A stretch of 64,000 bases of DNA from positions 64,001 through 128,000 of the forward strand of contig CAZESS010000002.1 of the NCBI GenBank assembly GCA_964514975.1, read 5' to 3'. The notes under the pieces were generated by a model, which saw nothing but the letters and a program-made list of their open reading frames with translations, did no database searches and was not told where the DNA came from. This DNA is from an uncultured Thermoplasmatales archaeon (lineage in GTDB: Archaea; Thermoplasmatota; E2; UBA202; DSCA01). The position numbers were made by a program, and so were the translations under genes. Shown one piece after another: positions 1-64,000 of the stretch; within the stretch, counting starts at the first letter, position 1, and each line of letters opens with the position of its first letter.

Positions 1-450
1 TTGCTAGGGCTCCAGATATACAAGTTCGGGCGGACGACGACGCTCGCCTACCCGGAAAAAAACTATTTCCCCCTGTCTCCGTACCATGTCATCCGGAAGA
101 ACCGGGAGCGGGGGCTGCACACCCTAGTATTGCTCGACATCCAGGATGAACGGCAACGATATATGACCATCCCGGAGGGCGTCGAGCTGCTCCTTGAGAT
201 GGAACAGCGATGCGACAACGGGGTCATCACCCCGGGTACCGTCCTGGGCGGGGTCGCCCGCGCATCGTCATCGGAGCCCGTGGTCAAAGCCGGATATCCC
301 GGGCAGCTGCAGGAAACAGATTTCGGTCCGCCGCTGCATTCCCTGGTGGTGCCCGGCAGCCTGCACGTGATGGAGGCCCGGGCGCTGGTCGAGCTTGCCG
401 ACGGTCCGCCGGAGCTGCTCGACGACGGGCAGGAGAGAAAACATTTATAG
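1..450 (+). CDS. dph5: Diphthine synthase (5'-truncated by window edge)
   Basis: GLQIYKFGRTTTL, GLHTLVLLDI, DFGPPLHSLVVPGSLH motifs. Confidence 0.92.
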   Translation: MLGLQIYKFGRTTTLAYPEKNYFPLSPYHVIRKNRERGLHTLVLLDIQDERQRYMTIPEGVELLLEMEQRCDNGVITPGTVLGGVARASSSEPVVKAGYPGQLQETDFGPPLHSLVVPGSLHVMEARALVELADGPPELLDDGQERKHL

Positions 451-474
451 CGATGTCGCCATTTAACTGTCCAT

Positions 475-3400
475 ATGGCAGACTCGAAGCAGAGAACAGC
501 AGTGCTTATGACGTTCACGGTTGCCTTTCTTTTACTGGCCCATCTGCTGCCCGTGACACCGGCATCGGCCGAGCCGGCCGGAACCGGGTTTGACAAGGGC
601 ATCTCATGGGCGTCGACCACCTTTACCAAAAAAGCCACGTTCGTCGGGTTCGACGAGCAAAGCACCCTTGACGACTATGCATATCTCTCGGCGGTGCCAT
701 CCTCCGTGTTTTACAGCAGCGGCGCCGACCGGATGTACACGCATCCATTGCTTTTCCACCAGGCAGATACGTCGGTGGGCGGCGAAACCGACCGGGCGCT
801 CAACGGCAAGCAGGGCGTCGACTATTTCATGGACGACTGGATGAGCGCCTGCAACGGCCGGCTGGACGACCTGATGCTCATCAACGTCGGCGAGGGCGAG
901 ATAGACCTGGCAGCCCGGAACGTCACCACCATCAACGGTGACACGCCGGCGGACATCGCCGGGCGGCTGGCCGAGCGCGACTGGATGTACGCCGACGAGG
1001 CGGTCCTGGCCGTCATCAACGACGACACCATATCGGAGGGCAACATGACGTCGGGGAGCCTTACCGGGAGCTTCGCCGCCGGCGCCGAGGTGAAAACAAC
1101 GAGCTTCCAGGTGCCGCAGAGCAACTCGCTGAACCCCGTGTACCATGAGTTCACGGTGCCGGAGCAATACAAGTATCTGAAGGCCGACCTGTGGTGGAAC
1201 TGTTTCATCCTGGGTGGCTTCATCGCCATCCCTCCGGGTGACCCCGACCTGCAATTGTTCTGCCAGCACGGCAGCGACTGGATGCAGACCGCCGCCGTTG
1301 CGACCTGGAACATCCTGACCGGGCCGGCCGAGCAGGCTGCCTCCTACGTCTACAATCCCGGCTCATGGCGGGTGGGCGTCACCGACATCCCCACAGAGCG
1401 GGACAAAGAAATACCACGCATAGACCTCTTCGGCGGCCTGCTGTCCCTGCAGGGCTCCGCCTTCCAGGCGCTCCGCAGCATCCGCCGGGGTGTCACATAC
1501 AACATCGACGTCGAGATGTACCCGGGCACCGAGGTGGACGTGCCCGACGTGCCCGAGACGGGTGTCGACAACGCCTCGTTCACCCTGGAATGGAACGGTG
1601 AAGCCCAGCTCGGAATGTCGCTCATCGGACCGGCGGGCGAGGAAATCGTGGCTGCGCGCAACATGACCAGCTCCACGCAGCACATCGAGGTCGACAAGCT
1701 GGGCGGCTGCCGCCCCGGCGAGCACTACCGGCTCTGCGTGTTCAGCATGGAAAAAGACGCACAGGGCACGGTCGACTTCACCGTCTCCTATACCTGGCGC
1801 AATAAAACATCCATGCAGCAGGATATGTCCCTCGCATCGGCAGCCCAGGGCGCCGTCCTGGCATCGGCGCTCAATGCGCCATTGCTCTACACCTCATCCG
1901 ACGATTTGCCGTCAGCGACCAAGTCCGCGCTCCGCACCCTGGGCGTCGACAGGGTGCACGTCATGGACCTCGGGGAGCGCCTGACAGATAAGGCACGTAC
2001 CGACATCCGCAACGCTGCCGACATCAAGGCATGGCACACCGCGGCCAGGGATGCCTATGACACCATCCGCGATATCACGGGGCAGAACGACGTCATTTTT
2101 TCGACGACCGACCCGTGGACGTTCTGGCGAAGCGGTGAGCTGCAACCCGGCGGCGAGTTCCCGGGCGCATTGTTCGTCGGCCCCGCCGCCTTCCATGCAG
2201 CACAGCACGGCAGCCCGCTGCTGCTGCTGGAGATGCATCCACGGCTCTCCTCGGCGGTGGTATGGCACAACGAGTTCTGGCGTCGCCATGTCAGCGAGCG
2301 CTTCCTGTTCACGCCGACGGTGGCAGAGATGTATCTGACGGGCAAACGTGTCTATGATTTCCTGCATGACTATGGCTTCGACGGCGACGGCATGGAGTCC
2401 ATGGTGACCATCGCCGGGCAATATGACATCGGCACCCCATGGGACCGTGTCTTTGTGGGCAAGGCCAAGCCCGGCCGTATCTTCGGCTCGCCGGTCGACG
2501 CTGCCTCATGGTCGGCCCGCAACGTGTTTTATCCCCGTCTCATCTTCGAAAACCCGGGGCTCAACCCCGGCGGCGTTGAAATGATAAACGGCAGCACGAG
2601 CACCCGCCGCTTCACCGGGCTCGCCAGGCGGCCGCTGGCCAACACGCTGGTGGTAGAGAAGCCGTCCGAGATGGAGCAGATGACCTATCCCGTGGTGTGC
2701 TCCTTTGTTACCCATAAATATCGGTTCAACGAGCGCGCCGGGGAATACTATGGCTCCACCTATCAGTGTGCTGACGGGCTGACACCGGGCCAGGATTTCA
2801 CGTTCAACCCCATCGATCAGGGGCTGGGTGAAAAATATCTGGGTATCGAGGGCGCCATCTTTCCGGATATGACTGAGACGGAGGTCGTGCCCACCTATCT
2901 GCGGCGGGGCGGCTACGACGTCGCGTTTTCTACCTCGCTGGAGGCGGTCGGCGCCGATCTCAACACGGGCGCTATCATGTGGGTCCATGGCTCCCATGGA
3001 CTGGAGACGGAGTGTGGCTCCACCCTGTTCTGGGATCCGGACGAGGGGTTCAGCAGCCATGATCCCATCTCGCAGCTGGTGAAACCCTTTGCTGGTGCGA
3101 CGCGGGAGGAAAACCCCTGGCGCGGCTATGAATGGTATCTGGGCTCGACGGCGCAGCCCGACACGATGACCATGGACGTGCAGGGCACCATTCCGTTCAC
3201 CAACATCCCGTTTCCCATCGCCACGGGCATGGACTGGGCGCTGGCCAGGGAGCCGGTCAGGGAGACCCTCAACAAGATTATCCCGTTTTTCGCTCCCTTC
3301 AACGTCGATGACAGCTATGACGGCGTCATCGGCACCATCCAGTTTTCCCGGTATCCCTACGCGGAGAAAAACGCCACCCAGATCGAGGCGGTGCTTGACA

Positions 3401-3921
3401 ACCTGCATTCCATGGGCTTTATCACGAGCATCTGCCAGACCGCCAACACCTATTTCCATCTGTCGCTCGTCCGGCATGGCAGCGTGTTCCAGGTGCAGGA
3501 CCCCTGGCCGACCTCCTGGTATGGCACTATCTGGCGGCAGAGCATCCCGCGCGACCTGGTGCTCGGTGACACCGTCGGCGAGGCCTACGTCAAGGGGATG
3601 AGCCATGTCGGCATCCTGTACATCACGGAGCCACCCCAGTGGTGGTGGGACATCATGGAAAACGTGGTCCTGTTCGGCGACCCCGACCTCCGCGTCTGGG
3701 TGCCCGGTCAGCAGTACAGCAGCAAAAATCACTGGGAGCAGACCGACGTCGAGCCCCTTGAATACCGGCAGCAGATGGCAGTTGACGGCCATGCGCTCTA
3801 CGGCGCCACGGAACATCCCCACAGGGTGGAGGGGTTCAACTGGATGCCCATTCTGCTCGGCCTTGCCATCGTTGCGCTCATCGGCGCCGCCGGCTATCTC
3901 TACTGGCGCCGGAACCAGTGA
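475..3921 (+). CDS. Large secreted, C-terminally membrane-anchored protein with a C25/gingipain-like C-terminal region
   Basis: Signal peptide; C-terminal TM helix followed by WRR; HGSHG, TSICQT, VGEAY and NVVLFGDPDL motifs; TTTATAG box about 25 nt upstream of the ATG. Confidence 0.75.
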   Translation: MADSKQRTAVLMTFTVAFLLLAHLLPVTPASAEPAGTGFDKGISWASTTFTKKATFVGFDEQSTLDDYAYLSAVPSSVFYSSGADRMYTHPLLFHQADTSVGGETDRALNGKQGVDYFMDDWMSACNGRLDDLMLINVGEGEIDLAARNVTTINGDTPADIAGRLAERDWMYADEAVLAVINDDTISEGNMTSGSLTGSFAAGAEVKTTSFQVPQSNSLNPVYHEFTVPEQYKYLKADLWWNCFILGGFIAIPPGDPDLQLFCQHGSDWMQTAAVATWNILTGPAEQAASYVYNPGSWRVGVTDIPTERDKEIPRIDLFGGLLSLQGSAFQALRSIRRGVTYNIDVEMYPGTEVDVPDVPETGVDNASFTLEWNGEAQLGMSLIGPAGEEIVAARNMTSSTQHIEVDKLGGCRPGEHYRLCVFSMEKDAQGTVDFTVSYTWRNKTSMQQDMSLASAAQGAVLASALNAPLLYTSSDDLPSATKSALRTLGVDRVHVMDLGERLTDKARTDIRNAADIKAWHTAARDAYDTIRDITGQNDVIFSTTDPWTFWRSGELQPGGEFPGALFVGPAAFHAAQHGSPLLLLEMHPRLSSAVVWHNEFWRRHVSERFLFTPTVAEMYLTGKRVYDFLHDYGFDGDGMESMVTIAGQYDIGTPWDRVFVGKAKPGRIFGSPVDAASWSARNVFYPRLIFENPGLNPGGVEMINGSTSTRRFTGLARRPLANTLVVEKPSEMEQMTYPVVCSFVTHKYRFNERAGEYYGSTYQCADGLTPGQDFTFNPIDQGLGEKYLGIEGAIFPDMTETEVVPTYLRRGGYDVAFSTSLEAVGADLNTGAIMWVHGSHGLETECGSTLFWDPDEGFSSHDPISQLVKPFAGATREENPWRGYEWYLGSTAQPDTMTMDVQGTIPFTNIPFPIATGMDWALAREPVRETLNKIIPFFAPFNVDDSYDGVIGTIQFSRYPYAEKNATQIEAVLDNLHSMGFITSICQTANTYFHLSLVRHGSVFQVQDPWPTSWYGTIWRQSIPRDLVLGDTVGEAYVKGMSHVGILYITEPPQWWWDIMENVVLFGDPDLRVWVPGQQYSSKNHWEQTDVEPLEYRQQMAVDGHALYGATEHPHRVEGFNWMPILLGLAIVALIGAAGYLYWRRNQ

Positions 3922-3958
3922 AACAAAAACTATATAGCGACGGGTGTTTGCTCCTGAT

Positions 3959-5275
3959 ATGAGCGAACGGGAGCAGGTCCTTCGGGCAATCAACGCCGAG
4001 CCGGGTGACCGCATCCGCATTGTGGCAGGCGAGAAAACCTATGCGGGCATCCTGATGCCCCATCATGCGTTCAGCCAGGATGACGTGGTGACCGTCAAGC
4101 TCGACAGCGGCTACAATGTCGGCGTGTCCATAGAGGATGCGGAACTCTCCCTGGTCGGCAAACGCCAGCCCCGGGAGATGGAACCGCAGGAGGTGCCCCG
4201 GAGCCCGGAGAAGCCGTCGGTGGCGTTGCTCGGCACCGGCGGCACCATCGCCAGCTATGTCGACTACGAGACAGGGGCGGTCCATCCCGCCGGCACGTCG
4301 GAGGAACTCGCGTTTTCAGCCCCCGACATTTTCGATATCTGCAACGTCGACGCAGACGTGGTGGCACACAAGCTCAGCGAAAACATGGCCTCTGCCGACT
4401 GGGTCGACATCGCGACAGCCACGGCCAGCAAGCTCAACAATGGGGCCAGCGGCGTCATCATCGCCCACGGCACCGACACGATGAGCTACACGGCCGCAGC
4501 GCTATCATTCATGCTCCATGACCTGTCGGGGCCGGTGGTCCTGGTCGGCTCGCAGCGCTCGTCTGACCGGCCGAGCAGCGACGCGTTCCAGAACCTGGTG
4601 GCGGCGGCACGCGTTGCCATATCAAATCTGGGGGAGGTGGCGGTGGTCATGCACGCCGAGACCTCGTCCGGCCTGTGTGCGGTGCATCGGGGCACCAGGG
4701 TCCGGAAGATGCATGCCTCCCGCCGCGACGCGTTCCGCAGCATCGACGCCCGGCCGCTCGCCTTCGTCGACGACGAGGTCCGCTTCATAGGGGAATATCG
4801 AGCGAAAACGTCCGGGGAGACCGGGATTGCGGCCGAGCTCAACGACGACGTCGCCCTGGTCTATGCGCATCCTGCACTCGACGAGGAGAGCTTTGTGGCG
4901 ATGACCGCTGGCCGGGACGGCGTCGTCGTCGCCGGAACGGGGCTCGGACATCTAACCGAGGCGCTGATGCCGGCTATTCGGGAGCTCACCGCCGATGGGG
5001 TGCCCGTTGTGATGACCACGCAGTGCATCTGGGGGCGGGTGAATCTCAACGTGTACTCGGTTGGGCGGCGGCTGCTCCAGGCCGGTGTCATCCCCGGTGG
5101 CGACATGCTGCCCGAGGTTGCCCTGGTCAAGCTGATGTGGACGCTCGCCAACGTATCTCATGATGATGTCGCGACAGCGATGCAGCGGAACCATGCCGGC
5201 GAGCTGTCAGAGCGGACGCTGTATGATACGTTCCCCCAGCAAAAAACATATATTGAAGACGACATTAACGGTTAG
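3959..5275 (+). CDS. gatD: Glu-tRNA(Gln) amidotransferase subunit D
   Basis: KLDSGYNVG, TGGTIAS, HGTDT, GSQRSSDRPSSD, KMHASRRDAF. Confidence 0.96.
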   Translation: MSEREQVLRAINAEPGDRIRIVAGEKTYAGILMPHHAFSQDDVVTVKLDSGYNVGVSIEDAELSLVGKRQPREMEPQEVPRSPEKPSVALLGTGGTIASYVDYETGAVHPAGTSEELAFSAPDIFDICNVDADVVAHKLSENMASADWVDIATATASKLNNGASGVIIAHGTDTMSYTAAALSFMLHDLSGPVVLVGSQRSSDRPSSDAFQNLVAAARVAISNLGEVAVVMHAETSSGLCAVHRGTRVRKMHASRRDAFRSIDARPLAFVDDEVRFIGEYRAKTSGETGIAAELNDDVALVYAHPALDEESFVAMTAGRDGVVVAGTGLGHLTEALMPAIRELTADGVPVVMTTQCIWGRVNLNVYSVGRRLLQAGVIPGGDMLPEVALVKLMWTLANVSHDDVATAMQRNHAGELSERTLYDTFPQQKTYIEDDING

Positions 5276-5280
5276 AGACC

Positions 5281-6423
5281 ATGAAATCAAAAGTCCTCAT
5301 CGTTATAGCAGTCATTATGGTGCTGCCGCTCGCCAGCGCCGAGCTGACCAAGCCGAACTGGAGCACCGGCGACTACTGGGAGTTCGAGGGACAGTATGAC
5401 GGCAGCGCCTCGATGGGATTCGAAAACCAGACCATGGAGTCCAGCATCGACATCGACATCACGCTCCGCGTGTCCGTGAACGACGTCCAGGTGCGGCAGG
5501 TCGACGGCGACTACGTCGGGGTCTACGCAACCGACATGAGCGGCACCCTTTCAGGCACCTTTAGCTACAGGTTCGGCGGAGAGGAGTTCAGCGGCGAGCT
5601 GACATTCGACCTGGACGGCACGAACCTGTTTTCAACCACCGATCTTTCCATCCTGGAGTCGAATGTCAACGTCAACATCAGCATCTCCGGACTGCCACCC
5701 GGCACGCTTCCCTCCCAGCTCAACAGCATCACCACCTATGACCCAGCGCTCGATTTCATGCAGTTTCCCGTGAGCGCAGGGGAGACATGGACGGCGCAGA
5801 CCACCGTTACCACGGAGTCATCGATGGGCGGGATGCCGACCCCGCAGCCCGTTGAGTTCACGTTCCGCTGCGTGCGGACACTTGGCGACCTCTACGTCAT
5901 CGAGACCGACTACGTGCCGTTCATCGGCGACATCATCCCCATCAACAACACCAACATCAGATGGTCCGACAGCAAGGGGATGATAGAGGAGATACGCGGC
6001 CAGTCCCAGGAGCAGAACTTCAACATAGGGCTCGTCGATTACTCCTATACGGGGCAGGAAAACCAGCCGCCGACCGCTGCTATCTCCACCGACGCGCAGC
6101 AGCCGTCCACCGGCGACATCATCAGCTTTGACGGGGCCGGCTCGAGCGACCCAGACGGCACGATCGAGCTCTACCAGTGGAACTTTGGCGACGGCGTCAA
6201 CGCAACCGGGGACAGCGTCCAGCATGCCTTCGGCGAAAAGGACACCTACACGGTCACCCTGACCGTCGTCGACAACTACGGGAACACGGCCACCGCCACG
6301 CGGCAGATAACGGTCACGGGCTCGTCCAGCGGCTCCTCACCGGGCTTCGGCGGCATCTCGCTCGTCGTCGGGCTCGTCGGTGTGATGCTGCTGCTCTGGA
6401 AACGAAAGCGGGATTTTAGGTAA
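5281..6423 (+). CDS. Secreted PKD-domain protein with PGF-CTERM-like sorting signal
   Basis: Signal peptide; SSDPDG..YQWNFGDG..YTVTLTV PKD motif; SPGF + hydrophobic helix + KRKR tail. Confidence 0.85.
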   Translation: MKSKVLIVIAVIMVLPLASAELTKPNWSTGDYWEFEGQYDGSASMGFENQTMESSIDIDITLRVSVNDVQVRQVDGDYVGVYATDMSGTLSGTFSYRFGGEEFSGELTFDLDGTNLFSTTDLSILESNVNVNISISGLPPGTLPSQLNSITTYDPALDFMQFPVSAGETWTAQTTVTTESSMGGMPTPQPVEFTFRCVRTLGDLYVIETDYVPFIGDIIPINNTNIRWSDSKGMIEEIRGQSQEQNFNIGLVDYSYTGQENQPPTAAISTDAQQPSTGDIISFDGAGSSDPDGTIELYQWNFGDGVNATGDSVQHAFGEKDTYTVTLTVVDNYGNTATATRQITVTGSSSGSSPGFGGISLVVGLVGVMLLLWKRKRDFR

Positions 6424-6477
6424 TTTTAAATAGATTCCGGCATTAATGAAATCGATTGCCCGGGCGTAGAGGTATCC

Positions 6478-8661
6478 ATGCAGTACGATTTATTGTTGAA
6501 ACGACCGAAGCTGACCATCATAATTTTTACGCTTCTAACCCTGGTTATCTCTACCCAGGCGCTCGACGTCGTCATCTCATCTGACATCGAGCTATATATG
6601 CCCTCCGACCAGCCGACGGTCGAGACGCTCAACCAGATACGGAAGGAATGGCCCGTGGACAACGTGGTCATCTATGTAAGCGCCGATAACATCACCGACG
6701 TGTCGACTCTCAAGGAGATCGATGCCGTTGAACGGGCGCTTGACCCCGCCGACAGCGAGTCCATCGAGTACACGGCGAGTATCGCATCTTTTTTACGTGA
6801 CACCAACGCCATTTTTCCCATTGTCGGCGGCAATATGATCCCCGACCGGCAGGCGCAGGTCGACCTCCTCCTCAGGTTTATCCCGGAGGAACTGAAGGAC
6901 AACTTCGTGACGCCGGATAACAAGCACGCGGTCATCATCGTCGCCACCGAAAAAGGCGTCGACGCGGATCAGTTACTCGAAGAAAACGTGTACCCCATAC
7001 TGGGGACGACGTCCGAGACGGAGATGACCGCGACGGGCACCATCACCATGTACAAGGAAACCGTGGACTGGGTGATGAACCGCATCTATCCCGTCGTCCT
7101 GGTTTCCGGTCTGCTGCTGGTGCTCACCATTCTCGCCTTCCATCGGAGCATGAAGGCCGTGCTCATATCGCTCGCGCCGATCGCCTACGCCATCGGCCTG
7201 ACCTTCGGGACCATCGGGATGATGCCCGTCCAGTTTGCGCCCACGGTCATCGCGGTTATCCCGCTGCTGGCAGCCCTGGGCATTGCCTACTCGCTCCACA
7301 TGGTCAACCATTATGCCGAGAAGGTGGAGGAGACATCGCCGGAGGAGGCCCTCCGTCACATCATCGGGACGACCGGCAAGGCGGTATTGCTGTCGGCGGT
7401 GACCACCATTGTGGGTTTTGCGTCGCTGCTGTCGTCGACGATGCCCCCCATCGAGAACATGGGCCTCGCGTTTCTCATCGGCGTGCTCTACTGTTTCATC
7501 GCCACCATGGTGATGGTGCCGGCACTGCTGGTCATTTCCAACTACCGGCAGAAGGGCATCCGGGGCTGGGATTCGTTCTCGCAGCTGGTCAGATACCGGA
7601 AACACATTTTGCTGCTGTTCGTCGTGCTGACCGCGCTCTCCATCGCGGCGCTTCCCAGCGTGTCCCCGAAGACGTCTATCTATGAGATGATGCCCGGCGA
7701 GATGCCGAGCAGCAAGGCGATGCATGACTATTCGGAGGATTTCGACAGCGGACAGATGGGCGTCGTCGAGATAGAGACGGGGCCCGAGGGTGTCCTTGAG
7801 CCGTCGTTTCTCCGGGAGCTTGAGTCGATGGAGAAGGCGATAAACGTGGGGATAAAAAATGCTTCGGCATATTCCATCGTGGACGTCGTCAAGCGGCTCA
7901 ACCTGGGCACCATCCCCGCCACCAAGGAGGAGGTCAAAAACCTCATCGAAAACAAGCTCGGCCCGAAATACCGGACGATGATGCTCAGCGACGGCTACAA
8001 CAAGACCCTGGTCTACGTCAACATGCCCGTCATCCCGGTGGACGAAACACGGAGGGCGGTCGACGGCGTCAACCAGATCCTCGGGCAGTACGACGCCAAG
8101 ATAGACGGCAGCGTGACCTCGCTCGCCGGCCTCAGCTCCGTGACCGTAGAGATAAACGGCATGCTGATGGAGCAACAGTTCCGGTTCATGTTCCTGTCGC
8201 TGCTGCTGGTGTTCACCTGTCTGCTGCTCGTCTTCCGATCGTTTAAATATGCGACGGTTACCTTCGTGCCCATCCTCATCATCCTGGTCTGGCAGCCCGG
8301 GGCGCTCGTGCTCACCGGAACGCCGCTCAACGTGGCGACCATCATGGTGTCATCGGTCGCCATCGGCGCCGGCATCGATTTCTCGGTGCACATCACGGAG
8401 CGGCTGCGCGACGAGCTCAAGCAACGGTCGCCGCTGGAGGCCGTCAAGGTCGCTATTGCACGGAAAAGCCCGCCGTTGCTTGAAACCACGCTGGCGCTCA
8501 TCGCCGGCGGCATCCCCGTCGCGCTGATGGAATACGAGCTGGTGACCCAGTTCATCGTGCTCGTGCTGCTGATGCTGGTATTCGCCTGTATCGCTGCGTT
8601 GCTCGGCCTGGCGGCCATCTATGCATACAAAAACGGAGCATGGCTGGAGCGCTGGCCCTAA
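6478..8661 (+). CDS. MMPL/RND-superfamily membrane transporter
   Basis: Duplicated TM + soluble-domain layout; TGKAVLLSAVTTIVGFASL, AIGAGIDFSVH. Confidence 0.88.
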   Translation: MQYDLLLKRPKLTIIIFTLLTLVISTQALDVVISSDIELYMPSDQPTVETLNQIRKEWPVDNVVIYVSADNITDVSTLKEIDAVERALDPADSESIEYTASIASFLRDTNAIFPIVGGNMIPDRQAQVDLLLRFIPEELKDNFVTPDNKHAVIIVATEKGVDADQLLEENVYPILGTTSETEMTATGTITMYKETVDWVMNRIYPVVLVSGLLLVLTILAFHRSMKAVLISLAPIAYAIGLTFGTIGMMPVQFAPTVIAVIPLLAALGIAYSLHMVNHYAEKVEETSPEEALRHIIGTTGKAVLLSAVTTIVGFASLLSSTMPPIENMGLAFLIGVLYCFIATMVMVPALLVISNYRQKGIRGWDSFSQLVRYRKHILLLFVVLTALSIAALPSVSPKTSIYEMMPGEMPSSKAMHDYSEDFDSGQMGVVEIETGPEGVLEPSFLRELESMEKAINVGIKNASAYSIVDVVKRLNLGTIPATKEEVKNLIENKLGPKYRTMMLSDGYNKTLVYVNMPVIPVDETRRAVDGVNQILGQYDAKIDGSVTSLAGLSSVTVEINGMLMEQQFRFMFLSLLLVFTCLLLVFRSFKYATVTFVPILIILVWQPGALVLTGTPLNVATIMVSSVAIGAGIDFSVHITERLRDELKQRSPLEAVKVAIARKSPPLLETTLALIAGGIPVALMEYELVTQFIVLVLLMLVFACIAALLGLAAIYAYKNGAWLERWP

Positions 8662-10055
8662 CCGTAGCTCTCGAGCTTTTTCTGGAAGCGATAGGTTTCC
8701 CCTTCGATGTCAACAGGGTATTCCCCGGTGACGCATCCCAGGCAGAGGTCATGCCTGGCATAGCCGGTCGCCCTGAGCAGCCCCTCTATGGACAGATATC
8801 CGAGGCTGTCAGCGCCGATGGTCTCCCTGATTGCAGGCACGGTTTTATCGGCGGCGATAAGCTGCGCCCGGTCGGTCATGTCGATGCCGAAATAGCAGGG
8901 TGCGACGATGGGCGGCGAGCCGATGCGAACGTGTACCTCCGCTGCGCCGCGCTGCCGGAGGATGTCCACCATCTGCCGCATCGTCGTCCCGCGGACGATG
9001 GAGTCATCGACGAGCACCACCCGCCGGTCGGACACGATGCTCCGGACTGGGTTCATCTTCAGGAGCACGTAGTGTTCCCTGAGACGCTGCGACGGCATGA
9101 TGAACGTCCGGCCGATATACCGGTTTTTCATCAATCCCTCGGCGAGCTGTATGTCGGCGGCATGCGCATAGCCATATGCATGGGCACGCCCCGAATCGGG
9201 CACGGGAACGACGATGTCCGCCTCGACGGGATGCTCAGCGGCGAGCTGTGCCCCAATCCGTTTCCGGGCCTGGTAGACATCCTTGCCGTCGATGACAGAA
9301 TCGGCACGGGAAAAATAGACGTATTCGAAGAAACAATGACCTGTGTGACGTGCGCCGATGAGCCGATGACCCACATATGTTTCGGGTGTTATCTCGACGA
9401 GCTCTCCGGGCCGGACGTCACGGATGAACCGGGCGCCGAGCGCGTCCAGCGCCACGCTTTCCGACGAGATGATGTAGCCGTCATTGAGCTCGCCGATGCA
9501 GAGCGGCCGGACGCCGAGCGGGTCACGCAGCCCGAACACCCGGTCGTTGTACATGATGGCCAGCGAATAGGACCCCTCCAGCCGTTTCATCACATACTTG
9601 ACAGCCTTTTCGAAGCCGGTGTCCTTCAACTGGTCGGAGAGCATGAAGGCGATGGATTCCTCCTCGCTCCCCATGGAAAAGGTGTGACCCTGGTCCATGA
9701 GCTCACGGCGGAGCGCATCGGCGTTGGTGATGATACCGTTGTGGGCGAGCGCGATGTCGCCGCTTGATGTGTGCACCAGCGTGGGCTGCGCGTTTTCCGG
9801 TGTTGACAGCTCGATTGAATAATACACGTGGGCGATGCCCCGCTGGCCATGGATGGAGCCGACGTCGATGTCCTTGAACGCCTCGTTCACCAGCCCGAGG
9901 CCGCGATGGCATCGGATTCGCTGCTCGTCTGGCTGATAGGATGCGATGCCGGCTGCCTCCTGACCGCGGTGCTGCAGCGCGTTGAGCATAAAATACAGGT
10001 CGGACGCTACATCATGGTCCGCCGCGGCCGCTGCAACGCCGCATCGCTCCCTCAT
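8658..10055 (-). CDS. purF: Amidophosphoribosyltransferase (divergent glutaminase motifs)
   Basis: CGV start, [46 protein letters not shown]. Confidence 0.92.
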
Positions 10056-10207
10056 TTTTTCCAGTTGTAGTCGCGTCTCTTGCTGGATTTGCCGAAACCG
10101 CAGGCGGCGCAGACCTTCTTGCGGACGTGGTAGGCATGCTTGCCGCAGCGCCTGCAGACGATGTGGGTTGTGCCGCCGCCAGACTTTGATGGTGTTCCCT
10201 TGCTCAT
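10052..10207 (-). CDS. rpl37e: 50S ribosomal protein L37e
   Basis: [23 protein letters not shown]. Confidence 0.96.
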
Positions 10208-10211
10208 GGTA

Positions 10212-10427
10212 TCACGGTGAGATGTACACGATGTTGTCCCCTCGCACGATGACCCTTTCCAGGTCGCGCTGTTTTTCGCCGTATTCCAGCTCCTCGGCGC
10301 TGGTGAGGACGAGGTTGAGATGTGGATGGTCGTAACCGTCGAGCACACCGCGGTATTCACGGCCGCCGCGGAGCTCCACGATGACCCGTTTGCCGATGCT
10401 GCCGTGGACCATCTCGAGGGGTTTCAT
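10212..10427 (-). CDS. Sm-like archaeal protein (SmAP/Lsm)
   Basis: Sm1/Sm2 motifs ([23 protein letters not shown]); conserved linkage to rpl37e. Confidence 0.93.
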
Positions 10428-10486
10428 TGGTAGGGTATGAAAGCGAGCTACTTAAATCTTTGCCGCCCTGTCAGGGGTTGGGGGGC

Positions 10487-10512
10487 AAAAAAACCGGGCG
10501 GCTCTCCCGGGT
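10487..10512 (-). terminator. Hairpin plus oligo-T tract, terminator-like
   Basis: Minus strand CCGGG-agagccg-CCCGG followed by T7. Confidence 0.35.
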
Positions 10513-10738
10513 GTACTGTGGGGACAATGCCGGGGCCAGCGGCGCCATGTAAACGTTTGCTCCATAGATGCTATAGCCTCTATAGCCGTATGCCGGAAAA
10601 CGTTAATATCCAGCGATGCACGGCGAGAGAGAAGGGCAGGGCGGGTGGACAAGAAGAGGTATCCCAGTATGCGCTGTGGCATATATCCCTGCCCCGGGTG
10701 TATATGCGGCGGGGATTCATTAATATTGCGCCATCCGA

Positions 10739-10806
10739 TGCTGGAGGTGGGAATCGAACCCACCTGTGCCATCGGGCAGACGACGGGGATTGCTGCCCGC
10801 TCCAGC
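10739..10806 (-). ncRNA. tRNA-like element (acceptor stem + T-arm, no canonical D/anticodon arms)
   Basis: GCTGGAG/CTCCAGC acceptor stem plus discriminator A; GTGGG-TTCGATT-CCCAC T-arm; internal CGGGCAG/CTGCCCG hairpin; TTTTAAC box about 20-27 nt upstream. Confidence 0.6.
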
Positions 10807-10884
10807 AGCAATACCATGCCCGGATGTTAAAAAATGTTGCGATGGGCACGTATTTTTATAAACCACCTGGTGTTATATGCAGGT

Positions 10885-11016
10885 ATGACAACCTGTCCAG
10901 GCTGCAACACGGACAATCCCGCCGGGGCGAAGTTCTGCATGGAATGCGGGACGCCGTTACCGCAGAAAAAGACGTGCGGTGATGAATCATGGGATGAAAG
11001 CGCGGGTGGCCCGTAG
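10885..11016 (+). CDS. Small zinc-ribbon protein, or 5' remnant of a double-zinc-ribbon protein
   Basis: CPGC..NPAGAKFCMECG; TTTATAAA about 25 nt upstream. Confidence 0.55.
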   Translation: MTTCPGCNTDNPAGAKFCMECGTPLPQKKTCGDESWDESAGGP

Positions 11017-11152
11017 CGCCCCTGCTTTCGGGATGTGCTGATGATTCATTGTATGACGGCGCATGCTAGATGACGGAGGTCGTGTAGTTGCTGTATGCAC
11101 TTTGTAGGGATGGCCGGAATATTTATATATTAAATTAACAATTGTTTATTAA

Positions 11153-11556
11153 ATGAGTAATGGCACGCAGCGTATCATCCTCCTCATCGAAGACGACCCG
11201 GCCATCCAGGAACTCCTCGACATGCAATTCACATCGCTCAACGTCAAACTATACCGGGCACAGGGCGGCCTCGAAGGAGTACAGCGCTACCGGGAGCTGC
11301 ACGCCGCGCTGGCAAACGACCCGACCTGGTCATCATGGACATCAAACTGCCGGCCATGAACGGCATCGAAGCAACCAAAAAAATAAAAGAAATAGACGAC
11401 AGCGCCGTCATCTACGGGTTCACCGCCTTCGCCTCCGTCAAAGGCAAAGAACTCCGGCAGGCGGGCGCCCAAAAAGTCATCCCCCGCACCCATGGGTTCA
11501 AGGCGCTCCGGGACATCGTCATCTCCTCTATCCACGCCCGACCACCGTCAACATGA
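11153..11556 (+). pseudogene. Stand-alone response regulator receiver domain, frameshifted near 11305
   Basis: ILLIEDD in one frame; KRPDLVIMDIKLPAMNGIEAT..FTAFA in another; removing one GC repeat unit joins them. Confidence 0.85.
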
Positions 11557-11839
11557 TGTCGCGGCGCTATTGCTGCATACCTATTTCGCTTTTTCCCGGT
11601 TCTCCATTCCGAGCATGTAGCCGCCCAGACCCCTCAGCCAAAAAAGAATCGAATACGCCACCCACCGCTCGGTTCCCCCGCCACCTCTATATGTTTCTGC
11701 ATAAACGAGCGGAGCTTTTCATGCATGGTGCCGGCCCTCTTCTTATGTTATAGCCATATTATCTGCAAACCTTATGTCCTCGGGACAAAAATACAACATA
11801 CCGGCCCTTGGATACAGCGGCATGGGAAGCAAAAAATAG

Positions 11840-11970
11840 TGCTCCCGTCGGGATTCGAACCCGAGTCCTCGGCTCGCTCCGAACCTTTTTTGGATGTGAA
11901 GCACCTTTTCTAAAGGGGCGCAAGGGTTCTCGAGAGGCCGAGATGATTAACCGGACTACACTACGGGAGC
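11840..11970 (-). tRNA. tRNA-Glu(CTC) with 56-nt intron at 37/38 (intron 11875-11930)
   Basis: Acceptor GCTCCCG/CGGGAGC, T-loop TTCGAAT, anticodon loop CT-CTC-GA; BHB motif with CTCT/GGAG helix and two CGA bulges. Confidence 0.95.
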
Positions 11971-12012
11971 AGTCCACCCCCGTAATACGTTGTACTTTTT
12001 ATCATTTTTGCA

Positions 12013-12213
12013 CTAGCCGCCCGAGGCCACCCGGACGACCTTCACCATCGTGCCGTCAGGCAGCCGCTCCGTGTGCGGCACCGGCTCGTCGTCGACAACC
12101 AGGATCGCCTGCTCCGCGGTCAAATCAAGTCGTGCAAGGAGGTCGGTACCCGTGGCATCGTCGTCGAGACACAGGTCATGTCGCTCGCGCTGCATCGTCA
12201 CCGTGACATACAT
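12013..12213 (-). CDS. MoaD/ThiS-family ubiquitin-like protein (SAMP-like)
   Basis: About 66 aa beta-grasp pattern ending VASGG. Confidence 0.88.
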   Translation of the reverse strand: MYVTVTMQRERHDLCLDDDATGTDLLARLDLTAEQAILVVDDEPVPHTERLPDGTMVKVVRVASGG

Positions 12214-12253
12214 CGATACACCTAAAAACACCCCTCCTATATACGTTTCGCAC

Positions 12254-12340
12254 GCTGAGGTGGCCGAGTCCGGACCAAGGCGGTAGCCTCGAGAGCTACT
12301 GGGCCATTGGCCCTCGCAGGTTCAAATCCTGCCCTCAGCG
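12254..12340 (+). tRNA. tRNA-Ser(CGA)
   Basis: GCTGAGG/CCTCAGC acceptor, GTAGC-CTCGAGA-GCTAC anticodon arm, long variable arm, GTTCAAATC T-loop, followed by a T-tract. Confidence 0.96.
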
Positions 12341-12433
12341 CTTTTTTTCTCTGTTGCTGGGAGAAAACACAAAAATTGTTGCACGAGCACAAAATTGCTT
12401 GCAAAAAACAAACTTTTATATATATTCTCTTGA

Positions 12434-14668
12434 TTGATGGCTGTGAGTGGTGGCACCCCCAGTATCCGGGAGGTACTTGAAGAGCTTAGAGACACCTTTG
12501 ACAGGCTCGACACCGCGGTCGCCGCCCGGGAAACCCTGCTTGACAGCGGCATCCAGTTTACCATCAGCCGGACGGGCACGTTCACTACGCTCCGCCGCGC
12601 CGATACCACGCTCTCCAGGGAGGGCACCTCGTTTTTATCTGTTATCGCATCCGAGGACAAAAAAAAGGCCGCCCGTCTCTTCATGGGATGCATGGAGGGA
12701 AAACGGGTCCAGGCGACGCTCAGGCTTGTAGGTCCGCCCGGCAGCCAGGTTATCGTGATAGCTGGCCCGACAGGCGACGGCGCGGTCCATGGCATCGCCC
12801 TCGAAAAAGAGCGGCGGCCCGACACCGTGAGCGACGTCATCCATCTGGTTGCTTTGCCATTGGCCGTCACCGATCTTCTGGGCAACATCCTGGCTGTCAA
12901 CGAAGCCTTCGCAGCATTTTTTTCCCGTGACATCGAAACGGCGGCCGGTACAAACCTGCTTGAATACATCGTTTCCGACGACGAGGAAGCAGTCCGTGCC
13001 TGCATAAAAGGCGCTATTGACAACGAGGGGCACCATGTTGCGGCGCGTATGTACATCGACGAGCGGGAGATGTCCGTGGTGGTGGACATGGCACCCGTGG
13101 CGGACAGCGACAGGATGCTCGTCCATGTGGTCAACCTGGAGGACATACGGCCTGCACCTGCCAGGGCCCCTCCGTGGGAGATGGATGAAATGGACGCATT
13201 TTTCGATGCGGCCGCTGCGATGACCGGCCTGGAGGACATGATGTCCCCTGAGACGCTCTATGCCCGGGCGGTGGACCTGGTGCATGCACATCTCGATGTT
13301 GACGACTGCTTCATCGCGGTTGGCAGAGACGGGTCGCTGCGCATCGCCGCCGGCGAGACCGATGTCGACGCGCTGTCCACCGACATGCATTTCGAGGTCC
13401 GGGAAACGCTCGCCGGTACCGAGGAGCAGTACAACCCTGATGCCGGTGGCCGCAGCGAGCTGTATCTCCCGGTTACCGCCGACGGTGTCACGGCCGTTCT
13501 CGTCGTCGTCCGGGATGGCGTGGATGCGTTTTCGCGGCGCGACCGGTTTTTGCTGCATCTGCTGTCCCGACGGCTCGGGGATGCGGTGCGCCAGCACCGG
13601 CAGCGTGTTGCGCTGCAGAAATACGAGGATATCGTCAAGAAGGCGGTCGAGGGCATCTATCGCGCGACGGTCGACGGAGACATCCTGGAGGTGAACCCTG
13701 CCTTTGTGGAGATGTTCGGGTATGATGGCCATGAACGGGAGCTCGAGCAGCTCACGGCGTCTGATTTTTATGCGCAGCCTGATAAACGTGAGACGTTTCT
13801 TCAGCTCATCAGGCGGGAGGGCATCGTCCGTGACTTTGAGACCCGGTATGTGACACGGGACCGAGATACGTTTTATGGCCGTGAGTCTGCGTGGATGGCC
13901 AGCGAGGGCGGCCGGCAGGTTATCGTGGGCATCATCCAGGATATCACCGGGCAGAAAAAAACCGAGGAGGACATCTCGTTTTATAACTCGCTGCTCCGGC
14001 ATGACATCTACAACAAGCACCAGGTCGCCATCGGCTACCTCGGCCTCATCGACGAGGAGCACCTGTCCGATAAGGACACGGAGGCGCTGGCCAAGGCCCG
14101 GGGTGCGATTGATGAGGCAAACAAGCTGATAGAGACCGTTAAAAAGCTTGAGACGGTGAAGGATACCGAGCAGTATATCGCTATAGATCTTGACGATACC
14201 CTCGGGCGCGTGGTCGACCATTATGCCGGCGCCGCCGAGCAGCGTGACATCGACATCCGTCATCCGCCGAGCGGGGCCATGGTTCGGGGCAACGAGCTCC
14301 TGGAGGATGTGTTTTCCAACCTCGTCAAAAATGCCATCCAGCATTCATATGCCGACACCATCGGCATCTATGCCCGGGAGGCGGACGGCGGATGGAACGT
14401 CTACGTCGAGGATGACGGGGTCGGCATCTCGGAGGAGGACAAAAACAAGATTTTTCAGCAGGGATGGAAGGGCCGGAAGAGCACCGGCAGCGGCCTTGGT
14501 CTCTACCTCGTGAAAAAAATCATCGAGGAATGCGGTGGGTCCATCAGGGTTGAAAGCGGGGAGGACGAATACCCGGAGGGTACCCGGTTTGTCATCCATC
14601 TCAAAAAAGGCTCCAGGGGAGGCAACGCGGACGACTGTGACTCGCAGATCATGGGCGTCCACTGGTAA
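12434..14668 (+). CDS. PAS/GAF sensor histidine kinase
   Basis: PAS motifs (VNEAF, VNPAF), H-box LLRHDIYN, NLVKNAIQH, VEDDGVGI, GSGLGL. Confidence 0.92.
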   Translation: MMAVSGGTPSIREVLEELRDTFDRLDTAVAARETLLDSGIQFTISRTGTFTTLRRADTTLSREGTSFLSVIASEDKKKAARLFMGCMEGKRVQATLRLVGPPGSQVIVIAGPTGDGAVHGIALEKERRPDTVSDVIHLVALPLAVTDLLGNILAVNEAFAAFFSRDIETAAGTNLLEYIVSDDEEAVRACIKGAIDNEGHHVAARMYIDEREMSVVVDMAPVADSDRMLVHVVNLEDIRPAPARAPPWEMDEMDAFFDAAAAMTGLEDMMSPETLYARAVDLVHAHLDVDDCFIAVGRDGSLRIAAGETDVDALSTDMHFEVRETLAGTEEQYNPDAGGRSELYLPVTADGVTAVLVVVRDGVDAFSRRDRFLLHLLSRRLGDAVRQHRQRVALQKYEDIVKKAVEGIYRATVDGDILEVNPAFVEMFGYDGHERELEQLTASDFYAQPDKRETFLQLIRREGIVRDFETRYVTRDRDTFYGRESAWMASEGGRQVIVGIIQDITGQKKTEEDISFYNSLLRHDIYNKHQVAIGYLGLIDEEHLSDKDTEALAKARGAIDEANKLIETVKKLETVKDTEQYIAIDLDDTLGRVVDHYAGAAEQRDIDIRHPPSGAMVRGNELLEDVFSNLVKNAIQHSYADTIGIYAREADGGWNVYVEDDGVGISEEDKNKIFQQGWKGRKSTGSGLGLYLVKKIIEECGGSIRVESGEDEYPEGTRFVIHLKKGSRGGNADDCDSQIMGVHW

Positions 14669-14758
14669 CCCTGGCGCGACGAGCAGGCGTGGCGCCACTG
14701 GCAGTGTGCTTCAAAAACCTTATTTAGGGGTTTGCGTTTCCCCGGTAAGGTGCTCACA

Positions 14759-15142
14759 ATGAAAGACGTGGTCGAAGTCAAAGACTTAAAAGAGGGACGA
14801 TACATACTCATTGACGATGAACCCTGCCGGATTGTCAGCATGACGACGTCCAAGCCTGGCAAGCATGGAGAAGCGAAAGCCCGCATCGAGGCGATCGGCA
14901 TCTTTGACGGCCAGAAGCGAAGCATGGTGAACCCGGTTAGACACAAGGTCAACGTACCGCTCATCGACAAGCGGCGCGGCCAGGTCATCTCAATGCAGGG
15001 CGGAAACGCCCAGCTCATGGACATGGAAACATATGAAACCTTCACCATCGAGGTGCCCAAGGACATGAAGGGAAAACTGGACAACGGACAGGAGGTCCGC
15101 TACCTCCAGGCCATGGGCCGCAAAAAGATAACGCAGGCCTAA
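14759..15142 (+). CDS. eif5a: Translation factor aIF5A
   Basis: SKPGKHGEAKARI hypusination loop. Confidence 0.96.
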   Translation: MKDVVEVKDLKEGRYILIDDEPCRIVSMTTSKPGKHGEAKARIEAIGIFDGQKRSMVNPVRHKVNVPLIDKRRGQVISMQGGNAQLMDMETYETFTIEVPKDMKGKLDNGQEVRYLQAMGRKKITQA

Positions 15143-15165
15143 CACCCCTGCTGCATCACCTCGTT

Positions 15166-17185
<2,020 letters not shown>

Positions 17186-17231
17186 AGGGTAAGTAAGACC
17201 TAGCGCTTAATAAAATTTTTCAAATCTCCGG

Positions 17232-17468
17232 CTATCGCCTTCTGAGCTCCTCGACCTCCTTCTGCAGCTCTATCAGCATCGACATGAACACTGCCTCCAT
17301 GTGGTTGAGCCGCGCCGCCGCATGACCCGCCGAGGCGTGCTGCCGGGCCTTGTGCATGAGCCGGTCATAGTGTTCCTGCTCGGATGGGTCGAGCGCCCGT
17401 CGGTATGGCCGCCATTCCTGCTCGACTTTAAACTGTTTTCGCTGGTAGAGTGGTACTGTCATCCCCAT
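17232..17468 (-). CDS. Small helical protein resembling the PolB2-associated family
   Basis: MGMTVP..WRPYRRAL..YDRLM..ARQHASA..EAVFMSMLIELQKE. Confidence 0.6.
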   Translation of the reverse strand: MGMTVPLYQRKQFKVEQEWRPYRRALDPSEQEHYDRLMHKARQHASAGHAAARLNHMEAVFMSMLIELQKEVEELRRR

Positions 17469-17629
17469 GCTATCACGCTCATACAACGGCGTGGCAGGTT
17501 AAAAGAGAAGGGAGGGGGCAGCGGGGCTTGTTTTTAAACGTTGCGCCGACCGGCCGTTGTTGGTTCCATGTCGGGGAATCTGTGTACTGGAGCGGTGATG
17601 GAATGGAAAGACGTGGGGAAAAAAGGGGT

Positions 17630-17866
17630 TTATGCCGGTACCCTGCTCAGGATCATGGCACCGGACACCCCGTGTGTGTTTCGTATCGTGTCCATCACCC
17701 GGTGTTCCTCCCGGCTGTCCGCCACATCGAGACGGGCCAGCAGATTGTAGGCGCCGTTGCCCGCAAGGGTGCGGAGGCTGCCTACACCTTGCTGCAGCGA
17801 CAGCGCATGCTGCACCTGCTGCAGCTCTGTCGGTGGAACCCGGAGGAGGGCATATCTCGATGCCAT
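17630..17866 (-). CDS. Stand-alone Lrp/AsnC ligand-binding (RAM) domain protein
   Basis: 78 aa; GAYNLLARL..IRNTHGV pattern; no HTH. Confidence 0.65.
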   Translation of the reverse strand: MASRYALLRVPPTELQQVQHALSLQQGVGSLRTLAGNGAYNLLARLDVADSREEHRVMDTIRNTHGVSGAMILSRVPA

Positions 17867-18097
17867 GGCACCGCAACCACCCGCCTAAATATATACTTTT
17901 CCGCTTTAAAATATATATGTATATCTAAAATAAATATATTCGATGGTCTTTTTCGGTCGACCCGCACGCAACCAGCCACGGGAGGATGGCATTGACCCCC
18001 ATGCAGCGGTACAGCCACAGTGTCAGCTCCAGTGGACGTGTTTTTCTGTACCCGTAACATTAATTTGGTGGGGGTCGCATTACGTGTGGGTAACAGC

Positions 18098-19585
18098 ATG
18101 AAGCCAGAGACGGCGCTGGTAAGCGTCTACGACAAGACAGGTATCGTGGATTTTTGTTCCGCACTCAATACATCCGGTGTCTCCATCGTTTCAACGGGTG
18201 GCACTGCCGACGTGCTTGCCGACAGAGGAATCGAGGTGATTCCAATAGAAGAAATCACCGGCTTCACGGGTCTCCTGGACGGTCGGGTGAAAACGCTGCA
18301 CACAGACATCTATGCCGGCATCCTGGCCCGGCGTGACAGCAATGACATGGACATGCTCAGGGAGCAAGACATCAAACCCGTCGACATGGTGGTCTGCAAT
18401 TTTTATGACCCCTCGCTCGGGCTTGAAAAGATGGACATCGGGGGGCCCTGCATGGTCCGGGCGGCAGCGAAAAACTGGCGGGATGTCGCAGTGGTGTCGC
18501 ATCCATCACAGTACAGCCGGGTTGCCGACGCGCTCCCCGACCTTGACGAGAAACTTCGGATGGAACTCGCCCACGAGGCCGTCCGGCGTACCGCATACTA
18601 CGATGCATCAATCGCCGGGCAGAGCGATAGCAATGACTTCCCGGAGCTGCTCGTCCCCCCATTCTATCTCGAAAAAACCCTTCGCTACGGGGAAAACCCG
18701 CACCAGCGCGGCGCGTTCTACCGCGGCGCCATCGGGGAGCCCTGTGTCGCGAGCGCGGTGAAACTACAGGGAAAGGAAATATCCTACAACAACATCCTGG
18801 ACGCCAACGACGCCATCGAATGCGTGAAGGAATTCGAGGAGCCGACCGTGGTTATCATGAAGCATGCGACACCATCCGGCGTTGCGTCATCACCGAGCCT
18901 TTCCGATGCATGGGATGCAGCCTATGCCACCGACGAGTACTCGCCTTTCGGCGGCGTGGTGGCCGTCAACCGGGACGTCGACCGCGCGCTCGCTGAAAAA
19001 ATGACCCAGATTTTCCTCGAGGTCATCATCGCCCCTGGCTATACGGAGGCCGCCCGGGAGATACTTGAGCAAAAGGAAAAGCTCCGTCTGCTCGAGATAG
19101 AGGGGCTCGACTGCGTGGAGCGCCACCCCTCGTTTATGGTGCGGAGCGTGGGCGGCGGCCTGCTCGTCCAGGACCGGGACATCAAGCCGTTCGACCCTGG
19201 TGAATGGCGGGTGATGACCGAGAAGGAGCCCACGCCCGATGACATCGAGACCCTGGCGTTCGCGGCGAAATGCGTCAAGCATGTCAAGTCGAACGCGATC
19301 GTGTTCGCCAAGGGCACCCATACCGTGGCTATCGGTGGCGGGCAGACATCCCGGGTCGATGCAAGCTGGATAGCCACCAAAAAAGGCGGCGCAAACGTCA
19401 AGGGGGCAGTGATGGCGTCGGATGCGTTTTTCCCGTTTCGTGATGCAGTCGACGTGGCCGCGAAAGCGGGCATCCGAGCCATCGTGCAGCCCGGCGGGTC
19501 AATCCGCGACGGCGAGGTCATCGAGGCAGCCGACGAACACGACATCCCGATGGTGTTCACCGACCGCCGGTATTTCCTGCATTGA
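18098..19585 (+). CDS. purH: Bifunctional IMP cyclohydrolase / AICAR transformylase
   Basis: ALVSVYDKTG, GRVKTLH, DIGGP, LRYGENPHQ, SYNNILD, ASDAFFPF, QPGGS. Confidence 0.97.
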   Translation: MKPETALVSVYDKTGIVDFCSALNTSGVSIVSTGGTADVLADRGIEVIPIEEITGFTGLLDGRVKTLHTDIYAGILARRDSNDMDMLREQDIKPVDMVVCNFYDPSLGLEKMDIGGPCMVRAAAKNWRDVAVVSHPSQYSRVADALPDLDEKLRMELAHEAVRRTAYYDASIAGQSDSNDFPELLVPPFYLEKTLRYGENPHQRGAFYRGAIGEPCVASAVKLQGKEISYNNILDANDAIECVKEFEEPTVVIMKHATPSGVASSPSLSDAWDAAYATDEYSPFGGVVAVNRDVDRALAEKMTQIFLEVIIAPGYTEAAREILEQKEKLRLLEIEGLDCVERHPSFMVRSVGGGLLVQDRDIKPFDPGEWRVMTEKEPTPDDIETLAFAAKCVKHVKSNAIVFAKGTHTVAIGGGQTSRVDASWIATKKGGANVKGAVMASDAFFPFRDAVDVAAKAGIRAIVQPGGSIRDGEVIEAADEHDIPMVFTDRRYFLH

Positions 19586-19588
19586 ACG

Positions 19589-20062
19589 CTACGGTTTCGA
19601 CGGCGCCGCGAGAAGCTCATGGATTAACGCGGTAGCTTGCTCTATCCCCCGCTGCACCTCGGGGCTCATGTCGCCGTGGCCGAACTGCTTGCATGACACG
19701 CCGATGAAATGCAGCTCTTCTGGAAAGCATGACATTACCTTTTCCAGGATTCTGAGTCCCTCGCCAACGCCGAGCATGTGCGCATCGGTCGCAACGTCGG
19801 TGAGCCCCGAGAACACCTCCTCGTCCGCGAAATGAACGACCGCTCCGGCTGGCAGCTCCTGTGCATAGACGGCATCCACGACGATGACCCGCTGTTCATC
19901 CCGGTAGGCATTGCTGAAGCGGAAGATGTCGGTGCCCAGATAGACGAGGCGAGCGTCGACCGTTCCCCGCAATGCCTCATGGACGCACAGTCCGACGGCG
20001 TCCTCGCCTGCCAGGGTGCTCCCCAGCGTGACCACTAAAGCCTGGTGACGTGGACACTGCAT
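19589..20062 (-). CDS. Hydrogenase maturation protease
   Basis: LGSTLAGEDAVG, VIVVDAV, DAH; directly follows the large subunit gene (start uncertain). Confidence 0.85.
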   Translation of the reverse strand: MQCPRHQALVVTLGSTLAGEDAVGLCVHEALRGTVDARLVYLGTDIFRFSNAYRDEQRVIVVDAVYAQELPAGAVVHFADEEVFSGLTDVATDAHMLGVGEGLRILEKVMSCFPEELHFIGVSCKQFGHGDMSPEVQRGIEQATALIHELLAAPSKP

Positions 20063-21318
20063 GATATGCAGGGGTCATAGGCACGGGACACCATTTCGAG
20101 CTTGCCGGCGATGGTTTGCTCGTCCCGGCAGCCGTTCTGCCAGAGCCCGGTTGCCATGTCCCCGATGTCGACCTCCAGCATGGGCAAAAACATCGCCGTG
20201 GGCGTGATGACATCCGCCTCGACAACCCGGTCGTCCTCGATGCCGATGGAATAGATGAGCAGCCCCCGGGGTGCCTCGGTCACCGCAACACCCTCGCCGC
20301 TGCTCCTCGACGGCTCCGCCGGCTGCTCCTGCTCCGGCTCGCCGATTTCATCGATGAGATCCCTAATGCGCTCCAAAAAGGAGACCATCTCGATGGCCTG
20401 CGCGTAGTTGTTGGCAAACGGGTTGTCCGGGGTCAAAAACGCGCTGTGCTGCTCCATGAGCTCCCGAGCGCGGCCGGTGAGCAGGTCGCCGTTATTGGCC
20501 AGACGGGAGAGCGCGCCGACCATGAACGGCTCGTCCTTGTAGCTCCCGCGCTTCGCGAACGAGTAGGGGGCGACGTGTTCCTGCAGATGGTAGATGTAGT
20601 CCTCCACATGGAACGAGTCATCGTCGGATGACATGATCTCGGTGCCGTATACGCCGTAATGGTCGGGGCAGGTGATGGAGAGATGCCGGCGCGGGCTGTC
20701 CACGTAGGAGGGATACTCGTATTCGGTGAAAAAGTCAACGGCTCGCTCGGCGGTGGCGATGCCCTGCTCGGCCATGTCCCGGATGCCCTGCATTTTGTTC
20801 CAGCCGGGCAGCTTTCCGAAGCCGCCGACCAGGGCGCTCTCGGGATGAATGGAACGGCTGCCGAGCGAGGACTGTATCTCGGCGCCGATGTCCTTGAGGT
20901 ATATGCCGTCCTTGACGAGGCTGCTCTGCTGCTCCGCGACCGCAAACGCGTCCGGGTAGCCCAGGTAGTCGGGGATGACGAGCAGGTAGAGATGGAGCGC
21001 ATGGCTTTCGATGATGTTGCCGAGATAGAGCAGCTCGCGCAGCAGCCTGGTCTGCTCCGATGGCTCAACGTCGAGGGCCTGTTCGACGGCCTCGATGGGC
21101 GTGAGCTTGTGGGGGGTGCTGCAGAACGAGCAGATGCGCGGGAAGATGGCGACGGCGTCGCGCCAGTGCTTGTTTTTGGTGATGGTTTCGAAGAAGCGTG
21201 GCCCCTCGGTGACCGTGAGCTTTGCCTCGACACCTTCGTCGCTGACGTCCACATCGATGCCTGCCTTGCCCTCGATACGAGCGATGTGGTCAACCGTGAT
21301 TTCCTGGGATATTTTCAT
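20035..21318 (-). CDS. hydA: Group 3b [NiFe] (sulf)hydrogenase large subunit
   Basis: ARIEG, RICSFC (L1), EAPRG, DPCISCSVH (L2). Confidence 0.95.
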   Translation of the reverse strand: MKISQEITVDHIARIEGKAGIDVDVSDEGVEAKLTVTEGPRFFETITKNKHWRDAVAIFPRICSFCSTPHKLTPIEAVEQALDVEPSEQTRLLRELLYLGNIIESHALHLYLLVIPDYLGYPDAFAVAEQQSSLVKDGIYLKDIGAEIQSSLGSRSIHPESALVGGFGKLPGWNKMQGIRDMAEQGIATAERAVDFFTEYEYPSYVDSPRRHLSITCPDHYGVYGTEIMSSDDDSFHVEDYIYHLQEHVAPYSFAKRGSYKDEPFMVGALSRLANNGDLLTGRARELMEQHSAFLTPDNPFANNYAQAIEMVSFLERIRDLIDEIGEPEQEQPAEPSRSSGEGVAVTEAPRGLLIYSIGIEDDRVVEADVITPTAMFLPMLEVDIGDMATGLWQNGCRDEQTIAGKLEMVSRAYDPCISCSVHVTRL

Positions 21319-22100
21319 TGTTCCTCCTCATAGATGTCGTCGAGTATCTCCTGCATGCGGGGATGCCTCGCAGAGAATATGGCCATGCGTTTCTGGACGC
21401 TGTCGCGGTCCATGCCCTTTTCCCTGAACGTTTTAGCGAGGGAGTCGAACCATGCCGTGTCATGGGGCACGGCGCCGCGGCAGCCGATGCATGGCACGTC
21501 GTAGGATATGCAGCGGGCGTTGCATCCCGCAACCGTCACGGGACCGAGACAGGGCTCGCCCCGCTCGATCAGGATGCAGGGATTGCCGGCCCGGCGGCAT
21601 TCCGCGCAGACCGGGTAGTCTTTTTCCTCCGGCCAGGTGCCCATGGCGAGCGTCGCCAGGTAGTACATAATCTCGGGCTCCTCGGGCGGGCAGCCGGGCA
21701 GCCGGTAATCGACCTCGATAACGGAGTCGATGGGACGGGCGACGCAGCCCTCGTAGTCCATCTTGCTGTCGCCGTACACGTCCCGAAATGCCTCCTGGTA
21801 GCTGATACCCTCGTCGGTGAGGATGGCCTGTACGCCGCCGTGTATGGCGCATGAGCCGACCGCGATGACGACGCCGGCGTTGTCGCGTATCTGCCGGAGT
21901 TCCTGCTCGTCCATCTCGGTGCTCACGCTGCCCTCGACGAACGCCACGTCAACCGGCGAGATGTCGCCCCTGCTGGACAGCATGTAAAAATATTCGATGT
22001 CGAACCTGCCGACGACGTCGAGGATGCGCCGGACGACGGCAAGGCTGAGCTGGCATCCGTAGCAGGAGGTCAAGCCGTGTACGCCTATTTTCATGGTCAT
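21315..22100 (-). CDS. hydD: Group 3b hydrogenase small (delta) subunit
   Basis: TSCYGCQ, EGSV, GSCA..GG, PGCPP, CLGPVT, CIGCRG. Confidence 0.93.
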   Translation of the reverse strand: MTMKIGVHGLTSCYGCQLSLAVVRRILDVVGRFDIEYFYMLSSRGDISPVDVAFVEGSVSTEMDEQELRQIRDNAGVVIAVGSCAIHGGVQAILTDEGISYQEAFRDVYGDSKMDYEGCVARPIDSVIEVDYRLPGCPPEEPEIMYYLATLAMGTWPEEKDYPVCAECRRAGNPCILIERGEPCLGPVTVAGCNARCISYDVPCIGCRGAVPHDTAWFDSLAKTFREKGMDRDSVQKRMAIFSARHPRMQEILDDIYEEEQ

Positions 22101-22105
22101 GGTAT

Positions 22106-22972
22106 CTATATCAGATTCGGAGTCGAGATGATGTCATAGTAGCCGAAGACGGGCCCGTCGATGCAGATGTACTCCAGGAAGGTCGACGAGCCGGCGATGC
22201 AGTGCCCGCATTTGCCGACGCCACATTTCATCCGCCGCTCAAGGGTCACATAGATGTTCCGTGGGTCATAGCCCGCCTCGATGACCTTTTCGAACACGCT
22301 CCGGTAGGCCTGCGGGGGTCCGCAGACCACAACGTAGGCGTCATCGGGGTCGGTGTTCGCATCCTCGACATGATGCTGCGCTCTCCCCGTGCGACCCGGC
22401 CATTCCGGGTCCCGGGTGACGGTCTGCAGGATGTTGATGTTCTCCGCCTCGGCGATGTCCCGCATGGCCTCGAGCTCCTTCCGGAACAGCAGCTTGTGTC
22501 CGTAGCGGGCGCTGTTGATGACGGTGATGTTGCCGAACTTCCACCGGTTGTCCATCGCGTGCAAAAAGACGGAGCGGAGCGGCACCATGCCAATGCCCGC
22601 GGCGATGAGCAGCAGATCGTGGTTTTCGAACCTGTCCATGTTGAACCCGTTGCCGTAGGGGCCACGGATCCCCATGTAGTCGCCGGGCTCCATCTGATGG
22701 ATGACCTCGGTGACCTTGCCCGCGCGCTTGATGCACAGCTCGAAAAACCCGCGGCGCATGGGCGATGAGCACACCGAGATGGGTATCTCGCCGACCCCGG
22801 GGATGGACACCTGGACGAACTGCCCCGGTGTAAACGTCCATTCCTCGGCGATGTCGGAGTCCTCAAAGCGCAGGAGAAAGAGCTTGTCCTCGTCGGTCAT
22901 CTCGTATACCCGGAGGATGCGGCACTTGTACAGGTCATATATGTTTTTGTCTGGGGTGGTTTCATTGCTCAT
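22106..22972 (-). CDS. hydG: Group 3b hydrogenase gamma (FAD/NAD, 2Fe-2S) subunit
   Basis: [44 protein letters not shown]. Confidence 0.93.
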
Positions 22973-23999
22973 AGATTTCCTCCGCGATACCACGGATTTT
23001 CATGAGATTGTCAAGGAAGTCGATGTCTGCCGGGCAGAAATAGGTACAGTTGCCGCAGCCGACGCAGTAGCTCGTTCCCAGGGGATGGAAATACGCGTTT
23101 TTGCAGACATATCGGTTGATAAACCGGTCTTTTTTCGTCTCGCGGAAGTTGTGTCCCCCTGCAACGAGCCCATGGCTCCGGAACTGGCAGGAGTCCCAGA
23201 AGCGTATCCGGCTGCCATGCCGACCGTCGATGTCGGGGATGTCCTGGACCTCGTAGCACCTGCACGTCGGGCAGGTCATGGTGCAGTTCCCGCAGCCGAG
23301 GCATTTTTTGCTTTCCTCGTCCCAGAGCGGGTGGTCCTTGGTGAGCTCGAGCATGTATCGCAGGTTGTCGAAGCTGCCCTGATATTGGAACAGCTCATGT
23401 CGCTTCCGCTCGAACTGCTTGAAATGCTTGATGTCCTCGTCTGTCACCTCGACGAACAGACCCGGGTTTTCATCGACGATTTTATGTCCCTTTTCGCTGC
23501 CCACCCGTATCAGGTAGCCGTCGGGGAGCTCATGCAGAAACAGGTCGAACCCCACGTCGACGAAATCCGTCCGGCGCAGGTTGCAGAAACAGTATTCGTC
23601 GGGCAGGCAGCTCAGGCCGACGATGATGCCCGCGTCACGCCGCATGCCATAGTATTTGTCCGGGTATTCGTTCAGGTAGACGCCGTCGAGAATGCGCAGC
23701 CCGACGATGCTGCACGCATGCAGGCCGAAGAGCACGAACGGTCGTACGTCGTCGAGCGTTTCCTCATATTCGCTGGATTCCATGTCATACGTGAACATTT
23801 GCTGCTCGGTCGGGATGAAATATTTTTTTGCCGGGGTGACCGTCCGGGTGTAGTCAAAGGCGACGTCGTCGACATCATCTATCTCCCGGTAGTCATAGAA
23901 CTCCTCCGATATCTGGACAGGTGCATACAGCTCGCCGTAGGCAGACAGTTGCTCTAAAAAATCGTTGACCCGGCTGTTTTCCAGCTTGAGGTATCTCAT
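22962..23999 (-). CDS. hydB: Group 3b hydrogenase beta (4Fe-4S) subunit
   Basis: [32 protein letters not shown]. Confidence 0.93.
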
Positions 24000-24072
24000 T
24001 TCGGCTGGGTATTTGGATACACATATATATGGGTTGTGGACATCATCCCGGAAATGAAAACGTATTTAACCC

Positions 24073-25455
24073 GTGTCAGGGATTGCATCCGTGAACGAAA
24101 ACGACAGCTACACCGTAGCAATTATCGGCGCCGGACCGGCCGGGCTGTTCGCCGCACACGAGCTCGCAGAACGAGGTATCACCGACGTCGTGGTCATCGA
24201 CAAGGGAAAAAACATCGCCCGCCGGCGGTGCCCGATGAAACAGTACACCAAATGCTTCAAATGCGACCCCTGCGCAATCCTGTGCGGGCTCGGGGGCGCC
24301 GGCGGACTCTCCGACGGCAAGCTCAACCTCCGCGCCGACGTCGGCGGCAACCTGTACGAGTTCACCGACGACGCGGACATGCTGGTCGAACGCATCGACG
24401 AAATATTTCTGGAACACGGCGCACCCGACGAGTGCTACGGACACGACCTCGACGAGCTGGAAAAAACGGCGTCGCAGCACGGCATCCGGTTTGTGCCGAT
24501 CCCGCAGCGGCACATCGGCTCTGACCGCCTGCCCCGGGTGATATCCTCCCTGCATGAGACACTGGAGGCGGCAGGCATCACGTTTCTCCTCGAAACAGAG
24601 GTGCAGCACATCGAGCGGGACGACGGCTTCCAGGTCATGCTGGAAAATGGCGTCATCGAGGCATCATATGTCATCGCGGCCGTTGGACGCTCCGGAGCTG
24701 CCTGGCTGAGCATGCAGGCCGAACGGCACGGCATCGCGACACGTCACGCCCCCATCGACATCGGCGTCCGGGTCGAGGTGCCGGCGATGGTAATGGAGGA
24801 CATCGTGGCCCGCGCATGGGACCCCAAGTTCCACATTTACACCTCGACCTATGACGACTTCGTCCGCACCTTCTGCGTCTGCCCCCGGGGCTTCGTGGTG
24901 ATGGAGGACTACGGCGAATACGTGTCGGTGAACGGCCACTCGGCCATCGACAGTACCTCCGAAAACACCAACTTTGCCTTCCTGGTCAACGTGGAGCTCA
25001 CCGAGCCGCAGGAAAACACCACCGCCTACGGCTCATCCATCGCCGAGATGGCCTCAACCCTCGGCGGCGACATGCCCATCGTCCAGCGGCTCGGCGACCT
25101 TCGCTCCGGCAGGCGGTCATCCAGCGAGCGTATCAACCGCTCGTATGTATCGCCAACGCTGGCCAATGCGACACCGGGCGACATATCGATGGCGCTTCCC
25201 CACCGCGTGGTCACCGACCTGGTGGAGGGGCTCGACGCGCTGTCGGCGGTGATACCCGGGGTGGCGCAGGACTCCACGCTGCTCTATGCCCCCGAGATAA
25301 AGTTTTATTCGATGCGCTTCGAGGTGGACGACGGCCTTGAGACGGGCATGGACAATTTTTTCGTGGCGGGTGACGGCGCCGGCCTGTCACGCGGCATCGT
25401 CGCATCGGCGGCAACCGGCATGATAGCGGCGCGGGCCATCGCGGAGCGACGATGA
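24073..25455 (+). CDS. FAD-dependent oxidoreductase (COG2509-like)
   Basis: GAGPAG, GLGGAGGLSDGKLN, IGVRVE, RTFCVCP, GDGAG. Confidence 0.88.
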   Translation: MSGIASVNENDSYTVAIIGAGPAGLFAAHELAERGITDVVVIDKGKNIARRRCPMKQYTKCFKCDPCAILCGLGGAGGLSDGKLNLRADVGGNLYEFTDDADMLVERIDEIFLEHGAPDECYGHDLDELEKTASQHGIRFVPIPQRHIGSDRLPRVISSLHETLEAAGITFLLETEVQHIERDDGFQVMLENGVIEASYVIAAVGRSGAAWLSMQAERHGIATRHAPIDIGVRVEVPAMVMEDIVARAWDPKFHIYTSTYDDFVRTFCVCPRGFVVMEDYGEYVSVNGHSAIDSTSENTNFAFLVNVELTEPQENTTAYGSSIAEMASTLGGDMPIVQRLGDLRSGRRSSSERINRSYVSPTLANATPGDISMALPHRVVTDLVEGLDALSAVIPGVAQDSTLLYAPEIKFYSMRFEVDDGLETGMDNFFVAGDGAGLSRGIVASAATGMIAARAIAERR

Positions 25456-25508
25456 CAGCGATGCGCTGCCTTCGAAGCGATATCCAGGATGGCGGGGCGT
25501 CGCTGTAG

Positions 25509-26399
25509 ATGTCCCTCGTGGCCGGCGTATGGAAGCTGCTGTCGAGCTTCGCATTGATGGTGTCGCTGGCCATCATTGCCGGGCTGCTCCTCGGCGGGTT
25601 TCCCGCCTACACGGGCGAGATATCAACTGTTTCGCTGATGGTGGCGATGACGTTTTCGCTCATCCCCGTCCGGCTGCGGGACATCGAGCTGCGACATGAA
25701 GGGCGACGCATGGCGCTGCCGTTTTTTCTGAGCTTCGTGTGGCTGTCCGGGCTCGCCGTCATGCTGGGCATGCTTTTCCAGCCACCCATCAGGTATGGCT
25801 TCGTGGCGATGGCCGCCGTGCCCCCCGCTGTCGCAATCGTGCCGATAACGAGGGTCATCGGCGGCGACATCGAGTTTTCGCTGGTGTCGCTGTCGTTGCT
25901 CTACCTCGTCTCGCTCGCGCTGACGCCGCTCATCATCTTCCTGTTTGCCGGCGAGGCCATCGACCTCTGGAAGGTTGTACGGACGGTGGTGCTGCTTATC
26001 ATGCTGCCGTTGCTGCTGTCACGGGGCGCCAGACGGCTGCCGCTTGCCAAGCGGCAGACGACGATGCTGTCAAACATATGCTTTTTCGTGCTCATGTTCG
26101 GCATCGTCGGCGCCCGCCGTTCCTTTTTGTTCCATGAATGGACGCTGATGCTGGCCATCGCCGGAGCCGTCGTCATCCGGACGTTTGGCAGCGGCATGCT
26201 GATAAAGCTTGTCGGTCAGCGAGCCGGCATACCGCGCCGGCGGGTGCTGCCGCTCACCCTGTTCGGCTCATTCAAAAACGAGGGTTTGGCTATCCTCATC
26301 GCGCTGCCCCTGTTCGGCGAGACGTCTAGCATCCCGCTCGTCGTCGCCATCCTGTTCGAGATGCTCTGGGTCGGATGCCTCGAGGCCAGGCTGATGTAG
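25509..26399 (+). CDS. Bile acid:Na+ symporter (BASS) family transporter
   Basis: About 9-10 TM helices; AVPPAVA..GGD, KNEG motifs. Confidence 0.75.
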   Translation: MSLVAGVWKLLSSFALMVSLAIIAGLLLGGFPAYTGEISTVSLMVAMTFSLIPVRLRDIELRHEGRRMALPFFLSFVWLSGLAVMLGMLFQPPIRYGFVAMAAVPPAVAIVPITRVIGGDIEFSLVSLSLLYLVSLALTPLIIFLFAGEAIDLWKVVRTVVLLIMLPLLLSRGARRLPLAKRQTTMLSNICFFVLMFGIVGARRSFLFHEWTLMLAIAGAVVIRTFGSGMLIKLVGQRAGIPRRRVLPLTLFGSFKNEGLAILIALPLFGETSSIPLVVAILFEMLWVGCLEARLM

Positions 26400-26400
26400 G

Positions 26401-27435
26401 CTAGCAGATACGGGGGATAGGGTCACCCAGGGGTGCCTCGAGCAGCCGGGTGCCACCCACGGCGGTTTCGAGCACGACGCGCTTTTTCTTCGTGGCATGG
26501 CCGATGATCGCCGCATCGCAGCCCAGCGGATGCCGCCGCATTGCCGCCAGGACGTCATCCTCTCTGTCGGGCGCGACGGCGAGCACAACTTTGCCCTCGT
26601 TGCCAACCGTGTAGGGATCGATGCCGAGCATCTCACAGGCCGCCATTGTGCCCTCCTGGACGGGGATGCGTTCCTCCAGGATGTGCATGCCAACACCGGA
26701 CTTGGACGCCATCTCATGCAATGTGTTGGCCAGGCCGCCCCGGGTAGGGTCCTTCGCGGCGGCGACGCCACCCGCCTCAAGACAGCGCTGCATCAGGCCG
26801 TTGACCGGTGCCACGTCGGATGTTATCTCGGTCTCGAAGCCATAGCCCTCCCGGAACGACAGCAGCGCGATGCCGTGGTCGGCGACGTGGCCGCTCAGGA
26901 TGATGCAGTCATCGGGCTGGAGCGCGCTGTCACGGAGCCACGACGTGCCCCGTCCAAGCTCCTGGAGGTTTTGCTGCAACGCCTCGCTTGAATGGCCGAT
27001 ACCAGCCGTGGTGACAATCATGTCCTGCAGTGCGCCGTGCTCAAGCACCTTGGTGTCACCGGTAACGATGGGCACGCCCGCATTGCGGGAGCAGGACGCC
27101 ATGCTGTCGAGCACCCGTTCAATGCTGTCCAGCGATAGACCCTCCTCGATGACTATGGCTGCGGCGAGCGCCAGCGGCTCGGCGCCCATGACCGCGACAT
27201 CGTTTATCGTGCCCGCAACGGCGAGGCTGCCGATGTCCCCGCCGGGAAAAAACAGGGGCTGAACGGTATGGCTGTCGGTGGTGAACACGACATCGTCGAC
27301 AACGGCCGCGTCGTCGAGCGCCTGCAGCGGCACGTCTATGTCCGGCTGCTCGAACCGGGGGAGAATGTGTTTTTTGATGAACGCCTCGGTTTCGCTGCCG
27401 CCTGCTCCCTGCGGGAGCTCGATTCTGTCCGCCAT
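26401..27435 (-). CDS. hypE: Hydrogenase carbamoyl dehydratase
   Basis: TTDSHTVQPLFFPGGDIG, GDTKV, DPTRGG, NEGK, C-terminal PRIC. Confidence 0.96.
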   Translation of the reverse strand: MADRIELPQGAGGSETEAFIKKHILPRFEQPDIDVPLQALDDAAVVDDVVFTTDSHTVQPLFFPGGDIGSLAVAGTINDVAVMGAEPLALAAAIVIEEGLSLDSIERVLDSMASCSRNAGVPIVTGDTKVLEHGALQDMIVTTAGIGHSSEALQQNLQELGRGTSWLRDSALQPDDCIILSGHVADHGIALLSFREGYGFETEITSDVAPVNGLMQRCLEAGGVAAAKDPTRGGLANTLHEMASKSGVGMHILEERIPVQEGTMAACEMLGIDPYTVGNEGKVVLAVAPDREDDVLAAMRRHPLGCDAAIIGHATKKKRVVLETAVGGTRLLEAPLGDPIPRIC

Positions 27436-27436
27436 G

Positions 27437-28372
27437 TCAGTCCCTGATGCCGTCCTCATTGACCATGAACACTGCCTCCCCCTCGGGCAGATGCGGTGAG
27501 TCGATGAGACGGGCAATGCGTTTGCCGCCCTTTGACTTGCGGAGATATATCCGGAACATGGCTGTGTGGCCGACGATGTGCCCGCCAATCGGCCGTGTCG
27601 GGTCGCCGAAAAAGGCATCCGGCTTGGCGGACACCTGGTTGGTGACACAGATAGCGGCGTTGTGCAATCGTCCGAACCTGAGCAGGTCGTGCATGTGGGT
27701 ATTGAGCTTTTGCTGTCTGTCGGCGAGAGTGCCGCGCCCGACGTATTCCGCCCTGAAATGGCCGGTCAGCGAGTCGACAATGACCAGCCGGACGGGATGC
27801 TCCTTGGCGATTTCCTCGGCTTTTTTGACCAGCATCATCTGATGGTTTGAGTTGTAGGCCGTGGCGACATGTATCTGCTTTAACGCGTCCTCCGGCTCGA
27901 TGTCCATCGCATCGGCCATCTGGATGACACGCTCGGGGCGGAACGTGTTCTCGGTGTCGATAAAAACCGCGTGGCCGTCGAGGCCTCCCTCCTCCTCCGG
28001 CAGCTGTACCGTCACCGCGAGCTGCAATGCGACCTGTGTTTTGCCGGACCCGAACTCGCCGAAGAGCTCGGTGATGGCCTGACTTTCGAACCCGCCGCCG
28101 AGCAACTCGTCGAAGGACTTTGAGCCCGTGGTGAGCTTCCGGCGCTCTCGCATCCGTTCCATTATCTTGTCTCCGCTTTCGAACCCGCCGACGTCGGCCT
28201 CGTCGCGGGCTGCCTGGATGATCTTCATGGCCGTGCTCTCGCCGATGTCGCCCAGGCTGGCGAGCTCACCCGGCGATGCGACCGCGATTGCCATAAGGTC
28301 GGAGAAGCCTGACTCCTCCAGTTTTTTTGCCGTTGAGGGGCCAACCCCCGGGAGGTCTTCTAGCTCGGTCAT
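27437..28372 (-). CDS. radA: DNA repair and recombination protein RadA
   Basis: HhH N-domain, [38 protein letters not shown]. Confidence 0.97.
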
Positions 28373-28452
28373 GTCTCTCGTTGGTCAATGCCAGCAGCAT
28401 TTATAAACATACTGCCAGGGCCCCGCTGCGGCTATGAAAAAGTTTCGGTTTT

Positions 28453-29478
28453 TTATTCGACGGCCACGTCGAGGACGCCGTGGACGATCCCGGGTGCATA
28501 TGACTTGACCACCCGGTGATGTAACAGCTCGGCGCTCCATCCTGCCTTTTGTGCCGCTTCCAGCACCTCCTGCAACGGCTCCCGGGGGAAATCGCCCGTG
28601 GAGCAGGCGCAGTGATATTGCAAGACGCCGCTCCCGGGATGGAGCACTTGCATGGCCGTTGGCAGAAACGGCGCAGCGCGAAGGTAGCCCATGACCACGC
28701 GCTCAGCAACGCCGTGCGGTGCCACCTCCCGGCAGTCGCCCTCCAGTACCGTGATGTTGCCATCGACGTCGTTGAGCGCCGCGCTGCTGCGGAGATAGCC
28801 GGCAGCCGTGGGATTGATTTCGCAGGCGTATATCCTGGCATTGGAGTGCACGGCCAGGGGCAGCGTGAAGTAGCCGATGCCCGCAAAGAGGTCAACGACG
28901 ACCTCGCCCTCCGTTGCTACGGACGCCATCCGGATGCGCTCGTCTATGTTGCCTGAGGAAAACATCACGCGCCGGGGGTCGAGCTTGTAGGATACGCCGT
29001 TTTCGACATGGATTGTCTCGGTGTCCTGGTCGCCCCAGAGATGCCCGACCTGCGGACGGCGCATGACCCCGGAAATGCCACCCGTGTCCTCGAGCACGGC
29101 CCGGCAGCCCAAAACCTCGCCGTACACCGCGGCGACCTGCCGCTTTATGGAAAAGCCGTCGGGGAAGCGGAGGATGAGCACATCACCGATTTTTTCCCAG
29201 GAATCCGGCAGCATCTCCAGGTCAACATCCGGTAGCTCCTCCTGGATGCGGGCGCGTATCCCGGCCATCGGCGTCGGATAATCGCGGGGCACGATGTCCT
29301 GCTGCTCGACCACCTCGAACGCAAACGGAAGCTCCCCGGGCGGCTCAGATACCGGGAGCTGCACCACATGTTCGCTGCGGCTGATGCGCCGGCTGTCGTC
29401 GAGCAGCCCGCGCTCGATGAGATGCTGCAGCGCCGCCTGCGCATCGCGATGTGCAACTGAGATGGCCGTCCGGTTCAC
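28453..29478 (-). CDS. taw2: Trm5/Taw2-family SAM-dependent tRNA wyosine-pathway transferase
   Basis: VMFSSGNIDERIRM, DLFAGIGYFT, EINP, VKSYAP. Confidence 0.75.
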   Translation of the reverse strand: MNRTAISVAHRDAQAALQHLIERGLLDDSRRISRSEHVVQLPVSEPPGELPFAFEVVEQQDIVPRDYPTPMAGIRARIQEELPDVDLEMLPDSWEKIGDVLILRFPDGFSIKRQVAAVYGEVLGCRAVLEDTGGISGVMRRPQVGHLWGDQDTETIHVENGVSYKLDPRRVMFSSGNIDERIRMASVATEGEVVVDLFAGIGYFTLPLAVHSNARIYACEINPTAAGYLRSSAALNDVDGNITVLEGDCREVAPHGVAERVVMGYLRAAPFLPTAMQVLHPGSGVLQYHCACSTGDFPREPLQEVLEAAQKAGWSAELLHHRVVKSYAPGIVHGVLDVAVE

Positions 29479-29553
29479 GGCATATCATCCCCCGATGTAT
29501 TTTAAAGGTTGGCGGGTGGAAAACGTTTTAACGTGCCCGGTGTTTGCCGTCCG

Positions 29554-30033
29554 ATGGACCGGATACCGCTGGTACATGTCGAGCAGGGTCAGGCAGTCGT
29601 CGGGGGCAAGCGTTCCAATGCCGTCGAGGTGTTACGTGAACTCCGCGACGGGCATGACCTGCTCTATGTTGTAGACCATGACGGTCATCGGCGCAACCGT
29701 GCCAACATCGACGTCTACAAAGCGGTGTCCCGGAAAGCGTTTTTGTGGCTTGATGCGGCGCCGCGGCGCGTCGAGGACGTCATCGATATCGTCGTCGCCG
29801 GGGCAACACGGGTGACCCTCGGCGATGCATTGCGGGACGACGACCTCCGGCAGCTCATCGACATGGTCGAAAGCGACCTCTATCTGCGCTCTGCGCAGCC
29901 GGTGCAGGCCGAGCGCCGCGTCCGGCGATTCGAGCTGACCGGCCTCGTCGTCGACGACACATGGCGGGAGACCTGGAACGTGGAGACCTGGCGCCTGAAC
30001 GATGCCGAAGGTATGGCGGAGCAGATAGCATGA
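29554..30033 (+). CDS. Short HisA/HisF-related barrel protein
   Basis: LYVVD..N..LWLDA.PR..DVIDIVVAGA. Confidence 0.6.
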   Translation: MDRIPLVHVEQGQAVVGGKRSNAVEVLRELRDGHDLLYVVDHDGHRRNRANIDVYKAVSRKAFLWLDAAPRRVEDVIDIVVAGATRVTLGDALRDDDLRQLIDMVESDLYLRSAQPVQAERRVRRFELTGLVVDDTWRETWNVETWRLNDAEGMAEQIA

Positions 30034-30491
30034 TACAGGAGGCGAAAAAGCTCATCGCATTTTTGTTCCAGCGGAGCGGCAAGAACAATCTCGACGAAAA
30101 CGAGATATATATGACGCTGTCCTACGAGCTCGGCTGGCTCACCCCGGCGGAGGCAAAACAGTTTATCAGGCGCGGCCTCGAACGGGGATTGCTCAGCGAA
30201 ACCGATGACGGCTACACACCGACATACGATGTCTCGGCTGTCGACATACCGCTTGGCTTCGAGGTCGACGGCAGCATCGTGCAGCCCGGAGACGAGGACC
30301 TCGTATCCGTCATCGCGGGCGTGCTCGCCTCCGAAGATACACGCGAGGAGGACGTGCGACGGCAAATTCGGGAGCGAGCCAAAACGGAGCATGTCATCCC
30401 CGCGGTTGCAGCGCTGCTCATTGCCCATGAACGGGGCGTGGACGTGGGGCCCTACCTGGGACAGGCACGCCGGGCCGTCAAAGATATCTAG
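30030..30491 (+). CDS. DUF2240-family protein
   Basis: IAFLFQRSGK..LSYELGWLTP.EAK..IPLGF..VAALLIA. Confidence 0.8.
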   Translation: MIQEAKKLIAFLFQRSGKNNLDENEIYMTLSYELGWLTPAEAKQFIRRGLERGLLSETDDGYTPTYDVSAVDIPLGFEVDGSIVQPGDEDLVSVIAGVLASEDTREEDVRRQIRERAKTEHVIPAVAALLIAHERGVDVGPYLGQARRAVKDI

Positions 30492-30499
30492 CAAAAAAG

Positions 30500-31189
30500 T
30501 TACGGCGCCGGGGTTATCATCAATGCTGCACCGAGACAAAAGGCGGGGTCGGGTGCGCCCTGCACAGGGACGATGATGTTGATGATGGTGCCTGCAAAGC
30601 CGACTATGACATGGGTGGACAGCTCGTCGGCCGTGATGACCTGTGTGCCGTCGAGCCCCCGGATGACAAGCTGGCCGGTTGCGCCATCGAGCACCGTCAT
30701 GAACATGAGCGGCGCGGTGAAATGGACAGGGTGCAGAGCATGTGTTATCACCGACCACAGCAGGAACAGTCCGATGGTGCCGAAGCCGTTGAACAGGGAG
30801 AGCACGCCCGCCATGGCGAGGTTTAATGGATAGGAAAACAGCGCCTTGGAAAAAGCGCCGTAGAGCATGCAGAGCCGGTTGGATGCCGGCTCTGTATCCT
30901 GGCATAGCATCCCGCCCGGCACTGCCAGGTCGATGCCATGGTCGCCGAGTCGCGCCGTCACCTGCTGCATCGCCGTTTGGTTCTCCGCGTGTATGGCCTC
31001 GATGAGATGCTGCAGGAGCCCTTCGATGACGGATGCCGTTTCAACCGACATGGATATCTGTTGTGTTCCTGTCGGCGTCCGCATTTCGATGACCGCACCG
31101 GGTGCATCGGGGGACGTGAGCGCCTGTGTCAGGCCGACCGTGACCAGCAGTAGGGGCAGGCAGACGGCCAGCAACCGCCGGAATATCAT
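30500..31189 (-). CDS. Hypothetical secreted/membrane protein
   Basis: Signal-peptide-like N-terminus; fills the intergenic space. Confidence 0.6.
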   Translation of the reverse strand: MIFRRLLAVCLPLLLVTVGLTQALTSPDAPGAVIEMRTPTGTQQISMSVETASVIEGLLQHLIEAIHAENQTAMQQVTARLGDHGIDLAVPGGMLCQDTEPASNRLCMLYGAFSKALFSYPLNLAMAGVLSLFNGFGTIGLFLLWSVITHALHPVHFTAPLMFMTVLDGATGQLVIRGLDGTQVITADELSTHVIVGFAGTIINIIVPVQGAPDPAFCLGAALMITPAP

Positions 31190-31228
31190 GACATGGCATC
31201 CCGCGGAGCATATTTTAATGCTGCGCAC

Positions 31229-31327
31229 CTACAGCAGCAGCGCCGCGGCCAGCGCGATGACGGTGATAACGGCTGCGAGGATGAGCAGGACGGTGCCCGC
31301 GCTTTCCTCCGACCGCACGACCTCCAT
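31229..31327 (-). CDS. 32-aa single-TM micro-protein (not in ORF track)
   Basis: GGAGGTGA Shine-Dalgarno; MEVVRSEESAGTVLLILAAVITVIALAAALLL. Confidence 0.6.
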   Translation of the reverse strand: MEVVRSEESAGTVLLILAAVITVIALAAALLL

Positions 31328-31390
31328 TTTTTTCACCTCCCATAGTCTATAACACCCGGTTTTTGAAAAGCGTTATCACCGCTGCGTGGT

Positions 31391-32669
31391 TTACACGTAG
31401 TAGAGCAGTATCGGGAGGAGCAGGACGCCCATCAGCACGCTGCGGCGGACCCGCCATTCCAGGCAGAGCAGGCCGACCAGCGTGCCGGCGAGCAGACAGA
31501 GCAGACCGACGGGGCCGGTGAACAACGCCGCCATGACCGCGATGCCGGCGATGGTCGCCAATGCCACCCATCGATATGGCACGCTGGAGATATGCCGCGC
31601 TACGGCACGACCCGCGGCCCTGGTGAAAAAATAGGATGCCAGCGCGGCGATAACCACGCTGATTAGCAGCAGGGGCAGCGCAGGGGGCGGCAACGATGCA
31701 TGCCAGCGCTCGATGGACAGCAGCTCCTGGATGACAGTGGCGCTTCCGCTCCGCGCCCGTCCGATGACGAACAGCGCCGCGAGGACGAAAAAAGCGTTGG
31801 ACGTGTTGACCGCCGACAGGGTCACGATGATGTTTTCCGCCCGTCTGCGGCCGCGGGCGACCAGCGCCAGCACGGTGGCAACGGCGGCGGTGACACCTGG
31901 CAGCACGGACACGGCTGCACCCGCCGCTGTACCGGTGCCCACGTCGGGTATCCCGGGTGAGATGTCATCGGATTCCACCTCCTGCTCGGGGACCGCCGTG
32001 GCATGCATGGCGTGGAGCAGCGTGGGGATGGCGAACAATCCGGACAGCGCGGGAAACAAAAGCGAGCCCGGCAGGTTGAGCAGCGGCGTGGGCTGCAGCT
32101 CGAAAACGGCGACGCCGAACACGCCGGCTATGAGGTACAGCACGAGAGCGGCAGTAACATGCCGGATGTCTTTTTTCCGTTCCGATGAGCACGATGGACA
32201 CGGCCAGCAGCACCCATGGCATCACGTCCGAGAGCAGCTCATAGAGCGCGACGGGCGAGCCGAGCAATAGCCTGAAGGGCACAATGCAGGCCAGGCCACC
32301 GATGACTGCTCCGGCGCTCCCGGCCGCTGACAGCGCAACGGCGCGGTATCCATGTCCGTGGCGCAGCAGCTCGTGTGCGGGCAGCATTACCAGGGCGGTG
32401 TCCTGCTCGGGTGCCCCGAGAAACGTCGAGGGTATGATGTTGACGAAGGTATGTGAGATGGCGGTGGCGGCGATGACAACGGCCAGGAGCAGCGGCACCA
32501 TGCCGGCCTGGATGCCCGTGATGCCGGCGAGAAACGAGGAGGCAACGCCGGCCATGGAGAGCAGGAGCAGCGCCACCGTGTTGACGTGCAGGCCTGGGAC
32601 CAGCCCTGTCATCCATCCGATGATGGTGCCAAAGGCTGCGCAGGCCAGAACGGGTAGCAGCCCCGTCAT
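31391..32669 (-). pseudogene. TctA/COG1784-family permease, frameshifted at T6 32171-32176
   Basis: GLVPGLHVN, HTFVNIIPSTFLGAP, LPAH, then LSGLF, LPGV, GRARSG in another frame. Confidence 0.85.
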
Positions 32670-32670
32670 G

Positions 32671-33294
32671 TCATCCCAGCCGCGTTACCTGGTGGCTGCT
32701 GCGCTCGGTCGACAGGTAGAAGCTCAGAGTGTCATGGTCGTAGCGGAGCATCGCTGTGACGGTCACCTCGTCTCCTCTGGTTATGTTGTACGTTCGCCCG
32801 GGATGCCGGACCATGATGCTGCATGTGCCATCGGCGAGGCGGAAGCCATGCATGGTCGCGTTGGCGGCGGTGCCGTTCACGGTGACCGTGGTGTCGCGAT
32901 ATCTGCTGTGCAGGGAGGCGAGCACGGGCAACGGGATGCTGTCGTTTGTGTATGCGAGCACGGTGACGCCGTCGGCCATGATTTCCAGCCTGCCTTCGTA
33001 TCGCTGAATGGTGCCGGTGACCCGTATGCGGTCGCCCCGCCGCACGGTGACTTCATCGGGTACGTACACCCTTGCCGATGTGGAGCCATCGCGGAGCAGC
33101 AGGCTCGCCGAGCTATCATATCGCTCGACCTGGACGACGAGGCCGGTGACCCGTACCGTTTTGCCCTCATGCTCTGCCAGGTCGGCCAGCGGGATGGACG
33201 TCGGCTCGGATGCCGTGGCGAGCAGGTGCAGCCCGGCGATGCAGACCAGGGCTGCTCCGAGCAGCAGATACTGCCTCGAGCTTCCAGGGTTCAC
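32671..33294 (-). CDS. Membrane-anchored OB-fold protein
   Basis: N-terminal TM; GDRIRVTGTIQRYEGRLEI; second OB-like repeat. Confidence 0.75.
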   Translation of the reverse strand: MNPGSSRQYLLLGAALVCIAGLHLLATASEPTSIPLADLAEHEGKTVRVTGLVVQVERYDSSASLLLRDGSTSARVYVPDEVTVRRGDRIRVTGTIQRYEGRLEIMADGVTVLAYTNDSIPLPVLASLHSRYRDTTVTVNGTAANATMHGFRLADGTCSIMVRHPGRTYNITRGDEVTVTAMLRYDHDTLSFYLSTERSSHQVTRLG

Positions 33295-33317
33295 GTCCAG
33301 ACTAATGAATAATAGGT

Positions 33318-33881
33318 TTAAAAACGTTGAGCAGATGATGGGTTGCCGGCTGCTTCCCTAATATATCGGGTGGGGTCGACGAGGATGCCGGGCCGGCTAT
33401 CGCCGAACCAGTTGCCGCCCAGATATGCCTCATGTTGTGGCGGCTTCGCCCGATAGAGCTCGAAATGGAGCATCGATAGGTCGTCATGGTCGCCCAGCTC
33501 CCGGATATATGGTGGCGCCCCTGCGGTGATGGCGTCGCGGTTGAGGACGGTGCCGACATGGCCGACGAGGTCGCCGCCCCGGACGGTATCCCCGGGGATG
33601 ACGGCGATGTCGCGGAGCTCCCCGTATCTGGCGACCAGCGCTCCATGGCGTATGAGCACGTAATGGGTGGTGTTCCAGTATGGCAGGATGTCCGGCGACG
33701 TCATAACATCGGTTTCGATGACCGTTCCATGTTCGACGGCGTAAACCGGGCTGCCCGCAGGCGCATACAGGTCGACGCCGCAGTGACGCCGGTCGCCACG
33801 GTCTTCCCAGAAGGAGCCCGGGCTCCCCCGTGATGGAATCCTGCCACGGCCGTCCGGCACGGGCCACCATTTCTCCGTCAT
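33318..33881 (-). CDS. M23-family metallopeptidase-like protein
   Basis: HCGVDL..GSPVYA..G.V..GDTV..G..VGHVG..LHFE. Confidence 0.85.
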   Translation of the reverse strand: MTEKWWPVPDGRGRIPSRGSPGSFWEDRGDRRHCGVDLYAPAGSPVYAVEHGTVIETDVMTSPDILPYWNTTHYVLIRHGALVARYGELRDIAVIPGDTVRGGDLVGHVGTVLNRDAITAGAPPYIRELGDHDDLSMLHFELYRAKPPQHEAYLGGNWFGDSRPGILVDPTRYIREAAGNPSSAQRF

Positions 33882-34561
33882 TCGAGCCCTGCCTGTGTTA
33901 TCCGGAACGTAGCCCGTCCGCCGCTGGGCCTGGCGCGATGTTTGAGCAGCTCCGCCATCCGTGTTTCCGTGCCATCGTCGCTCTGGCCGTCGACCTTGTG
34001 CAGGCAGAGCGCTGTTTTCACCATGTGGTCGATGGTCCGCCCGCCGAAGGGTCGCATTTCTCCGTCCATGGCGTAGACCTGCGAGGTCACCATCACCGGG
34101 ATGCTGCGTTTCCGGGCGGCCACCTGGAGGGTGACCAGCTGCCGGCTGAGCGAGCGGGTGGCAGCGCTTTCGTCGCCCTCCATCGACAGCCGGTAGTAGA
34201 GGTTGACGCTGTCGACGACGATGAGCCCGCCGTCTATTTTAACGGCTTTTTCCACCATCTGCTCCTGTTCGTCCATCGAATAGGGCTGGAAAAAAAGGAT
34301 GTGCCTGGTGAGCTCCTGGCTGCCGTTGCATATCTGCCCCAGCCGTTCCTCCGACACGCCCTCGGTGTCCACATAGGCCACCTTGTCCCCCCTGGCGGCG
34401 CAGTTCCGGGCTGCCTGCAGGCAGATGTTGGTTTTGCCGCTGCCGCCCTCGCCGTGTATCTCGGTGACGATGCCGCATTCAAGGCCGCCGCCAAGCAGGC
34501 GGTCGAGCGACGGGCAGTCCAGTGGAAGGACGCATGCATCCACGGGTAGCAAGCTCCACAA
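33878..34561 (-). CDS. radB: RadB recombination paralog
   Basis: LDRLLGGG, GEGGSGKTN, VDTEG..ERL, KHR motif (start uncertain). Confidence 0.93.
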   Translation of the reverse strand: MWSLLPVDACVLPLDCPSLDRLLGGGLECGIVTEIHGEGGSGKTNICLQAARNCAARGDKVAYVDTEGVSEERLGQICNGSQELTRHILFFQPYSMDEQEQMVEKAVKIDGGLIVVDSVNLYYRLSMEGDESAATRSLSRQLVTLQVAARKRSIPVMVTSQVYAMDGEMRPFGGRTIDHMVKTALCLHKVDGQSDDGTETRMAELLKHRARPSGGRATFRITQAGLE

Positions 34562-34579
34562 TGCCTAAAAGGTTTTCGT

Positions 34580-35998
34580 TTACACGGCGCCGAGGATACT
34601 GCCGGCCTGGCGTATCTCCATCAGGTTGGTGATGCCGGTGACCGAGTTGGGAACACCGGCGGTGATGACCAGCATGTCGTCGTCGGTGACCTCACCCTGG
34701 TTCTTCAAAAAAGACGTGGTGTCGTAGATGAGATCGTCGAAGTATTCCTTGAACGCGATATGATAGGGACGGACCCCCCAGACGAGGCGGAGCTGCCGCT
34801 GCACCTCCCGCGAGTTTGTGAACGCGATGATGTCGGTCATCGGCCGGTATCTGGAGATGTTCCGAGCCGTCGAACCCGACGAGGTATGCGCGACGATGTA
34901 GTCGACGTCGATTTCGTTGCAGGCCCGCCAGACGTTCTTGGAGATGATGTCCGCCACGCTGTTGCTCCCGCCCTCGACGGTCCGATGGACATGGTCACGG
35001 AAAAACATTTCCACCTTTTCCAGCACCTCGGCCATGAACATGAACGCCTCCACGGGATAGGAGCCGATGGCTGTCTCCTCGGACAGCATGACCGCATCGG
35101 TGCCGTCCAGCACCGCATTTGCCACATCCGATGCCTCAGCCCGTGATGCCCGCGGATGCTCGGTCATCGACTCCAGCATCTGCGTCGCCGTGATAACCGG
35201 GGTGCCCCGCGCATTGCACTTCCGGATGATGTTTTTCTGCGTCAACGGGACATCGGAGGCGGGTATCTCGACGCCCAGGTCGCCACGGGCAACCATGACG
35301 CCGTCGGCAGCAGCGATGATAGCGTCGATGTTTTCAAGCGCCTGCATGCTTTCGATTTTCGAGATGACGCCGGCACGGGAGCCCTGGCTGCGCAGCAGCT
35401 CCCGTATCTCCCGGACCTCCCCGGCGGTCTCCACGAACGAGGCCGCAACGAAGTCCACGTTTTTTTCCACGCCATACCGGATGTCCCGGCGGTCTTTGTC
35501 GGTGGGCGCCTGTAGGTCCAGGTGTCGCCCGGGGACGTTGACGGACTGCTGGCTGCCCACCATGCCGCCGTGGCGGACGCGGCAGACGGCGGCGTCATCG
35601 ACATGTTCGACGACGAGGGCGACGTTGCCGTCATCCAGCAGTATTTCGTCCCCGGGATGAATGTGCGCCAGGAGCCCGGGATGGGCGACGGGCAGCATTT
35701 CTGCGCTCGATGCATCGCCGATGGTAAGCGAGACAGTGTCGTCCGTGCTGAGCTCACGGGGCTGCTCCATGACGCCGAGGCGTATCTCCGGTCCCTGTGT
35801 GTCAAGCATGATGGCCACCTCGTCGCTTATTTCGCGGATGGCGTCGATGTTCCGGCCGTGCTGCTCATGGGTGCCATGCGAAAAGTTGAGGCGGGCGACG
35901 TCCAGTCCACTGTCGATGAGCTGACGGAGGACCTCCGGTTTTTCCGATGCAGGGCCGATGGTCGCCACGATCTTTGTTTTTCTCATGGTCATGTCCAT
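34580..35998 (-). CDS. pyk: Pyruvate kinase
   Basis: KTKIVATIGPAS, ARLNFSHG, MVARGDLGVE, ATQMLESM, DGTDAVMLS. Confidence 0.97.
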   Translation of the reverse strand: MDMTMRKTKIVATIGPASEKPEVLRQLIDSGLDVARLNFSHGTHEQHGRNIDAIREISDEVAIMLDTQGPEIRLGVMEQPRELSTDDTVSLTIGDASSAEMLPVAHPGLLAHIHPGDEILLDDGNVALVVEHVDDAAVCRVRHGGMVGSQQSVNVPGRHLDLQAPTDKDRRDIRYGVEKNVDFVAASFVETAGEVREIRELLRSQGSRAGVISKIESMQALENIDAIIAAADGVMVARGDLGVEIPASDVPLTQKNIIRKCNARGTPVITATQMLESMTEHPRASRAEASDVANAVLDGTDAVMLSEETAIGSYPVEAFMFMAEVLEKVEMFFRDHVHRTVEGGSNSVADIISKNVWRACNEIDVDYIVAHTSSGSTARNISRYRPMTDIIAFTNSREVQRQLRLVWGVRPYHIAFKEYFDDLIYDTTSFLKNQGEVTDDDMLVITAGVPNSVTGITNLMEIRQAGSILGAV

Positions 35999-36110
35999 CG
36001 GTAAACAGCAGGGCTTTATTTGGTTTTATGCCACCAGGGAATATGCGGCCGGCGGATGCGGTCACAAAAAAAAATAGATATGTTGATATATCCTCGGGGT
36101 ATTTTTTCGT

Positions 36111-37451
36111 ATGGTACATCAGGAAACAGACTCCGGAGGAAAGGGAAACGTGTCGTTCTGGTCGGTGGTCGCCATCGGCATCGGCGGCATGGTCGGCGGC
36201 GGCATCTTCGCCGTGCTCGGATTCGCAGTGCAACTCGGCAGGGGGGCAACGCCGGTTTCGTTTCTGGTGGCAGGCATCGTGGCGGTGCTGACCGCGTATT
36301 CATATGCCCGGATGAGCGTCCGGTATCCCAGCGAGGGCGGCACCGTCGAGTTTCTCAACAAAGGGTTTGGCCCGGGGTTTTTCACCGGCGGGCTGAACGT
36401 CCTCCTCTGGATCAGCTACATCGTCATGCTGTCCCTCTACGCGTACGCATTCGGCCATTACGGCGCCAGCTTTTTCAACAGCAACCAGACGCTGTGGACA
36501 CATCTGCTCATCAGCGTTGGCATCCTGCTCTTTGCAGGACTGAACGCCCTGGGGTCGACATTGGTCGGCCGGGCTGAGAAGGCCGTGGTGGCCATCAAGC
36601 TGTCAATCCTTTTTCTGTTCATCGCTGTCGGCATATGGAGCATCGACGGCGGCCGCCTGTCCCCGTCCGCATGGGGCGACCCGGTACACATCGTCGCCGG
36701 AGGCATGGTCATTTTTCTCGCCTACGAGGGGTTCGAGCTCATCGCGAACACCGCAAACGACGTGGTGCAACCGAAGAAGACGCTTCCCCGGGCGTTTTTC
36801 ACCGCAGTGGTATTCGTCATCGGGCTCTATGTGGTCATATCGATGGTCACCGTGGGAAACCTCGCCATCGCGGACATCGTCTCTGCAAAGGACTACGCGC
36901 TGGCCGAGGCAGCCCGCCCGTTTCTCGGCAACGCCGGCTTCGTGCTCATCGCCATCGCCGCGCTGCTCTCAACCGGCTCCGCCATCAACGCCACATTGTA
37001 TGGCACCGCCCGGGTGAGCTACATCATCGCGAAGGACGGCGAACTGCCCAGGCAGCTGGACAAAAAGGTCTGGCATCGACATATCGAGGGATTGCTCATC
37101 ACCGCCGCGCTGGCGCTCGTCGTTGCCAACCTGTTCGACGTGTCATCCATCTCGATGATGGGCAGCGCCGGCTTCCTCATCATCTTTGCGATGGTGAACG
37201 TGGCGAACGCGCGTCGCTGCAAGGAGACGGACAGCAACCGGTGGATAGCATTGCTTGGCGCATCCGTTTGCCTGGGCTCGCTGGTCGCGCTTATCTACAA
37301 CAGGGCGGTGCATGCGCCGAAGGACCTGGCTGTCCTGGTGGTGATGCTGGCCGCCGCCTTTGGCATCGAATGGCTGTACCGCCGGATGACGGGGCGGGAG
37401 CTGAAGGAAACCATTGCGCCGGGAACGAGGCATGAGGCACGGCAGGATTAG
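36111..37451 (+). CDS. APC-family amino acid permease
   Basis: GGMVGGGIFAV, PSEGG, FLAYEGFE; about 12 TM helices. Confidence 0.92.
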   Translation: MVHQETDSGGKGNVSFWSVVAIGIGGMVGGGIFAVLGFAVQLGRGATPVSFLVAGIVAVLTAYSYARMSVRYPSEGGTVEFLNKGFGPGFFTGGLNVLLWISYIVMLSLYAYAFGHYGASFFNSNQTLWTHLLISVGILLFAGLNALGSTLVGRAEKAVVAIKLSILFLFIAVGIWSIDGGRLSPSAWGDPVHIVAGGMVIFLAYEGFELIANTANDVVQPKKTLPRAFFTAVVFVIGLYVVISMVTVGNLAIADIVSAKDYALAEAARPFLGNAGFVLIAIAALLSTGSAINATLYGTARVSYIIAKDGELPRQLDKKVWHRHIEGLLITAALALVVANLFDVSSISMMGSAGFLIIFAMVNVANARRCKETDSNRWIALLGASVCLGSLVALIYNRAVHAPKDLAVLVVMLAAAFGIEWLYRRMTGRELKETIAPGTRHEARQD

Positions 37452-39292
37452 CTTGCTGTACCGCCGAGCTGCAGCGACGGGTCGCCGAGGAGCACCCAGG
37501 CGGAGACGGTCTTGCAGTCCCAGATGTCCAGGTAGGCGTTGTTCCATTCAACCGGCGACGTGTTAAGATATTCGGTGACGGCCGCATTGCACATTTCGCC
37601 AGCAACTGCGATGTTCTTCTGGCCGTACTGCTTGAACACCAGGGTGTCGAGGTAACCGCTTGCATATTCGATGATGTCCGGTTTGCCGTTGCCGTTGACG
37701 TCGTCGTCTGCGCCCCATGACAGGCTGGTATAGCCCGTGGTGGCGATGGCACCCTTCCCCGGGGCGCGGACGAGCTGCCAGGCGAAGCATTGATAGGTGT
37801 GGCTCATGTCGGCGATGTGGCAGCCGCCGAGCACGACGAAGGGCAACATGCCCCTGTTGCCCAAGTCGGGGATGTCCTGTACCTGTATCCCGATCCATGT
37901 GTTGTAGTCGTGCGGGGGATGGGTCGCCCAGGAGAGATAGTTGCCGTGTCCCTCCAGGTTTACGAAGCCGGCGCCCTGGCTCCACTCGTCTTTGATGTTC
38001 TCTGTGGTCAGCCCGCCGTTGGAGCCGAGGAGCTTCACCGGCGTGAAGCCGTCCATGTAGCCAACTGAGGCGTTCACCGTGATCTCTCCCTCGTAGTAGT
38101 CTGTTCCCCACTGTGGCATGTCGTTGAACGAGTCCCCGCCGGCCACGACGAAGCGCTTGTACCAGTCGCCGGCCGCGGTGCTCTCATACGTGATGATCTT
38201 GTCGACTGTCAGCCATGCCTCGATAAGGCTGCGGCACGCAAGCCGGCCGACGTGCACATCCGGGTACAGGTCCATTTGGTCTATGTTGCCCGAATGGTTG
38301 TATTCGCCATAGTAGCCGTTGTCGTTGCTGTCCCATGAGACAAAGCCGCCGCTGCCGTCGTAGATGTCCGCGTAGTACAGGTCGCTGGTGAACGTCTCCG
38401 AGCTGTCGGCTGAAGGCTGCGTATACACGGCCCGCATCGGCACGCGGCCCGGGCCGCCCATGACGAGCACGTACCGGGTGCCCCACTGCTCGACGGCGTT
38501 TTTGATGAAATATTTTATCTGCTCCGCCGCATCGCTGCCCTCGGCCGGGAAAAATCTGCCGTGGGATATCTGCCATGGCATCGCCCACCGGCATGTGATG
38601 CCCAGCGATTCCTTGTGCTCGATGAGGCGGGTGACGGCCGGGTAGAACGTCAGCGGGCTGATGACCACCATGTCGGCACCGTCGCCGGTCTCGAGCCCTG
38701 CACCCGGCTTGTAGGAGACCGATATGTCGACGCTGCGGATGTACTCGATGGCGTCATCGGCGGGATGATACCGCACGGGATACACGTTCAGCGTGAAAAA
38801 GGTGACATGCTCGCCGTTTTGCAGGCCGCCGCTGGTCCGCCATCGTATCCAGTCGGATGGAAACGGCTCGCTGCCCCGATATACTGACCCCTCGTGTACC
38901 TCGCTGGACAGGTCGCCGTCGCGGGAGATAAGGCGTGGGGCGGGCATCGGCGTGCCCTGCAGTTCCATCGTGGCGACGTCACCTGTGCTGACCTGCACAT
39001 CGGATATGCGGGTGCCCAGCGGAAACGAGAGCGTCCTGGTCGCATAGGGCAAAATGGGTCGTCCGGCGCTCCGCGTGAGACGGCATCCGTCCACGTTGAC
39101 GTTCAGGTATCCCTGTTTTTCAATCAGGCTGGGTGCCGCGAATTCCATGGAGATATGCCGCGATGGCCCGCTGTCATCTGTCGCATGCTGCCGCCCTGCT
39201 GGTTCATCGATACCGGGGATGCCAACGCTGACCGCGCTCGCCACGAAAAGCCCCGCCATCAAAATACCGAGAATCTGTGCTCTCAACCTCAT
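37448..39292 (-). CDS. C25 (gingipain-family) cysteine peptidase with propeptide
   Basis: Signal peptide; SDLYYAD, PDVHVGRL, EGHG and GGCH catalytic dyad, LLGDP. Confidence 0.92.
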   Translation of the reverse strand: MRLRAQILGILMAGLFVASAVSVGIPGIDEPAGRQHATDDSGPSRHISMEFAAPSLIEKQGYLNVNVDGCRLTRSAGRPILPYATRTLSFPLGTRISDVQVSTGDVATMELQGTPMPAPRLISRDGDLSSEVHEGSVYRGSEPFPSDWIRWRTSGGLQNGEHVTFFTLNVYPVRYHPADDAIEYIRSVDISVSYKPGAGLETGDGADMVVISPLTFYPAVTRLIEHKESLGITCRWAMPWQISHGRFFPAEGSDAAEQIKYFIKNAVEQWGTRYVLVMGGPGRVPMRAVYTQPSADSSETFTSDLYYADIYDGSGGFVSWDSNDNGYYGEYNHSGNIDQMDLYPDVHVGRLACRSLIEAWLTVDKIITYESTAAGDWYKRFVVAGGDSFNDMPQWGTDYYEGEITVNASVGYMDGFTPVKLLGSNGGLTTENIKDEWSQGAGFVNLEGHGNYLSWATHPPHDYNTWIGIQVQDIPDLGNRGMLPFVVLGGCHIADMSHTYQCFAWQLVRAPGKGAIATTGYTSLSWGADDDVNGNGKPDIIEYASGYLDTLVFKQYGQKNIAVAGEMCNAAVTEYLNTSPVEWNNAYLDIWDCKTVSAWVLLGDPSLQLGGTAS

Positions 39293-39359
39293 GGGTATTG
39301 CATCGACCGGCTGTTTTTAAGGATTGCCCGGAGATGCGTGGTCGCTCCGTGTGGAGATG

Positions 39360-39830
39360 TTACCTGCTGGCGGGCAGGATGCAGTCGTAGAAGACCTGGG
39401 TCTCGGCGCTGCCGCTGTTGCCGCTGGTGTCCTCAGCGGTGACGGTGAGGGTGTAGACGCCGAAGCCGGGGCCGAGGGAGCCCGTCCATTCGAAGGTGTT
39501 GTTGCAGGGGACGAAGTAGGCGTCGATGCCGGGCTTGTCGTCGAGTGATACGGTGACGGTGAGCTCGCTTGGATGGTCGACGTTGTCGACGGCGACGGCG
39601 ACGCCTGGCCTGAACAAAAATGCGCCCATGGTCATGGTCAGGCCGAATGGATTGCGGAACAGCTGGATGCCGGCAAAATGTATGTATCCCTCCTCGGGGC
39701 TGAGGATGGTGACGTCCGGCGGCGTGGTGTCGTCGTCCATGGATGCCGCCGTCCCGGCTGCATGGCCGCCGGCGATGCCGGCTGCGATGAAAAGGATTGC
39801 TAGTGCCAGAGCCAATATCCTGTTGTTCAT
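39360..39830 (-). CDS. Secreted protein with Ig-like domain
   Basis: Signal peptide; DTTPPDVTILSP..YTLTVTAEDTSGN. Confidence 0.7.
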   Translation of the reverse strand: MNNRILALALAILFIAAGIAGGHAAGTAASMDDDTTPPDVTILSPEEGYIHFAGIQLFRNPFGLTMTMGAFLFRPGVAVAVDNVDHPSELTVTVSLDDKPGIDAYFVPCNNTFEWTGSLGPGFGVYTLTVTAEDTSGNSGSAETQVFYDCILPASR

Positions 39831-39888
39831 GTTGTGCCTCCTGTCCGTTCATCTGCCACATGGTTTTTATACCTTCCGATGTCGCCAT

Positions 39889-39972
39889 GCGCGACGCCCA
39901 TTCATGGACTACATCGCCGGGCAGCGTGACTACACCCCGCGACGGTATGACACCATTGACCGATGGGGCTAC
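39889..39972 (+). pseudogene. Remnant resembling a sulfotransferase C-terminus
   Basis: ARRPFMDYIAGQ..TIDRWGY vs ARDAFAGYLASQ..TVDRWGY at about 55860-55990. Confidence 0.45.
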
Positions 39973-40015
39973 ACGCCAGAGGGACGAAAAAAGACGGTGG
40001 GGTGCACAGCCATCC

Positions 40016-40447
40016 CTACAGCCGCGGGAGAGTGTCCAGCTCGCCGGCGTGGAGGACGTCGAGCAGCCGTTCGCCTGCCTGCATGACTTCACTGCTCATT
40101 TGGTCGAACCATCGGGGCTGGACGCCGATGAGCATGATGTCTGCATCCGCTGTGTCTGCGAGGTAGTCGATGAACACGCTGAGCGGCATCGCATGGGTGG
40201 AAAACGACGCCGTTCCCATCCTGTCCCGGGGTATCCGCCGGATGGCTCCAGGGGAGAGCCCCATGTCGGCCGCGTCTACGATGACCACGCGCCGGGGCTT
40301 CAGCCGCCGTATCTCCCCGGTGTAATTTTCCGGGACGGTGAAACAGTCGACGGCGTGCCATCCCTCCATGCTCACACGGCGGGCTATCCATGGGCCGATG
40401 CCGTCGTCGCCGTTGCCGTCGTTCCCCACGCCGAGGAGCACGTCCAT
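40016..40447 (-). CDS. hycI: HycI-type hydrogenase maturation endopeptidase
   Basis: GVGN..GDDGIG, TVPEN, IVDAA, STHAMPL, IGVQP. Confidence 0.88.
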   Translation of the reverse strand: MDVLLGVGNDGNGDDGIGPWIARRVSMEGWHAVDCFTVPENYTGEIRRLKPRRVVIVDAADMGLSPGAIRRIPRDRMGTASFSTHAMPLSVFIDYLADTADADIMLIGVQPRWFDQMSSEVMQAGERLLDVLHAGELDTLPRL

Positions 40448-40498
40448 GCATGGTAAAGCGCCGGGTATTTTAAAAACGTCGCGGCGGCAAATGTTTAT

Positions 40499-40846
40499 AT
40501 GAGCGGGCGTTTTTTTGTGTCAGTGGCACAGGTCAGCAGCGACATCACGGCAGCCCTCGAAAAACAGGGCAACAACACGCTCGTCAGGGTCCGGGTAGCC
40601 ACGGGGAGCGACACCGCCCGGTTTCCCGCCGGCTACGACCAATGGCGCCACTGTATCGAGGCAGCGGTAACGGCGCCGCCGGAGCGCGGCAGGGCGAACA
40701 GGGAGCTACTCGAGCTGGCATCTGCTTTTTTTGACCTGGCATCCGATGAAATCGCGCTGGCATATGGCCATACCGGCCGGGAGAAGGGCGTGCTCATAGG
40801 GCGACCGATCGACCACGTGGAACAGCGGCTCAGCCATGGACTATAG
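40499..40846 (+). CDS. UPF0235/DUF167 family protein
   Basis: VTAPPERGRANREL..G.TGREK (start uncertain). Confidence 0.8.
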   Translation: MSGRFFVSVAQVSSDITAALEKQGNNTLVRVRVATGSDTARFPAGYDQWRHCIEAAVTAPPERGRANRELLELASAFFDLASDEIALAYGHTGREKGVLIGRPIDHVEQRLSHGL

Positions 40847-41246
40847 AGAGGGACTGGAGGAGGTCAGGGACATCATCGCGGAGATACGCAGCCGCAACGA
40901 GACCGTTCCCATCCTGGTTGAGGGCGAAAAAGACGTGGCGGCGCTCCGCCGTCTCGGTGTCACCGGGACCATTTTGACCGTCCATGCAGGGGTCTCCCTG
41001 GTCGACGTCTGCGATCACATCGCCATGTTGTACAGCGAGATCATCCTGCTGACCGACTGGGACCGGAAGGGCGGCCGGCTGGCCCGGGCCATCGAAAAAA
41101 ACCTGTCGGGGCGCACCCGCTGCATCACCGAGTTCCGGGGCCGGCTGGCCGGGCACACCATGGTGAAGGACATCGAGGGGCTTCCCTCCTACCTGGACAG
41201 CATGCAGCGGAAAATCGAAAACGGGCGGGAACGGCAGCCATCGTAA
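40836..41246 (+). CDS. Small TOPRIM-domain protein (RNase M5-like)
   Basis: LVEGEKD, LLTDWDRKG, KDIEGL. Confidence 0.85.
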   Translation: MDYREGLEEVRDIIAEIRSRNETVPILVEGEKDVAALRRLGVTGTILTVHAGVSLVDVCDHIAMLYSEIILLTDWDRKGGRLARAIEKNLSGRTRCITEFRGRLAGHTMVKDIEGLPSYLDSMQRKIENGRERQPS

Positions 41247-41276
41247 GCTATATGACGCCTGGGACGATGCAGCAAT

Positions 41277-41855
41277 ATGCGCACCTTTTTGGTCGTCGGA
41301 AGCCAGGCCGCCACGGCGCCGTTCAACCTCAACGGGCTGCCCAACGCGGGGCGGATGGACGTGCTCTGTCGATGTGTCGGCCAGGCGCTGTGTATCTCCC
41401 ATGGCGTGCGGCGGGACACCATGCTGTATCTGCTTTTGCTGGGGCCGCCCAATCCGCCGAAGGCGCTTCATATCCGGGGTGACAGGGTTCGCTACCTGGG
41501 GCCCGATGAGCGGAACATCGCCGGTCTCATCCGGAGGGCGCTCGACGTCGATGCAGATGATAGCTGGCGGGAGAGCACCCCGGGCGTGTTTGTTGCCCGG
41601 CGCGACCTTGCAGGGCTGCTCGACGAGCTGTCACATCCCGTGGTGTATCTGCACGAAGCGGGCGTGGATATCTGCGAGGCAGAGGTTCCCGGGGGCTGCC
41701 TCTGGGTGTTGGGCGACCATGGCGGTCTGCCGCCCATCTGCCGGGACGTCGTGGAAAGCCGTGCTGACAGGACGGTTGCCCTGTCCCCGCTGTCGCTGCA
41801 GGCCGACCAGTGTATCACCCTGGTGCACAACGAGCTCGACCGATGGGAACAGTAG
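41277..41855 (+). CDS. trmY: tRNA (pseudouridine54-N1)-methyltransferase
   Basis: GRMDVLCRC, SHGVRRD, PDERN, STPG, LGDH. Confidence 0.92.
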   Translation: MRTFLVVGSQAATAPFNLNGLPNAGRMDVLCRCVGQALCISHGVRRDTMLYLLLLGPPNPPKALHIRGDRVRYLGPDERNIAGLIRRALDVDADDSWRESTPGVFVARRDLAGLLDELSHPVVYLHEAGVDICEAEVPGGCLWVLGDHGGLPPICRDVVESRADRTVALSPLSLQADQCITLVHNELDRWEQ

Positions 41856-42088
41856 CTACGCATGCCCCGGGGTATCCGTGGGTGCAGGTAATCCATGTTA
41901 TCTTCCGCGGCCTGGTGGTCAGCATTTTTTTTTTCGATGTCGATGCCCATGACCACCGAGTAGCTGCCGCTGTCCTTCTCTTGCATAATTTCGATGACGA
42001 CCAGGTCGTGCAGCGTCCGCATTTTGAGGCGGTCGCGGATGCCGATTTTTGGCCTCCATGGGTCTGCAACCGCTGCCGTTTTACGGCG

Positions 42089-43528
42089 TTATCGCTTCCG
42101 CTGGAGGTCCTGCCATGTCAGGATGGGGTTCCGGGCTGCTTTGACCTCGTCGATGCGCTTCACCGGCGTCCGCTGCGGCGCCTGCCGGAGCACCTCTGAT
42201 GGCTCCCGGGCGATGGCGTTGAGCGCCTCCGCATATGCATCGAGCGACTGGCTGCGTTCGCTCTCGGTGGGCTCTATCATCAGCGCCTCGGAAACGTTGA
42301 GCGGAAAATACATCGTGGGAGGATGCAGCCCGTGGTCGAGCAGGCGCTTGGCGACATCGAGCGCTCTGACGCCCCGCTGCTTGAGCGGCTCCGCGCTGAC
42401 GACGAACTCGTGCATCCGCCGCCCGGGATAGGGCAGCCTGTAGGCATTGCTGTCGAGCTGCTCGAGCAGGTAGTTGGCGTTGAGCACGGCTCGTTCCGAG
42501 ACATGGCGCAGCCCGTTGCCCATCCGGAGCAGATATGCATAGGTTTTCAGGAGCACGGGCACGTTGCCATAAAAATGTGAGACATGGCCGACCGATTGCG
42601 GGTAATCATAGCTCCAGCTGTAGCCGTCGTCGGTGCTGGCGACGCGGGGGACCGGCAGAAAGCGCTCCAGCTCCGCGGACACACCGACCGGACCGGCTCC
42701 GGGTCCGCCCCCGCCGTGCGGCGTCGCAAACGTCTTGTGGGGGTTGAGATGGACGATGTCGAAGCCCATGTCACCTGGCCGGGCTCTACCCATGATGGCG
42801 TTGAGGTTGGCGCCGTCATAGTAGAGCAATGCGCCGGCATCTCTGACCATGGCCGCTATCTCCAGGATGTCTCGCTCGAAGATGCCGAGCGTGTTGGGGT
42901 TGGTGAGCATGAACGCGGCCGTGTCATCGGACAGCGCCGCCTCCAGTGCGTCCAGGTCGACGCGTCCCTCCCTTGACGGTATCTCGACGACGTCGTAGCC
43001 GGCCATCTTCGCCGACGCGGGATTGGTGCCGTGGGCGCTGTCGGGCAGGATGACCTCGCTCCGCCGGTCGCCGCGCTGTTCGTGGTAGGCACGGGTGATG
43101 AGCATGCCAGTGAACTCGCCGTGGGCACCGGCAGCTGGCTGCAGCGAAAACGCGTGCATGCCCGTAATCGTGCAGAGCATGTCCTTGAGATGATACAGGA
43201 TTTCGAGGATGCCCTGCACCGTGGATGGATCCTGCCAGGGATGCAGCCCTGTCATCCGATGTCGCGATGCAAGGCGCTCGCCAAGCCGGGGGTTGTATTT
43301 CATGGTGCAGGAGCCCAGCGGATAGGGGCCGGTGTCAACGCCGTAGTTCATCTGGCTGAGATGGACATAGTGGCGGAGAAGGCTGCTTTCATCCAGCCCC
43401 GGAACATTGAGGCTGCCACGCTGCAGATACCTGGGAAGCAACGGCATGTTTCCATCCTCCCGTTCGTCTCCATCATTCCGGGAGAGCTCGCCGAGCAACG
43501 GCTCGTCGTAGGAGGCCATCCTATACAT
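42089..43528 (-). CDS. gcvPB: Glycine dehydrogenase (decarboxylating) subunit 2
   Basis: PLGSCTMKYNP, QPAAGAHGE, SAHGTNPAS, HKTFATPHGGGGPG. Confidence 0.96.
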   Translation of the reverse strand: MYRMASYDEPLLGELSRNDGDEREDGNMPLLPRYLQRGSLNVPGLDESSLLRHYVHLSQMNYGVDTGPYPLGSCTMKYNPRLGERLASRHRMTGLHPWQDPSTVQGILEILYHLKDMLCTITGMHAFSLQPAAGAHGEFTGMLITRAYHEQRGDRRSEVILPDSAHGTNPASAKMAGYDVVEIPSREGRVDLDALEAALSDDTAAFMLTNPNTLGIFERDILEIAAMVRDAGALLYYDGANLNAIMGRARPGDMGFDIVHLNPHKTFATPHGGGGPGAGPVGVSAELERFLPVPRVASTDDGYSWSYDYPQSVGHVSHFYGNVPVLLKTYAYLLRMGNGLRHVSERAVLNANYLLEQLDSNAYRLPYPGRRMHEFVVSAEPLKQRGVRALDVAKRLLDHGLHPPTMYFPLNVSEALMIEPTESERSQSLDAYAEALNAIAREPSEVLRQAPQRTPVKRIDEVKAARNPILTWQDLQRKR

Positions 43529-44828
43529 CGTCGCCTCCTATTATGGCGGCGGATGCCTCGACCAGGTCATCTATCATCTCCCGGGTGTGCATCTCGGTGA
43601 CGCCGTAAAGCAGCGCGTTGTCCGGGCCATTGCCGAGCGGCAGGCCACCATGGATGCCCCGCTGTAGCAGCCGCTCGTTGAGCCTCCGTGCATCGATGGG
43701 CGGTACGGCCACGAACTCGTTGAACACCATGTCATCATAGGGAAACATGAATCCGATGTCCGCGAGCTGCTCCATGGCATAGCGTGCACTGTGCATGTTG
43801 ACCGCTGCCAGCCGTTGCAGCCCCGTTGTCCCATGCAGCGCCGCATAGGTGGCAAACGCAACGGCCGCCAGGGCCTGGTTGGTGCAGATGTTGCTCGTCG
43901 CGCGCTCCCGGCGGATGTGCTGCTCCCGGGTTTGCAGAGTCATGCAGAAGGCGCGTTTGCCGTCGCTGTCATGGGTAGCGCCGATGACCCGGCCGGGCAT
44001 CTGCCGGACATTGTCCCGGGTGCAGGCAAACATCCCCAGGCGGACACCGCCATAGTTCAGCGGGCAGCCAAACCAGCCGTCGCCGATCACGATGTCGGAG
44101 CCATATGATGACGGGGGATGCATCACGGCCATCAGGAGCGGGTCGACACCCATGACCAGCATGAGGTCGCTTTCATCTCTGAGCGTGCGGATGGCATCAT
44201 ACCGGGGCTCTATCAGGCCGTAGTAGTTCGGGTTTTCAAGATACAGGCCGGCCGCCCGGTCCGCCAGTGGGGCGACGATGTCCAGGTCGATCCGGCCATC
44301 ATTGAGCGGTATCTCTCTCACCTCGAGGTCGGTGCTCCACAGGTAGTTCTGGAGCACGGATTTTTTCGCCGGGGCCAGGTTTTCCGGGATGAGAAAAAGG
44401 CCGCCGCCGGTGCTCCGGGCGACCATGCCGGCTGCCTCTCCAAGGGCGGTGGCTGCATCATACATGGACACGTTGGCGACGTCCATGCCGGTGAGCTCGC
44501 AGACGATGGACTGATATTCGAACATTGCATGGAGGATGCCCTGGGAAAACTCGGGCTGATAGGGGGTATATGCGGTTAAAAACTCGCTCCGGGCCACGAT
44601 GTGCTCGACAGCCGATGGAACGTAATGCGGCTGGATGCCGCCACCCAGAAAGATGGGCATGTCGCGACAGGAGCGGTTCCTGTTGAGCAATCCGTCGACA
44701 TGTCGCTCGGCCTCCTGCTCGGTCATGCCCGCCGGCAGGTCAAGCCCGTCGATGCGGATGTCCTCCGGGATGTCCATGAAGAGCTCGTCGACGTCGCTGA
44801 TGCCGAGCGCGCCGAGCATGTCGTCCAT
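43521..44828 (-). CDS. gcvPA: Glycine dehydrogenase (decarboxylating) subunit 1
   Basis: EFLTAYTPYQPE, SMYD, TREQHIRRERATSNICTNQ. Confidence 0.96.
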   Translation of the reverse strand: MDDMLGALGISDVDELFMDIPEDIRIDGLDLPAGMTEQEAERHVDGLLNRNRSCRDMPIFLGGGIQPHYVPSAVEHIVARSEFLTAYTPYQPEFSQGILHAMFEYQSIVCELTGMDVANVSMYDAATALGEAAGMVARSTGGGLFLIPENLAPAKKSVLQNYLWSTDLEVREIPLNDGRIDLDIVAPLADRAAGLYLENPNYYGLIEPRYDAIRTLRDESDLMLVMGVDPLLMAVMHPPSSYGSDIVIGDGWFGCPLNYGGVRLGMFACTRDNVRQMPGRVIGATHDSDGKRAFCMTLQTREQHIRRERATSNICTNQALAAVAFATYAALHGTTGLQRLAAVNMHSARYAMEQLADIGFMFPYDDMVFNEFVAVPPIDARRLNERLLQRGIHGGLPLGNGPDNALLYGVTEMHTREMIDDLVEASAAIIGGDDV

Positions 44829-44829
44829 G

Positions 44830-44976
44830 TTACTTGAATTCGGTGTACCCGCACTGACCGCAGCTCAGCCGGTCGTTGTGCTCGGCGAGGAACACGCCGT
44901 CGCCGCACTTGGGACAGGTCTTCCTGGTGCGCACCAGCTTGCCGTCCTCTATCTTGTACAGGTCTTTTTTGCTCAT
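44830..44976 (-). CDS. rps27ae: 30S ribosomal protein S27ae
   Basis: [20 protein letters not shown]. Confidence 0.95.
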
Positions 44977-44977
44977 G

Positions 44978-45355
44978 TTATTCCTCCATGTCGGGTTCTG
45001 CTTCCGCTTTCTCCGGTTCAGCCTCGGGTTCAGCGGGCGCCTTCTTTTCCGCTTTTGGCTCCGCCGTGGATGGCTCCCCACCGCCGGCGAGGTTGTTCCG
45101 CTCGAGGATGTGCTGCTGCTCGACGGCTCTCGCCTGCTTCGCCGAGGTATACCCCCGGGCGTAGCCGGTCGCCTGGCTGGCGCCGTAGGTCGGCCTGATG
45201 TACTCTATCACGATGACGTTTCGCCCGACGGCGTCGCTCAGCTTCTGCTGCACCTGCTTCCGGGAGGGCGTTTTTCCCTCGAAATGCAGCGTGAAGGCCA
45301 CTTCCTCTCGCTCCAGGATCTTGTTTTCCTTTCTTGACGATATCTCGATTTCCAT
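44978..45355 (-). CDS. rps24e: 30S ribosomal protein S24e (acidic tail)
   Basis: [18 protein letters not shown]. Confidence 0.92.
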
Positions 45356-45356
45356 T

Positions 45357-45854
45357 TTATTCCTCCATGTCCCGCAGGACACGTTTGACTTTTTCTTTTG
45401 ACTCAGATGTAACCATGACACGGGCGATGCCCTCTCCCGGGAGCCCGTAGACAACCGTCGCATCCACGGGGGCAAGCGCGATGGCCGCAAGCGCCGCCAG
45501 GTCCTCCTCGCCGTCCACCTCTATCCGCGTCGGCGTATCAGTGGCAAACGTCTGCTCGATGGCCCACCAGAGCTCGTCGGTGATCATGCCGGCCGGGTTG
45601 CTGACCCGTCGCACCGTTATCCCGGTCTGCCTGACATCCCGCTCGACGGCGGGGCTGCACGGCGACCTCTCAACCTGGAAGTCGACCACCGACAGGTCGG
45701 GCTCGATGCCATGTCGCTGCATGGTCGCGGTCACCATGTCACCCACCGTGACAAGGGGACGTGACAGCGACCCATCAAGATCGTTTTCCTGGATGACCGC
45801 GCCGATCGGGTGCCGCAGCATGCTCCGCCTGTCGTCGGGCAGCACATAGGTCAT
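45357..45854 (-). CDS. GTP-dependent dephospho-CoA kinase (DUF359)
   Basis: VGDMVT, NPAGMIT, VDGEEDL, YGLPGEG; conserved gene context. Confidence 0.88.
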   Translation of the reverse strand: MTYVLPDDRRSMLRHPIGAVIQENDLDGSLSRPLVTVGDMVTATMQRHGIEPDLSVVDFQVERSPCSPAVERDVRQTGITVRRVSNPAGMITDELWWAIEQTFATDTPTRIEVDGEEDLAALAAIALAPVDATVVYGLPGEGIARVMVTSESKEKVKRVLRDMEE

Positions 45855-46027
45855 CGTACCTTCAGGGCATACTTGCCGGGCATCTTGATACCCATTTTTT
45901 CCGCGATGCGGGAGCGCGCCGGGTCGATGATGACCATGTATCCCTGCCAGTGTTCCGACGTCGGCGCATTACAGTATGGGCAGACATCGTCCTCGGTAAG
46001 CATGTGACATTTTTTGCAGGCCTTCAT
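45851..46027 (-). CDS. spt4: Transcription elongation factor Spt4 (RpoE'')
   Basis: KACKKC..CPYC..WQG..PGKYALKVR. Confidence 0.95.
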   Translation of the reverse strand: MKACKKCHMLTEDDVCPYCNAPTSEHWQGYMVIIDPARSRIAEKMGIKMPGKYALKVR

Positions 46028-46569
46028 TTGTTCTCCTCCCTGCGCCATTCTTTTTTGCCCATGCCCGGCTGCCGCATGGTCAGCCCGATCTTGCTCTCCC
46101 GGGGGTTCATCTCGTTGAGCGAAATGGTGACGATGCGGGCGCGGACCACGTCGCCGACCTTCAGCGAATGCTTGGTCTCCCGGCCCTCCATCCGCTTGTT
46201 CTCGGCGTCGATGACGATGTGGTCGTCCATGATCTGGCTCTTATGAATCAGCGCGTCGAGCGGCCCGATGTGGCAGAAGGCGCCGAACTCGACGACGTCG
46301 CAGATGATGCCGTCGATGACCTCATGCTGCTCGGGCCTGAACGTCAGCGCGTCGAAGGAGACATCCTGGTAGATGGCACCATCGCCATGGATGATCTTGC
46401 CCTCGCCCAGGCGCTCCACGTTCTCGGTGACCAGGATGAGACCGTGCTGCCGGTCCATGGTGCCCTCGAAGGTTTCCTGGACAATTTTGGTGCTGACCTC
46501 TTCCAGGTCTTCTCCGATGTGGTCGGGTTGGATGCGGATGGTATCGTCCTTTTTAACCATATAATACAT
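46024..46569 (-). CDS. rpo7: RNA polymerase subunit E' (Rpo7)
   Basis: GDGAIY, EFGAF..GPLDALIH.SQI, KIGLTMRQPGMGK. Confidence 0.95.
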   Translation of the reverse strand: MYYMVKKDDTIRIQPDHIGEDLEEVSTKIVQETFEGTMDRQHGLILVTENVERLGEGKIIHGDGAIYQDVSFDALTFRPEQHEVIDGIICDVVEFGAFCHIGPLDALIHKSQIMDDHIVIDAENKRMEGRETKHSLKVGDVVRARIVTISLNEMNPRESKIGLTMRQPGMGKKEWRREENK

Positions 46570-46623
46570 GAAATCTCCTACCTGAAATAGACCCATTGCT
46601 TATAAATATAATGGTGGCCTCGT

Positions 46624-47772
46624 TCAGCCCACGACGGACTGCTCCCGCTCGAAGTCTGCTTTGCTGAAGCGATCGTAGCGCAGCCCGGAGATGTCCACAT
46701 CGGGCTGCTCACCGGCGATGTGCTGCGCGAGCACCCGGGCGACGATGGGCGCCAGCATGAACCCATGGCCGGAGAAGCCGTTGCACTGGAGGAAGCCCCG
46801 GAGGCTGTCGACCTCGCCCAGGATGGGGCGTGCATCGGGCGTGACGTCGTAGTAGCCGGTCCACTGCCGCAGCACCCTGACGTGCCGGAGCACCGGCGCA
46901 TACCGGATGAGCGTGCTGGACATGTGCTCCAGGAAGCCCAGGGTGGCGGTGTCGTCGTAGCCCGTTACTTTTTCAGGCGGCGGGATGCCGCCGAGCACCT
47001 GGCCCTCCTCCTGCTGGCTGAAATAGATGCCGTCTTTGAACGATATCACCATGGCGTCGAACACCCGGGCCATCCGCTCCGTCACCAGTATTTCTTTTTT
47101 GATCGGAACGTTTGGCAACTTCACGTCGGCCATCCCGGCTATCTGCTTTGACCAGGCGCCAGCCGCGTTGACCACATATTCGGCAGCAATGTCCCCTTTG
47201 TCGGTTCGCACGCCGGTGACCTCGCCGTGGTCGGTGAGCACGTCCTCGACCTCGGTAAACCGGAAAAACCGGGCGCCCGCTCGTTCCGCCGCCCTGGCAT
47301 AGGCATAGGTGGTCTTGAACGGGTCCGCGTGGCCGTCGCTGGGGCAAAACGTGGCGCCGATGGCGTCCATGCCGTCGACGTCCAGGATGGGCACCACATC
47401 GGGTATCTCCCCGGGAGCGAGCAGCTCGACGTCGAGGCCGAGGGAACGCTGTAGCTCAACGTTGCGCTCCGCCTGCACCATGCCCTCCTCGTCATGCACG
47501 ACGACGAGGTAGCCGCCCTGCCGGAGGCCGATGTCCGCCTGCAATTCCTCGGACAGCTCCTCGAAGATTGAGACGCTTTTCATGGCCAGGCCGATGTTTT
47601 CCCTGGTTGACCACTGCTGGCGCATGCCCGCGCCACACCGCCCGGTGGCGCCACCCGCCAGGATGCTGCGCTCTATCACCGCCACGTTGATGTCGCGCTT
47701 CGCGAGCTCGTAGGCCAGCGCGCAGCCGTTGATGCCGCCGCCGACGATGACCACCGTGGCATGGTCAATCAT
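46624..47772 (-). CDS. Proline dehydrogenase beta / sarcosine oxidase beta-like FAD subunit
   Basis: IVGGGING, GATGRCGAGMRQQW, YDVTPD, GFSGHGFM. Confidence 0.88.
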   Translation of the reverse strand: MIDHATVVIVGGGINGCALAYELAKRDINVAVIERSILAGGATGRCGAGMRQQWSTRENIGLAMKSVSIFEELSEELQADIGLRQGGYLVVVHDEEGMVQAERNVELQRSLGLDVELLAPGEIPDVVPILDVDGMDAIGATFCPSDGHADPFKTTYAYARAAERAGARFFRFTEVEDVLTDHGEVTGVRTDKGDIAAEYVVNAAGAWSKQIAGMADVKLPNVPIKKEILVTERMARVFDAMVISFKDGIYFSQQEEGQVLGGIPPPEKVTGYDDTATLGFLEHMSSTLIRYAPVLRHVRVLRQWTGYYDVTPDARPILGEVDSLRGFLQCNGFSGHGFMLAPIVARVLAQHIAGEQPDVDISGLRYDRFSKADFEREQSVVG

Positions 47773-48031
47773 CGCATTCGCCTCCCAGGGTTCCCAGCGA
47801 CACGGGGACGATGAGCGGCCGGGTGGTCTGCCATTGCAGCTCGTCGATTGACTGCCCTGTTTCCCGGGCGAGGATGCGCGCCGCCAGCATCAGGCAGGTG
47901 CGACCCTGGCAGGGGCCCATGCCCAGCCGGAGGTGATGTTTGAGCTCGTCGAGCGTCCGGCAGCCGTTCTCTATCTCGCTGATGATGTCCTGCCGGGTGA
48001 CGTCCTCGCATCTGCATATTATCGTGGTCAT
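47765..48031 (-). CDS. BFD-like (2Fe-2S)-binding subunit
   Basis: ICRCEDV..GMGPCQGRTC..RP. Confidence 0.9.
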   Translation of the reverse strand: MTTIICRCEDVTRQDIISEIENGCRTLDELKHHLRLGMGPCQGRTCLMLAARILARETGQSIDELQWQTTRPLIVPVSLGTLGGECDD

Positions 48032-48492
48032 GGTTCCACCTCGACGGCGCGGACCTGCATCGCCAGCTCCGGCGCGACCTCGACGGTTATGGCCGGGGTG
48101 TCATCTTTTTTGACGCTGTGGACGATGGCCTCGCCGATTTTTTCGCCCCGGCGGTTCAACGCGGCGACGGTGTCGCTCTCCCCTGGAAGCGGGAGCATCT
48201 CGTAGGGAAGGGTCACCAGCGCGTGGTCATCCTCGAGTTTGATGACGAAGCAGGCCAGGCCGGGGCAGATTGCCACGCATTTGCCGCAGCCGATGCATGC
48301 CTCGAAATCAACGCGGGGTGGCGCGTTGATGTTTTCCATGGAGATGGCGTCGGTCGGGCAGATGTCGACGCAGGGATTGCATGGAATTTTTTGTATGCAT
48401 TCGATGACGGCTACGCCCTTGTGGAGCTGTTTTTCCGACGGCAGGTCGAGGTCGTCCTCCGTCAGCACGCCCGTTCGGTCATATTCCTGCAT
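48028..48492 (-). CDS. 4Fe-4S ferredoxin subunit
   Basis: CIQKIPCNPCVDICP, CIGCGKCVAICPG. Confidence 0.9.
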   Translation of the reverse strand: MQEYDRTGVLTEDDLDLPSEKQLHKGVAVIECIQKIPCNPCVDICPTDAISMENINAPPRVDFEACIGCGKCVAICPGLACFVIKLEDDHALVTLPYEMLPLPGESDTVAALNRRGEKIGEAIVHSVKKDDTPAITVEVAPELAMQVRAVEVEP

Positions 48493-49927
48493 CGTCTGCC
48501 TCCCTGTGGATGATGGTTTTTGCCTCCCGGGGTTTTTCGCCGAACGGCCCGGCTCGCATGTCTTTGAGGCGAGCGTGGCAGTCCTCCAGCAATGTTTCGA
48601 TGTCATCCACGCCGTGGACCGTGTCTGCGGCGGCGAGACCTGCGACGGTGCCCTCGACCATGGCCGTCGATGCCTCCTCGATGCCCGATGCATCCCCGGC
48701 GGTGTAGAGACCTGCAACGGAGGTTTCCATCCGTTGGTTGTGCAATGCCACATGGCCGCCCGCCGCGGGGATATATCGCTGCTCTGCGCCGGCCTGGAGC
48801 AGGAGCCGGGCGGACGGGGTCAACCCGACGGCGAGGCAGACCGTGTCACATGGAACGTCTTCCTCGCTTCCCTCGATTTCGTTCCAGTCGTCGTCGAGCT
48901 CCACCACCACCGCGCCTTCTACCACGTCGCCGCCGTATACCTCTTTCACCGAATGCCTCGTTTGAATGGGAACGCCGTGGCGGCGGAGCTTCGCCGCATG
49001 GACATGGTAGCCGCCGATAGATGGCATGGCCTCGACGACACGTTCGACCTGTACGCCGGCCTGCAGCAGCTGATATGAGACGATGAGGCCGACGTTGCCC
49101 GCGCCGACCATGATAACCCGTTCGCCCGGCCTGACGCCCTGGACGTTCATCAGGGTCTGGACGCCGCCCGCCCCGTAGACGCCGGGAAGGTCGTTGCCGG
49201 GAAATGCCAGCATGTTTTCCATGGCGCCGGTGGCGATGACGACCTGCCGGGCATTGATTCGATAAAGCTGGTTTTCCATCCGGTTGGCGGCGGCGATGAC
49301 ATGCGCCTCGCTGCTGCGGCCATAGTAGCCGATGGCAGCGGTCTGTAGCAGCATGTCGACCCGGCCGTCGTCGGCAAGCGAGATGATCTGTTCCTCGAGC
49401 TCCCTGGCGATGGCGACGCCGCGGGTGCCCGCCTGTTCCTCCCGGGAGCCGAAAAATTTGTGGGTCTGCTTGACGAGCTGGCCCCCCATCCGGGGGTTTT
49501 CATCCAGGATGAGCACCTGGCTGCCGTGTTCCGCCGCGGATAACGCCGCCATCATGCCCGCGGGCCCGGCGCCGATGACGAGCACCTCGACGTCGAAGTC
49601 GACCGGTGGATGCGACTCAAAGGACACCTCGGGAAGCCGCCCCCGGCCGGGCTCGACCTGCATGTCCCGCTCGGCGGGCACGATACAGGTCCGGACGGAC
49701 GGGATGCCGTTGACACGCATGAGACAGGAAGAGCATTTGCCGATGCCGCAGAAAAACCCCCGCGGCCGGTCATGGGTGACGCTCCGGGAGAGCACCCGGA
49801 CGCCGGCTGCATGGAGCGCCGCAGCGATGCTCTCGCCCCGGTAGGCGGGTATCTTCCATCCGTCATATAAAAAAGTAAACGAGTCGGTGCGATCAAAGCT
49901 GAGGACGGGATGACGCTCTATCCGCAC
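48479..49927 (-). CDS. Proline dehydrogenase alpha / sarcosine oxidase alpha-like subunit
   Basis: GESIAAAL, FCGIGKCSSC, GAGPAG, GGQLVKQTHKFFG, AGDASG. Confidence 0.88.
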   Translation of the reverse strand: MRIERHPVLSFDRTDSFTFLYDGWKIPAYRGESIAAALHAAGVRVLSRSVTHDRPRGFFCGIGKCSSCLMRVNGIPSVRTCIVPAERDMQVEPGRGRLPEVSFESHPPVDFDVEVLVIGAGPAGMMAALSAAEHGSQVLILDENPRMGGQLVKQTHKFFGSREEQAGTRGVAIARELEEQIISLADDGRVDMLLQTAAIGYYGRSSEAHVIAAANRMENQLYRINARQVVIATGAMENMLAFPGNDLPGVYGAGGVQTLMNVQGVRPGERVIMVGAGNVGLIVSYQLLQAGVQVERVVEAMPSIGGYHVHAAKLRRHGVPIQTRHSVKEVYGGDVVEGAVVVELDDDWNEIEGSEEDVPCDTVCLAVGLTPSARLLLQAGAEQRYIPAAGGHVALHNQRMETSVAGLYTAGDASGIEEASTAMVEGTVAGLAAADTVHGVDDIETLLEDCHARLKDMRAGPFGEKPREAKTIIHREADDAGI

Positions 49928-50394
49928 GCGTTCACCTCACGTTGTTTTTTCAGAAACACCGTTGTCTGCCGCCTGAACACGGCGAGGTTGGGCGGCTCCT
50001 TCTCCCCGTCATATTTTGCCTCGAGTGAGCTGATCATCTCGATGTATTCCCGGTAAAGCTCCTCGTGCTGCATGAGCTCCCATGGAGACATGATGTCCCG
50101 GGCGGTATCCGTAAAATATAAATCTATCCATGTCCGGTCGCCGAGCGAGGGATGCGTCGCGTTGTATTCCATGTTGTGCGCCGCGGCGACGATGGCGCTG
50201 TCCACCATCTTGGTGCCCGCGGCCACCGACTTAAACAGGCGGATGATTTCCTCCTCGGGGACATGCGGGCATTCATCCATGAGCTCCTTGAACAGCTCGC
50301 GGGACGTCGAACTGCGCTCGATGATCCGGCGTCCTTCCTTGCGCTGTTCTTCCAGAATCTCGTCGACGGTTGCCATCCTAAACGGTATGGCCAC
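49918..50394 (-). CDS. Hypothetical helical protein within the aminotransferase-dehydrogenase cluster
   Basis: 158-aa ORF overlapping the downstream gene start. Confidence 0.7.
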   Translation of the reverse strand: MAIPFRMATVDEILEEQRKEGRRIIERSSTSRELFKELMDECPHVPEEEIIRLFKSVAAGTKMVDSAIVAAAHNMEYNATHPSLGDRTWIDLYFTDTARDIMSPWELMQHEELYREYIEMISSLEAKYDGEKEPPNLAVFRRQTTVFLKKQREVNACG

Positions 50395-50421
50395 AGGCCA
50401 TATATGCTTTATCCTGCCGGG

Positions 50422-51912
50422 CTAACATGACAGGTCGTTGAGCGCGTGGTCGAGCTGCTGCAGGAAGAACGCTGTTTCGCCCTGGCTGATAATCGTGGGA
50501 GGCAAAAAGCGGATGTATGGGCCGGTCGACAGCGTGGATTTGACGTGGTGCTGTCTGAGATGCCGCTGCAGCTCTTCGACGTTTTCCTCGCTGCCGAGGG
50601 AGACGGCGAGCATGAGGCCTCTGCCATGTATGTCCTCCATGACGGGATGTTTGTGCTGGAGCCTGGCAAAGCCGTCGCGCATCTGCGCTGCTCGTTCGAT
50701 GACGTTTTGGGTGATGTTGCGGCGGCGCATCTGCCGGGTGGCGATGAGCGCGGCGGTCATGGCCATGGGGTTGCCGCCGAAGGTTGATCCATCCCAGCCG
50801 GGCTGCATCGCATCGGATATCTCGCTGGTGGTGACCACCGCCGTGACGGGGTAGCCGCCGCCGAAGGATTTGCCGATGGCCATGATGTCCGGCGTCACGT
50901 TGTAGCTCTGGCAGGCGAACCAGTCGCCCTGGCTGACCGCGGTGCGGCCAAAACCTGCCTGGACCTCGTCGTCGATGATGACCGCGTCGCGCTCATCGGC
51001 GAGCTCCCAGAGCTGGTCGATGAAGCCCTGCTCCGCCGGGGTATTGCCTGCCTCCTCGCCCTGCACCATTTCCATGATGATGGTCCGGGCGCCGCTGTCG
51101 TCCATTGCCCGCCTCACTGAATCGATGTCGTTGAACTCGGCGAAGTGCACCCAGCTCTCGTCGTGTAAATGAAACGGCCGGCGGTAGTCCTCGTTCCAGG
51201 TGACCGCAACGGCGCCATGGGTACGGCCGTGGAAGCCGTTTTTGAAGGCGACGACATCCTTGCAGCCGGTGTAGGCCTTGGCGAACTTGATGCATTTGTC
51301 GACCGCCTCGCCGCCAGAGTTCTGCCAGTAAAAGTGCTCCAGCCCGGGGGGCATCATCTGCCCGATTTCCTTGAGGAAACGGGTGCGGGCTATCTGGACG
51401 CGGTCTTCCTTCATTGAGACCAGCAGCCTGGCCTGGTTGGAGAGGCCGCGCGCGAGTTCCTTGTTCGCCATGCCCAGGTTGGTGGCGCTGTAGTTGCTGT
51501 CCATGTCGAGATACCACCGGCCGTGGGTGTCGCGTATCCAGCAGCCATCGCCCCGGACGGGCACGATGTCCTCCTCCAATGCGGAGACGGGTATCTTGTG
51601 CCTGTGGTGTATATCTCTTGCCTCTGCGGTTGCTATCTCTGATTCCTGGAGCCGCCCGACGATGTCCCTGATGACAGGGTGCGGCAGCGCTGCCGTGTCG
51701 ATTATGGCGGCTATGGCGGACGCCTGCTCCCGGTTCAGCGGCGCCCGGGGGTCGACGTCGAGCTGCTCGTTGAGGTGCTGTATGTGTGCTGCTGCGTCGT
51801 CGCCGAGGACGTCGGTGAGGACCTCGGTGATCCGTTCGAGCGTTGCGTGGCTCCGCTCGGGATGGTCTGCTCTCTCTGGTACCAAAATACGTTCAAAATG
51901 GGTTCTGTCCAT
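50422..51912 (-). CDS. Class III aminotransferase (ornithine/acetylornithine type) with N-terminal extension
   Basis: NSGGEA, FHGRT, EMVQGE, DEVQAGFGRT, GKSFGGG, STFGGNP. Confidence 0.88.
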   Translation of the reverse strand: MDRTHFERILVPERADHPERSHATLERITEVLTDVLGDDAAAHIQHLNEQLDVDPRAPLNREQASAIAAIIDTAALPHPVIRDIVGRLQESEIATAEARDIHHRHKIPVSALEEDIVPVRGDGCWIRDTHGRWYLDMDSNYSATNLGMANKELARGLSNQARLLVSMKEDRVQIARTRFLKEIGQMMPPGLEHFYWQNSGGEAVDKCIKFAKAYTGCKDVVAFKNGFHGRTHGAVAVTWNEDYRRPFHLHDESWVHFAEFNDIDSVRRAMDDSGARTIIMEMVQGEEAGNTPAEQGFIDQLWELADERDAVIIDDEVQAGFGRTAVSQGDWFACQSYNVTPDIMAIGKSFGGGYPVTAVVTTSEISDAMQPGWDGSTFGGNPMAMTAALIATRQMRRRNITQNVIERAAQMRDGFARLQHKHPVMEDIHGRGLMLAVSLGSEENVEELQRHLRQHHVKSTLSTGPYIRFLPPTIISQGETAFFLQQLDHALNDLSC

Positions 51913-52014
51913 CGTTACTCATGTTTTTAACCATCTCGCCCATAAATATCTTTGGGACTGCCGGTGGCTGGCAGATATGTTAAAATTTTTTAATCCGCTA
52001 TTTTTTTGGAATAC

Positions 52015-52425
52015 ATGTACTGCCCGGAATGTGGACGCAAAATCGAGGAGGACATGCAATTTTGCCCCGGATGCGGTACGGCCATCGGCGAGCCATCATC
52101 GGAGGAACATCCGGTAACAGCGCCCACGGCAGATGTCGACCTGTCACGTTTTTTCTCCCGAAAAATGATCGGTCTCGCCGTCGCCGTCGGCGTCCTTGTC
52201 GCCTTTGTCGGCGCGGTTGCCTGCACCGTTGCGGATGGCAGCGACGGTCGCAAGGCGGGCCTTGTCATCTACAACCTCGGCGGGTTCGTGCTCGGCGGAG
52301 CGCTGCTCCTCGGCCCGCTTGTCAACGACGGGTGTGACCGTCTCCTGCGGGCCGGCATGCTGGTCGCCGGCGCCCTGGTTGTCGGTCTGGTGCTTTCACC
52401 CGCGGCTGTCGGCATACCCTGGTAA
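52015..52425 (+). CDS. Zinc-ribbon membrane protein
   Basis: MYCPECG..FCPGCG followed by 3 TM helices. Confidence 0.8.
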   Translation: MYCPECGRKIEEDMQFCPGCGTAIGEPSSEEHPVTAPTADVDLSRFFSRKMIGLAVAVGVLVAFVGAVACTVADGSDGRKAGLVIYNLGGFVLGGALLLGPLVNDGCDRLLRAGMLVAGALVVGLVLSPAAVGIPW

Positions 52426-52430
52426 CCTGG

Positions 52431-53390
52431 CTACTGCTTTCGTATCTCCCGTAGGCGTTCCTGCATCTCCTCTTGGAGATGCCCTGCAATGTTTCTCCCG
52501 GTGAAGGCATCTGCACGGGCTGCGATGGCGATTTTGCCGGCGAGGCTCCTGGCTATCTTGCCCCGCTTTTTTTTCGGTGCCGTGTTGACCCATTCATGCT
52601 GGAAGATGATGCCATGTTTTGGGGGCGGCGTTCCCTTGCGAAGGTGCTGGAACAGGGCTTTTTCGGCGCCGAGCACCTGGATTGTCCCTGCGGGCAGCTC
52701 GGCGAGCCGCCGCAATGACCCGGCGGCGGCGATGAGACGGGCGGCGATGGCTTCGCCGATGAGCGCGCTGACGTTGGGCGCCATCTGCTGCATTGCATCT
52801 GCGATGTATGCCTCAAGGGTGTTCCGTGTCTCCTGCATGTCGATGGTGAGCCGGGCGAGCTGTTTGAGGGATGTCTCCTCCTGACGGTCGAGCGGCTCGC
52901 TTCCCGGGATGCTCCATCTGCTGACGATGTCATAGGGGAGGGTGTCGCCGTCGACGGCGTGGCCGGCAAAGTAGCCATACCAGTCCTCGAGGTGTTCCAT
53001 GAGGATGTTGCGGGTTTTGAGAAGGTCGTCGAGCGCGTGGACGGCACCGGCGATGCGGCTGCTTCTTTTGCTGCGCTCCTGCTCCATCTGCCGCTCGGCG
53101 AGCATGATCGATGCCTCGCGGAGCAGGCCGTGGTCGTAGCCGTGTTCCTCCGGGGAGGTGTCGAGGTCGGGGATGGTGCCGATGGACGCCAGCGGGCTGA
53201 GGCGCTGCTCCCCGGCGACGGCGTCGTGCTGCTCCCATGCTTGCTCTTCTTCCAGGATGTTGCCGGCGCGTATCTGCTGGAGCCGGTCGGCGATTGCTTC
53301 GGCGTTTTTGGGGAACAGCCGCGCGTCGATGACGTCGCTGTCATTGTAGAGAAACGTTCCGTACCAGGTGGTCTTCACATATTTCGGCAT
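52431..53390 (-). CDS. nop5: Nop5/Nop56 box C/D RNP protein
   Basis: APNVSAL, PAGTIQVLGAEKALF, PPKHGIIF, RGKIAR. Confidence 0.93.
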   Translation of the reverse strand: MPKYVKTTWYGTFLYNDSDVIDARLFPKNAEAIADRLQQIRAGNILEEEQAWEQHDAVAGEQRLSPLASIGTIPDLDTSPEEHGYDHGLLREASIMLAERQMEQERSKRSSRIAGAVHALDDLLKTRNILMEHLEDWYGYFAGHAVDGDTLPYDIVSRWSIPGSEPLDRQEETSLKQLARLTIDMQETRNTLEAYIADAMQQMAPNVSALIGEAIAARLIAAAGSLRRLAELPAGTIQVLGAEKALFQHLRKGTPPPKHGIIFQHEWVNTAPKKKRGKIARSLAGKIAIAARADAFTGRNIAGHLQEEMQERLREIRKQ

Positions 53391-53421
53391 TGTTTTAAAT
53401 ACAGCACTGCATTTAAAAACT

Positions 53422-54306
53422 ATGTGTCTGGCAACCTCGGTCGGTATGCTGCACCTGGACAACCCGTTGATACTTGCCTCGGGCATCGCCGACATGACCG
53501 CGGGGAGCATGGAGCGCTGCCGCGCCGCCGGAGCCGTGGTGACCAAGTCCGTCGGATTGGAGGAACGCCCCGGCTATGGCAACCCCTCGGTGGTTGAGCT
53601 CGAGCATGGCATCCTCAACGCGATGGGGCTGCCCAATCCCGGCGTCGATGGCTATCTGGCGGAGCTCGACTTGGCCGACGTCGACGTCCTGGTTGGCAGC
53701 GTTTTCGGTCGCACTGCCGACGAGTTCGTCGCGGTCGCGGAAAAAATGGCGCCACGGGTGGCGGCGCTCGAGCTCAACATGAGCTGTCCCCATGCCGGCG
53801 ACTATGGCGCCGGGGTGCCCACGGGCAGCATCGAGGGGCTGGTCGAATCTGTCAAGCAGGCTGTCAGCGTGCCCGTCTGGGTGAAGCTGGGCGCCGAAAA
53901 CGTGCTGGAGCGCGGCAGCGCGGCGGTGGCGGGCGGCGCCGATGCCGTTGTTGCCATCAACACGTTGAAGGCCATGGCCATCGACGTCGAGGTGGCGATG
54001 CCCGTGCTGGCCAACCGGACCGGCGGGATGTCCGGCCCGGCTATCAGGCCGGTCGGCATACGATGCGTCTATGAGCTCTCGTCGTCGCTCGATGTTCCCG
54101 TGGTGGGCGTCGGTGGTGTCAGGTCGGCGCGTGACGTCGTGGAGTACATGATGGCCGGCGCCGCGGCGGTGCAGATTGGCTCCGGGCTGCATTATGCTGG
54201 CGTCGCTGTCTTTGAGGACATCTGCCGTGACCTGCGACGCTGGCTGCAGGAGCACGGCTACGACCATGTTGACGACGTTGTCGGCCTGGCGCATACCGGC
54301 ATGTAA
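53422..54306 (+). CDS. pyrD: Dihydroorotate dehydrogenase (family 1)
   Basis: NAMGLPNPG, ELNMSCPH, INT, GGMSG, GVGG. Confidence 0.93.
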   Translation: MCLATSVGMLHLDNPLILASGIADMTAGSMERCRAAGAVVTKSVGLEERPGYGNPSVVELEHGILNAMGLPNPGVDGYLAELDLADVDVLVGSVFGRTADEFVAVAEKMAPRVAALELNMSCPHAGDYGAGVPTGSIEGLVESVKQAVSVPVWVKLGAENVLERGSAAVAGGADAVVAINTLKAMAIDVEVAMPVLANRTGGMSGPAIRPVGIRCVYELSSSLDVPVVGVGGVRSARDVVEYMMAGAAAVQIGSGLHYAGVAVFEDICRDLRRWLQEHGYDHVDDVVGLAHTGM

Positions 54307-54321
54307 CGGCCGGACTGCAGG

Positions 54322-54995
54322 CTAGAGCTCCCCGGTGATTTTTTCCGTCGTGGACATCCATATGTCGCCGAACACGTCCTCCCGCATCATCCGGTTGAGA
54401 AAATGTTGCGGGGGAACACATGCCTCCGGAGCCTGGACGCCCGGCGAGCTGATGTCGCCATCGGCTATCATCATGGCGCCCAGCGCCGCCGGGGTCGCGG
54501 TGCCCTCCCGCATGTGCGAGGTGCCGGCATAGCGGAAGTTTTTTGGCTCGCCATCCCGGGTGCCGGCGACCTCGACCATGACCGCGCCGCCCGACGGGAC
54601 ATCCTGGTGCTTTCTGAGCATGGCGCCGCCGAGCGAGGAAACATAGGCGGCCATGAAGTCCAGCGGGGCGATGTCGTGGCCCTTAACGTTTATGGGTGTC
54701 TCGGACAGCAATCCCAGGGATTCCGCCCGGAGGAGCGCCTCGCGGAACGTGGCGGGGAAAAACGTTCCCTTGCAGCAGGCGTTCCGGACGCCGGGAATGT
54801 AGCGGGGGATGGTCACCGTCTCGGGGTGCCCGAAGTAGTAGACGGGCGCCTGGCCGAAGGGCTCGGGGAAGGAAACGTATTGTTCGCCGTCGACGAGCCC
54901 TCGCTTCACGCTGCGCTGCCCGTTGCGGTAGACGGGTACCTCGCCGAGCCAGCAGTGGAGCATGTGGTAGGGAATGGCCGCCCCGGCCTGCTCGG
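54322..54995 (-). pseudogene. Saccharopine dehydrogenase-like oxidoreductase, 5'-truncated
   Basis: FPEPFG..GHPETVTIPR..T..PA..PGVQAPE C-terminal domain; no Rossmann N-domain. Confidence 0.7.
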
Positions 54996-54997
54996 CG

Positions 54998-56009
54998 ATG
55001 CCGCGGGTGCTGTATTCGCTGCTGATGAGCCTCGTTTTGAGCCCGCTGAACCTGCTTGAGCGGCTGCGATATGGCAGAGCCATCGAGACCATGCGGGTGG
55101 AAAAACCGCCTCTGTTCATCCTGGGGCACTGGCGGAGCGGCACCACGTTTCTGCACAACATCCTCGCGCAGGACAGCCAGTTCGGTTATCCCTCGACGTT
55201 TCAGACTGTTACCCCCCGGCCTGTTTTTGTGGTTTGAGGGCCTGGTGAAGCCGCTGGTGTCGTCCTCGCTGCCGGAGAAGCGGCCGGAGGACGATGTGGC
55301 GCTCGGCGCGGATCTGCCGCAGGAGGACGAGTATGCGATGGGGAACCTGTGCCCGTTTTCGTTTTACAATGGATGGTGTTTTCCCCGGAACATGGCCCGG
55401 TATCACCGCTATGTGTGCATGGATGACGTCCCCCGGCACATGGTGCAGGAATGGAAGCGTCGCTACCGATTGTTTCTGCGGAAGGTCACGCTGGCCTGCG
55501 ACGGACGGCGGCTTGTGGTAAAGAACCCGGCGAACACGGCGCGGATACGGCTGCTGCTGGACATGTACCCGGATGCGAAGTTTGTGCACATCCGGCGGAA
55601 CCCCTACCACGTGTTTTTTTCCATGAAGCGGAACATCATGACCGAGATGACGCTCTACTGTGTGCAGCAGCCGCCGGACTGGTCATCGCTGGAGCGGCAG
55701 ATGACCGCGCTGTACCGGCGTATGTATGAAAAATTTTTTGCGGAACGGCGGCTCATCCCCGACGGCAACCTCGTCGAGGTACGGTTCGAGGACCTGGTCG
55801 ACCGACCGCTTGCCGTGGTGGGGGACATCTATGACGGGCTCGGGCTTTCCGGGTATGCAGAGGCCAGGGACGCCTTTGCAGGGTATCTCGCCTCCCAGTC
55901 GAACCTGTCGCATCCCTACAGGGCCACCGAGGAGGTCAAACAGCACATCTATGCCGAGCTGCATGAGACCGTCGACCGGTGGGGCTACGACCTGCAGGTG
56001 GGGCAATAA
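54998..56009 (+). pseudogene. Sulfotransferase family protein (frameshift at C6 55212-55217; probably 5'-truncated)
   Basis: FILGHWRSGTTFLH, PQEDE, KNPANTARI, FVHIRRNP, RFEDL. Confidence 0.85.
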
Positions 56010-56037
56010 TTAAATAACGGGAGTCTATTGCCTGCCT

Positions 56038-56193
56038 ATGGCGAAGAAAAAGGGAAGCGGCTTTCAGTCCGCAGCCGGCCTGGTCCGCTATTTCGAGGAA
56101 GAAAAAACCGGGGTGAAGATCGACCCCCGGCTGGTCATTGCCATGGGCATCGGCACCGCCATCGTCATCACCGCGCTGCACATCTACGGCTAA
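56038..56193 (+). CDS. secG: Preprotein translocase Sec61beta (not in ORF track)
   Basis: MAKKKGSGFQSAAGLVRYFEEE..KIDP + TM helix. Confidence 0.92.
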   Translation: MAKKKGSGFQSAAGLVRYFEEEKTGVKIDPRLVIAMGIGTAIVITALHIYG

Positions 56194-56233
56194 GCCGGGC
56201 AAACGTTTTTTACCATCTGCCGCTTTTTGAGCT

Positions 56234-57049
56234 ATGCACATCATCGACGGGAGAGCTATCGCCGCCAAGATAGAGGCCGAGGTTCGCGAGCAGGCCGAGG
56301 GAGAGGACATCTATGTCGCCACGGTGTTGATGGAGGGCAGCGAGGAGTCAGCGCTGTACGCACGGCTGAAGGAGCAGGCCTGCGGCCGGGTGGACATCGC
56401 CGCGGAGACGGTATCGTTTCCCCGCAGCGCCTCTATGGAGGATCTCGTGGCCGCCGTCGAGGAGCTCAACGACGACGACATGGTGGACGGGGTGATGGTG
56501 CAGCTGCCATTGCCGGGCATCGACCATCGTGCGCTTGTGGACCATATCGACCCCGGAAAAGACGTTGAGGGGGTGCATCCCTGCAATCTCGGTGCAACGC
56601 AGCTCGGCGACGAACGGCTGGCGCCCTGCACGCCCCGGGCCGTGTTCCGCATCCTCGAGCATGAAAATATTGTGTTGCAGGGAAAAAACGTGGTGGTGGT
56701 CAACCATAGCGACATCGTGGGGAAGCCGCTGGCGGACATGCTGCTGAACCGCAACGCGACGGTGTCGGTCTGCCATGTGTACACCGACAGCCTTGCTACC
56801 TATACCCGCCGGGCTGACATTGTTGTCACCGGCGCCGGCGTCCGCAGGCTGATATCCGGGGGCATGGTCATGGAGGGCGCCGTCCTGGTCGACGTGGCCA
56901 TCATCAGCGACGACGGGGACGTCCACGGCGACGTGAACCTTGCCTCCGTGAAGGACATGGGGGGCATGGTGACCCCGGTGCCCGGCGGCGTGGGCCCGGT
57001 GACCATCGCCTGCATGCTCGAAAACGCGGTGCGGGCGAGCAAACATTGA
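56234..57049 (+). CDS. folD: Methylene-THF dehydrogenase/cyclohydrolase
   Basis: QLPLP, KDVEG, PCTP, VGKPL, TPVPGGVGP. Confidence 0.94.
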   Translation: MHIIDGRAIAAKIEAEVREQAEGEDIYVATVLMEGSEESALYARLKEQACGRVDIAAETVSFPRSASMEDLVAAVEELNDDDMVDGVMVQLPLPGIDHRALVDHIDPGKDVEGVHPCNLGATQLGDERLAPCTPRAVFRILEHENIVLQGKNVVVVNHSDIVGKPLADMLLNRNATVSVCHVYTDSLATYTRRADIVVTGAGVRRLISGGMVMEGAVLVDVAIISDDGDVHGDVNLASVKDMGGMVTPVPGGVGPVTIACMLENAVRASKH

Positions 57050-57067
57050 TAAACGGGGGGCTTTTGC

Positions 57068-57752
57068 ATGCCCATGGACAACCGGCGGGTCTACTATTCA
57101 TTTCATGACATTCCATCGGGCGGACCGTCGATGCAGCGGCAGCGTCGCGGCATCAGCTTTAGCCGGACGGAGCTGCTGCACATCGGCATCGCGATGGCCG
57201 TGCTGACCGTCGCATTCGCGTTCGCATTTGTCCCGGCATCGCCGCCCCTTTCGGAGCCGATGGCGGCGCTGGAAAACCTCCCCCTGTCGTTCCTGGCGAT
57301 CGCGACGGCGTTTTTTTTGCCATGAGCTCGCGCACAAGTATATGGGGCAGCGCTATGGATACTGGTCCGAGTTCCGGATGTATCCCCAGGGCTTGCTGTT
57401 CGCGCTTTTGCTGGGCGTCGCCGTCGGCCTGGTGTTCGCTGCGCCCGGCGCCGTGCAGATTTTTGGTCGCCCAAGCCGGGAGGAAAGCGGGCGTATCTCG
57501 GCGGCCGGCCCGGCAACCAACGTGGCAATAGGGCTGGCGTTCCTGCTGCTCTGGACGGTGACGGGCGGCCTGGTCGGAGCGGCGGCGCTGTTCATCGCTG
57601 CCATCAACGCCTTCCTGGCGTTTTTCAACCTGCTCCCGTTCGGGCCGATGGACGGCCGGAAAATCTTCCGGTGGCGGAAGGATGTCTGGGGCGGCCTGCT
57701 CGCGGGGAGCATCGCGCTGTTCGGGGTGTCCTGGTTCGGCATACCGTTTTAG
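57068..57752 (+). pseudogene. Site-2 protease (M50) family, frameshifted at T8 57311-57318
   Basis: HELAH, AAPGAV, AAGP, FNLLPFGPMDG. Confidence 0.85.
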
Positions 57753-58444
57753 GGATGCCGCCGGTCGAACACCCGGATTTTGCGCCTGACCCACTGGATG
57801 GCGAACAGGGAGAACAGCAGGGCGAAGACCACGCCGACCGCTATCCCGGCTATCTGGAACGAGGCCATGAAGTTGTATGCCCCGTGCACGACGATCGCCA
57901 GGCCGAAATAGGGGAGCACGCTGCCGTCCTGGTGGAGCAGCGAGCGCCCGTACCCGTAGCCGGTGAGCGCGGTCGCCGAGGCATGGAGCAGACAGGCGCC
58001 GACGGTGCGGAGGACGACCAGCGTGACAAATATGGCCAGGCCCTCGTCCATGAAGCTGATCTCGTAGAACAGGTTCTCGGTCGCCGAGAAGCCCAGGCCC
58101 GCCGCAGCTCCATAAATCAGGCCGTCCTCGATTTCGTCGAGCTCCCGGCGAACGGTGCCGATGTTGAGGGCGAGCGGCTTGGTGAACTCCTCGACCACGG
58201 GCGCCACGATCACGGCCATCGCAAATGTATACAGCGAGGCGCTGCCCAGCGATGCCAGGGACACGCCGACGATATTTTCAAGGAACAATGACGCGACGAC
58301 GGCGATGGTCGCCCCCCAGATGAAGCACACCATGACGGGAAGCCAGGGCTCCCGATGGTAGCGCTCGGTGTTCCGTATCCATATGGTATACGCCAGTGGG
58401 GGGAGAAACGCGAGGAGGACGAGGATGAGCCACTGCAGCGCCAT
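57749..58444 (-). CDS. PrsW-family intramembrane protease
   Basis: EPW, APVVEEFTK, GLGFSATEN, LHA, HGAYN. Confidence 0.92.
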   Translation of the reverse strand: MALQWLILVLLAFLPPLAYTIWIRNTERYHREPWLPVMVCFIWGATIAVVASLFLENIVGVSLASLGSASLYTFAMAVIVAPVVEEFTKPLALNIGTVRRELDEIEDGLIYGAAAGLGFSATENLFYEISFMDEGLAIFVTLVVLRTVGACLLHASATALTGYGYGRSLLHQDGSVLPYFGLAIVVHGAYNFMASFQIAGIAVGVVFALLFSLFAIQWVRRKIRVFDRRHP

Positions 58445-58547
58445 GATAGGGTATGGCGCTGGCATTATATATGTCATATGCCATGTGGCGTTCACTGCCA
58501 GGTGAACGTTTTCGAAATGGCGTTAAATACATGTCGCTTTCGGGGCA

Positions 58548-59066
58548 ATGAGCCGAAAAATATTGACGGTTGTTGTCGCCGTCATTGGCCTGGTCGCGGT
58601 CGGCGCCGTTACGCTGGTCGCAATGGATTTCGACAACACGGACGACACGGTGGACCTGACCGGTAATGCAAATGGAACGTTTTACATCAACGACTGCGGA
58701 CGCCCCAAGGGCGGCTTCGAATATGCGGGCACCTACTACGCCAACCTATCGCTCGAAGAGGGCACGGGAACGCTGGAGATAGCACTGAAGATCGGCCTGG
58801 GCGACCCGCTGGACCGGCATCTGTGGAACGTGACGCTGCTGGAGTATTCCAACGGGACAATGCGGCTGTACATGGACGGCCACCGGCTGGAGATGAGGTG
58901 GGTGGACAACGACACCATCTGGAACGGACAGTATGACGGCAACTACACGGCGCTCTGGGGGCCCTGGATGGAGGAGTATGAGCCGGTCGGCCACATCAGG
59001 ACGGACTGGTTCCCGGGTACCGTGTCGCACTACTATGTCGAGCTGCGGCTGCCGCGGCTCGCGTAG
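58548..59066 (+). CDS. Hypothetical secreted protein
   Basis: N-terminal TM/signal; several N-x-S/T sequons. Confidence 0.7.
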   Translation: MSRKILTVVVAVIGLVAVGAVTLVAMDFDNTDDTVDLTGNANGTFYINDCGRPKGGFEYAGTYYANLSLEEGTGTLEIALKIGLGDPLDRHLWNVTLLEYSNGTMRLYMDGHRLEMRWVDNDTIWNGQYDGNYTALWGPWMEEYEPVGHIRTDWFPGTVSHYYVELRLPRLA

Positions 59067-59133
59067 CCCCTTTTTCCCTTTTTTTCTTTTTTTGTTCGAA
59101 ACATTTAACTGTCCGTCCGGCCATGTACCGGGG

Positions 59134-59688
59134 ATGATATCGCGGGAGGCAGCATTGGAGATGCTCCGGAGTCATGTCGAGCCGGGAAACCTGCGGAAGC
59201 ACATGTATGCGGTGGCGGCTATCATGGAGGCGCTCGCCGGCCGGCTGGACTGTGACCCCGATGTGTGGTGGCTGACCGGACTGCTGCACGACATCGATTA
59301 CGGAGAGACCAGGGACAGGCCGGAGCTGCACGGAACGCGCTCGGCGGAGATGCTGGCGGATATGCTGCCCGGTCATGCGCTGCGGGCGATCAGGGCGCAC
59401 AACTGGCGTCATACGGGCATCGAGCCTGCCTCGCCACTGGACTATGGGCTGATTGCAAGCGATGCGCTGTCGGGGCTGATCGTGGCGACGGCGCTGGTGA
59501 TGCCGAACGGGACGCTGGGAGAGGTCCGGCCGGGGTCGGTGCTGAAAAAAATCGATGACGGGTCGTTCGCCAGCAGTATCGACCGGGGGAGGATACGGCA
59601 GTGTACCATGCTGAACATGGGGGCGCGGGAGTTTGTTGATATAGCGCTGCCGGCGCTCCAGGATGTTCATGACAGGCTGGGATTATAA
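59134..59688 (+). CDS. HD-domain (HDIG-type) protein
   Basis: KHM, GLLHDID, HG, AH, DALSGLI. Confidence 0.88.
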   Translation: MISREAALEMLRSHVEPGNLRKHMYAVAAIMEALAGRLDCDPDVWWLTGLLHDIDYGETRDRPELHGTRSAEMLADMLPGHALRAIRAHNWRHTGIEPASPLDYGLIASDALSGLIVATALVMPNGTLGEVRPGSVLKKIDDGSFASSIDRGRIRQCTMLNMGAREFVDIALPALQDVHDRLGL

Positions 59689-59756
59689 CCCGGGGTATAG
59701 CGGATGTAAACTACATTGGACAAAATAATTTATAAAACTGTTGGTGTTGCAGGATG

Positions 59757-59810
59757 TGGGGCCGGGTAGAGAGATTTTTGCCTTCCTCTCTATCCACGCC
59801 CTTTTATTTT
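59757..59810 (+). ncRNA. Candidate small hairpin RNA
   Basis: TTTATAAAA at 59729-59737; 10-bp stem 59764-59773/59786-59795; TTTTATTTT at 59802-59810. Confidence 0.35.
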
Positions 59811-60104
59811 GTTGTGCCGGACGCCCACGTCTATATGGTCACGGCGAACACGAAAGCGACCACGAAGCCCCCTATCGTCCCGTTTACCACATCCCATGTC
59901 AAAAAACCGGGGGATGACTTTCACACCGGTCAGGAGGAGACCATAGGACAGCGTGACCTCCCGGATGCACGTATGCATAGACAAAGGCGAAAAGGATGCA
60001 CTGGATAAGGATGCTGAAAAACAGACCATCCTGCCATTGCTGAACGGCTTACGGACACCATGCTTATATACGCCGCGGTGGTTAAATGCTATAGGGAGGT
60101 ACCT

Positions 60105-60509
60105 ATGCGTCCCGTGCAATATAACGAGAAACACAAGAACGTCCTCGACTCGTTTTTGCTGGAAAACCCACGGGTAACGCCGGGCACGATGTACGGCCAT
60201 CCCGCATACTACGTCAACGGGAAGCTGTTTGCCTCGCTCCACAGGGACGGCGTCTGCATCAAGGTGCCCACGGCGCTGAAAGAGGTACTGCTCAAACATG
60301 ACGGGATCGTTCCCTTCGAGCCCATGGGCAGAACCATGCGGGAATGGGTGCTGATAAACAGGGAGCGATCGAAGGACTACCGCGACGACATGGACATTTT
60401 CACCGCGTCGATCGAATACGTCGGATTGCTCGCGGACAAAAAAGGCTGGCCGGCAGCAGGATGGCTAAAAAATGTCGACCTGGTCGGGGAGCAGCCCCTT
60501 CCGGCTTAA
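60105..60509 (+). CDS. TfoX/YjbR-like protein
   Basis: MYGHPAYYVNGKLFA..FEPMGRTMREWV. Confidence 0.7.
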   Translation: MRPVQYNEKHKNVLDSFLLENPRVTPGTMYGHPAYYVNGKLFASLHRDGVCIKVPTALKEVLLKHDGIVPFEPMGRTMREWVLINRERSKDYRDDMDIFTASIEYVGLLADKKGWPAAGWLKNVDLVGEQPLPA

Positions 60510-60791
60510 AAACCGGGCCTGGTTTTCCCAGTACCGCCAGATGATATCGGCTTTTTCCTCCGGCTGGATGTTCCAGGGAACGATGATGACGAGGTCGCCG
60601 CGGCGGATGCGCCCCATACCCCGGCGCTTGCTGCCCGGGATCCTGGCGATACGCACGGTGCCGTCCTCGCCGACGACCTTCATCCGGGAGCCCTTGTACA
60701 CTGACTCGATGATAGCGTACATCTCGTTGTTGCTCCTGTCCGGACGCCGGACGCGTATGTATTCATCCTCCTTGTCATTGTTCTTGCTCAT
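60465..60791 (-). CDS. eif1a: Translation initiation factor aIF1A
   Basis: DG..RIARIPG..IRRGDLVIIVPW..KADIIWRY. Confidence 0.93.
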   Translation of the reverse strand: MSKNNDKEDEYIRVRRPDRSNNEMYAIIESVYKGSRMKVVGEDGTVRIARIPGSKRRGMGRIRRGDLVIIVPWNIQPEEKADIIWRYWENQARFLSRKGLLPDQVDIF

Positions 60792-60908
60792 GGTATCGAC
60801 GGCGGATACCTAACGGAGCTCCAATTAAAAGGTTATTGGTCTCGCATAGGAAGGGAGGCTCAGGGAATGGCAGCACAATGGTTTTATATTACTACTACTA
60901 TTACTACT

Positions 60909-61559
60909 ATGAATTGTCCGTATTGTGGCTACACATGGACACCTCGGACGGAGCAGCCGAAGGCATGTCCCCGGTGCAAGCGACGGCTGGACTACCCTGA
61001 AAGCAAGGGAAAAGAAGACCCATTGAAGCGGGCACGAGAGATGGAGCCAGGATTCCAGAGGATGCTCCACGTGATGTCGGTGCTGACCCCACAGCTTGAA
61101 GAACACGAGGTCATGCCAGTGGTCATCGGCGGGGCAGCCGTGGAGTTTTACACCCGTAACTGGTATGCCACCGGCGACATCGACCTGGCGATCAACAAGG
61201 ACAAACGAGATATATTTTACAGCGTGATGGAGAATGCAGGATTCAGCAAAACCGGCCGGATGTGGGTACGGGAGGACCTCGGGCTCTACATGGAAATACC
61301 GGGGGACCTGTATGACATCGACACGGAGAAGGTAACGCGTGTTGAAACCAATGCAGGCTACGCCTATGTCGTCGGTCTGGAAGACATCGTTTTCGACCGG
61401 ATACAGGCAGCCAAGCACTGGCAGAGCAAGAGCGACCACGAACAGGCAGTACGAATAGCGTCGCTCTACTACGACGACATCGACTGGGCATATGTCAGAA
61501 AAAAATGCAGCGCTGAGAGCTCGGAGGACGTGCTCGACCAGGTTTTGCAGGAGGCATAG
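60909..61559 (+). CDS. Zn-ribbon + nucleotidyltransferase (DUF6036/AbiEii-like) protein
   Basis: CPYCGYTW..PKACPRCK; VIGGAAV..TGDIDL; LEDIVFDR. Confidence 0.8.
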   Translation: MNCPYCGYTWTPRTEQPKACPRCKRRLDYPESKGKEDPLKRAREMEPGFQRMLHVMSVLTPQLEEHEVMPVVIGGAAVEFYTRNWYATGDIDLAINKDKRDIFYSVMENAGFSKTGRMWVREDLGLYMEIPGDLYDIDTEKVTRVETNAGYAYVVGLEDIVFDRIQAAKHWQSKSDHEQAVRIASLYYDDIDWAYVRKKCSAESSEDVLDQVLQEA

Positions 61560-61560
61560 C

Positions 61561-61767
61561 ATGAGGGAGATGCAACTCGATGAAACCCGGGGACGCATCC
61601 GTGGCCCTAAACATGAGCGGGCGGTTCGTCGGCGGCCGACGCCGCGATGGAAGATCCGTGACTCCATCCAGTATATCAGGATGCGTGACCGCTATCTCCA
61701 GGAGCAGGGCATCCTGGTGAAGGTCGGTCCGCGGCGGTATCATCTCAACCCGGAGATAAAACGGTGA
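61561..61767 (+). CDS. Small basic protein, cotranscribed with the NTase gene
   Basis: Starts 1 nt after the upstream stop; GGAGG SD. Confidence 0.6.
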   Translation: MREMQLDETRGRIRGPKHERAVRRRPTPRWKIRDSIQYIRMRDRYLQEQGILVKVGPRRYHLNPEIKR

Positions 61768-61985
61768 CCGCCCACCCAGCGTTTCAGTCTATTGAAATAG
61801 TTTCACCGGACGATGAAACCAGGTCAGGCGTCTCGACGACGTTAAGGCATGTACATTGACATTGCTGAACATGAGAGATTTATTTGAGTAACTACAATGA
61901 ACGTCTCCCTGGTCTCCTGGCCTGGGCGGACGGAAGGCTTAAAAACAGGGCAGGTGCCCCCGGTATCCGTTTATACACCGTGAGC

Positions 61986-62084
61986 ATGATGCATGGCATG
62001 GTCTGCGACCGGTGCGGCTACACCTCGAGCAAGATAGCATGGCGCTGCCCCCGCTGCGGGCGATGCCTCCGGTGTACGGGATAG
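61986..62084 (+). CDS. Zinc-finger micro-protein
   Basis: CDRCG..WRCPRCGRC..C; TTTATAC upstream. Confidence 0.5.
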   Translation: MMHGMVCDRCGYTSSKIAWRCPRCGRCLRCTG

Positions 62085-62157
62085 ATGGAAACACATGTAA
62101 CCCGGGGATATCCTTTATATTGGACGTGTTTATTTGGATATGCCATGGAGTGATAGG

Positions 62158-62922
62158 ATGACAGACTGGCCGCCGGGGAAAAAGATTTTGTTCGCGGTGC
62201 TGCTCGCCCTGTGCACGGCCGCGGTGCCGGTCATCATATGGTCCGGCGTCCCCCTGCTGTTGCTGCTCATCCTGGCCAGCGTAGCCGGCGGCCTTGTTGT
62301 CTGGTGGACCGCCGGAAAGCTCACCCCTTTTTTGATGACCATGTATCTCCGGCTGCACGAGCGGATGGCCGGGGCAGCAGATGTTTCCCGGGAGATAGCA
62401 CTGGTCGACAGCACCGACGGCAACGACGAACGCTGGAACGCGCTGTACCGTTCGCTCCGGCTGTCCCTGTTTCCCACGGGTATCGCGCTGTCCCTGATCG
62501 GCTACGTTTTGCGGGACATCGGCAGCCTGGGCAGCCGTGACGTGTTCCTCGTGCTCTACCTCGCACCGGTCATCGTGGTGTTCATGGTGCCCCTGTGGAT
62601 CGTCCGGGACAGCCCCCTGTTTTACCATTACCCCGGCACGCGGGAGGTCATCTCGATGGGACGGCAGCTCGGCATCCGGCTGAAATCGGTCGGCGGCGTC
62701 ACCGCGCTGGGCCTGTTCCTGTTCACCCTGTACACGGTCACGGGAAGCCTCCAGGATGCGGCGGTCAAGTTTGTGGTGTTTTTTTCGCATATCTATCCCG
62801 CCCTGGTGCTGACCTCCTCTGTCTACCATGCCCGCTGGCACCAAGAGTTTGTAAAAAGGACAGCCCGGGCGGCAGTGGAGGAGGGAAAACGGGAGCATCG
62901 TGTCCGGCTGGAGGAACGGTGA
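62158..62922 (+). CDS. Hypothetical membrane protein
   Basis: About 6 TM helices (start approximate). Confidence 0.65.
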   Translation: MTDWPPGKKILFAVLLALCTAAVPVIIWSGVPLLLLLILASVAGGLVVWWTAGKLTPFLMTMYLRLHERMAGAADVSREIALVDSTDGNDERWNALYRSLRLSLFPTGIALSLIGYVLRDIGSLGSRDVFLVLYLAPVIVVFMVPLWIVRDSPLFYHYPGTREVISMGRQLGIRLKSVGGVTALGLFLFTLYTVTGSLQDAAVKFVVFFSHIYPALVLTSSVYHARWHQEFVKRTARAAVEEGKREHRVRLEER

Positions 62923-62937
62923 ACCCCGGCTGCGGTG

Positions 62938-63120
62938 CTACAACATATCAAAAAACATGTCGTCAAACGCGGGCGACAGGACACCGGCAGCCGCTTTGTC
63001 CAAAAAGGCCGGGCAGTCCACCTCGACCATTGGATCTTCTATCTCCTCGCCATAGCTCACCCCGGACGGCTCCGTACAGGCAACGCCGTCAAAATACAGG
63101 CAGAAGAAACAGGAGGGCAT
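62938..63120 (-). CDS. Small acidic Cys-containing protein
   Basis: CFFC-x7-C..C; starts 6 nt after the radical SAM stop. Confidence 0.45.
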   Translation of the reverse strand: MPSCFFCLYFDGVACTEPSGVSYGEEIEDPMVEVDCPAFLDKAAAGVLSPAFDDMFFDML

Positions 63121-63126
63121 ACAAAA

Positions 63127-64000
63127 TCAATCCTTGTCACGCCGATATGTGTTTTTTACTTTCCGCACACCATCGACCATGTTCTCCATCTCTCCCGATT
63201 TCCAGTATTCCTCAAATTTTTTATAGTCTGGACTCCAATATTTCTTCTTCATATCGCTAAGCCGTACTCGACCATTTTTAGATTCGAAGTAAATATTGTT
63301 TGCCACACATCCAACACAATTTTGGAAATTCGAGAGCGAGTCCGTTCCACAACAATTATGCGTGGTATTGAGTTCCGGATGGATAGGATCCCCATCAGAA
63401 CATATACTAAAACTCATATCTTGCCGTTCAACAATATCTTTTGCACGTTTATAGAAATTCAATTTATCCTTTCGGTTAAATCGATAATAATACCCTCTCT
63501 TGTACATTTTATCAAAGATATTTATTTGAAGTTTATTTTCAACCTCCTCGACCATACTTTTATTTCCCCTAAAGAATTCGATTAGCACATGCTCTGCACC
63601 ATGCTTTCTCAACATACCTATCATTTCCTCTGTCTCGTATGTGGTAACATTTGGAATTATCGGTGAAATACGACCAGCAACAAAGAACCCTCTTTCAGAT
63701 AATTTTGTTATCGTCCGAAGTCTTCTCTCTGTTGGAGGTGCCCCCTTTTCGATTTTACCTGTGGTATCTTTATCATTTGATACCACCGTAACCTGGATAT
63801 AAGACAACTCTGGATCTAAAACATCAGTATATTCCTTTTGGGCAACTAAATCGCTTTTTGTTACAATCATATGGGGATATTGATGCTCAGACAAAATCTT
63901 CAGCACCTCTAATGTTACCTTTGCCGCTCTTTCCTTCGGCTGAAAACAATCTGTGAGTCCGCCTAGCCTTACAGGGACTCGACGGCGTAATGCGTCTCTA
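63127..64000 (-). CDS. SplB/Rv2578c-like radical SAM protein (5' end beyond window), AT-rich
   Basis: GGLTDCFQPKE, IVTKS, RISPIIP, NCCG; the CxxxCxxC motif is not in the window. Confidence 0.75.
   Translation of the reverse strand, partial: RDALRRRVPVRLGGLTDCFQPKERAAKVTLEVLKILSEHQYPHMIVTKSDLVAQKEYTDVLDPELSYIQVTVVSNDKDTTGKIEKGAPPTERRLRTITKLSERGFFVAGRISPIIPNVTTYETEEMIGMLRKHGAEHVLIEFFRGNKSMVEEVENKLQINIFDKMYKRGYYYRFNRKDKLNFYKRAKDIVERQDMSFSICSDGDPIHPELNTTHNCCGTDSLSNFQNCVGCVANNIYFESKNGRVRLSDMKKKYWSPDYKKFEEYWKSGEMENMVDGVRKVKNTYRRDKD

What the first reader, a model, noticed from the sequence alone, without database searches (positions are those of the whole stretch)
10739..10806. tRNA mimic: intact acceptor stem and T-arm, anticodon/D region replaced
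The minus strand reads GCTGGAG CGGGCAG CAATCCCCGTCGT CTGCCCG ATGGCACAG GTGGG TTCGATT CCCAC CTCCAGC A (68 nt). The 7-bp acceptor stem, discriminator A and 5-bp T-stem with TTCGA loop are perfect. The 36-nt middle lacks U8, the D-loop GG and a 7-nt anticodon loop, and instead forms one 7-bp hairpin (alternative fold: CGGG/CCCG plus TGCC/GGCA). A TTTTAAC box lies about 20-27 nt upstream, and the flanks CATCCG/CGGATG can pair. A simple att-site duplication would copy only the 3' part, so keeping both acceptor strands suggests selection on the minihelix recognised by RNase P, tRNase Z and the CCA-adding enzyme. Inference: an undescribed non-decoding tRNA-like ncRNA (decoy, aminoacyl donor or processing signal) upstream of the Lsm-rpl37e operon.
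Basis: partly seen in the sequence, partly recalled or inferred. Interest (0 to 1): 0.75.

Follow-up and report, generated by a model that had tools for sequence, protein, structure and literature searches.

The report
Conserved tRNA-like RNA beside lsm
An uncultured Thermoplasmata-type archaeon carries a 68-base RNA gene that keeps the top half of a tRNA but replaces the decoding half with one hairpin; a related genome keeps it too, and it most likely acts as a cutting signal at the head of a longer non-coding RNA.

Summary
Window 10806..10739 (-) has a perfect 7-bp acceptor stem, a 5-bp T stem with a canonical T loop and discriminator A. A strict scan finds this pattern twice in the window (this element and tRNA-Ser) against 1 hit in 300 shuffles. 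ARAGORN calls it tRNA-Gly(gcc), but only with a 2-bp D stem. Rfam gives nothing at gathering score. The hairpin fold is 6 kcal/mol better than the cloverleaf.

A spurious antisense ORF across the locus has a metagenomic counterpart. Read as a proxy for DNA, it shows 36 of 36 determinable bases of the helices and loops unchanged. The 9-nt linker changed at 3 of 6 determinable bases and the flanks at 13 of 20. The change in the linker breaks ARAGORN's anticodon stem.

The nearest genome with DNA on hand (L001) lacks the element. The element has a T-rich box upstream and no terminator, unlike both true tRNA genes nearby. A conserved structured RNA block starts 5 nt downstream.

Best reading: a tRNA-derived, non-decoding "t-element"-like module. 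No expression or cleavage data exist.

The parts
10827..10834 (-). T-rich TATA-like box (six T then AA). It begins 28 nt upstream of base 1 of the element.
   Evidence: Sequence read. The second lineage has a T-rich box compatible with YUUYUCRAA at the same distance, back-translated from P0003. That it acts as an archaeal promoter is inferred from position only.
10739..10806 (-). tRNA-like element, 68 nt: acceptor stem (10806-10800 / 10746-10740), T arm (10763-10747), discriminator A (10739), 7-bp hairpin with 13-nt loop (10799-10773), 9-nt linker (10772-10764).
   Evidence: Conservation in the P0003/P0004 lineage.
10773..10799 (-). Hairpin that replaces the D and anticodon arms. The stem is CGGGCAG/CUGCCCG and the loop has 13 nt.
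   Evidence: Pair probabilities are 0.67-0.70 for the hairpin against 0.007 for the D stem and 0.04-0.05 for the anticodon stem. All 17 determinable bases are the same in the second lineage: 8 in the stem and 9 in the loop.
10764..10772 (-). Variable 9-nt linker between the hairpin and the T stem.
   Evidence: In the second lineage it has the same length, with 3 bases changed, 3 the same and 3 undetermined.
10632..10733 (-). Conserved structured RNA block that starts 5 nt after the discriminator. It has a 9-bp outer stem GGGGCAGGG/CCCUGCCCU around two inner hairpins.
   Evidence: 85% identical to L001 3078-3178. It folds the same way in both genomes. Its translation is also kept in P0003. No Rfam match.
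10487..10631 (-). Extension absent from L001. Part of it (about 10550-10595) is shared with the P0003 lineage. It ends in a hairpin (10510-10494) followed by T7 (10493-10487).
   Evidence: This is the first oligo-T of 5 or more downstream of the element; a T4 lies at 10600-10597.

Best explanation
This is a selected, non-decoding, tRNA-derived element. It keeps the acceptor/T-arm minihelix and carries one conserved hairpin in place of the D and anticodon arms.

It is transcribed from its own T-rich box as the first part of a transcript of about 320 nt (10806 to about 10487). That transcript continues, with no terminator in between, into a conserved structured RNA block.

RNase P would cut at base 1. 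tRNase Z would cut after the discriminator, which releases the 68-nt tRNA-like RNA and creates the 5' end of the downstream RNA. This is how the t-element upstream of Haloferax 5S rRNA and plant mitochondrial t-elements work.

Shown: the shape, the conservation pattern, the lack of a terminator and the adjacency to the block. Inferred: transcription, both cleavages, and any fate of the released 68-mer.
For: 1. tRNA top half far beyond chance: 2 strict hits in the window against 1 in 300 shuffles.
2. Not a standard tRNA. Rfam gives no hit at gathering score; the best in the tRNA clan is 21.3 bits against 47 needed. The cloverleaf is -24.3 against -30.3 kcal/mol for the hairpin form. ARAGORN's D stem has 2 pairs.
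3. A second lineage (P0003/P0004, a spurious antisense ORF used as a proxy for DNA) gives identical residues for 19 of 19 codons over the helices and loops. That is 36 bases the same, 0 changed and 22 undetermined. The linker is 3 changed, 3 the same, 3 undetermined. The flanks are 13 changed, 7 the same, 5 undetermined. Fisher p = 0.0017 and 4e-8.
4. The linker change puts A opposite G/A at ARAGORN's pair 26-36, so the anticodon stem is not kept.
5. A T-rich box sits at the same distance in both lineages.
6. Both true tRNA genes in the window end in T7 or T6 within 5 nt. The element has no run of 4 T for 139 nt, and the first strong terminator-like site is at 10510-10487.
7. The conserved block starts 5 nt after the discriminator in the window and about 9 nt after it in the P0003 lineage. 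In L001, which lacks the element, the same block is preceded by an AT-rich stretch (3040-3064) that could place a transcription start within a few nt of the same point (inference).
8. Precedent: t-elements are cut by RNase P and tRNase Z and define ends of neighbouring RNAs (PMC4326828 and PMC4946936, passages; PMC1920247, abstract and passages).
Against: - L001 keeps the block without the element, so the block does not need it.
- Conservation rests on one further lineage, seen only through amino acids: 22 of 58 bases are undetermined and no compensatory change in a stem can be counted.
- The leader comparison assumes no indel.
- A pure cutting signal does not explain why the 13-nt hairpin loop is unchanged at 9 of 9 determinable bases.
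- The block's folds are not better than shuffles (z = -0.1 and -1.9).
- No transcript data of any kind.
Confidence: 0.45

Rival explanations
1. It is a stand-alone regulatory tRNA-like small RNA. The released, CCA-tagged 68-mer is the functional product. It would act through its conserved hairpin loop, as a binding partner or decoy for a tRNA-binding protein, or as a minihelix substrate of an aminoacyl-tRNA synthetase. The downstream RNA would be a passenger.
For: The hairpin loop is unchanged at 9 of 9 determinable bases and the stem at 8 of 8, while the linker beside it changed at 3 of 6. The element has its own T-rich box. It has discriminator A and a C2:G pair, which I recall as glycine identity features; no call tested this. 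A pseudo-tRNA with a regulatory role is known in Bacillus cereus (PMC3399842, abstract seen in the listing).
Against: No target was found. The complement of the loop matches the window only at the element itself, plus one 2-mismatch site where 2.8 are expected by chance. There is no terminator of its own. It is absent from L001. Nothing shows stability or charging.
Confidence: 0.2
2. It is a decaying tRNA gene or a tRNA gene fragment with no present function, for example a relic of a duplicated tRNA-Gly(GCC) or of the neighbouring tRNA-Ser(CGA). ARAGORN over-calls it, as happens with tRNA fragments in archaeal genomes.
For: The locus is in flux. L001 has a papain-type protease gene where the element sits, and the DUF998 gene of L001 survives in the window only as a 32-residue fragment. 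The element is absent from L001. A covariance model of the element scores the neighbouring tRNA-Ser at 34.0 bits (32.7 for the L001 copy), against 20.0 or less for the other 17 matches. Miscalled tRNA fragments are common in archaea (PMC9897764, abstract and section 12).
Against: All 12 minihelix pairs and all 7 hairpin pairs are perfect, although the tertiary-core bases are gone. In the second lineage 0 of 36 determinable bases changed in the helices and loops, against 3 of 6 in the linker and 13 of 20 in the flanks. Both acceptor strands are present. There is no second copy of the 3' half in 64 kb (1 match, the element itself, at up to 3 mismatches). No integrase or other mobile-element family turned up among the 35 ORFs scanned between 475 and 30905; 30.9-64 kb was not scanned. 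Plain global alignment does not single out tRNA-Ser (score 40.5, range 29-46 for 13 tRNAs).
Confidence: 0.2
3. It is a working but atypical tRNA-Gly(GCC) with a compact core, as ARAGORN draws it.
For: ARAGORN's call gives a 7-nt loop with U33 and GCC. Discriminator A and C2:G71 fit glycine identity (recalled, not tested). Compact cores with 5-nt D loops exist in tRNAPyl (recalled).
Against: The best score in the Rfam tRNA clan is 21.3 bits. It has C at position 8, no GG in the D loop, a pyrimidine at 37 and a 2-bp D stem (the conserved-base rules are textbook knowledge). The cloverleaf costs 6 kcal/mol relative to the hairpin form. The anticodon-stem pair 26-36 is broken in the second lineage. 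It has no terminator, unlike the 2 of 2 true tRNA genes nearby.
Confidence: 0.05
4. The real gene is the 181-residue ORF on the + strand (10437-10982), and the tRNA-like shape on the other strand is incidental.
For: The ORF is open and has a 172-residue counterpart at 45% identity.
Against: No Pfam family matches it. Identity comes in three islands that coincide with the lsm promoter, the RNA block and the element, separated by 48 gap positions out of 159. The frame has stops in L001. The ORF overlaps the conserved 43-residue zinc-ribbon gene and its promoter. The tRNA pattern is far beyond chance.
Confidence: 0.02
5. It is an assembly or sequencing artefact of a normal tRNA gene.
For: The window comes from a metagenome-type contig. 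Its own protein P0002 is listed on one contig of 160058 bases.
Against: An independent assembly from another lineage (P0003/P0004: 2 member sequences, 2 and 1 contigs) encodes the same length and the same 19 codons across the element.
Confidence: 0.03

Closest known systems
Haloferax volcanii t-elements (the tRNA-like structure upstream of 5S rRNA)
   Same: An archaeal, non-decoding tRNA-like structure placed directly upstream of another stable RNA. tRNase Z cleavage at its 3' side makes the 5' end of the neighbour, and it is also an RNase P substrate (PMC4326828 and PMC4946936, passages).
   Different: A different phylum and a different neighbour: an unknown structured RNA beside lsm rather than 5S rRNA inside an rRNA operon. 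Here the element appears to carry its own promoter box. Sequence relatedness could not be tested: Hoelzle 2008 is not held and Hoelzle 2012 was seen only as a citation. Whether the Haloferax element has the same single-hairpin middle is unknown to me.
Plant mitochondrial t-elements
   Same: Non-canonical cloverleaves recognised by the GGTTCRANYCC T-arm motif, whose ends coincide with RNA 5' or 3' ends and which are thought to direct RNase Z and RNase P cuts (PMC1920247, abstract and passages). The element here carries that motif exactly.
   Different: They are organellar, flank mRNAs, and are dispersed in several copies. Here a single copy is seen in 64 kb.
mascRNA / MALAT1 and MEN-beta tRNA-like ends (Rfam RF01684)
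   Same: A tRNA-like module fused to a longer non-coding RNA and released by RNase P and RNase Z. This is recalled; the Wilusz 2008 paper was seen only in a reference list.
   Different: It is eukaryotic, sits at the 3' end of the long RNA, and is not related in sequence: 16.6 bits against 42.5 needed.
tRNA gene fragments left by integrating elements or CRISPR spacers in archaea
   Same: Gene finders call them tRNAs although they are not canonical (PMC9897764, abstract and section 12).
   Different: [quoted passage not shown] Here both acceptor strands are perfect, the window holds no repeat and the scanned ORFs give no mobile-element family, and a second lineage keeps the element.
Bacillus cereus tRNA-Other (a pseudo-tRNA with a regulatory role)
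   Same: A tRNA-shaped RNA that does not function in translation, yet its deletion has a phenotype (PMC3399842, abstract in the listing).
   Different: It is bacterial and flanks a genomic island. No structural or sequence comparison was made here.

Membership tests
Canonical decoding tRNA (Rfam RF00005 and its clan) | Covariance-model score at or above the gathering score | tested here: not met
   No match at gathering score. In E-value mode the best match in the clan is tRNA-Sec at 21.3 bits (47 needed), so RF00005 scores no higher than that against its 29.
Canonical decoding tRNA (Rfam RF00005 and its clan) | Conserved core: U8, G18-G19 in the D loop, a D stem of 3-4 pairs, a purine at 37 | tested here: not met
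   C at position 8, D loop AGCAA without GG, a 2-pair D stem, C at 37. The list of features is textbook knowledge, not a call.
Canonical decoding tRNA (Rfam RF00005 and its clan) | Anticodon stem kept in relatives | tested here: not met
   In the P0003 lineage position 36 is A opposite G or A at position 26. Other pairs are undetermined or kept.
Canonical decoding tRNA (Rfam RF00005 and its clan) | Gene ends in an oligo-T terminator, as local tRNA genes do | tested here: not met
   tRNA-Ser is followed by T7 and tRNA-Glu by T6, within 5 nt. The element has no T4 for 139 nt.
t-element (tRNA-like processing signal) | Acceptor stem plus T arm with the GGTTCRANYCC motif, and a non-canonical remainder | tested here: met
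   7 + 5 perfect pairs and the exact motif. The middle is one hairpin.
t-element (tRNA-like processing signal) | Its end coincides with the end of a neighbouring functional RNA | tested here: inconclusive
   A conserved structured block begins 5 nt after the discriminator with no terminator between them. No transcript ends are known.
t-element (tRNA-like processing signal) | Cleaved by RNase P and tRNase Z | not testable with these tools
   Needs an enzyme assay or end mapping.
t-element (tRNA-like processing signal) | Sequence relatedness to the Haloferax t-elements | not tested
   No Haloferax t-element sequence was on hand: the paper is not held and Rfam returned no such family.
tRNA fragment from an integration event (att scar) | Only the 3' part of a tRNA, repeated in a full copy at the other end of a mobile element | tested here: not met
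   Both acceptor strands are present. The 26-nt 3' part matches only itself in 64 kb at up to 3 mismatches. The rest of the genome could not be searched.
tRNA fragment from an integration event (att scar) | Integrase or other mobile-element genes next to it | tested here: not met
   No such Pfam family in the 16 ORFs or the 19 ORFs (475-30905). ORFs under 90 residues and the region 30.9-64 kb were not scanned.
mascRNA-menRNA (RF01684) | Score at or above the gathering score | tested here: not met
   16.6 bits against 42.5, E = 1.5.
tRNAPyl-type compact-core tRNA | CUA anticodon (together with one base between acceptor and D stems and a 5-nt D loop without GG) | tested here: not met
   The one-base spacer and the 5-nt D loop can be drawn, but the 68-mer holds no CTA. 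The feature list is recalled, not taken from a call.

The most novel reading that the evidence does not exclude
A small clade of uncultured Thermoplasmata has evolved a dedicated, stable, CCA-tagged tRNA mimic. It keeps the minihelix that tRNA-end enzymes and perhaps a synthetase read. It swaps the decoding half for a sequence-constrained hairpin loop, and so works as a regulator or aminoacyl carrier outside translation, co-expressed with a second unknown structured RNA next to the gene for the RNA chaperone Lsm.
Probability: 0.12. Interest if true: 0.8.

Novelty: new variant of a known kind. Interest (0 to 1): 0.5.

Why it matters
From the papers I saw, tRNA-like processing signals in archaea are described for Haloferax.

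A second, structurally different case in another phylum would matter for two reasons. It would suggest that borrowing RNase P and tRNase Z to shape non-tRNA transcripts is a wider archaeal habit. It would also point to a new structured RNA next to lsm.

The element is a warning for annotation as well. ARAGORN reports it as tRNA-Gly(gcc), which would inflate the tRNA set of this genome. ARAGORN also misses the real intron-bearing tRNA-Glu 1 kb away.

If the conserved hairpin loop has its own function, this would be a natural tRNA mimic outside translation in archaea.

Tried and rejected
1. Synteny search.
   - ARAGORN on all 80 loci finds no tRNA-like call directly upstream of lsm in the near relatives.
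   - blastn with the element gives only chance matches of 10-14 nt.
   - My relaxed minihelix scan (55 hits in 81 sources) finds only normal tRNAs, intron-bearing tRNA-Met genes and poor chance hits.
   - A covariance model of the element finds no second copy (20 matches at E up to 10, all tRNAs or weak).
2. Plasmid and phage collections: 18 and 106 records matched, none over 80% of the query, and only T-arm-sized pieces.
3. The sense-strand spurious ORF (121 residues) as a proxy: no homologue. A search among shorter proteins with residues 62-125 of the antisense ORF: none.
4. The full HMMER scan with the 60-residue stretch gave 7 proteins at E up to 0.001: the window's own, P0003, and 5 long proteins of 809-1805 residues with 2-19 matched stretches. 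I set those 5 aside as repetitive matches without examining them.
5. Origin from the neighbouring tRNA-Ser(CGA): suggested by the covariance-model score (34 bits) but not by plain alignment. Left open.
6. A target for the hairpin loop: nothing above chance in the window.
7. A C/D-box or H/ACA reading of the downstream block: I saw no matching boxes by eye, and Rfam gave no hit.
8. A small ORF in the block: a 1-nt indel between the window and L001 shifts the frame.
9. BHB, split or permuted tRNA readings were rejected. At 68 nt the element is already shorter than a tRNA, and the hairpin has no bulges.
10. Complex prediction and structure tools were not used. No protein partner is proposed.

Full report
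WHAT IS THERE. It has a 7-bp acceptor stem and a 5-bp T stem around UUCGAUU, all Watson-Crick, and discriminator A. The 36-nt middle can form a perfect 7-bp hairpin (CGGGCAG/CUGCCCG) with a 13-nt loop, followed by a 9-nt linker.

A strict scan asked for 5 Watson-Crick T-stem pairs, loop TTCRANY and 7 of 7 acceptor pairs. It hits the window twice, at this element and at tRNA-Ser, and hits 300 dinucleotide shuffles once in all. So this is a tRNA-derived sequence and not chance. The 68-mer folds at -32.2 kcal/mol (z = -3.0). A perfect stem of 7 bp or more arises in 2.3% of shuffles of the middle (468 of 20000).

IS IT A tRNA? ARAGORN says tRNA-Gly(gcc) at 10737-10807. Its drawing needs an 8-bp acceptor, a 2-bp D stem, a 5-nt D loop without GG, and an anticodon stem with two G.U pairs.

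Rfam finds only tRNA-Ser in the window at gathering score. In E-value mode the element's best match in the tRNA clan is tRNA-Sec at 21.3 bits (47 needed). mascRNA scores 16.6 bits (42.5 needed).

Pair probabilities are about 0.7 for the hairpin and 0.05 or less for the cloverleaf stems. C at position 8, no G18-G19 and C at position 37 go against the textbook tRNA core.

SURROUNDINGS. On the same strand downstream lie lsm (10427-10212), rpl37e (about 10210-10052) and purF (10055-8658). A 43-residue zinc-ribbon gene (10885-11016) runs the other way upstream.

lsm has its own TATA-like box (10458-10451), and a hairpin plus T7 (10510-10487) precedes it. The element is therefore not part of the lsm operon.

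Two true tRNA genes lie within 1.5 kb:
- tRNA-Ser(CGA) at 12254-12341 (+).
- An intron-bearing tRNA-Glu(CUC) at 11970-11836 (-), which both ARAGORN and Rfam miss.

Both end in T7 or T6 within 5 nt. The element has no T4 for 139 nt. Six T plus AA lie 28-21 nt upstream of its first base.

RELATIVES. Lsm retrieves 80 loci, all uncultured Thermoplasmata or Thermoplasmatota and Methanomassiliicoccales-like archaea. The best is L001, with 93% Lsm identity.

None of the 80 loci holds a second copy of the element, by four methods: ARAGORN, blastn, my relaxed scan and a covariance model.

L001 is collinear with the window over tRNA-Ser, tRNA-Glu, the zinc-ribbon gene, lsm and purF. The difference lies between the zinc-ribbon promoter and lsm. 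The window has 123 nt there, including the element. L001 has 1.64 kb with a secreted papain-family protease gene carrying PKD domains.

Homology resumes 5 nt after the element's discriminator in a 102-nt block that is 85% identical (window 10733-10632, L001 3078-3178). The block folds the same way in both genomes: a 9-bp outer stem and two inner hairpins, one with a different sequence but kept pairing. It has no Rfam match. Among the 80 loci it occurs only in L001.

The locus is in flux. The DUF998 gene of L001 survives in the window only as a 32-residue fragment.

A SECOND LINEAGE WITH THE ELEMENT. The antisense ORF 10437-10982 (+) is in the public protein set (P0002). It has a 172-residue counterpart, P0003, with near-identical P0004, from other metagenome contigs. 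The sense-strand ORF and shorter proteins gave nothing. The full HMMER scan added no further true relative.

The alignment has three islands of identity: the lsm promoter, the block and the element. L001 read in the same frame shows the first two and then stops.

Across the element the residues are identical for 8 codons (acceptor 3' strand plus T arm) and for 11 codons (hairpin, loop, acceptor 5' strand). The 3 codons of the linker all differ, with no gap. Converted to bases:
- Helices and loops: 36 the same, 0 changed, 22 undetermined (third codon positions).
- Linker: 3 the same, 3 changed, 3 undetermined.
- Leader and trailer: 7 the same, 13 changed, 5 undetermined.
- Fisher tests: p = 0.0017 (core against linker) and 4e-8 (core against flanks).

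The linker change places A opposite position 26, which breaks ARAGORN's anticodon stem. It also changes G43 to U, which removes the sixth T-stem pair of the minimum-energy fold but leaves the canonical 7 + 5 arrangement.

A T-rich box compatible with YUUYUCRAA sits at the same distance upstream. Part of the extension that L001 lacks (about 10550-10595) is shared with this lineage.

Caveats: this is one lineage, seen only through amino acids, and the leader comparison assumes no indel.

HOW IT MOST LIKELY WORKS. The element has a promoter-like box and no terminator. It abuts a conserved structured RNA at 5 nt in the window and about 9 nt in the second lineage.

In L001 the same RNA lacks the element. 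There it is preceded by an AT-rich stretch (3040-3064) that would place a start within a few nt of the same point, and it is followed by T5 (3188-3192). The start site is my inference from spacing.

I therefore read the element as a t-element-like module. RNase P and tRNase Z release the 68-mer, and tRNase Z thereby makes the 5' end of the downstream RNA. This has been shown for the tRNA-like structure upstream of Haloferax 5S rRNA, which has been reused as a tool (PMC4326828, PMC4946936, PMC7714728; passages). It has been proposed for plant mitochondrial t-elements (PMC1920247; abstract and passages).

The shape, the conservation, the missing terminator and the adjacency are shown. Transcription and both cuts are inferred.

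The unchanged hairpin loop (9 of 9 determinable bases) is not explained by a pure cutting signal. It keeps open a function of the released 68-mer itself.

RIVALS.
- Neutral relic or miscalled fragment. Such miscalls are common in archaea (PMC9897764, section 12). This reading fits the unstable locus and the absence from L001. It does not fit the perfect stems, the 0 of 36 changes, the presence of both acceptor strands, the lack of a repeat in the window, or the lack of integrase-type families among the 35 ORFs scanned between 475 and 30905 (the rest of the window was not scanned).
- Atypical decoding tRNA-Gly. It fails the score, core, stem-conservation and terminator tests above.
- A real antisense protein. 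This is unlikely: no Pfam family, island-like identity with 48 gap positions of 159, stops in L001, and overlap with the zinc-ribbon gene.
- An assembly artefact. This is unlikely, because an independent assembly gives the same length and codons.

ORIGIN. The covariance model of the element scores the neighbouring tRNA-Ser(CGA) at 34.0 bits and its L001 copy at 32.7, against 20.0 or less for all other matches. Five of the seven acceptor pairs are shared. Plain global alignment does not single out tRNA-Ser. A local duplication of tRNA-Ser is a lead, not a result.

NOVELTY. My searches found no description of a tRNA-like element beside lsm or in Thermoplasmata. The terms were 'tRNA-like' with Haloferax and tRNase Z, with archaea and pseudo-tRNA, with 'Thermoplasmat', and with t-elements; and 'tRNase Z' with minihelix and archaeal. 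Of the 4 papers holding 'tRNA-like' and 'Thermoplasmat', 3 were listed and none is about this by title or abstract. Supplements were not consulted.

The kind of thing, a tRNA-like processing module, is known. The architecture (one conserved hairpin in place of two arms, its own promoter box, the head of an unknown RNA) and the lineage are new. I rate it a new variant of a known kind, with interest 0.5.

LEFT OPEN.

Noticed in passing
window 11836-11970 (-): An intron-bearing tRNA-Glu(CUC) with a 56-nt intron at the canonical 37/38 site, followed by T6. ARAGORN and Rfam at gathering score both miss it; only a partial tmRNA-model hit marks its T arm. Its 3' exon is 98% identical to L001 506-560.
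   Followed up: partly
window 10632-10733 (-); L001 3078-3178: A conserved structured RNA block directly upstream of lsm. It has a 9-bp outer stem, two inner hairpins and an invariant pyrimidine stretch CCUCUUCUUGUCC. It has no Rfam match and no conserved ORF. It is seen only in the window, L001 and the P0003 lineage. It is a candidate new small RNA.
   Followed up: partly
L001 1488-3014 (-): A secreted papain-family (Peptidase_C1) protease with PKD and Ig-like domains occupies in L001 the place where the window has the tRNA-like element.
   Followed up: yes
window 11596-11691 (-): A fragment matching residues 173-204 of the L001 DUF998 protein (66% identity, E = 1.8e-9). The rest of the gene is gone, so 11017-11832 looks like decayed DNA. 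The 197-residue ORF 11160-11753 (+) has no Pfam family.
   Followed up: partly
L060 1186-1289, L072 1235-1338, L073 1279-1382, L074 1081-1185, L078 1190-1293, L079 765-868: Intron-containing tRNA genes of about 104 nt with a CAU anticodon (Met type), found by my scan but not called by ARAGORN.
   Followed up: no
L028, L038, L041, L053, L065 (same strand); L020 (opposite strand): A tRNA-Arg(TCG) lies 1.3-2.1 kb upstream of lsm in several more distant Thermoplasmatota. It shows no resemblance to the element.
   Followed up: partly
window 10780-10791 and 10705-10716 (-): The hairpin loop and the start of the downstream block share a 12-nt near-repeat, AAUCCCCG(U/C)CG. The copy in the block is not kept in L001 and appears not to be kept in the P0003 lineage.
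   Followed up: partly
window 10437-10982 (+): Public protein collections hold this spurious antisense ORF (P0002) and its counterpart (P0003/P0004) as proteins. Such ORFs can serve as a proxy for intergenic DNA when contigs cannot be fetched.
   Followed up: yes
window 15732-16754 (-): An ORF that joins an aTrm56 tRNA 2'-O-methyltransferase domain to an HD domain.
   Followed up: no
window 475-3921 (+): A 1148-residue ORF with no Pfam family at E up to 1e-5.
   Followed up: no
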